Positions 1-21,781 of a DNA stretch of 21,781 bases are shown piece by piece (position 1 is the first letter of the stretch; every line of letters starts with the position of its first letter). Source of the stretch: a bacterium (GTDB lineage Bacteria; Methylomirabilota; Methylomirabilia; CAVQYV01); contig JAZDMQ010000130.1 in assembly GCA_043800755.1 (NCBI GenBank), forward strand, positions 1-21,781, in the 5' to 3' direction. The notes beneath the pieces were generated by a model. It was not told the DNA's origin. It did not search any database and saw nothing but the letters and a program-made list of their open reading frames with translations. Position numbers and translations under genes: made by a program.

Positions 1-87
1 GCCTTTGACAAGAATCTCGATCACATGATGATGATGGCGGAGGGGCTGGCCGACGGAATCATCAAGCAATTTCCAGCCAGGTTCTGA
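1..87 (+). CDS. C-terminal end of a hypothetical protein (5' part outside the window)
   Basis: Frame 1 reads AFDKNLDHMMMMAEGLADGIIKQFPARF-TGA and is followed by a strong hairpin. From memory, the '..MA..L..GI.KQFP..F' C-terminus resembles a helical hypothetical-protein family. Function cannot be assigned. Confidence 0.7.
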   Translation, partial: AFDKNLDHMMMMAEGLADGIIKQFPARF

Positions 88-122
88 GAAGGGTGAAACG
101 ATAGGTCATCAAAAAATCTACA

Positions 123-159
123 AAGGAAAGGGCGCCCTCAACCTGGGCGCCCTTTCCTT
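123..159. terminator. Perfect 15-bp-stem hairpin, probable (bidirectional) intrinsic terminator
   Basis: AAGGAAAGGGCGCCC (123-137), loop TCAACCT, GGGCGCCCTTTCCTT (145-159). It lies between convergent genes, and the minus strand has a T-run shortly after the stem. Confidence 0.75.
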
Positions 160-250
160 ATGGCCTCCGTCCTCGATCTGACCGGATTGCTGTGCCAATT
201 AGCTCCAGTCGGCAACTGCATCAAGAGCAGTTGAAATTATTTTGACCCAG

Positions 251-282
251 ATACCCCGCACCTTGCTGCGGGGTAGTTCATT
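251..282. repeat. Short GC-rich palindrome, REP-like or IS200/IS605-end-like
   Basis: TACCCCGCA (252-260), loop CCTTGC, TGCGGGGTA (267-275). The minus strand reads AATGAACTACCCCGCAGCAAGGTGCGGGGTAT. Single copy in the window, no transposase. Confidence 0.45.
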
Positions 283-339
283 GGGTGGCACCGTTCATGC
301 TGTTGTTTGTGTCCCCTATCCCTGAGGTTTTCGCCTATA

Positions 340-750
340 TCACTTTGCCTCGGCCTTCACGAGATCGAGGGTCTTCTTCGCATCCGGGATCAGGGCACTA
401 TCCGGAAACTGCGCCATAAACTCCTCGAGCTCCTTGATCGCAGTACCCTTCTCACCCTTTTCCGCCAGATCAACGGCGCTCTTGAATTCTGCCAGCTCCG
501 CTTCCGAGACCGGCTCGTCGCCATCCTTGCCCTTCCAGTAAAGTTTGGTCTTCTGCTCCTCCTTGGTGCCGCGGATGCCGGCTATGGCGGTCTCCATGGG
601 CAGAGACTTTTGGGGCATGATCAGCTTGATCTTCTTCTGGAGATCCTTCAGCCACGCAGCAAGCCCCGACTCCTTCCTCTCCTGGGCGACGGCGACGGCG
701 AAGGTCAAACTCAGTATGAAAACCAGAACTAATGCGAGTATCCTTTTCAT
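340..750 (-). CDS. Exported small protein with a C-terminal TPR-like helix pair (136 aa)
   Basis: Start reassigned to ATG at 750 (GAGGTG RBS 6 nt upstream). Signal peptide MKRILALVLVFILSLTFAVAVA-Q. The C-terminus AIKELEEFMAQFPDSALIPDAKKTL resembles BamD/CpoB-type TPR repeats. Confidence 0.8.
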   Translation of the reverse strand: MKRILALVLVFILSLTFAVAVAQERKESGLAAWLKDLQKKIKLIMPQKSLPMETAIAGIRGTKEEQKTKLYWKGKDGDEPVSEAELAEFKSAVDLAEKGEKGTAIKELEEFMAQFPDSALIPDAKKTLDLVKAEAK

Positions 751-869
751 TTCCATCACCTCTGTTTCCTTGATGCCCCCTGCCTGATCCTGGGCGCCGG
801 ACCGTAAGCTGCAAACTCCACCTGCGGAAACGATCATGCATCTGACATCGGTCGTCCGGCATCGAGGAC

Positions 870-3800
870 CTATTTCGCGATCCCCAGATCCGCCGCGAGA
901 TCTCCGTACCGCCGCAGGACCCGCGGATCGATTGCTGCGGCTCTCTCAAACCACTTCTTGGCCTCCTCCTTCCTACCTGCGCGCAGGGAGGTCCGCGCCA
1001 GGTTCACCATCACTCCCGTGTCGTCCGGCTCCGCTCGAAGCGAGGATTCATAAGCCCGTCGTGCGTCGTCGAGCCGTTCCTGGAGGAAGTAGATATTCCC
1101 GATGTTGTTCAGGGCGACGGCATTGTTTTTGTCCACGGTCAGCATCTTCTGGAACTGCTCGAGGGCCGCGTTGTGCAGGCCGTTCTCTCCGTAGAGGATG
1201 CCGAGCCGGGCCAGGGTCGGCAAGTCCTGGGGTGTCTTCTCCAGCACGGCAAGGTAATCGGCCGAGAGGTTCGCCAGCCGCTGCCTGCCCAGGGCATCGA
1301 GCTCGTCCTTGAACCTGGCCTCGATACTGCTTTTATCTACCTTGACCTGTTTTCCCTCCGCAGGCGGAAGCGTCACTGGCCGGAACTGCTCCCAGGCCTT
1401 CTGGATCTCGATGACCTCTGCCTTGCCTTTTGTCGACCAGTCCCGGTACTCCTCGGCACCCTTCTGCCAAGCGCGCGTAAAGGACTGGCCCACCATAGTC
1501 GGCTCGACGGGGATCCAGACCGTACCGTGGAACACGACGAGGAGCGATGCCGGGAAGCCGAGGGTGTTCCGCTCACTCTCTGAGACGCCCGTGTTGAACA
1601 TCACAAAGACGTGGCCCGGCACGTCCACCAAGGCCGTGCCGATCCCGATGTTCTCAAGGGTCGCGGCATAGAGAATCGAGAGATCGTCGCAGTCTCCGCT
1701 CTTCCGGCTGAGCGTGTCGCGGGGGTACTGGAGGTAGTCCACGGCCGTGGTCTTCTCCGAGAACTCCTGGAAGGGGCTGGTGGGGTCCACAATATACGAG
1801 AGTCCGTAAACGCCGAGGGCCGCGAAGATCGTCCTGCCGTATAGAATGCTTACGGGGAGGTTCGGATAGGCGTCGACGTAGGGCTGGATCACGCTCCGGG
1901 CGAATTCCGCGACCGGCGGATCCTTGGGTGTCACGAAGGCTCCGACCTTCGACTTCTGGTCCCAGGTCATGGCGTGCCGCTCGTAGAGCGTCACCGGGAA
2001 GGTGCGCGTCACGGTCTTGGCCGCGCCCGAGACGAAGTAGGTGAGGGCGATCTCACTCTGGAGCGGCGTGTTCTCCGTCACCTCGAGGATCTTGTTGTTG
2101 AAGACCGGCTTGATCGCGAGTTCCACCTCTTGCTTCGGGCCGATCTCGGGCACCGGGACTTCGGTGGGAAAGTCCATGTAGTCCTTGATCGAAAATGCAA
2201 GCTTCGCCGACGGGAAGGGGATGTCGGTGTTGTTCCGGAGGGCGACGCTGCCCAACGGATGGGATTCATAGTATTTGTAAGCCGAGGCGAAGATCTCCCC
2301 CATCTCGATCTTTGCAATATCGATGGGCGGCGCGGTGAGCGAGGCCTTGGGCGTCGAGGTAAAGACCACTTCGCTGGGCTGGCTCTCATCTCCTTCCTTT
2401 CCCATGCCCGTGATCTGGTAGTAGTAGAGTGTCTCGTCGTCCAGTGGTCCGTCGATGAATACGGTCCGATCAACCTTCGCCACGAGATCGAAGCCTGATG
2501 ACATCTGGCGAGTCCGGTAGATCCGGTAGTGGCTCACGAAGGGCTCGATGTTCGGGAGCCACGAAAGCGTGATTTGCTTCTCCGACGCCTCGATCCTAAC
2601 CTTCTTCGGCGCCAGGGGAACGAGCCTCGGCGTCATGGCAGATACGGCGGCCGACAGTGCGCTCTCGTTTCCTTCCCTCGCCTGGCTCGTAATGCAGTAG
2701 TGGAAGGTGCGGTTGCTCGGAAGCCCCCGGTCAATGTAGGAGGGTTCAGTCGTGGTCGTCAGATGCACGAAAGGACCGCACAAGGCATCAGACCGGTATA
2801 TTTCATACTGCTTGAGGTAGGTCTCGGCATTCGGCTTCCAGGTTAGATGCACCTCGTTCATTCGGGCCTGGGCCGCAGCCTCCGCGGGCACGGCAGGTGT
2901 GTGCTGCAGGGTGAAGACCTGGATGCGCTTGTTCCCGCGGTCGCCGACACACAGACGAATGCCTGCCTCGAGGGCGAGACCCGCGGGAGACCGGAACTCG
3001 CCAGGGCCCTTTCCCTCATTCCCGAACTTCCGCAGAAACCTTCCGTTCGCGTCGAAGACCTGGACACGGGCGTTTCCTGCGTCAAGGACATACAACTCGC
3101 CGTCGGGAGAAACGAGAATGTTCTCGGGCTCTGCAAATTCGCCGTCCTGCTTGCCGGCCTTTCCCGCTTCCCACAGGAGTGTTCCCGTGTTGTCGAACTT
3201 CGCAATCCGGTTATTCTCCCGGTCGACGACGTAGATGTTCTCCGCCCCATCGATGGCTGCTCCCACGGGCTCCTCGAACTGGCCCTTCTGGCTCCCCGGC
3301 CTGCCGAAGGCGCCGAGAAACAGCCCCTTGGGGCTGAACACCTGAATGCGCCGGTTGTCCGTGTCCGCAACGACGATGTTCCCCTTGGGGCTCACGGCCA
3401 CGGCGGATGGCGAGTGGAACTCGCCCTCGCCCGATCCGGCCTTGCCCATGACCTGCAGGAGGTCCCCCTCGGTGCCGTACTTTTGGAGTCGGTCGTTTTC
3501 GGTATCTGCCACCCAGAAGTTACCGTCCGCATCCATGGCGATTCCTCGCGGATCGCGGAGCATGCCTGGTTTCTTGCCGCGGACGCCGATTTTCTTTCCC
3601 TCCGCCACACCCAGAGCGAAGAAGGAATCGCCGCCGAGACCCCAAACCCCCCCTTTGTTCGACGCCAGGGCCGTGACCTCTCCCGGGAGCTCCTTATAGA
3701 GGGCAACCGACGCGGGAGGCGAGGCGCTTCCCAGGGGCTTGCTGCCGTCGACCTCGGCTGCGAAGATCTGGAGCGTGTGTTTCTCCGCATCGAGGACATA

Positions 3801-4745
3801 GGCCCTCCCTTCCCGATCGATCTTCAGGCCTGCGGGCTTTTTGAACTGGCCCGGCCCGAGTCCCTCGGACCCCACGGAGGCCAGGAGCTTACCTTGGAAG
3901 TCAAATTTCTTGAGCTTGTAATTCCCGGTATCGGCAACAAAGATGTTCCCTCGGTCATCAATGGCCAGGCCGAGGGGTTCGTCGAAGCCCTCCGCCTTCT
4001 TGCCCTTGGCCCCGAAGACCTTGACCTGTATCCCGACAGGATCGAAGACGCGGACGGCGTTTGCTCCGGCGTCAAGGACGTAGATCCGGTTCTGGACATC
4101 TACCGCAATGTCCACCGGCTCTTCCATCTCATCCTTCTTGTTTTTAACCGTGATCTGGGTGATGAAGGTGCCGTCGGCCGTCAGGATCTGGACACGGCTG
4201 TTTCCCGTGTCCGCAACATATACCAGACCCCGGGCAGCGGCAATGCCTCCGGGATTGCTGAACTTCTTGGGACCCGACCCCTTGCTCCCGAAAGCGAGAA
4301 GGAATTTGCCTTCCCCGTCGAAGACCTGGATTCTGCCATTGCCCGAATCGGCCACATAGATCCTTCCCTGCTCATCGGCAGCGATACCTGCGGGGTACTT
4401 GAACTGGCCCGGCAGGTCTCCTTTCTTGCCCCAGGTCAGCATGGTCTTCCCGCCAAGATCCATCACCACGACCCGGTGTGCCTCGGTATCGGCAATGTAC
4501 ACGCGGTCGCCCGAGAGCGCGACTGCCAGCGGGCCGTTCAGCACGCGCTGTGCGGCCTTTTTACCTGCCTCGCCCACCTCCCGGGCGAACTCGATCTGCT
4601 GATAGCCGAATGCCGGCGAAAGAAACAAGACCAGCATCCAGGCCAGCACGGCCCCCCCCAGTCGTCTGCCAAACAGGGAAAGCCGTCCTCCTCTCGGGCC
4701 TGTCGCGGCCATCCGAACTCCATGTTTCTCTTGAAGTATGAACAT
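870..4745 (-). CDS. Large exported multidomain protein: two NHL-repeat beta-propellers, two fibronectin type III domains, transglutaminase-like domain, C-terminal TPRs (~1291 aa)
   Basis: Start likely ATG 4745 (AAGGAG 9 nt upstream). Hydrophobic leader ends in SPAFG. About a dozen GxFxxPxGIAxD...YVADxxNxRIQVF repeats. FN3 signatures VHLTW..YEIYRS..YIDRGL..FHYCITS and ITLSW..YRIYR..FIDGPL..YYYQITG. Then SGDCDD...PGHVF...WIPVE, and TPRs such as AVALNNIGNIYFLQERLDDARRAYESSLRAEP. Confidence 0.9.
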   Translation of the reverse strand: MFILQEKHGVRMAATGPRGGRLSLFGRRLGGAVLAWMLVLFLSPAFGYQQIEFAREVGEAGKKAAQRVLNGPLAVALSGDRVYIADTEAHRVVVMDLGGKTMLTWGKKGDLPGQFKYPAGIAADEQGRIYVADSGNGRIQVFDGEGKFLLAFGSKGSGPKKFSNPGGIAAARGLVYVADTGNSRVQILTADGTFITQITVKNKKDEMEEPVDIAVDVQNRIYVLDAGANAVRVFDPVGIQVKVFGAKGKKAEGFDEPLGLAIDDRGNIFVADTGNYKLKKFDFQGKLLASVGSEGLGPGQFKKPAGLKIDREGRAYVLDAEKHTLQIFAAEVDGSKPLGSASPPASVALYKELPGEVTALASNKGGVWGLGGDSFFALGVAEGKKIGVRGKKPGMLRDPRGIAMDADGNFWVADTENDRLQKYGTEGDLLQVMGKAGSGEGEFHSPSAVAVSPKGNIVVADTDNRRIQVFSPKGLFLGAFGRPGSQKGQFEEPVGAAIDGAENIYVVDRENNRIAKFDNTGTLLWEAGKAGKQDGEFAEPENILVSPDGELYVLDAGNARVQVFDANGRFLRKFGNEGKGPGEFRSPAGLALEAGIRLCVGDRGNKRIQVFTLQHTPAVPAEAAAQARMNEVHLTWKPNAETYLKQYEIYRSDALCGPFVHLTTTTEPSYIDRGLPSNRTFHYCITSQAREGNESALSAAVSAMTPRLVPLAPKKVRIEASEKQITLSWLPNIEPFVSHYRIYRTRQMSSGFDLVAKVDRTVFIDGPLDDETLYYYQITGMGKEGDESQPSEVVFTSTPKASLTAPPIDIAKIEMGEIFASAYKYYESHPLGSVALRNNTDIPFPSAKLAFSIKDYMDFPTEVPVPEIGPKQEVELAIKPVFNNKILEVTENTPLQSEIALTYFVSGAAKTVTRTFPVTLYERHAMTWDQKSKVGAFVTPKDPPVAEFARSVIQPYVDAYPNLPVSILYGRTIFAALGVYGLSYIVDPTSPFQEFSEKTTAVDYLQYPRDTLSRKSGDCDDLSILYAATLENIGIGTALVDVPGHVFVMFNTGVSESERNTLGFPASLLVVFHGTVWIPVEPTMVGQSFTRAWQKGAEEYRDWSTKGKAEVIEIQKAWEQFRPVTLPPAEGKQVKVDKSSIEARFKDELDALGRQRLANLSADYLAVLEKTPQDLPTLARLGILYGENGLHNAALEQFQKMLTVDKNNAVALNNIGNIYFLQERLDDARRAYESSLRAEPDDTGVMVNLARTSLRAGRKEEAKKWFERAAAIDPRVLRRYGDLAADLGIAK

Positions 4746-4838
4746 AAGAGCACGCTCCTTCCCTAAGGAGAAATGGGGGACTTGCCCGCCTCGCTCATCA
4801 CAACATCCAGCCCGCACCTGAGCTCATTCCCGCCTCCG

Positions 4839-5317
4839 TCAAGTCCCCTTGACTCCCCCAGTCACAGCCTCCCGGTGCTCCAGCCAGAACACAGCGGGCT
4901 TCCGGAGACCCGCTTCCTGCAATACCCTCAGGTCTTCGAGGAGAGTAATCGGTTGATCTCTCTCTTTCGCTTCCAGCTCATCGAGGGTTTGGCGGGTGGA
5001 GGCCATATCTCCAAAACGCTCCTTCTTCCCTGATGCCCGCTCAACGATGCCCGCCACTCGGATCTCCTGAAGGCGTCTCTCCACGGCGGGATCCTCTGCC
5101 ACGATCAGATCCGCATTCAGAAACCATCCGCCTGGCTGGAGTCGCTTCATCGCCCGGCGAATGACGCTCACTTTGTCCTGCCGGCTGAGGTGGTGCAGCG
5201 CATACGAAGAGTAGACCAGATCAAAGCCCGTTTCCTCGGGAATTAGCCCCTCGAGCTGGCGGAAGTCTCCGATGCAGAAGCTCACCCTTTTTGGGGGCGG
5301 GGGGACGGATCTCGCAT
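4839..5317 (-). pseudogene. N-terminally truncated class I SAM-dependent methyltransferase
   Basis: The C-terminal motifs GDF..., FDLVYSSYALHHL and LQPGGWFLNAD are present. Glycine-rich motif I and the acidic motif II are absent. The nearest RBS+ATG (5317) is out of frame and stops after 11 codons. Confidence 0.6.
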
Positions 5318-5377
5318 CTCCTCCTTTCACAAGTCGGCTATTAGAATCGCCCTTCCTCCGAAATGGAGTTGGAATCG

Positions 5378-5689
5378 TTAGTCCAAAAAAGATCCAAAAT
5401 ACTCCCGGTGCGCATCGCAGCGGCATCTCTTGTTCCAGGGCTCGGGGCACCGGTTGATCAGCTCGACCTTCGCGTCGCCCTCTGCCTTGGGCAAGGGACC
5501 GTCCACCCTAACCGAATCCTCTCCGCAAAACCGCTCCCGCCATATCTGGACGGTGTAGGTCTGGCAGGCCTCACAGAGGAAATAGGACTCCGTGTATTCG
5601 TCTCCCATGATGCTGCCGGAGATGGACGCCGTCACCTTCCCCTTTCCCTCGTCCTCCAAGACCCCGCCGCATCGGGGGCATCTGACCAT
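5378..5689 (-). CDS. Small Cys-rich hypothetical protein, probably metal (Zn)-binding (103 aa)
   Basis: CPRC, CEAC, two further single Cys and a CRCxxH motif. Purine-rich RBS GGGAGAAGGA and a TTGACA upstream. Confidence 0.75.
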   Translation of the reverse strand: MVRCPRCGGVLEDEGKGKVTASISGSIMGDEYTESYFLCEACQTYTVQIWRERFCGEDSVRVDGPLPKAEGDAKVELINRCPEPWNKRCRCDAHREYFGSFLD

Positions 5690-5708
5690 TTCCTTCTCCC
5701 TTCCCGCC

Positions 5709-5737
5709 TATCTATCCTCCGCTCCCCCTTTTGTCAA
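5709..5737 (-). promoter_or_regulatory. Possible sigma70 promoter for the Cys-rich gene
   Basis: TTGACA (5737-5732), 17 nt, TAGATA. The -10 is weak. Confidence 0.35.
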
Positions 5738-5776
5738 CTCCTTTCTCGGCAGCCCAACCGACCCCACAGAAATTCC

Positions 5777-5805
5777 TTGACACCGCCCTCGGGTAAGGGT
5801 ATCTT
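5777..5805 (+). promoter_or_regulatory. Sigma70 promoter for the beta-barrel gene
   Basis: TTGACA (5777-5782), 17 nt, TATCTT (5800-5805). Confidence 0.6.
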
Positions 5806-5854
5806 GCCGAGAATTGCGACGGCAATATGACTTGGAAGGAGAGAATGAAGACCT

Positions 5855-6745
5855 ATGGCTCAATGTGGTCATCAAATCAAAATGTCCTTGCCGTGTTTCG
5901 GGCTGGGATTGCTTCTGCTGCTAACTGCTGGATCGGGCTATGCGCGGGCGACGGGACCAGAGGAGCAGGGGATCCAGCAGCAGGCGATAAGTGAGCAGGA
6001 AGCTCCCCAGCAGCAGCCAGCAGCCCAGGGACAGGAGGTGCCGCAGCAGGCGGCAGTTCACGGCGTTCCCGGGCCTATTCGGTTCGAGCTGACCTCCCGC
6101 ATGGAGTCAAAGTATGAGCAGATCTTCTATGAAACTTCCGGGCATGTGCACCGGTTCTTGTTGTCGGGCAGCTATGCCTTTTCCAATATGTCGGTCGGGA
6201 TCGACGAGCTCCCCATTATCAAGGTCGACACGACGGGACACCCGGATGAAGGCTATGCGCTGGGGGACGTTATTCTCCGATTCGGCTATGTTCCGTACAT
6301 CGCACCTTCGGGGAATTTTGGGGCCGCCCTCGTCACAAACCTCACCTGTCCTACCGGCGACTTCGAGAAGGGCGCAGGCAACGGGCGCTTCGCGCTGGAA
6401 CCTCGTCTATTCCTCCCCTACAAGGTTAACCAATGGTTCACCACCGTTCCCGCCATGTATTATATGTTCACCCTCAGGAAGGAAGAGGAGCTTGCCCAAA
6501 AGGTGAGCCTGCTTACCCTGCGGCTCATAAACATCTTTTACCCCTCCTCTAACACGTATCTGATCGTGGAACCCAGGTATTATTACGATTTCGAGGGGAA
6601 CAAGCCCAGCGGAGAGCTCCGGTTCAATATCGGCACCATGATAACCCGGAACACAACGGCTTTCCTGGAATACTCAGCCGGCCTCGGGGTCAACAAACTC
6701 TTCGAGGCCAAGGCTGCGTGCGGTCTCCGCTATTTCTTCCGGTGA
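5855..6745 (+). CDS. Putative outer-membrane beta-barrel channel/transporter with a Gln-rich N-terminal linker (296 aa)
   Basis: Signal peptide (..LLLLLTAGSGYARA), Gln-rich linker and alternating amphipathic aromatic strands. The LTCPTGD..GAGNG..LEP motif resembles the 'MetA-pathway of phenol degradation'-type channel family. Aromatic C-terminal strand CGLRYFFR. Confidence 0.65.
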   Translation: MAQCGHQIKMSLPCFGLGLLLLLTAGSGYARATGPEEQGIQQQAISEQEAPQQQPAAQGQEVPQQAAVHGVPGPIRFELTSRMESKYEQIFYETSGHVHRFLLSGSYAFSNMSVGIDELPIIKVDTTGHPDEGYALGDVILRFGYVPYIAPSGNFGAALVTNLTCPTGDFEKGAGNGRFALEPRLFLPYKVNQWFTTVPAMYYMFTLRKEEELAQKVSLLTLRLINIFYPSSNTYLIVEPRYYYDFEGNKPSGELRFNIGTMITRNTTAFLEYSAGLGVNKLFEAKAACGLRYFFR

Positions 6746-6809
6746 GCGGCACGTATGGCCTCAGACAGGGAGGAGAAGGCGGGCGGGAACGGCTCAAGCA
6801 GATGACAGG

Positions 6810-7487
6810 CTAAGCCGGCAGGGCCTGGAGGCGCGCCAGCAAGCTCCAGGAATAATTGGGATCGAGATCCCAGAGGGTGATGAACTCGATTGCCTTGGGC
6901 GGCACCTTGAGGTCAAGGAGGGCCGTGGCAAGACGATCGGCGGCGATCTCGGAGAGTGACGGCAGGCCCGTAGTGAGACGAAGCGGCCCCAGGCGGTGAG
7001 TCTGGATGCGGAATTGCGCGGTACCCAGAATCAGCTTCTGGGCTTCCAGGTGGTGATAGAGTTCATGGGCGAGATGGAGGGGGGCTACATCGGCTATGCC
7101 AATCACCTCCTCGAGATGGTTGGTCCGGATCAGCTGATTGGCCTCCTCCACAGACTGCGCGTAGAGGGTGATGGCTGGTGGCCGACTGCCGTACTCGGAG
7201 AAAAGCACTGAGCGGCCCGCCTGCGCCGGGCTGCTGCTGCGGGCGATCGGCACGCCCAGGGAAGCTGCGATCCCTTCGGGCCTTCGGCCCCAATTTCCTA
7301 TGGCCATCTCGGCTGCCGCCTGCCCGGCGGCCAGGGCAAAATCGATCACACCTTGCTCAGATTCGGGCTGAAGCCGCCGGGCTAAGGGATCGTCCCGGAG
7401 CGTCAGTTGAGCTAAGCGCCGCTCGGTTCCCTCCGCCACGACCGCCCGCATTAGCGCCGTCAGAGAGCGAGCCGGGTCAGAGTCCAC
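6810..7487 (-). CDS. HExxH metalloprotein, zincin/ImmA-IrrE-like motif (225 aa)
   Basis: Start likely GTG 7487, overlapping the upstream gene's end by 11 nt. Motifs ITLY..., LHLAHELYHHLE and a downstream SEIAADRLA (candidate third ligand Glu). Confidence 0.75.
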   Translation of the reverse strand: MDSDPARSLTALMRAVVAEGTERRLAQLTLRDDPLARRLQPESEQGVIDFALAAGQAAAEMAIGNWGRRPEGIAASLGVPIARSSSPAQAGRSVLFSEYGSRPPAITLYAQSVEEANQLIRTNHLEEVIGIADVAPLHLAHELYHHLEAQKLILGTAQFRIQTHRLGPLRLTTGLPSLSEIAADRLATALLDLKVPPKAIEFITLWDLDPNYSWSLLARLQALPA

Positions 7488-9636
7488 GGGCGCCGCGGCA
7501 TCCGACGACGATGATCGGCTCTTCCGGCTTGACGCCCTCCAGCTCGGTAGCCACGAGTCCCAGGGCATGATCGATGCTCTGCATCCCGGAAAGATCCATG
7601 ATGTGGCTCCCCACGATCAGGAACAGGTCCGGGTAGATGATGCTGTCCCCATTGTAGATGGTCAGTTCCTCCCAGCTTTTCTTCAGCCCCTCCAAGGCAT
7701 CGGCTCCCGTCAGCTGATAGACCGCCCCGTCCGAACGCTGTACCTTGATGAATCCCTGATGGTCCAGAACCCGGATCGGGTAACGCCGGGAGCGGAAGAT
7801 GCGGAAGCGTCGCTTCTCCACCCGGCCCCGGTAGACATGGCATAGGCCTGATCTCGCGCAAAGCTCCACCTGATCGGGTGCTAAATTCATGGATCTCGCG
7901 GCGATGAGCTGGCACTCCTCCTGATCCGGCCGGCTGGCCATATCCTGCGTCCGCATCTCCATGCTGCCGATGGCCGTGGCCCGCACCTGACTGGTCTGTG
8001 GGTTGACCTCCACGAAGACCTCAATCGATTCGGGATTCGCACGGGCCTTCATCACCGCAGATCGCGCCTCCTGCTTGATGGCGACGATGTCTTGGGAAGT
8101 GGGATTGATGATGACGCGCTCCACCACCTCCCGCACCATGGCGAGGGCCACACCGATGGAGGACATCACCTCGGCATTCTCTGGGATCCGCAGCTCCAAA
8201 CCCATTCGCTGAGCGGTATGGGGAATGAGCACCGCCGCCCCGCCGCCCCCGCCCACCAGCACCACCTGATCCGGATCCAGCTCATATTCGGCCACCAGAC
8301 TTTTGATCACCGGGATGATCTTGTCCGTGGCGAGGTCGAGGATGCGCCGGGCTGCCTCTTCCACGGAAACCCCCAGCTGATTCGCCAGCGGGGCAATCGC
8401 TCGCCGGGCCGCCTCGCCGCTGCCGTAGGAATAGTACTCCGGCCTCACCAGGCCCAGGGCATTGGCCGCACAGGTGTTCGTAACGGCATAGACTTGGCCG
8501 CCCCGGGTCCGCACGGCGACATAGTCGGCCGGATCCTCGGCTTTTGGCTGAACGAAGATCAGTTCCGGCTCGACCATCTCTTCGGCCTCGCCGAAGGCCG
8601 CGTAGGGAAGCCCGGCGATGTGGGCGCTGCGCGGCCCGACGTCCACGATCTGTTTGCCCTTGGCCCGCACCATGCTGCCCCCGGCGACGCCCAGTACGCG
8701 AATGTCGAGGGAATTCACATAGGTGCGGTGGCCTCCCACCTCGGCGGATTTGATGGTGGGCTTTCCATTGCGGATCACCCCGATGTTGGTGCTGGTCCCG
8801 CCCACTTCGAAGAAGACGCCGTCCGAAACGCGGAGGTACATGAGGGCGCCCGCCACGGTGGCCGAGGGTCCTGAGAGCATGGTCAGGATAGGCCGCTTGC
8901 GCATCTCGTTCACATCCATCACGCCCCCGTCCCCCCGCATGATCATGAGAGGAGCCTGGATGCCGGCCTTTCGCACGCTTTCCTCCGTCATGTTGGCGGT
9001 CTCCAGCATCTTGGGCAGAATACCGGCATTGATCACCGCGGTGCGCGTTCGCGTGGTCAAGCCGTAGAGTTTGCTGATATTGTGTCCCCCGGTAGCCGGC
9101 AAGCCCAGCTCCTGGGCCACCTCCATCACCAGGGTCTCGTTGCCCGGATTGTCCACGCTGAACGCATCGCTCGCCACGATAACCTTCGCCCCGCGGCCCA
9201 AAAGCTCGGTGATGGCTCGCCGGGCCTCCTCGGCGGTCAGCTTCTCCGTGTTGAGGAAGATATGATGGGTCTTCAGGGCGCGGCCGGTAACGAGGGGGAT
9301 GTGCCCCACCGCCGTCTGGCTCTTGGCCAGCATACCGCCGAACCCACCGCTGCCCATGCCGATGATCCCCACCGGGGCCAGATCCCCTTCGAGGAGGGCG
9401 TTGGTGGCCTGGGTGGTGCTGTGCGCCAGAAAGACTACATTTCGGGGATCGATCTGGAAATCCTCGAGCGCACGCTGGAAGACATAGATCACCCCCTTCG
9501 CCACCCCCTCCACCGCCGAATGGGTCGTCAGGACGGAGGACTTGCCGATGATCTCCAACGTCTCGTTGTCGATCACCACCGCCTTGGTGAATGTGCCGCC
9601 CACATCGATGCCGATGCGGACCTGACGAACACTCAT
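7477..9636 (-). CDS. Hydantoinase/oxoprolinase family protein, A-type (ATP-binding ASKHA) subunit (719 aa)
   Basis: True start ATG 9636 (GAGGA RBS). Motifs RIGIDVGGTFT, HSTTQATNALLEG, IMRGDGG, TMLSGP, EVGGTST, GVAGGS, VGPRSA, GGGGG and SSIGVA. Confidence 0.92.
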   Translation of the reverse strand: MSVRQVRIGIDVGGTFTKAVVIDNETLEIIGKSSVLTTHSAVEGVAKGVIYVFQRALEDFQIDPRNVVFLAHSTTQATNALLEGDLAPVGIIGMGSGGFGGMLAKSQTAVGHIPLVTGRALKTHHIFLNTEKLTAEEARRAITELLGRGAKVIVASDAFSVDNPGNETLVMEVAQELGLPATGGHNISKLYGLTTRTRTAVINAGILPKMLETANMTEESVRKAGIQAPLMIMRGDGGVMDVNEMRKRPILTMLSGPSATVAGALMYLRVSDGVFFEVGGTSTNIGVIRNGKPTIKSAEVGGHRTYVNSLDIRVLGVAGGSMVRAKGKQIVDVGPRSAHIAGLPYAAFGEAEEMVEPELIFVQPKAEDPADYVAVRTRGGQVYAVTNTCAANALGLVRPEYYSYGSGEAARRAIAPLANQLGVSVEEAARRILDLATDKIIPVIKSLVAEYELDPDQVVLVGGGGGAAVLIPHTAQRMGLELRIPENAEVMSSIGVALAMVREVVERVIINPTSQDIVAIKQEARSAVMKARANPESIEVFVEVNPQTSQVRATAIGSMEMRTQDMASRPDQEECQLIAARSMNLAPDQVELCARSGLCHVYRGRVEKRRFRIFRSRRYPIRVLDHQGFIKVQRSDGAVYQLTGADALEGLKKSWEELTIYNGDSIIYPDLFLIVGSHIMDLSGMQSIDHALGLVATELEGVKPEEPIIVVGCRGARGL

Positions 9637-9701
9637 ACTTGACGATCCTCTTCTCTTTTCGCAATCGGTAAAACGCGCCACCGCAGAAACTCTTATCTCG
9701 A

Positions 9702-10979
9702 TTACGGCACCATCCAATAGGCCAGGAAGGCGTTGACGGCCACCATCAGCCATCCCCAGGGAAGGGCTGTTTGGAGGAACTGGCGGTGGGTGACCTTGGT
9801 GTAGCCGATGGTCCATAAGGTCCAGGAGTTGGTGGGGTCCTGGCTTCCCTGGAGGCAAAGGGCCCCCCGCCAGACGCAGTATAAATAGATGGGCGAGAGG
9901 GCCTTCGCATTCAGAAACATGGCAAGCAGAGCAGCCCCGGTCCCCACCGCAGCGAACGGTCCCCGATAAATCGCCAGCGGCGCCAGGGCGGCGAAGAAGA
10001 GGGCGGCGGCCAGGCGAGTATGGGGGAGGAGAGGACCGAAGACCGGGTTGAGGACCTTTTGCACGGCAGGGAGCTGGCCGCAGATGATGAGCATGCCGCA
10101 GATGATCCACAAGGCGGCGATGGTGGCGATGTCGGGGAAGGCATCGTAGAAGGTCTTGTGGAAGAGATCCACGCTTTGCCGGAAGCTCCTCTTGTGAAAT
10201 TGGGTGGTGAGGAGGGCATAGAGGATGCCTGAGAGGAAGGCGGGGATCATGGTCCACTTGCAGGCGATGACCAGGAGGACGGGGACGGCCGGGGCCAGAT
10301 AGGCGTACCAGGCTATTTGGGGACGGGAGGGAGGAGAGATCGTGACGGCGGAGTATTTGCGGGTTCCTTTCAGCTGGAGGTGGAAGAAGGACATGGCGCA
10401 GGCGCAGAGGAGGTAGACGAAAAAGCCGGTGAAGTAGAACTTGAGGTAGGGCATCTCGTAGAGGATGCCGGGGAACATGGGCTTGAAGATGTTGAACTCC
10501 ACCAAGTTGACGTAGTTGCCGGCCCCGATGGCCATGGTGAAGGCGGGGGCGGCGACATAGGGGGGGATACCCATGGACATCATGATGGGGAGGGCGATCA
10601 CGCCTAAGGCGATGGCGGCCCCTACGCCGTAGAGGGAGGTGAAGAGGAGGCCGGTGACTAAAGAGACGACGATGGCGACGATGACGGGACGATCGCCCGC
10701 CAGTTCGATGGCGGAGCGGATGATGTTCTCGGCGATGCCGGTCTGGACTAACGTCTGGCCGAACCAGGCCCCAAAGACGATGATGACGATGGCATTGGCA
10801 TAGGCGGTCCCTCCCTTGTCGAGGACCTGGGTCAGGATCTCCCGGAAGGGGACCTTGGCCAAGAGGGCCCAGAGGATGGCCAAGAGCATCAGGGAGATGA
10901 TGGGGCTTTCGCCCTTGACGATGAAGATGACGACGCCGACATAGACCAGGAGCATCAAGAGGCCGAGGAAGAGGTCCAT
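9702..10979 (-). CDS. Ion-transporter (IT) superfamily permease, citrate/gluconate transporter-like (425 aa)
   Basis: Start ATG 10979 (AAAGGA RBS). About 11-12 hydrophobic segments. The motif IIVFGAWFGQTLVQTGIAENIIR is typical of the CitMHS/GntP/DctM-type IT superfamily. Substrate unknown. Confidence 0.85.
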   Translation of the reverse strand: MDLFLGLLMLLVYVGVVIFIVKGESPIISLMLLAILWALLAKVPFREILTQVLDKGGTAYANAIVIIVFGAWFGQTLVQTGIAENIIRSAIELAGDRPVIVAIVVSLVTGLLFTSLYGVGAAIALGVIALPIMMSMGIPPYVAAPAFTMAIGAGNYVNLVEFNIFKPMFPGILYEMPYLKFYFTGFFVYLLCACAMSFFHLQLKGTRKYSAVTISPPSRPQIAWYAYLAPAVPVLLVIACKWTMIPAFLSGILYALLTTQFHKRSFRQSVDLFHKTFYDAFPDIATIAALWIICGMLIICGQLPAVQKVLNPVFGPLLPHTRLAAALFFAALAPLAIYRGPFAAVGTGAALLAMFLNAKALSPIYLYCVWRGALCLQGSQDPTNSWTLWTIGYTKVTHRQFLQTALPWGWLMVAVNAFLAYWMVP

Positions 10980-11168
10980 GGGGTGTTCCTTTCGTGAGAA
11001 CTGCTGGCGCAGGGGATCTGCCGGGTACAAAGCATGGCCGAAACCCGAACCGGCCCCGCAAATTGGATGGCCCCAGGGTATCGTTCGCAACCGTTCATCG
11101 GTTTTTCCTCACCCGGGAAGGAAATAGAGGACCGGAAATCAAGACTGGGCAGAAAGTCTGACTTAGCT

Positions 11169-11197
11169 TTTTTACTCTTCTCCTCTTTCCTTGTCAA
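11169..11197 (-). promoter_or_regulatory. Possible sigma70 promoter of the permease-hydantoinase operon
   Basis: TTGACA (11197-11192), 17 nt, TAAAAA. Confidence 0.45.
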
Positions 11198-11247
11198 TAT
11201 CCTTCCCTAAGGATCCGTGTGAGGCGGGATAGTCCTTTCGAAATCCC

Positions 11248-11276
11248 TTGACCCCTTTCTCCATAGAGGATATTTT
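11248..11276 (+). promoter_or_regulatory. Sigma70 promoter of OYE copy 1
   Basis: TTGACC, 17 nt, TATTTT. Same position relative to the ATG as the promoter of copy 2. Confidence 0.55.
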
Positions 11277-11320
11277 GAGACTGTAAGTCGCGATTTCAGG
11301 CCCATCGTAAGGAGGATGCC

Positions 11321-12448
11321 ATGAGAGCAAGCCACGGAGGGGATTACCCCCTTCTTTTCACTCCGGCGCGAATCGCCGGGCTCGATCTTCCCAACCGCCT
11401 GGTCATGGCCCCCACGGCGATCAACTTCGCCAACCCGGATGGGACGCCCTCGGATCGGCAGATCGAATACTATCGAATGCGGGCAGAGGGCGGGGTAGGC
11501 CTGATCATCGTGGAGGCTGCCTTCGTCCGGGCCGATGGGCGATCCTTCTCTCACAGCCTGGGACTGGATCAGGACTCCCAGATCCCTGAGTTTCGCAGGC
11601 TGGCCCAGGCCATTCAGGCGGCAGGGGCGAAGGCAGGGATTCAACTGGTGCACGGCGGGCGCCGGGCCAACCCGCAGATCATCGGCGGCCAGCCCCTCGG
11701 CCCCTCTCCGATCCCCTGTCCCCTGCGTCAGGTCGTCCCCCGGGAGTTGAGGGAGGAGGAGGTTCCGGGGCTGTCTCAGGCCTTCGTGGCCGCAGCGGAG
11801 CGGGCCCAGGAGGCTGGGTTTGACCTCATCTGCCTGCACATGGCCCATGGCACCCTCTTACACCAGTTTCTTACCCCCCTCGCCAATCAGCGGCAGGATC
11901 AATACGGCCGCAATCTGGAGGGGAGGCTGCGTCTTCCTTTGATGATCGTACAAGGCATCCGCGAGCGCCTGGGCCCGGACATCGCCCTTTCCTGCCGCAT
12001 CAGCGCTGAGGATGGCGTGGAGGGAGGATTGAAGCTTTCCGACACCTGTCAGATTGCCAGAGGGTTGAGAGCAGCGGGTGCGGATCTGGTCGATGTCTCC
12101 TTCGGCATCCAGGGATCTACGCCTCTAACTTCCCCCACTCAGGAGGCGCCATTTGGCTGTTTCGTACCTTTCGCCGAGAGAATCCGGCAGGACGCCGGTG
12201 GTCCGGTGATCGCGGTGGGGAAGATCTGGGATCCGGCCCTGGCAGAGGAGATCCTCAAGTCGGGAAGGACGGATCTGATTGCCTTGAGCAGACCGCTGCT
12301 CGCAGATCCGGATCTGCCCCGGAAATGGAAGGAAGGTCAACCGAAGCTGGTTCGGCCCTGCATTGGCGATAACAAGGGCTGTCTGGGCCGCCTCTTTCAG
12401 GACCTGGAGGTCCGCTGCTCCGTCAATCCCTCCCTGGGGCGGGGATGA
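11321..12448 (+). CDS. NADH:flavin oxidoreductase / Old Yellow Enzyme family, copy 1 (375 aa)
   Basis: AAGGAGG RBS. Motifs LPNRLVMAP, GGVGLIIVE, GIQLVHGGR, HMAHGT, NQRQDQYG, DLIALSRPLLADPDLP and the tail CIGDNKGC-x11-CSVNP. Confidence 0.93.
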   Translation: MRASHGGDYPLLFTPARIAGLDLPNRLVMAPTAINFANPDGTPSDRQIEYYRMRAEGGVGLIIVEAAFVRADGRSFSHSLGLDQDSQIPEFRRLAQAIQAAGAKAGIQLVHGGRRANPQIIGGQPLGPSPIPCPLRQVVPRELREEEVPGLSQAFVAAAERAQEAGFDLICLHMAHGTLLHQFLTPLANQRQDQYGRNLEGRLRLPLMIVQGIRERLGPDIALSCRISAEDGVEGGLKLSDTCQIARGLRAAGADLVDVSFGIQGSTPLTSPTQEAPFGCFVPFAERIRQDAGGPVIAVGKIWDPALAEEILKSGRTDLIALSRPLLADPDLPRKWKEGQPKLVRPCIGDNKGCLGRLFQDLEVRCSVNPSLGRG

Positions 12449-12547
12449 GGCCGCGCCTTGGTCGTTGCTTGGGGGAAACGGCTGAATAACCTGGGGATTT
12501 GCTGGGGAAATGGGGGTTCTGGCTCTTAGCCCCTGGACCCTGCTGAC

Positions 12548-13789
12548 CTACGTCTGTTCCACCAGGGCGGCGGCAAACTCGGAGCAGGAGAGATGGTGCA
12601 GGTCCGTCTCCCCCTCCGCCTGCCAGCCCCGAACCAGGTCATAGGTGCCCTGGTGCTGGGACAGGGCCTTCTTTAGAGCCGTGTGGATCAGGACCGCGGC
12701 CTGCTTCCACCCCAGGTATTCGAGCATCATGGCGGCGGAGAGGATGAGGGAAGAGGGATTTACCTTGTCCTGGCCGGCGTAGCGGGGCGCGCTGCCATGG
12801 GTGGCCTCGAAGACCGCAATCCAGTCCCCGATATTGGTACCCGGGGCCATGCCCAGGCCGCCCACTGTGGCCGCGGCCGCATCCGAGATGTAGTCGCCGT
12901 TGAGGTTGGGGGTGACGATGAGGTCGTATTCGTCGGTGCGGGTCAGGAGCTGCTGAAACATGTTGTCGGCGATGCGGTCGTTGACCAGGATCTTGCCTCC
13001 GGTGGTTCTCTCGCCGGGCCCGTCCTGCTTTTTCGCAGCCTGGGCCTCGGTGAGGAAGCGGCCTGCAAATTCCGGCTCCTCCAGGACCTCGTAGCCCCAA
13101 CGCATGAAGGCGCCCTCGGTGAACTTCATGATGTTCCCCTTGTGCATGAAGGTGACGGCCCGCCGGCGCTCCTGTAGGGCGTAGCGGAGGGCCTTGCGCA
13201 CATGGCGCTTGGTGCGGGAGGGGCTGATGGGCTTGATGCCGACGGCCGCATCCGGGCTCAGTTGTTCCTCGCTCACGCCCATCTCCCTCAGGAATCCGAT
13301 GATCCGCTTGGCCTCCGGGGACTCTGTCGGATATTCGATGCCTGCGTAGACATCTTCGGTGTTCTCCCGGAAGATCACCAGATCCACCTTCTCCGGGTGC
13401 TTGAGGGGCGAGGCCGACCCATACCAGCGCACCGGCCTCACGCAGGAGTAGAGGTCCAGCACCTGTCTGATGGTCACATTCAGGGAACGAAGGCCGCCGC
13501 CCACGGGGGTGGTAAGGGGTCCCTTGATCCCCACGATGTGCTCCCGAAAGGCCATCAAGGTCTCCAGGGGAAGATACTCGCCCATCTCCTGGTGGGCCTT
13601 TTCCCCGGCCAGAACCTCCTCCCACTCGATCCTTCTCTGGCCGGCGTAGGCCCGCTCCACCGCCGTATCTACTACCTGCCTCATCGCGGGGGTAATGTCG
13701 ACCCCGATCCCATCCCCCTCCACAAAGGGGATGATTGGCCGATCCGGGACCACCATCTCGTCGTTTTCGATCCTAATCTTCTCCGGCAT
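12548..13789 (-). CDS. icd: Isocitrate dehydrogenase, NADP-dependent, homodimeric E. coli type (413 aa)
   Basis: Motifs [77 protein letters not shown] and TYDLVR. GAGGTG RBS. Confidence 0.96.
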
Positions 13790-13884
13790 GTCTCACCTCA
13801 CTGATGCAAATGTCCATCCAGGCCTCATTGAAGTCTCGCAACCGGCGCTCTTCTTCGAGGCTGCATCCTTACGCACTGCGTCCT

Positions 13885-14382
13885 TCAAAGGAGGATATCC
13901 CCGTGCTTCTTGATGTGTTCCACCAATCCCCCATCCTCCAGGATCCTCAGGAGCTGGGGGGTGAGGGGCCGGAACCGGGCCTCCTTGCCGTTGGTGAGGT
14001 CCCTCACCAGGCCCTCGGCCAGGGCCACCTCCAGCTCGTCGCCATCGCCCACAAAGGAGGTATCCACGATGATGGCTGGCAGGCCAATGTTCACCGCATT
14101 GCGGAAGAAGATCCGGGCGAAGGATCTGGCCAATACCGCCGAGACCCCCGCCAGCTTGATGATGGTGGGTGCGTGCTCCCGGGAGGAGCCCAGACCGAAG
14201 TTGTTGCCTGCCACCACGAAGTCGCCGGGCTGCACGCGGGCGGCAAAGTCTCCCCTCACATCCTCCAGCAGGTGCCTGGCCAGCTCGGGCAGGTTGGAGC
14301 GGAGATGGAAATAGCGGCCCGGCGCAATGTGATCGGTGGAGATATCATCTCCGAAGACCCATGCCCTTCCTCTCGGCTTCAT
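13885..14382 (-). CDS. leuD: LeuD/HacB-family small subunit (3-isopropylmalate dehydratase/homoaconitase swivel domain); by context a probable aconitase subunit (165 aa)
   Basis: Motifs GRAWVFGDDISTDHIAPG, VVAGNNFGLGSSREHA and SFARIFFRNAVNIGLP. ATGA overlap with the large subunit. The symbol marks the family, not a proven leucine function. Confidence 0.9.
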   Translation of the reverse strand: MKPRGRAWVFGDDISTDHIAPGRYFHLRSNLPELARHLLEDVRGDFAARVQPGDFVVAGNNFGLGSSREHAPTIIKLAGVSAVLARSFARIFFRNAVNIGLPAIIVDTSFVGDGDELEVALAEGLVRDLTNGKEARFRPLTPQLLRILEDGGLVEHIKKHGDILL

Positions 14383-15635
14383 GGCAAGACCTCCCGGGGA
14401 TCGGTGATGCGGCCCGTGAGCGCGGACGCCGCAGCCACTGCAGGAGAGGAGAGATAGATGAGCCCCTTAGGGTTCCCCATCCGGCCTTCAAAATTGCGGT
14501 TCTGGGTGGAGAGGCAGACCTCGCCGTCCCCCAAAGCCCCCTGGTGTACCCCCACGCAGGGCCCGCAGCCCGGAGGCAACACCAGGGCCCCGGCCTCCAC
14601 CAGGACAGAAAGCAAGCCCTCGGCCATGGCCCGCAGGTAGATCTCCCGGGAGGCTGGGCCGACCAGGAGCCGTACTCCTGGGGCGACCGATTTTCCCCGT
14701 AGGATCTGGGCCGCCACCTGCAGGTCCGAGAGCCTGCCATTGGTGCAGGTCCCAATGAAGACCTGATCTACCTTCACCTCCAAGAGGTCCCTGGCGGGTG
14801 AGGTTTGATCCACCCGGTGCGGCCGGGACACGGTCGGCTCGATGCGGGAGAGGTCGTAATGCAGAGTCCTTTCGTAGGCTGCGTCCGGGTCGGGCTCCAT
14901 CTCCCGGAACTGCTCGGTCCGGCCCCTCTCTGCGAGGTAAGCCCTGGTCTGCTCGTCCGCAGGAAAGATCCCGGCCTTGGCCCCGGCCTCCACTGCCATG
15001 TTGGAGATAGTCAGCCGGGACTCCATGTCCAGGGCCTCCAAGTCCCCTCCGAACTCCAGGACCTGGTAGTCGGCGCCGTCGGCCCCGATCTCCCCGATGA
15101 GGTGCAGGATCAGGTCCTTGGCGAAGACCCCCTTCGCGAGCCGGCCCCGAATCTCTACCCGGATGCTCTCGGGCACACGGAACCAGGTCTTGCCCAAGGC
15201 CATGGCGGCTGCCACATCCGTAGACCCCATGCCCGTGGCAAAGGCCCCGAAGGCTCCGGCGGTGCAGGTGTGGGAATCTGCGCCCACGATGAGCATCCCA
15301 GGGGCTGCGCGCTCCTCTGCCACCAATTGGTGGCAGATGCCCTCGCCCACTTCAGAAACCGCTGCCCCGGCCTTCTCTGAAAACTCCCGCATAAACAGAT
15401 GGTCGTTGGAGAGCTCCCGGCGGGGGCTGGGGGCTGCGTGGTCCAGGAAGAAGATCGTGGTCTCCGGGTGGGCAACCTGGGAAAGCCCGAGATTTGCGAT
15501 CTGCCGCACCGTGAGGGGACCGGTGCCGTCCTGGGCGAAGACCAGGTCCACCCGGGCCACTACCAGGTCGCCGGCCTGCGCCTCCCTCCCGCTCTTCTCC
15601 GAGAGGATCTTCTCGGCGATGGTCTTCCCGCTCAT
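14379..15635 (-). CDS. leuC: LeuC/HacA-family large subunit, [4Fe-4S] hydratase; by context a probable aconitase subunit (418 aa)
   Basis: Start ATG 15635 (MSGKTIAEKIL). Motifs GICHQ, GADSHTCT, ISNMAVEAGAK, FIGTCTNGR, GCGPC and STQNRNFEGRMG. The symbol marks the family only. Confidence 0.92.
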   Translation of the reverse strand: MSGKTIAEKILSEKSGREAQAGDLVVARVDLVFAQDGTGPLTVRQIANLGLSQVAHPETTIFFLDHAAPSPRRELSNDHLFMREFSEKAGAAVSEVGEGICHQLVAEERAAPGMLIVGADSHTCTAGAFGAFATGMGSTDVAAAMALGKTWFRVPESIRVEIRGRLAKGVFAKDLILHLIGEIGADGADYQVLEFGGDLEALDMESRLTISNMAVEAGAKAGIFPADEQTRAYLAERGRTEQFREMEPDPDAAYERTLHYDLSRIEPTVSRPHRVDQTSPARDLLEVKVDQVFIGTCTNGRLSDLQVAAQILRGKSVAPGVRLLVGPASREIYLRAMAEGLLSVLVEAGALVLPPGCGPCVGVHQGALGDGEVCLSTQNRNFEGRMGNPKGLIYLSSPAVAAASALTGRITDPREVLP

Positions 15636-15639
15636 CTCG

Positions 15640-17022
15640 CTATGCCCCCTTGGTCCGGCCTGCATATTGGGCGTAGACCTCGGGCAGGTGTCGCTTCACC
15701 AAGGCCAGCATCTCCTGCTCGGAGAAGGAGGTAACCCGCCCCTCGTCGTATTGTGCGGTGATCTCCTCATAGATCTTCTGGACCCCGGGATCGGACTTGG
15801 AGACCTCCAGGCCGCAGTTCTCCATGATCCAGCGGGCTATCCCCGCCACCCCGGATTTGTCGGTAATAGCCACCTTGGGGGGCCTGCCCAGGAGGGTGGC
15901 GGTATCGAAGGGGTTGTAGACCTCCTCGAACTTCAGGAGGCCGTCCGCGTGGATGCCGGCCTGGGTGGTATTGAAGTGCCTGCCCACCAGGGGTTGCCAC
16001 GGCGGGATGGTGAGGCGGCCCTCCTTCTCGATGTATTCTGCAATCTCGGTGACCTTGCGTAGGTTCACCCCGTTGAGGGTGCCCTTCAGGCCCACATAGT
16101 GGATCAGGGCCCCGGTTAAGGGGCAGTTGCCCGTGCGCTCGCCGATGCCCAGGATGGTGGAGTTAGCGTACATCGCCCCGTAGACCCAGGCGGCCACGGT
16201 GTTGGCGGTGACCAGGTGGAAGTCGTTGTGACTGTGGATCTCCAGGCGGTCTGAGGGGATGCCCGCATAGGCCATAAGGTAATAGACGATCTTGGGGATG
16301 GAGCGGGGCAGCGCGGCATGAGGCCAGGGAAGCCCGAAGCCCAGGGTATCGCAGAGCCTGATCTTGATGAAGAGGCCGGACTCTTTGGAGAACTCCATGA
16401 GCGTCTGGGCGAAGGGCACCACCGCCCCCCAGAAGTCGGCCCGGGTGATGTCCTCGAAGTGACAGCGGATGGCCTTCAGGCCGGCATCCGCGGCCGACTT
16501 GACCACCTCCATGTATTTGTCAATAGCGTCCCTGCGCGAGGAGAGTCCCATCTTTTTGAAGATGTGGTAGTCGGAGATGGAGGTGAGGATGCCCGTCTCC
16601 TTGAGCCCCATCTCCTTCACCAGTTGAAAATCCTTGGGGTGCGCCCGGATCCAGCCCGTCACCTCCGGATAGGCAAAACCGAGGCCCTGGACCCTCTCCA
16701 CCGCCTCCCGGTCCTTCTTGGTGTAGAGGAAGAACTCGGACTGTCGAATGACGCCGTTCGGCCCGCCCAGCTCGTGGAGGAGGGTGAAGAGGTCCACGAT
16801 CTGCTGGACCGAATAGGGCGGCCTGGCCTGCTGGCCATCCCGGAAGGTGGTGTCGGTCACATAGATCTCCGCCGGCATGCAGGGTGGGACCGAGACCCCC
16901 TCAAAGGTGATGTAAGGGGGTTCGACGAAGGGAAAATACTCCCTCATCAAATTGGCTTCTCCGGGCTCCACCAGGGGAAATTTGGATACAGGTGGATGTA
17001 GAAAGTTCTCCCACTTCCTCAT
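15640..17022 (-). CDS. rcs: Re-citrate synthase (DRE-TIM metallolyase, isopropylmalate/homocitrate synthase superfamily) (460 aa)
   Basis: DTTFRDGQQARPPY, LGGPNGVIRQSEFFLY, PEVTGWIRA, RCHFEDITRAD, KIRLCDTLG, HSHNDF, GERTGN and AGIHADG match what I recall of Clostridium kluyveri/Syntrophus aciditrophicus Re-citrate synthases. No LeuA regulatory domain. GAGGAGG RBS. Confidence 0.85.
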   Translation of the reverse strand: MRKWENFLHPPVSKFPLVEPGEANLMREYFPFVEPPYITFEGVSVPPCMPAEIYVTDTTFRDGQQARPPYSVQQIVDLFTLLHELGGPNGVIRQSEFFLYTKKDREAVERVQGLGFAYPEVTGWIRAHPKDFQLVKEMGLKETGILTSISDYHIFKKMGLSSRRDAIDKYMEVVKSAADAGLKAIRCHFEDITRADFWGAVVPFAQTLMEFSKESGLFIKIRLCDTLGFGLPWPHAALPRSIPKIVYYLMAYAGIPSDRLEIHSHNDFHLVTANTVAAWVYGAMYANSTILGIGERTGNCPLTGALIHYVGLKGTLNGVNLRKVTEIAEYIEKEGRLTIPPWQPLVGRHFNTTQAGIHADGLLKFEEVYNPFDTATLLGRPPKVAITDKSGVAGIARWIMENCGLEVSKSDPGVQKIYEEITAQYDEGRVTSFSEQEMLALVKRHLPEVYAQYAGRTKGA

Positions 17023-17086
17023 GGCGCAAGACCTCCTCTCGGTTCCTTCCCGCTTTCTTGTTTCAGGAGAATGTTTAAATTTTCCC

Positions 17087-17115
17087 TTTATACCAGATCG
17101 AGTGATTCATCTCAA
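17087..17115 (-). promoter_or_regulatory. Sigma70 promoter (extended -10) of the rcs-leuC-leuD-icd operon
   Basis: TTGAGA (17115-17110), 17 nt ending in TGG, TATAAA (17092-17087). Confidence 0.6.
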
Positions 17116-17167
17116 TGGAAATCTGCCCCGCCTCTGCCTCGCTGTCCACGGGAGGAAGAAAAATCCC

Positions 17168-17197
17168 TTGACACCCTTTTCCGGGAAAGGGTATTTT
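17168..17197 (+). promoter_or_regulatory. Sigma70 promoter of OYE copy 2 with a dyad-symmetric spacer
   Basis: TTGACA, 18 nt, TATTTT. ACCCTTTTCC|GGGAAAGGGT (17173-17192) is a 20-bp palindrome with one mismatch. Confidence 0.6.
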
Positions 17198-17240
17198 CCG
17201 GGCACGGAAGACACCTGAACATTGCTGGAAGGAGACCACG

Positions 17241-18368
17241 ATGGCGAAAGATGATGTTGGGGACTACCCGCTTTTCTTCGGTCCGGCAGAGATTGCCGGA
17301 CTGAAGCTCCGCAATCGGCTGGTGATGGCCCCCACGACGGTGAACCTCGGCAATCCGAACGGGACGCCCTCGGACCACCAGATCGAATTCTACCGGATGC
17401 GGGCTGAGGGAGGAATCGGCCTGATCATCGTGGAGGCAACCCTCGTCCGGGCCGACGGCCGCATGTTCGCGGCCAATTTGAGCCTCGACCAGGACAGCCA
17501 GATCCCACGGTTTCGACTCCTCTCCCGAGCGATCAAGGAGGCAGGTGCCAGGGCCGGGATTCAACTGGCCCACGCAGGACGTCGGGCCGACCCAACCCTC
17601 ACCGGAAGCCAGCCCATTGGCCCCTCGCCCATCCCCGATCCTCTCCGTCAGATAGTCCCGCGGGAGCTGAGAGAAGAGGAGCTCCCTGGGCTTGCCCAGG
17701 ATTTTGTGGCCGCGGCTGAGCGGGCCCGGGAAGCCGGCTTCGACCTCGTCTCCCTCCATATGGCGCACGGCTATCTTCTGCATCAATTCCTTACCCCCCT
17801 GGCCAACCAGCGCCAGGACCAGTACGGGAGAGATCTGCAGGGCCGGCTTCGCCTTCCCCTGGAGGTGCTCAGAGGAGTACGGGCCCGCCTCGGGCCAGAG
17901 ATGGTCATTTCCTGTCGCCTCAGCGCTGAGGACGGGGTAGAAGGAGGTCTGAGGATCTCCGACACCTGCCAGATTGCCAAGAGGCTGAAAGATGCGGGTG
18001 CGGACCTCCTGGACGTCTCCTTTGGCTTTCCCGGCTCGACGCCGCTCACCTCGCCCACCCAGGATTTTCCGGCAGCCTGTTTCGTACCCTTTGCGGAAAA
18101 GATCCGGGAGGCTGCGGGCCCCCCGGTCATGGCCGTGGGGAAGATCTGGGACCCGGAATTGGCCGAAGAGATCCTCAGGTCCGGGAAGGCCGATCTGATT
18201 GCCCTCAGCAGACCCCTGCTGGCGGATCCCGACCTGCCCCGAAAGTGGCAGGATGGCCGGCTCGGTGAGGTTCGGCCTTGCATCGCCGGCAACAAGGGAT
18301 GTCTCGGGCGCCTCCATCAGAACCTGGAGGTCCGTTGCTCGGTTAACCCCTCCCTGGGCCGCGTATGA
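17241..18368 (+). CDS. NADH:flavin oxidoreductase / Old Yellow Enzyme family, copy 2 (375 aa)
   Basis: AAGGAG RBS. Collinear with copy 1. Motifs HMAHGYLLHQFL and the tail CIAGNKGC-x11-CSVNP. Confidence 0.94.
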   Translation: MAKDDVGDYPLFFGPAEIAGLKLRNRLVMAPTTVNLGNPNGTPSDHQIEFYRMRAEGGIGLIIVEATLVRADGRMFAANLSLDQDSQIPRFRLLSRAIKEAGARAGIQLAHAGRRADPTLTGSQPIGPSPIPDPLRQIVPRELREEELPGLAQDFVAAAERAREAGFDLVSLHMAHGYLLHQFLTPLANQRQDQYGRDLQGRLRLPLEVLRGVRARLGPEMVISCRLSAEDGVEGGLRISDTCQIAKRLKDAGADLLDVSFGFPGSTPLTSPTQDFPAACFVPFAEKIREAAGPPVMAVGKIWDPELAEEILRSGKADLIALSRPLLADPDLPRKWQDGRLGEVRPCIAGNKGCLGRLHQNLEVRCSVNPSLGRV

Positions 18369-19636
18369 TCCCTCCTGCTCCCTCCCTCAATCATCCCCCG
18401 ACTCAGGGGGCTCCTGCAGGCCCAGGGACCGGGGGCACCGGGGCCGGGCAGTTATCCCTGCGGGGCCACTACGGATGGGTGGTTGTCCTCCTGGGGATCC
18501 TCAATGTGCTGGGGAGCATTGGCTTCGCCCGTTTCGGTTACCCCCTGATCCTGCCCAGCATGAAGGAGAGCCTGGATCTGACCCATACCCAGATGGGGCT
18601 CCTGGGGTCGGGGAATTTCGTGGGCTACCTCACGGCCTCGCTGCTGGGTGGCTATTGGGCGAGCAAATACGGTCCCAAGCGGGTGATTCTCCTCTCCCTG
18701 GCCCTGGTGGGGATCTGTATGATCCTGACCGGCCTCTCGGACAGCTTCCTCTTTGCGCTGGGGATGCGGTTTCTGACCGGACTGGGAAGCGGCGGCTCCT
18801 ACATCCCCATGATCGGGCTCTGCGTGGGGCGGTTCCCGCCCCAACAGCGGGGAGTCGCCTCGGGCCTGATGATCAGCGGCAGCGGCTTTGGCCTCATCCT
18901 CACCGGGTGGATCATCCCTGCCATCATCACCGCTTACGGCGGAGAGGGTTGGAGGATCTGTTGGCAGCTCCTCGGCCTCTGCATCTTCCTCTTCTGGGGA
19001 TTGACCCTCTTCCTACTGCGAGAGCCTCCCCAGGAGAGGTCCTCCTCCGCCTCCGCCCCCCCGCCCTGGTCCCAGGTCTATAAGAACCGCACCCTGTGGC
19101 GCATGGCCTTCATCTATTTTACCTCTGGCTTCTCCCTCTCCATGTACATGACCTTCTTCGGGGCCCATACTGCCCGGGCCGGGCACCTCTCTCCGGCGGT
19201 CATCGGTCAGATCTGGTCCCTCCTTGGCGGCCTGAGCATCTTTTCTGGCCTGGCCTGGGGATGGGTCTCGGATCGGTTGGGCCGGAGGTTCGCCCTGGTC
19301 GCGGTCTTCGCCCTCCACGGGATCTCCTTTTTCATCTTCTCTCTGGCGCGCCCGGTCTGGTCCTTTTATCTCTCGGCCGCGGTATTGGGAACAGCGGCCT
19401 GGGCTATCGCCTCGATCCTGTCCGCGGCGGTCGCCGATTATGTGGGCCCCAGATTGGCCTCGGCCGCCATCGGCTTCATCACCGTCGTCTTCGGGATCGG
19501 GCAGGTCATCTCCCCCTTCGTGGCAGGGCAGATCGCGGATCACACCGGCTCTTTCTCTTCCGCCTTTGCCCTGGCAGCTGGTGTGGTATTCATCGGCCTG
19601 CTGGGTTGCCTGCGGCTGGGGACGAGATGCACCTGA
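18365..19636 (+). CDS. MFS transporter, YbfB/YjiJ-like (423 aa)
   Basis: About 12 hydrophobic segments. Motifs GFARFGYPLILPSM, GGYWASKYGPKRV and WGWVSDRLGRR (MFS motif A). ATGA overlap with OYE copy 2. Confidence 0.92.
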   Translation: MIPPAPSLNHPPTQGAPAGPGTGGTGAGQLSLRGHYGWVVVLLGILNVLGSIGFARFGYPLILPSMKESLDLTHTQMGLLGSGNFVGYLTASLLGGYWASKYGPKRVILLSLALVGICMILTGLSDSFLFALGMRFLTGLGSGGSYIPMIGLCVGRFPPQQRGVASGLMISGSGFGLILTGWIIPAIITAYGGEGWRICWQLLGLCIFLFWGLTLFLLREPPQERSSSASAPPPWSQVYKNRTLWRMAFIYFTSGFSLSMYMTFFGAHTARAGHLSPAVIGQIWSLLGGLSIFSGLAWGWVSDRLGRRFALVAVFALHGISFFIFSLARPVWSFYLSAAVLGTAAWAIASILSAAVADYVGPRLASAAIGFITVVFGIGQVISPFVAGQIADHTGSFSSAFALAAGVVFIGLLGCLRLGTRCT

Positions 19637-19741
19637 GGGGCGAGAGCGGGGGATTGGCCGAGGCGATTCTTTTCCCGGCTGGCTGCGCAGCGTTTCCTTG
19701 TGGCTGAAAGCAGGAGGATCTGAAGGAAGGAGGCTGAACCG

Positions 19742-20830
19742 ATGTCCCAGCTCTTTGCCCCCATCACCATCAACTCCCTGACCCTCGCCAATCGCTTCGT
19801 TCGCTCCGCCACCGCCGAACGGATGGCCGGGGCGGACGGCGGCCTGCTGCCGGAGGCGGCCCGGCTCTACGAGGGCCTGGCCCAGGGAGGGGTCGGCCTG
19901 ATCGTCACCGGCCATGCCTATGTGGCCGCAGAGGGCATTGCCCATCGCTGGATGACGGGGATCCACGAGGACTCCCTCTTGCCCGGCCTGAGGGCGGCCA
20001 CCGAGGCAGTCCATCGCGTCGGGGGTAAGATTGCCATCCAGATCAATCATTCGGGCGGGATGAAGGAGGTCAACCTGGATCAGGGCCCTCCCCTGGCCCC
20101 CTCGGCCTTGCCCTGTGAGCAGACCGGCCATCGGGCCCAGGAGCTGTCCGAGGGGCAGATCGAGCAGATCATCGAGCAATTTGGCCAGGCGGCCCGGCGG
20201 GCCAAATTGGCCAACTTCGATGCCATCCAGATCCATGGGGCGCACGGATATCTGGCCAATCAGTTCCTCTCTCCCCTCACCAATCAGCGGAGGGATCGCT
20301 GGGGCGGCACCCTGGGGAATCGCATGCGCTTCTTGCTCTGCCTCTATCGGCGGGTGCGGGAGGAGGTGGGAATGAGCTATCCCCTCCTTTGCAAGCTGGC
20401 CATCTCCGATTTCAAGGAGGGGGGATTGACAGTCGAGGAGGGCCTGGAGGTGGCGGCTGGGCTGGCTGCGGAGGGCCTCGATGCCCTGGAGATCAGCGGC
20501 GGGCTGGCCGGAAGCCGCTATGTGAAGGGAAGGACCGATCTGGAGTGGATGAAGGAGGAAGGCTTCTTCCGTCCTTATACCCGGAGGGTGAAGGAGGAGG
20601 TGAGGATCCCGGTGATCTTAGTGGGGATGCTACGGCACTTGGAGTTCATGGAACGCATGGTGGCAGAGGGCTACGCAGACCTGGTCGCCCTGTGCCGTCC
20701 CTTCATCCGGGAGCCGGACCTGGTCGATCGCCTGCGAGAGGGGATTGCCCCAGCCTCTACCTGCAGATCCTGCAATCAATGCACCGGCCCCTCCCGCAGC
20801 GAGCCCATCTCCTGCCGGATTGCACACTGA
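19742..20830 (+). CDS. NADH:flavin oxidoreductase / OYE family, third and more distant paralog with a C-terminal Cys cluster (362 aa)
   Basis: AAGGAGG RBS. Motifs NRFVRSAT, GGVGLIVTG, QIHGAHGYL, NQRRDRWGG, CRPFIREPDL and CRSCNQC-x10-C. Confidence 0.93.
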   Translation: MSQLFAPITINSLTLANRFVRSATAERMAGADGGLLPEAARLYEGLAQGGVGLIVTGHAYVAAEGIAHRWMTGIHEDSLLPGLRAATEAVHRVGGKIAIQINHSGGMKEVNLDQGPPLAPSALPCEQTGHRAQELSEGQIEQIIEQFGQAARRAKLANFDAIQIHGAHGYLANQFLSPLTNQRRDRWGGTLGNRMRFLLCLYRRVREEVGMSYPLLCKLAISDFKEGGLTVEEGLEVAAGLAAEGLDALEISGGLAGSRYVKGRTDLEWMKEEGFFRPYTRRVKEEVRIPVILVGMLRHLEFMERMVAEGYADLVALCRPFIREPDLVDRLREGIAPASTCRSCNQCTGPSRSEPISCRIAH

Positions 20831-20869
20831 GGGAAATCGTCCGTAATAGGCCCACAAGGAGACTTTTCC

Positions 20870-21781
20870 TTATTTCGGCAACTGCGCCTTTATGTCCGGG
20901 AATACAACATTATATGTTGAGAGAGTCTTGGCTTTCGGATCATATAGCACGTATTTTAGGCTAAATGTAAAACTCGGCCCAAGCTCCTTGATGTTAATAC
21001 TTCTATCCTTGGGCCTGAAGTGTAGCAAGACATCAGTATTCGACTTGGGATTTAGAATTGGATATTCGCCACCCTCGAGGCTGGTATGGCGATGATCCAT
21101 AAGCCCTCTATCGTAGTCAAAAACATTTCCCTTCTCGTCTATCAGGTCGGGGTTTTGCTCAGCGGATCTTGCTATTACAAATTTCTTCTCTGACTGGTTG
21201 AAGAAGTCTAACATTACCGACACCTGCTCCCTTGAAACGATGATCCTCTTGACGGCTATCAGTATGTCCTCAACCTTCTTGGAGTTTGGGCTTGGGGCAG
21301 AAGGCATTATTCTGGAAGGAGGTGCTTCACCTACAGTGGGAGCTTGCGGACCCGCGGCCTGGCCTGTCTCTATTCCCCTCGCCAAGAGCTCCTCTATCGC
21401 CTTGGTCTTGGGGATTTCCCCAGCAGTGCCAACGATCACCTTAGCAGTCCCCGTATCCAAGACCTTTACCGAAAGCCTCACGCTATCCCCAAATGGGGTA
21501 ATAGTTCCCGTAATCAGGGCTTGAACGCCTGCAATCTCGCCTAACTTGCGTGCGGTAGATGGATCAATCAACCCGGTCATGGCAAGCTTATGCTCTTGCA
21601 GGAGGCTTTTCAGATGGGTCCTGTCCACCACTTCAAATCCCTCACCGGCCCCCGCCATGGCCACCGAGAACTCCTCCGCCAGAAATCGCCCCAGTTCCGT
21701 AACATTGCCCTGAAGGTCTGTGAAGTCAACGACCGCTATGGTCTTCTTGTTGGCCTTCACGATCTTCTCTGCCATAGCGGA
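20870..21781 (-). CDS. FlgO/CsgG-HfaB-like envelope protein with a C-terminal beta-rich domain; the 5' end probably lies outside the window
   Basis: IAVVDFTDLQG..LGRFLAEE..FEVVDR..L..LLQE......GLID..TARKLG..AGVQALITGTI..VRLSVKVLDT is a CsgG/FlgO/TolB-N-type pattern. Pro/Ala linker follows. The frame is open to the window edge and no signal peptide is visible. Confidence 0.75.
   Translation of the reverse strand, partial: SAMAEKIVKANKKTIAVVDFTDLQGNVTELGRFLAEEFSVAMAGAGEGFEVVDRTHLKSLLQEHKLAMTGLIDPSTARKLGEIAGVQALITGTITPFGDSVRLSVKVLDTGTAKVIVGTAGEIPKTKAIEELLARGIETGQAAGPQAPTVGEAPPSRIMPSAPSPNSKKVEDILIAVKRIIVSREQVSVMLDFFNQSEKKFVIARSAEQNPDLIDEKGNVFDYDRGLMDHRHTSLEGGEYPILNPKSNTDVLLHFRPKDRSINIKELGPSFTFSLKYVLYDPKAKTLSTYNVVFPDIKAQLPK

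Follow-up and report, generated by a model that had tools for sequence, protein, structure and literature searches.

A LeuCD/HacAB-type heterodimer as a candidate aconitase between a putative Re-citrate synthase and an NADP-dependent isocitrate dehydrogenase

Aconitase is, by the textbook, a single-chain enzyme, and a clostridial-type cluster of genes for Re-citrate synthase, for aconitase and for isocitrate dehydrogenase (IDH) was reportedly described by Li et al. in 2007. The preliminary description of the DNA studied here, a stretch of 21,781 nucleotides from a member of the Methylomirabilota (the window), had called the aconitase of such clusters conventional, and this needs correction. 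The order Re-citrate synthase, aconitase, IDH occurs in 10 of the 80 loci with a synthase of this family that we surveyed, and in the Firmicutes loci the middle gene encodes a fused enzyme of ~640 aa that is neither AcnA nor AcnB.

For Dehalococcoides mccartyi, we take DET0448 and DET0449, the neighbours of the IDH gene, to be of the LeuCD type, and the Re-citrate synthase gene is presumably not adjacent to this IDH operon. The IDH itself (DmIDH, DET0450) was assayed and proved to be an IDH, according to the relevant part of its report (PMC4720418), and the Dehalococcoides Re-citrate synthase is placed in the other clade of these enzymes in the section of a second paper that concerns it (PMC12016533). 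In Ferroglobus placidus, for which no typical aconitase was found, “homoaconitate hydratase” genes were suggested as a stand-in (PMC3236036). This proposal resembles ours in naming HacA-family genes as candidates for a missing aconitase, but the passage in question is a single sentence, drawn from 40% similarity to a Sulfolobus aconitase and offering neither genomic context nor motif nor assay (PMC3236036). The class overview of a superfamily review (Watanabe et al. 2021; PMC8184944) gives aconitase activity only to AcnA, AcnB, mAcn and cAcn/IRP; two-subunit forms fall there in the HACN, IPMI and AcnX classes, and a heterodimeric aconitase is not among the classes. The caution about novelty in the preliminary description was thus well placed, and, going by the relevant passages of the two reports, the comparable proposals in print, for Dehalococcoides (PMC4720418) and Ferroglobus (PMC3236036), stand at annotation level only.

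The window carries a synthase-like gene (RCS), genes for the candidate large (LC) and small (LD) subunits of a hydro-lyase, and an IDH gene (Table 1). As first described, the four genes are co-oriented, and they lie on the minus strand: the RCS stop codon TAG is followed by 4 nt (CGAG) and the LC ATG at 15635, and the LC and LD reading frames overlap by ATGA. The LD–IDH spacer is bridged by RNA-library contigs (X10 record 12, X19 record 20 and X20 record 26), which does not by itself prove a single transcript. The “one good promoter” claimed for the operon held up in part. The element can be read in the sequence, with TTGAGA at 17115-17110, TGgTATAAA ending at 17087, 10 of 12 hexamer positions matching and GAGGAGG ahead of the RCS ATG; a promoter consensus scan did not list it, because the scan requires a T closing the second hexamer, which here ends in A. 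No terminator was called 3' of the IDH gene. We infer a promoter at the element and co-transcription of the operon. Among the other window ORFs scanned, none was a leuA, leuB, lysine-pathway, AcnA or AcnB gene, in agreement with the preliminary description; these ORFs encode OYE reductases, an MFS transporter, a hydantoinase, an NHL/TPR protein and a CsgG-like protein.

Table 1. The four genes of the operon, the spacer before the IDH gene and the upstream promoter-like element, in window coordinates.
Feature	Coordinates	Strand	Length	Domain, model or motif
Promoter-like element	17087..17115	-		-35 TTGAGA, 17-nt spacer, TGg-TATAAA (extended -10 type)
RCS-like gene	17022..15640	-	460 aa	HMGL-like domain
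LC, candidate large subunit	14379..15635	-	418 aa	Aconitase domain
LD, candidate small subunit	13885..14382	-	165 aa	Aconitase_C domain; loop PGRYFHLRSNLPELA; GSSREH
LD-IDH spacer	13790..13884	-	95 nt	
NADP-dependent IDH	12548..13789	-	413 aa	TIGR00183

RCS matches PF00682, the HMGL-like catalytic domain of the LeuA superfamily (99.8 bits), and falls outside the LeuA, CimA and NifV equivalogs, its best NCBIfam score, 156 bits, falling far short of the cut-off of 463. JGI proteins named “citrate (Re)-synthase”, a name that comes from automatic annotation, are 57-61% identical to RCS, and the Firmicutes genes that head the clusters with a fused aconitase are 51-56% identical to it. We propose that RCS belongs with the Re-citrate synthases of the Clostridium kluyveri/Syntrophus aciditrophicus type. 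The IDH scores above the cut-offs of both the NADP-IDH equivalog TIGR00183 (583.4; cut-off 567.3) and NF005425 (549.6; cut-off 490), and its GLRSLN occupies residues 99-104, with RSLN beginning at residue 101, which bears out its earlier reading as an E. coli-type enzyme with RSLN. The Ser and Asn of this motif are presumably the substrate-motif residues.

LC passes only the subfamily-level models hacA_fam and IPMI_arch and lies below the equivalog cut-offs of LEU2 (476 against 610.65), HacA_Meth (450 against 550) and PRK07229 (390 against 612); against the AcnA model it scores 111, with a cut-off of 905. Membership of the pair in a known aconitase family (AcnA/IRP, AcnB, mAcn or fused PRK07229/TIGR01342) was considered and rejected, all scores being far under the cut-offs. 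The motifs DSHT, GTCTNG, GCGPC and NRNFEGR of LC are intact; we take GTCTNG and GCGPC to hold the three cluster Cys, and the GSSRE of LD the catalytic Ser. The pair is like the rest of the superfamily covered by the review (PMC8184944) in its predicted chemistry, and it has the GTCTNG, GCGPC and GSSRE motifs. Close counterparts are the HacAB and LeuCD proteins of Methanocaldococcus jannaschii (PDB 4kp2/2pkp and 4kp1/3vba), which have the same two-subunit architecture and belong to the same family, LC scoring 381.5 bits against HacA and 395.9 against LeuC. They differ in that LC/LD fails both equivalog sets and stands in the context of citrate synthase and IDH, not of coenzyme B or leucine genes. 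The clostridial-type cluster shares with the window its synthase family, pathway logic, gene order and RSN loop motif; its aconitase, however, is one polypeptide that is 37-40% identical to LC and far nearer to mitochondrial aconitase (357 bits for one fused enzyme against the pig protein, compared with 157.5 bits for LC), whereas the candidate in the window consists of two chains that belong to the LeuC/HacA radiation, and the IDH beside it is of the 413-aa NADP type in place of one of ~330 aa.

LD, too, remains under the equivalog cut-offs (leud, 168 against 245.85; HacB2, 184 against 230; HacB, 137 against 230), and it is 46% identical to the LeuD of its own genome. What sets it apart is a loop of the form L-R-[S/T]-x-L, kept in 54 of 54 related LDs, where all five leu-operon LeuDs compared have YLN/YLV-TSDP in place of the LRSNL-type sequence. 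RSN is common to the LD loop and to all 17 fused aconitases compared ([L/Y/F]RSN[I/V]P where they align with it), which were taken from RCS–IDH clusters and class relatives. The corresponding M. jannaschii loops read YLRTT in HacB and YLVYT in LeuD, and the YFHLRSN of LD is one residue longer; since the methanogen homoaconitase loop also has an Arg (YLRT), as LD does, this residue cannot tell aconitate from homoaconitate. We assume the loop Arg of LD to be the counterpart of Arg580 of mitochondrial aconitase. The small-subunit loop is reported to govern specificity in IPMI and HACN, in the part of a study that deals with it (PMC7308503). Tricarboxylate specificity would come from the LD loop ...YFHLRSNLPELA, whose invariant Arg may bind the γ-carboxylate as the equivalent loop Arg of monomeric aconitases does.

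A further proposal of the preliminary description was to ask whether the genome lacks acnA and acnB and has a leuCD pair of its own, and both are the case in the assembly (G000; 166 contigs). It is rated 100% complete with 0.06% contamination, a completeness counted from marker genes that still leaves room for an unassembled acn gene. Its only PF00330 matches are the window pair and one gene on another contig, C132, in the cluster ilvC..leuA-leuC-leuD-leuB-asd, whose members all pass NCBIfam equivalog cut-offs, LeuC and LeuD scoring 692 and 257 with the LEU2 and leud models. No AcnA, AcnB or fused aconitase was found in the 166 contigs, nor was there a match to the Si-citrate synthase family (PF00285); besides the window IDH, the Iso_dh genes comprise leuB and one that is tartrate-DH-like. 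This leaves LC/LD as the only candidate for the aconitase step in a genome that encodes the preceding and following steps. A GOGAT-type gene is also present, as are dapB, dapL and asd of the DAP route to lysine, for which a homoaconitase is therefore not needed; a second, uncharacterised LeuA-family synthase lies on contig C43, and cimA is on a separate contig beside aspartate kinase.

The gene neighbourhoods of relatives, which were also to be surveyed, tell a similar story. For the 80 metagenome relatives nearest to LC, 57 loci extend far enough to show LD, and it follows LC in 55 of them. Of the 44 loci whose flank measures 1200 nt or more, 36 have an Iso_dh gene within 1.5 kb past LD, and the other eight have no IDH after LD. 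No linkage to leuA or leuB was seen in these metagenome loci. Of the dehydrogenases aligned from LC-LD loci (36 proteins of at least 320 aa that are not cut by the 3' end of their contig), 34 carry the motif G[F/L/I/Y]RS[V/L]N, as in IDH, and the best NCBIfam models of the 14 scanned are IDH models. The D. mccartyi IDH operon, compared by description only, matches the order LC-LD-IDH (~360 aa) of most of these relatives. RCS beside LC is rare: the 49 loci that extend 1400 nt or more upstream include one case, and in another (L159) the start of the contig truncates RCS. RCS–LC and LD–IDH pairs recur in two further genomes: a deltaproteobacterial and a Nitrospirota MAG (loci L040 and L033; genomes G251 and G252) have the RCS–LC pair, with LD orthologues elsewhere that are 64-66% identical and keep the LRSNL loop, one of which immediately precedes an IDH-type gene, and the two MAGs contain two LeuC-type genes only and no other aconitase. 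Source labels place the relatives in Spirochaetota, Nitrospirota and Deltaproteobacteria, and organisms with LRSNL-loop heterodimers probably include Dehalococcoidia.

Phylogeny, likewise among the checks proposed, sets the LC clade off from LeuC of the leu-operon and LEU2 types, with moderate support (87-88). FastTree unites all IDH-adjacent LCs in a clade of 75 rows (SH-like support 88), and a quick IQ-TREE run recovers a clade of 28 rows (SH-aLRT 88) within a 36-row LC group (support 87) that is sister to a group with the LEU2-passing and leu-operon LeuCs. A sister subclade, 52-57% identical and with the loop YAHLR[S/D][D/N]LP, showed no linkage to RCS or IDH; in two genomes (G031 and G035) its gene occurs alongside one of the AcnA type and an E. 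coli-type LeuC, so that fold and loop alone do not mean the sole aconitase of a cell. Among 251 genomes of the phylum, that of the window is the only one not in the sister subclade. In the only genome of the same family (G001), AcnA adjoins IDH and there is no LC, and its LeuA, LeuC, LeuD and LeuB are 76-87% identical to those of G000, compared with 53% for RCS and 57% for IDH. The operon has probably been acquired or exchanged as a whole block.

Three other readings of LC/LD have to be weighed against this evidence. The first is a homoaconitase of the HacAB/LysTU type in 2-oxoacid elongation, with RCS as its homocitrate synthase. In its favour, LC passes hacA_fam and reaches 381.5 bits with M. 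jannaschii HacA (395.9 with LeuC), the loop Arg recurs in methanogen HacB, and the genome has an uncharacterised LeuA-family synthase. However, all of the HacA_Meth, HacB and HacB2 equivalog cut-offs are failed, the dehydrogenase of the operon passes the NADP-IDH equivalog and 34 of the 36 aligned neighbours of relatives have an IDH-type RSxN motif, while RCS groups with proteins named Re-citrate synthase, DAP-pathway genes for lysine are present, and a genome stripped of LC/LD would keep citrate synthase and IDH but have no aconitase. We regard this reading as very unlikely. A second isopropylmalate or citramalate isomerase, serving for example a citramalate route to isoleucine and beside IDH only by chance, is more improbable still. 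Such a label is what annotation pipelines had been expected to give, and the sources do name all relatives “3-isopropylmalate/(R)-2-methylmalate dehydratase”; LC is also 48% identical to the LeuC of its own genome, which encodes cimA. Yet the LEU2 and leud equivalogs are passed by that LeuC and its LeuD and failed by LC and LD, the loop has a charged Arg unlike the five leu-operon LeuDs, IDH linkage recurs in 36 of 44 loci with none linked to leuA or leuB, and cimA sits on another contig next to aspartate kinase.

Enzymes of the aconitase superfamily are often promiscuous, and aconitase could be one of several activities of a broad-specificity or different tricarboxylate hydro-lyase, acting for instance on methylcitrate/methylaconitate or on both aconitate and homoaconitate. 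The presence of the sister subclade beside AcnA and LeuC in G031 and G035 and the eight of 44 loci without an IDH neighbour are in keeping with such breadth, and a precedent exists in the dual-specificity Pyrococcus horikoshii enzyme mentioned in PMC7308503. Nevertheless, we think it unlikely, because G000, G251 and G252 have no other enzyme to supply IDH with isocitrate and the RSN loop is that of the fused aconitases.

We consider it likely, given the context and motifs, that the four genes form one unit leading from oxaloacetate and acetyl-CoA to 2-oxoglutarate, with LC/LD as a heterodimeric aconitase. RCS would make citrate from oxaloacetate and acetyl-CoA; LC and LD, as a [4Fe-4S] hydro-lyase built from two subunits in the manner of LeuCD/HacAB, would convert it to isocitrate via cis-aconitate; and the NADP-IDH would make 2-oxoglutarate, usable by the glutamate-synthase-type gene elsewhere in the genome. 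The suggestion that LC/LD takes the place of aconitase is thus supported by the genome, phylogeny and neighbourhood checks, which make citrate and isocitrate its predicted substrates. On a broader scale, we lean slightly towards the view that LRSNL-loop heterodimers are a widespread aconitase family, biochemically unrecognised, that may have emerged from within the LeuC/HacA radiation and arrived by convergence at the RSN loop, predicted to bind carboxylate, of the fused aconitases. This family would travel with IDH as a mobile module, at times joined by Re-citrate synthase, and would here have displaced an ancestral AcnA-based set.

If this is true, the pair would add a fifth structural answer to one of the central steps of the TCA cycle. 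It would draw on LeuA-like, LeuCD-like and LeuB-like families, the builders of 2-oxoacid elongation, which bears on how TCA branch and elongation pathways diverged. A Chloroflexi genome with Re-citrate synthase has been described as “missing aconitate hydratase”, in the pathway text of its report (PMC3971608). An LC/LD-type enzyme, labelled in databases as belonging to the leucine pathway, may account for the “missing” aconitase in many anaerobes, and metabolic reconstructions with “no aconitase”, such as those of this Chloroflexi genome and of Ferroglobus (PMC3236036), together with those that count two IPMIs, would need re-checking. The L-R-S-N-L loop would offer a simple marker for re-annotation and for substrate-tuning mutagenesis. 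The missing aconitase of archaea and anaerobes was once ascribed to AcnX, which was later given other functions, as the relevant sections of two papers relate (PMC5144071; PMC8184944); the LC/LD pair makes that question directly testable.

The preliminary description reported four co-oriented genes, and these are found on the minus strand at the coordinates listed in the table: a Re-citrate-synthase-type gene (RCS), LeuC-like and LeuD-like genes (LC and LD), and an NADP-isocitrate dehydrogenase gene (IDH). Four nucleotides separate the RCS stop codon from the LC ATG, LC and LD overlap by ATGA, and a 95-nt spacer lies between LD and IDH. As for the promoter claimed ahead of RCS, a promoter-like element is present, although it is missing from the output of a consensus promoter scan, in which a second hexamer ending in A does not qualify; the promoter/terminator scan of the window called no terminator after IDH. 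A domain search of the window ORFs agrees with the earlier statement that the remaining window is devoid of leucine-pathway, lysine-pathway, and classical aconitase genes. Three metatranscriptome runs from two studies (X10, X19, and X20) contain contigs that map onto the operon, with the RCS–LC junction covered by record 15 of X10 and the LD–IDH spacer by record 12. These are not taken as evidence of co-transcription, as RNA libraries can contain DNA, the contigs carry no strand or transcript information, and a flanking convergent gene is found at similar depth; gaps in the coverage of X19 and X20 likewise carry no weight. Record 15 (2553 nt) matches the window from 14734 to 17098 and continues for 188 letters without likeness to it; this divergence begins immediately upstream of the putative −10 element, and the promoter region appears to differ between strains.

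Coordinates of the operon, its neighbors, and related loci elsewhere
Feature	Location	Strand	Remark
RCS, HMGL-like synthase, 460 aa	17022-15640	minus	
LC, aconitase-family large subunit, 418 aa	15635-14379	minus	
LD, small subunit, 165 aa	14382-13885	minus	
IDH, isocitrate dehydrogenase, 413 aa	13789-12548	minus	
Promoter-like element, TTGAGA, 17 nt, TGgTATAAA	17115-17087	minus	ahead of RCS; read from sequence
OYE-family NADH:flavin oxidoreductase paralogues (n=3)	11321-12448, 17241-18368, 19742-20830	plus (all)	
MFS transporter gene	18365-19636		after second OYE paralogue
LeuA-family synthase, ~408 aa	G000 (genome containing the window) C43 24882-26180 = L013:4883-6181	minus	beside dapB and dapL (LL-DAP aminotransferase)
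Sister-subclade LC/LD loci	L128:5916-7710 (G035); L126:3027-4804 (G019); L127:6519-8222 (G031)		Methylomirabilis-like genomes

The minus-strand operon is bracketed by the first two OYE paralogues, which are 76% identical, and it may be an insertion into a tandem array of OYE genes. Elsewhere in the window, a mechanical ORF of 1194 aa (7477-11061, minus) has hydantoinase/oxoprolinase domains in its C-terminal 700 aa only, and is overlapped in another frame by an ORF (9702-11090, minus) with a weak GntP-permease match; gene calls in this region need caution.

With a score of 583.4 and a cut-off of 567.3, IDH clears the curated NADP-IDH equivalog, and it carries the motif GLRSLN. Two clades of Re-citrate synthase are recognized (PMC12016533). 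RCS itself has a best score of 156 bits, far under all LeuA, CimA, and NifV cut-offs, and is 57-61% identical to proteins named “citrate (Re)-synthase” by JGI. It shares 51-56% identity with genes found in MAGs labelled Firmicutes, each with an aconitase and IDH behind it. Many RCS homologues (L040:1957-3750 and P0034-P0120) are ~600-aa fusions with a C-terminal dCache/PDC-sensor domain, and their source names, “histone-lysine N-methyltransferase” or “triose-phosphate isomerase”, look like mis-annotations. The characterized Syntrophus Re-citrate synthase is 73 kDa, a size that would fit this fused form. LC and LD pass subfamily-level models alone (hacA_fam, IPMI_arch, and LEUD_arch). Both fail the equivalogs of isopropylmalate isomerase (IPMI; LC 476 < 610.65, LD 168 < 245.85) and of methanogen homoaconitase (HACN; LC 450 < 550, LD 184 and 137 < 230), and LC also fails that of the fused aconitases, which are single ~640-aa polypeptides (390 < 612). 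Compared with solved structures, LC scores 395.9 bits with the IPMI of M. jannaschii and 381.5 bits with its HACN, about the same distance from each, and the catalytic motifs DSHT, GTCTNG, GCGPC, and GSSREH are all intact.

The assembly to which the window belongs, as contig C36, comprises 2.43 Mb in 166 contigs and is rated 100% complete and 0.06% contaminated. The preliminary description asked whether this genome lacks another aconitase and has a separate leuCD, and both hold: PF00330 matches in the genome's contigs comprise the window pair and contig C132 only. The latter has the order ilvC ... leuA-leuC-leuD-leuB-asd, with every gene passing its equivalog (LeuC 692, LeuD 257), and leucine synthesis is therefore covered without LC and LD, which are 48% and 46% identical to the C132 LeuC and LeuD. 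A profile search of the same contigs found no Si-type citrate synthase. Further LeuA-family genes are cimA (contig C134) and the uncharacterized ~408-aa synthase on contig C43, whose conserved family is 65-72% identical across proteins labelled Chloroflexi, Bacillota, Thermodesulfobacteriota, Armatimonadetes, and Betaproteobacteria, and is named only “LeuA family / pyruvate carboxyltransferase” in the sources. Checked as a candidate second Re-citrate synthase, it shows no close similarity to the synthases adjoining LC in two relatives (L185 and L187). Besides the window IDH, the Iso_dh family is represented by leuB and a tartrate-dehydrogenase-like gene. Given a citrate synthase candidate, a firm IDH, and no other aconitase gene, LC/LD is the sole candidate for the intervening step, and glutamate-synthase-type and succinyl-CoA-synthetase-type genes provide consumers for 2-oxoglutarate.

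A flexible loop of the small subunit is reported as a specificity determinant in IPMI and HACN (PMC7308503). The loop of the window LD is PGRYFHLRSNLPELA, and the pattern L-R-[S/T]-x-L is found in all 54 full-length related LDs (47 LRSNL, 5 LRSDL, 1 LRTNL, and 1 LRSRL). All five leu-operon LeuDs have YLN-TSDP or YLV-TSDP; the M. jannaschii proteins read YLVYT (LeuD) and YLRTT (HacB), and the P. horikoshii enzyme YNLTKD. At the aligned site, [L/Y/F]RSN[I/V]P is present in 17/17 fused aconitases, drawn from RCS–IDH clusters and from class relatives of the window; one of them matches the mitochondrial aconitase of pig with 357 bits. In mitochondrial aconitase, the γ-carboxylate is bound by Arg580, the arginine of the segment LKFRGHL, and this segment would be the counterpart of the loop. 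Sequence searches of solved structures did not recover a correspondence of the loop arginine to Arg580, as the structure–sequence alignments began at chain residue 616 or ended at the TTDHIxPAG motif of IRP1.

A phylogeny of both subunits had been proposed as a check, and the two trees of the large subunit separate LC from the leu-operon LeuCs, although support for the LC clade is moderate. Rows were sampled at random within groups (seed 1), leaving out fragments below 395 aa and fused representatives above 470 aa. With FastTree (223 large subunits, rooted on fused aconitases), one 75-row clade with SH-like support of 88 holds every LC adjacent to an IDH, together with the LC of the window and L040, the locus of a deltaproteobacterial MAG, while the group that includes the four leu-operon LeuCs and two LEU2-passing representatives splits several nodes deeper (support 93). 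With quick IQ-TREE (LG+G4, 73 rows), a 36-row LC group (SH-aLRT 87), within which a 28-row clade (support 88) contains all IDH-adjacent LCs, is sister to a 28-row group containing LeuCs (support 85). As anchors, NCBIfam labels on 70 family representatives gave two that pass LEU2 and none that reach HacA_Meth at the threshold used. Given this placement, LC/LD is not a fused aconitase split in two but a lineage within the radiation of LeuC and HacA.

Within the window's own phylum, the only LC-like genes occur in 7 of 250 other genomes and are 52-57% identical. They form a tight sister subclade (support 100) that adjoins the IDH-linked clade in the IQ-TREE analysis, with the LD loop YAHLR[S/D][D/N]LP. 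Sources name its cluster NC10 / Methylomirabilales, and the phylum is therefore probably Methylomirabilota. The class-level genes of G019, G031, and G035 belong to this subclade and are rejected as LC orthologues, with no RCS or IDH neighbors seen at their loci. G031 and G035 have both an AcnA-type gene and an E. coli-type LeuC alongside them, and G019 an E. coli-type LeuC only; thus, the fold and the loop arginine need not signify a sole aconitase.

Gene neighborhoods were surveyed, as the preliminary description had proposed. In a survey of 80 RCS loci from named genomes, RCS is followed by a ~640-aa fused aconitase (37-40% identical to LC) and then IDH in ten, the order of the clostridial arrangement, and by an LC orthologue (53-61% identical) in two, L040 and L033 (a Nitrospirota MAG); 59, many of them short, show no such neighbor in the available flank. 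The Aconitase family matches of both latter MAGs are two LeuC-type loci only, and both have a leuC-leuD-leuB cluster and a separate LD orthologue (64-66% identical, LRSNL loop), which in one lies immediately ahead of an IDH-type gene. Among the closest 80 metagenome LC loci (53-99% identical), 57 leave at least 600 nt of room after LC, and 55 of these have LD there. In L184, L209, L210, L217, and L229, ~1.3-1.7 kb separates the two. Co-occurrence with icd is evident: of the 44 loci in which at least 1200 nt is available beyond LD, 36 have an Iso_dh gene no more than 1.5 kb downstream of it (the others being L181, L182, L185, L191, L192, L212, L230, and L232). That with rcs is confined to the nearest kin, L159 (99%) and L160 (87%), where RCS precedes LC; a LeuA-like synthase does so in one more locus, L187. 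The dehydrogenases after LD are mostly ~355-365 aa, and of 14 scanned against NCBIfam, 11 are short forms that match IDH models best, at scores under the cut-offs. The L193 enzyme, with 56% identity to the window IDH, clears TIGR00183; the one of L162 (71%) narrowly misses that model (566.4 against 567.3) but passes NF005425. The motif G[F/L/I/Y]RS[V/L]N is found in 34 of 36 aligned neighbor dehydrogenases, the other two (L184 and L217) having IESAN. The four genes are thus paired in several permutations across lineages, the pattern expected for a single pathway.

The only same-family genome, G001, has an AcnA beside IDH, RCS elsewhere, and no LC. Its AcnA-type gene lies ~1 kb upstream of IDH (L239, contig C14, 36000-52000), so the aconitase–IDH linkage is retained with a different aconitase type; a fused-type match is found in 27 of 40 relatives, a count that includes one genome marked as unpublished, G030, which enters no other result. 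Since G001 lacks LC, and its RCS and IDH share just 53% and 57% identity with those of G000 while LeuA, LeuC, LeuD, and LeuB are 87%, 82%, 76%, and 78% identical, the whole RCS-LC-LD-IDH set of G000 looks to have been exchanged as a block.

The literature searched, with key subscription papers outside its reach, contained no paper that names a heterodimeric, two-subunit, or split aconitase, and supplements beyond it may hold more on the Dehalococcoides genes. In the accessible part of a 2021 superfamily overview (PMC8184944), heterodimeric aconitase is absent from the list. The D. mccartyi IDH was assayed, and its gene is said to share an operon with “other putative TCA-cycle genes”, at a distance from the leu genes (PMC4720418). 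A Chloroflexi genome was reported with Re-citrate synthase and a “missing aconitate hydratase” (PMC3971608), and in Ferroglobus “homoaconitate hydratase” genes were proposed as possible substitutes for a missing aconitase (PMC3236036). The earlier caution about novelty was warranted, as comparable suggestions for Dehalococcoides and Ferroglobus are in print at the level of annotation and the idea is not entirely new. Thermodesulfatator indicus, considered for comparison, has a single-gene aconitase in its supplement and is irrelevant here.

The proposal that LC/LD would act as a citrate/isocitrate isomerase is supported by genome content, IDH linkage, and the loop. LC/LD is joined with a Re-citrate-synthase-type gene in one operon here and is IDH-linked in most metagenome relatives surveyed. 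Judged from these sequences, it is quite probably an aconitase of LeuCD architecture with a diagnostic L-R-S-N-L loop, and its family is mislabelled in databases.
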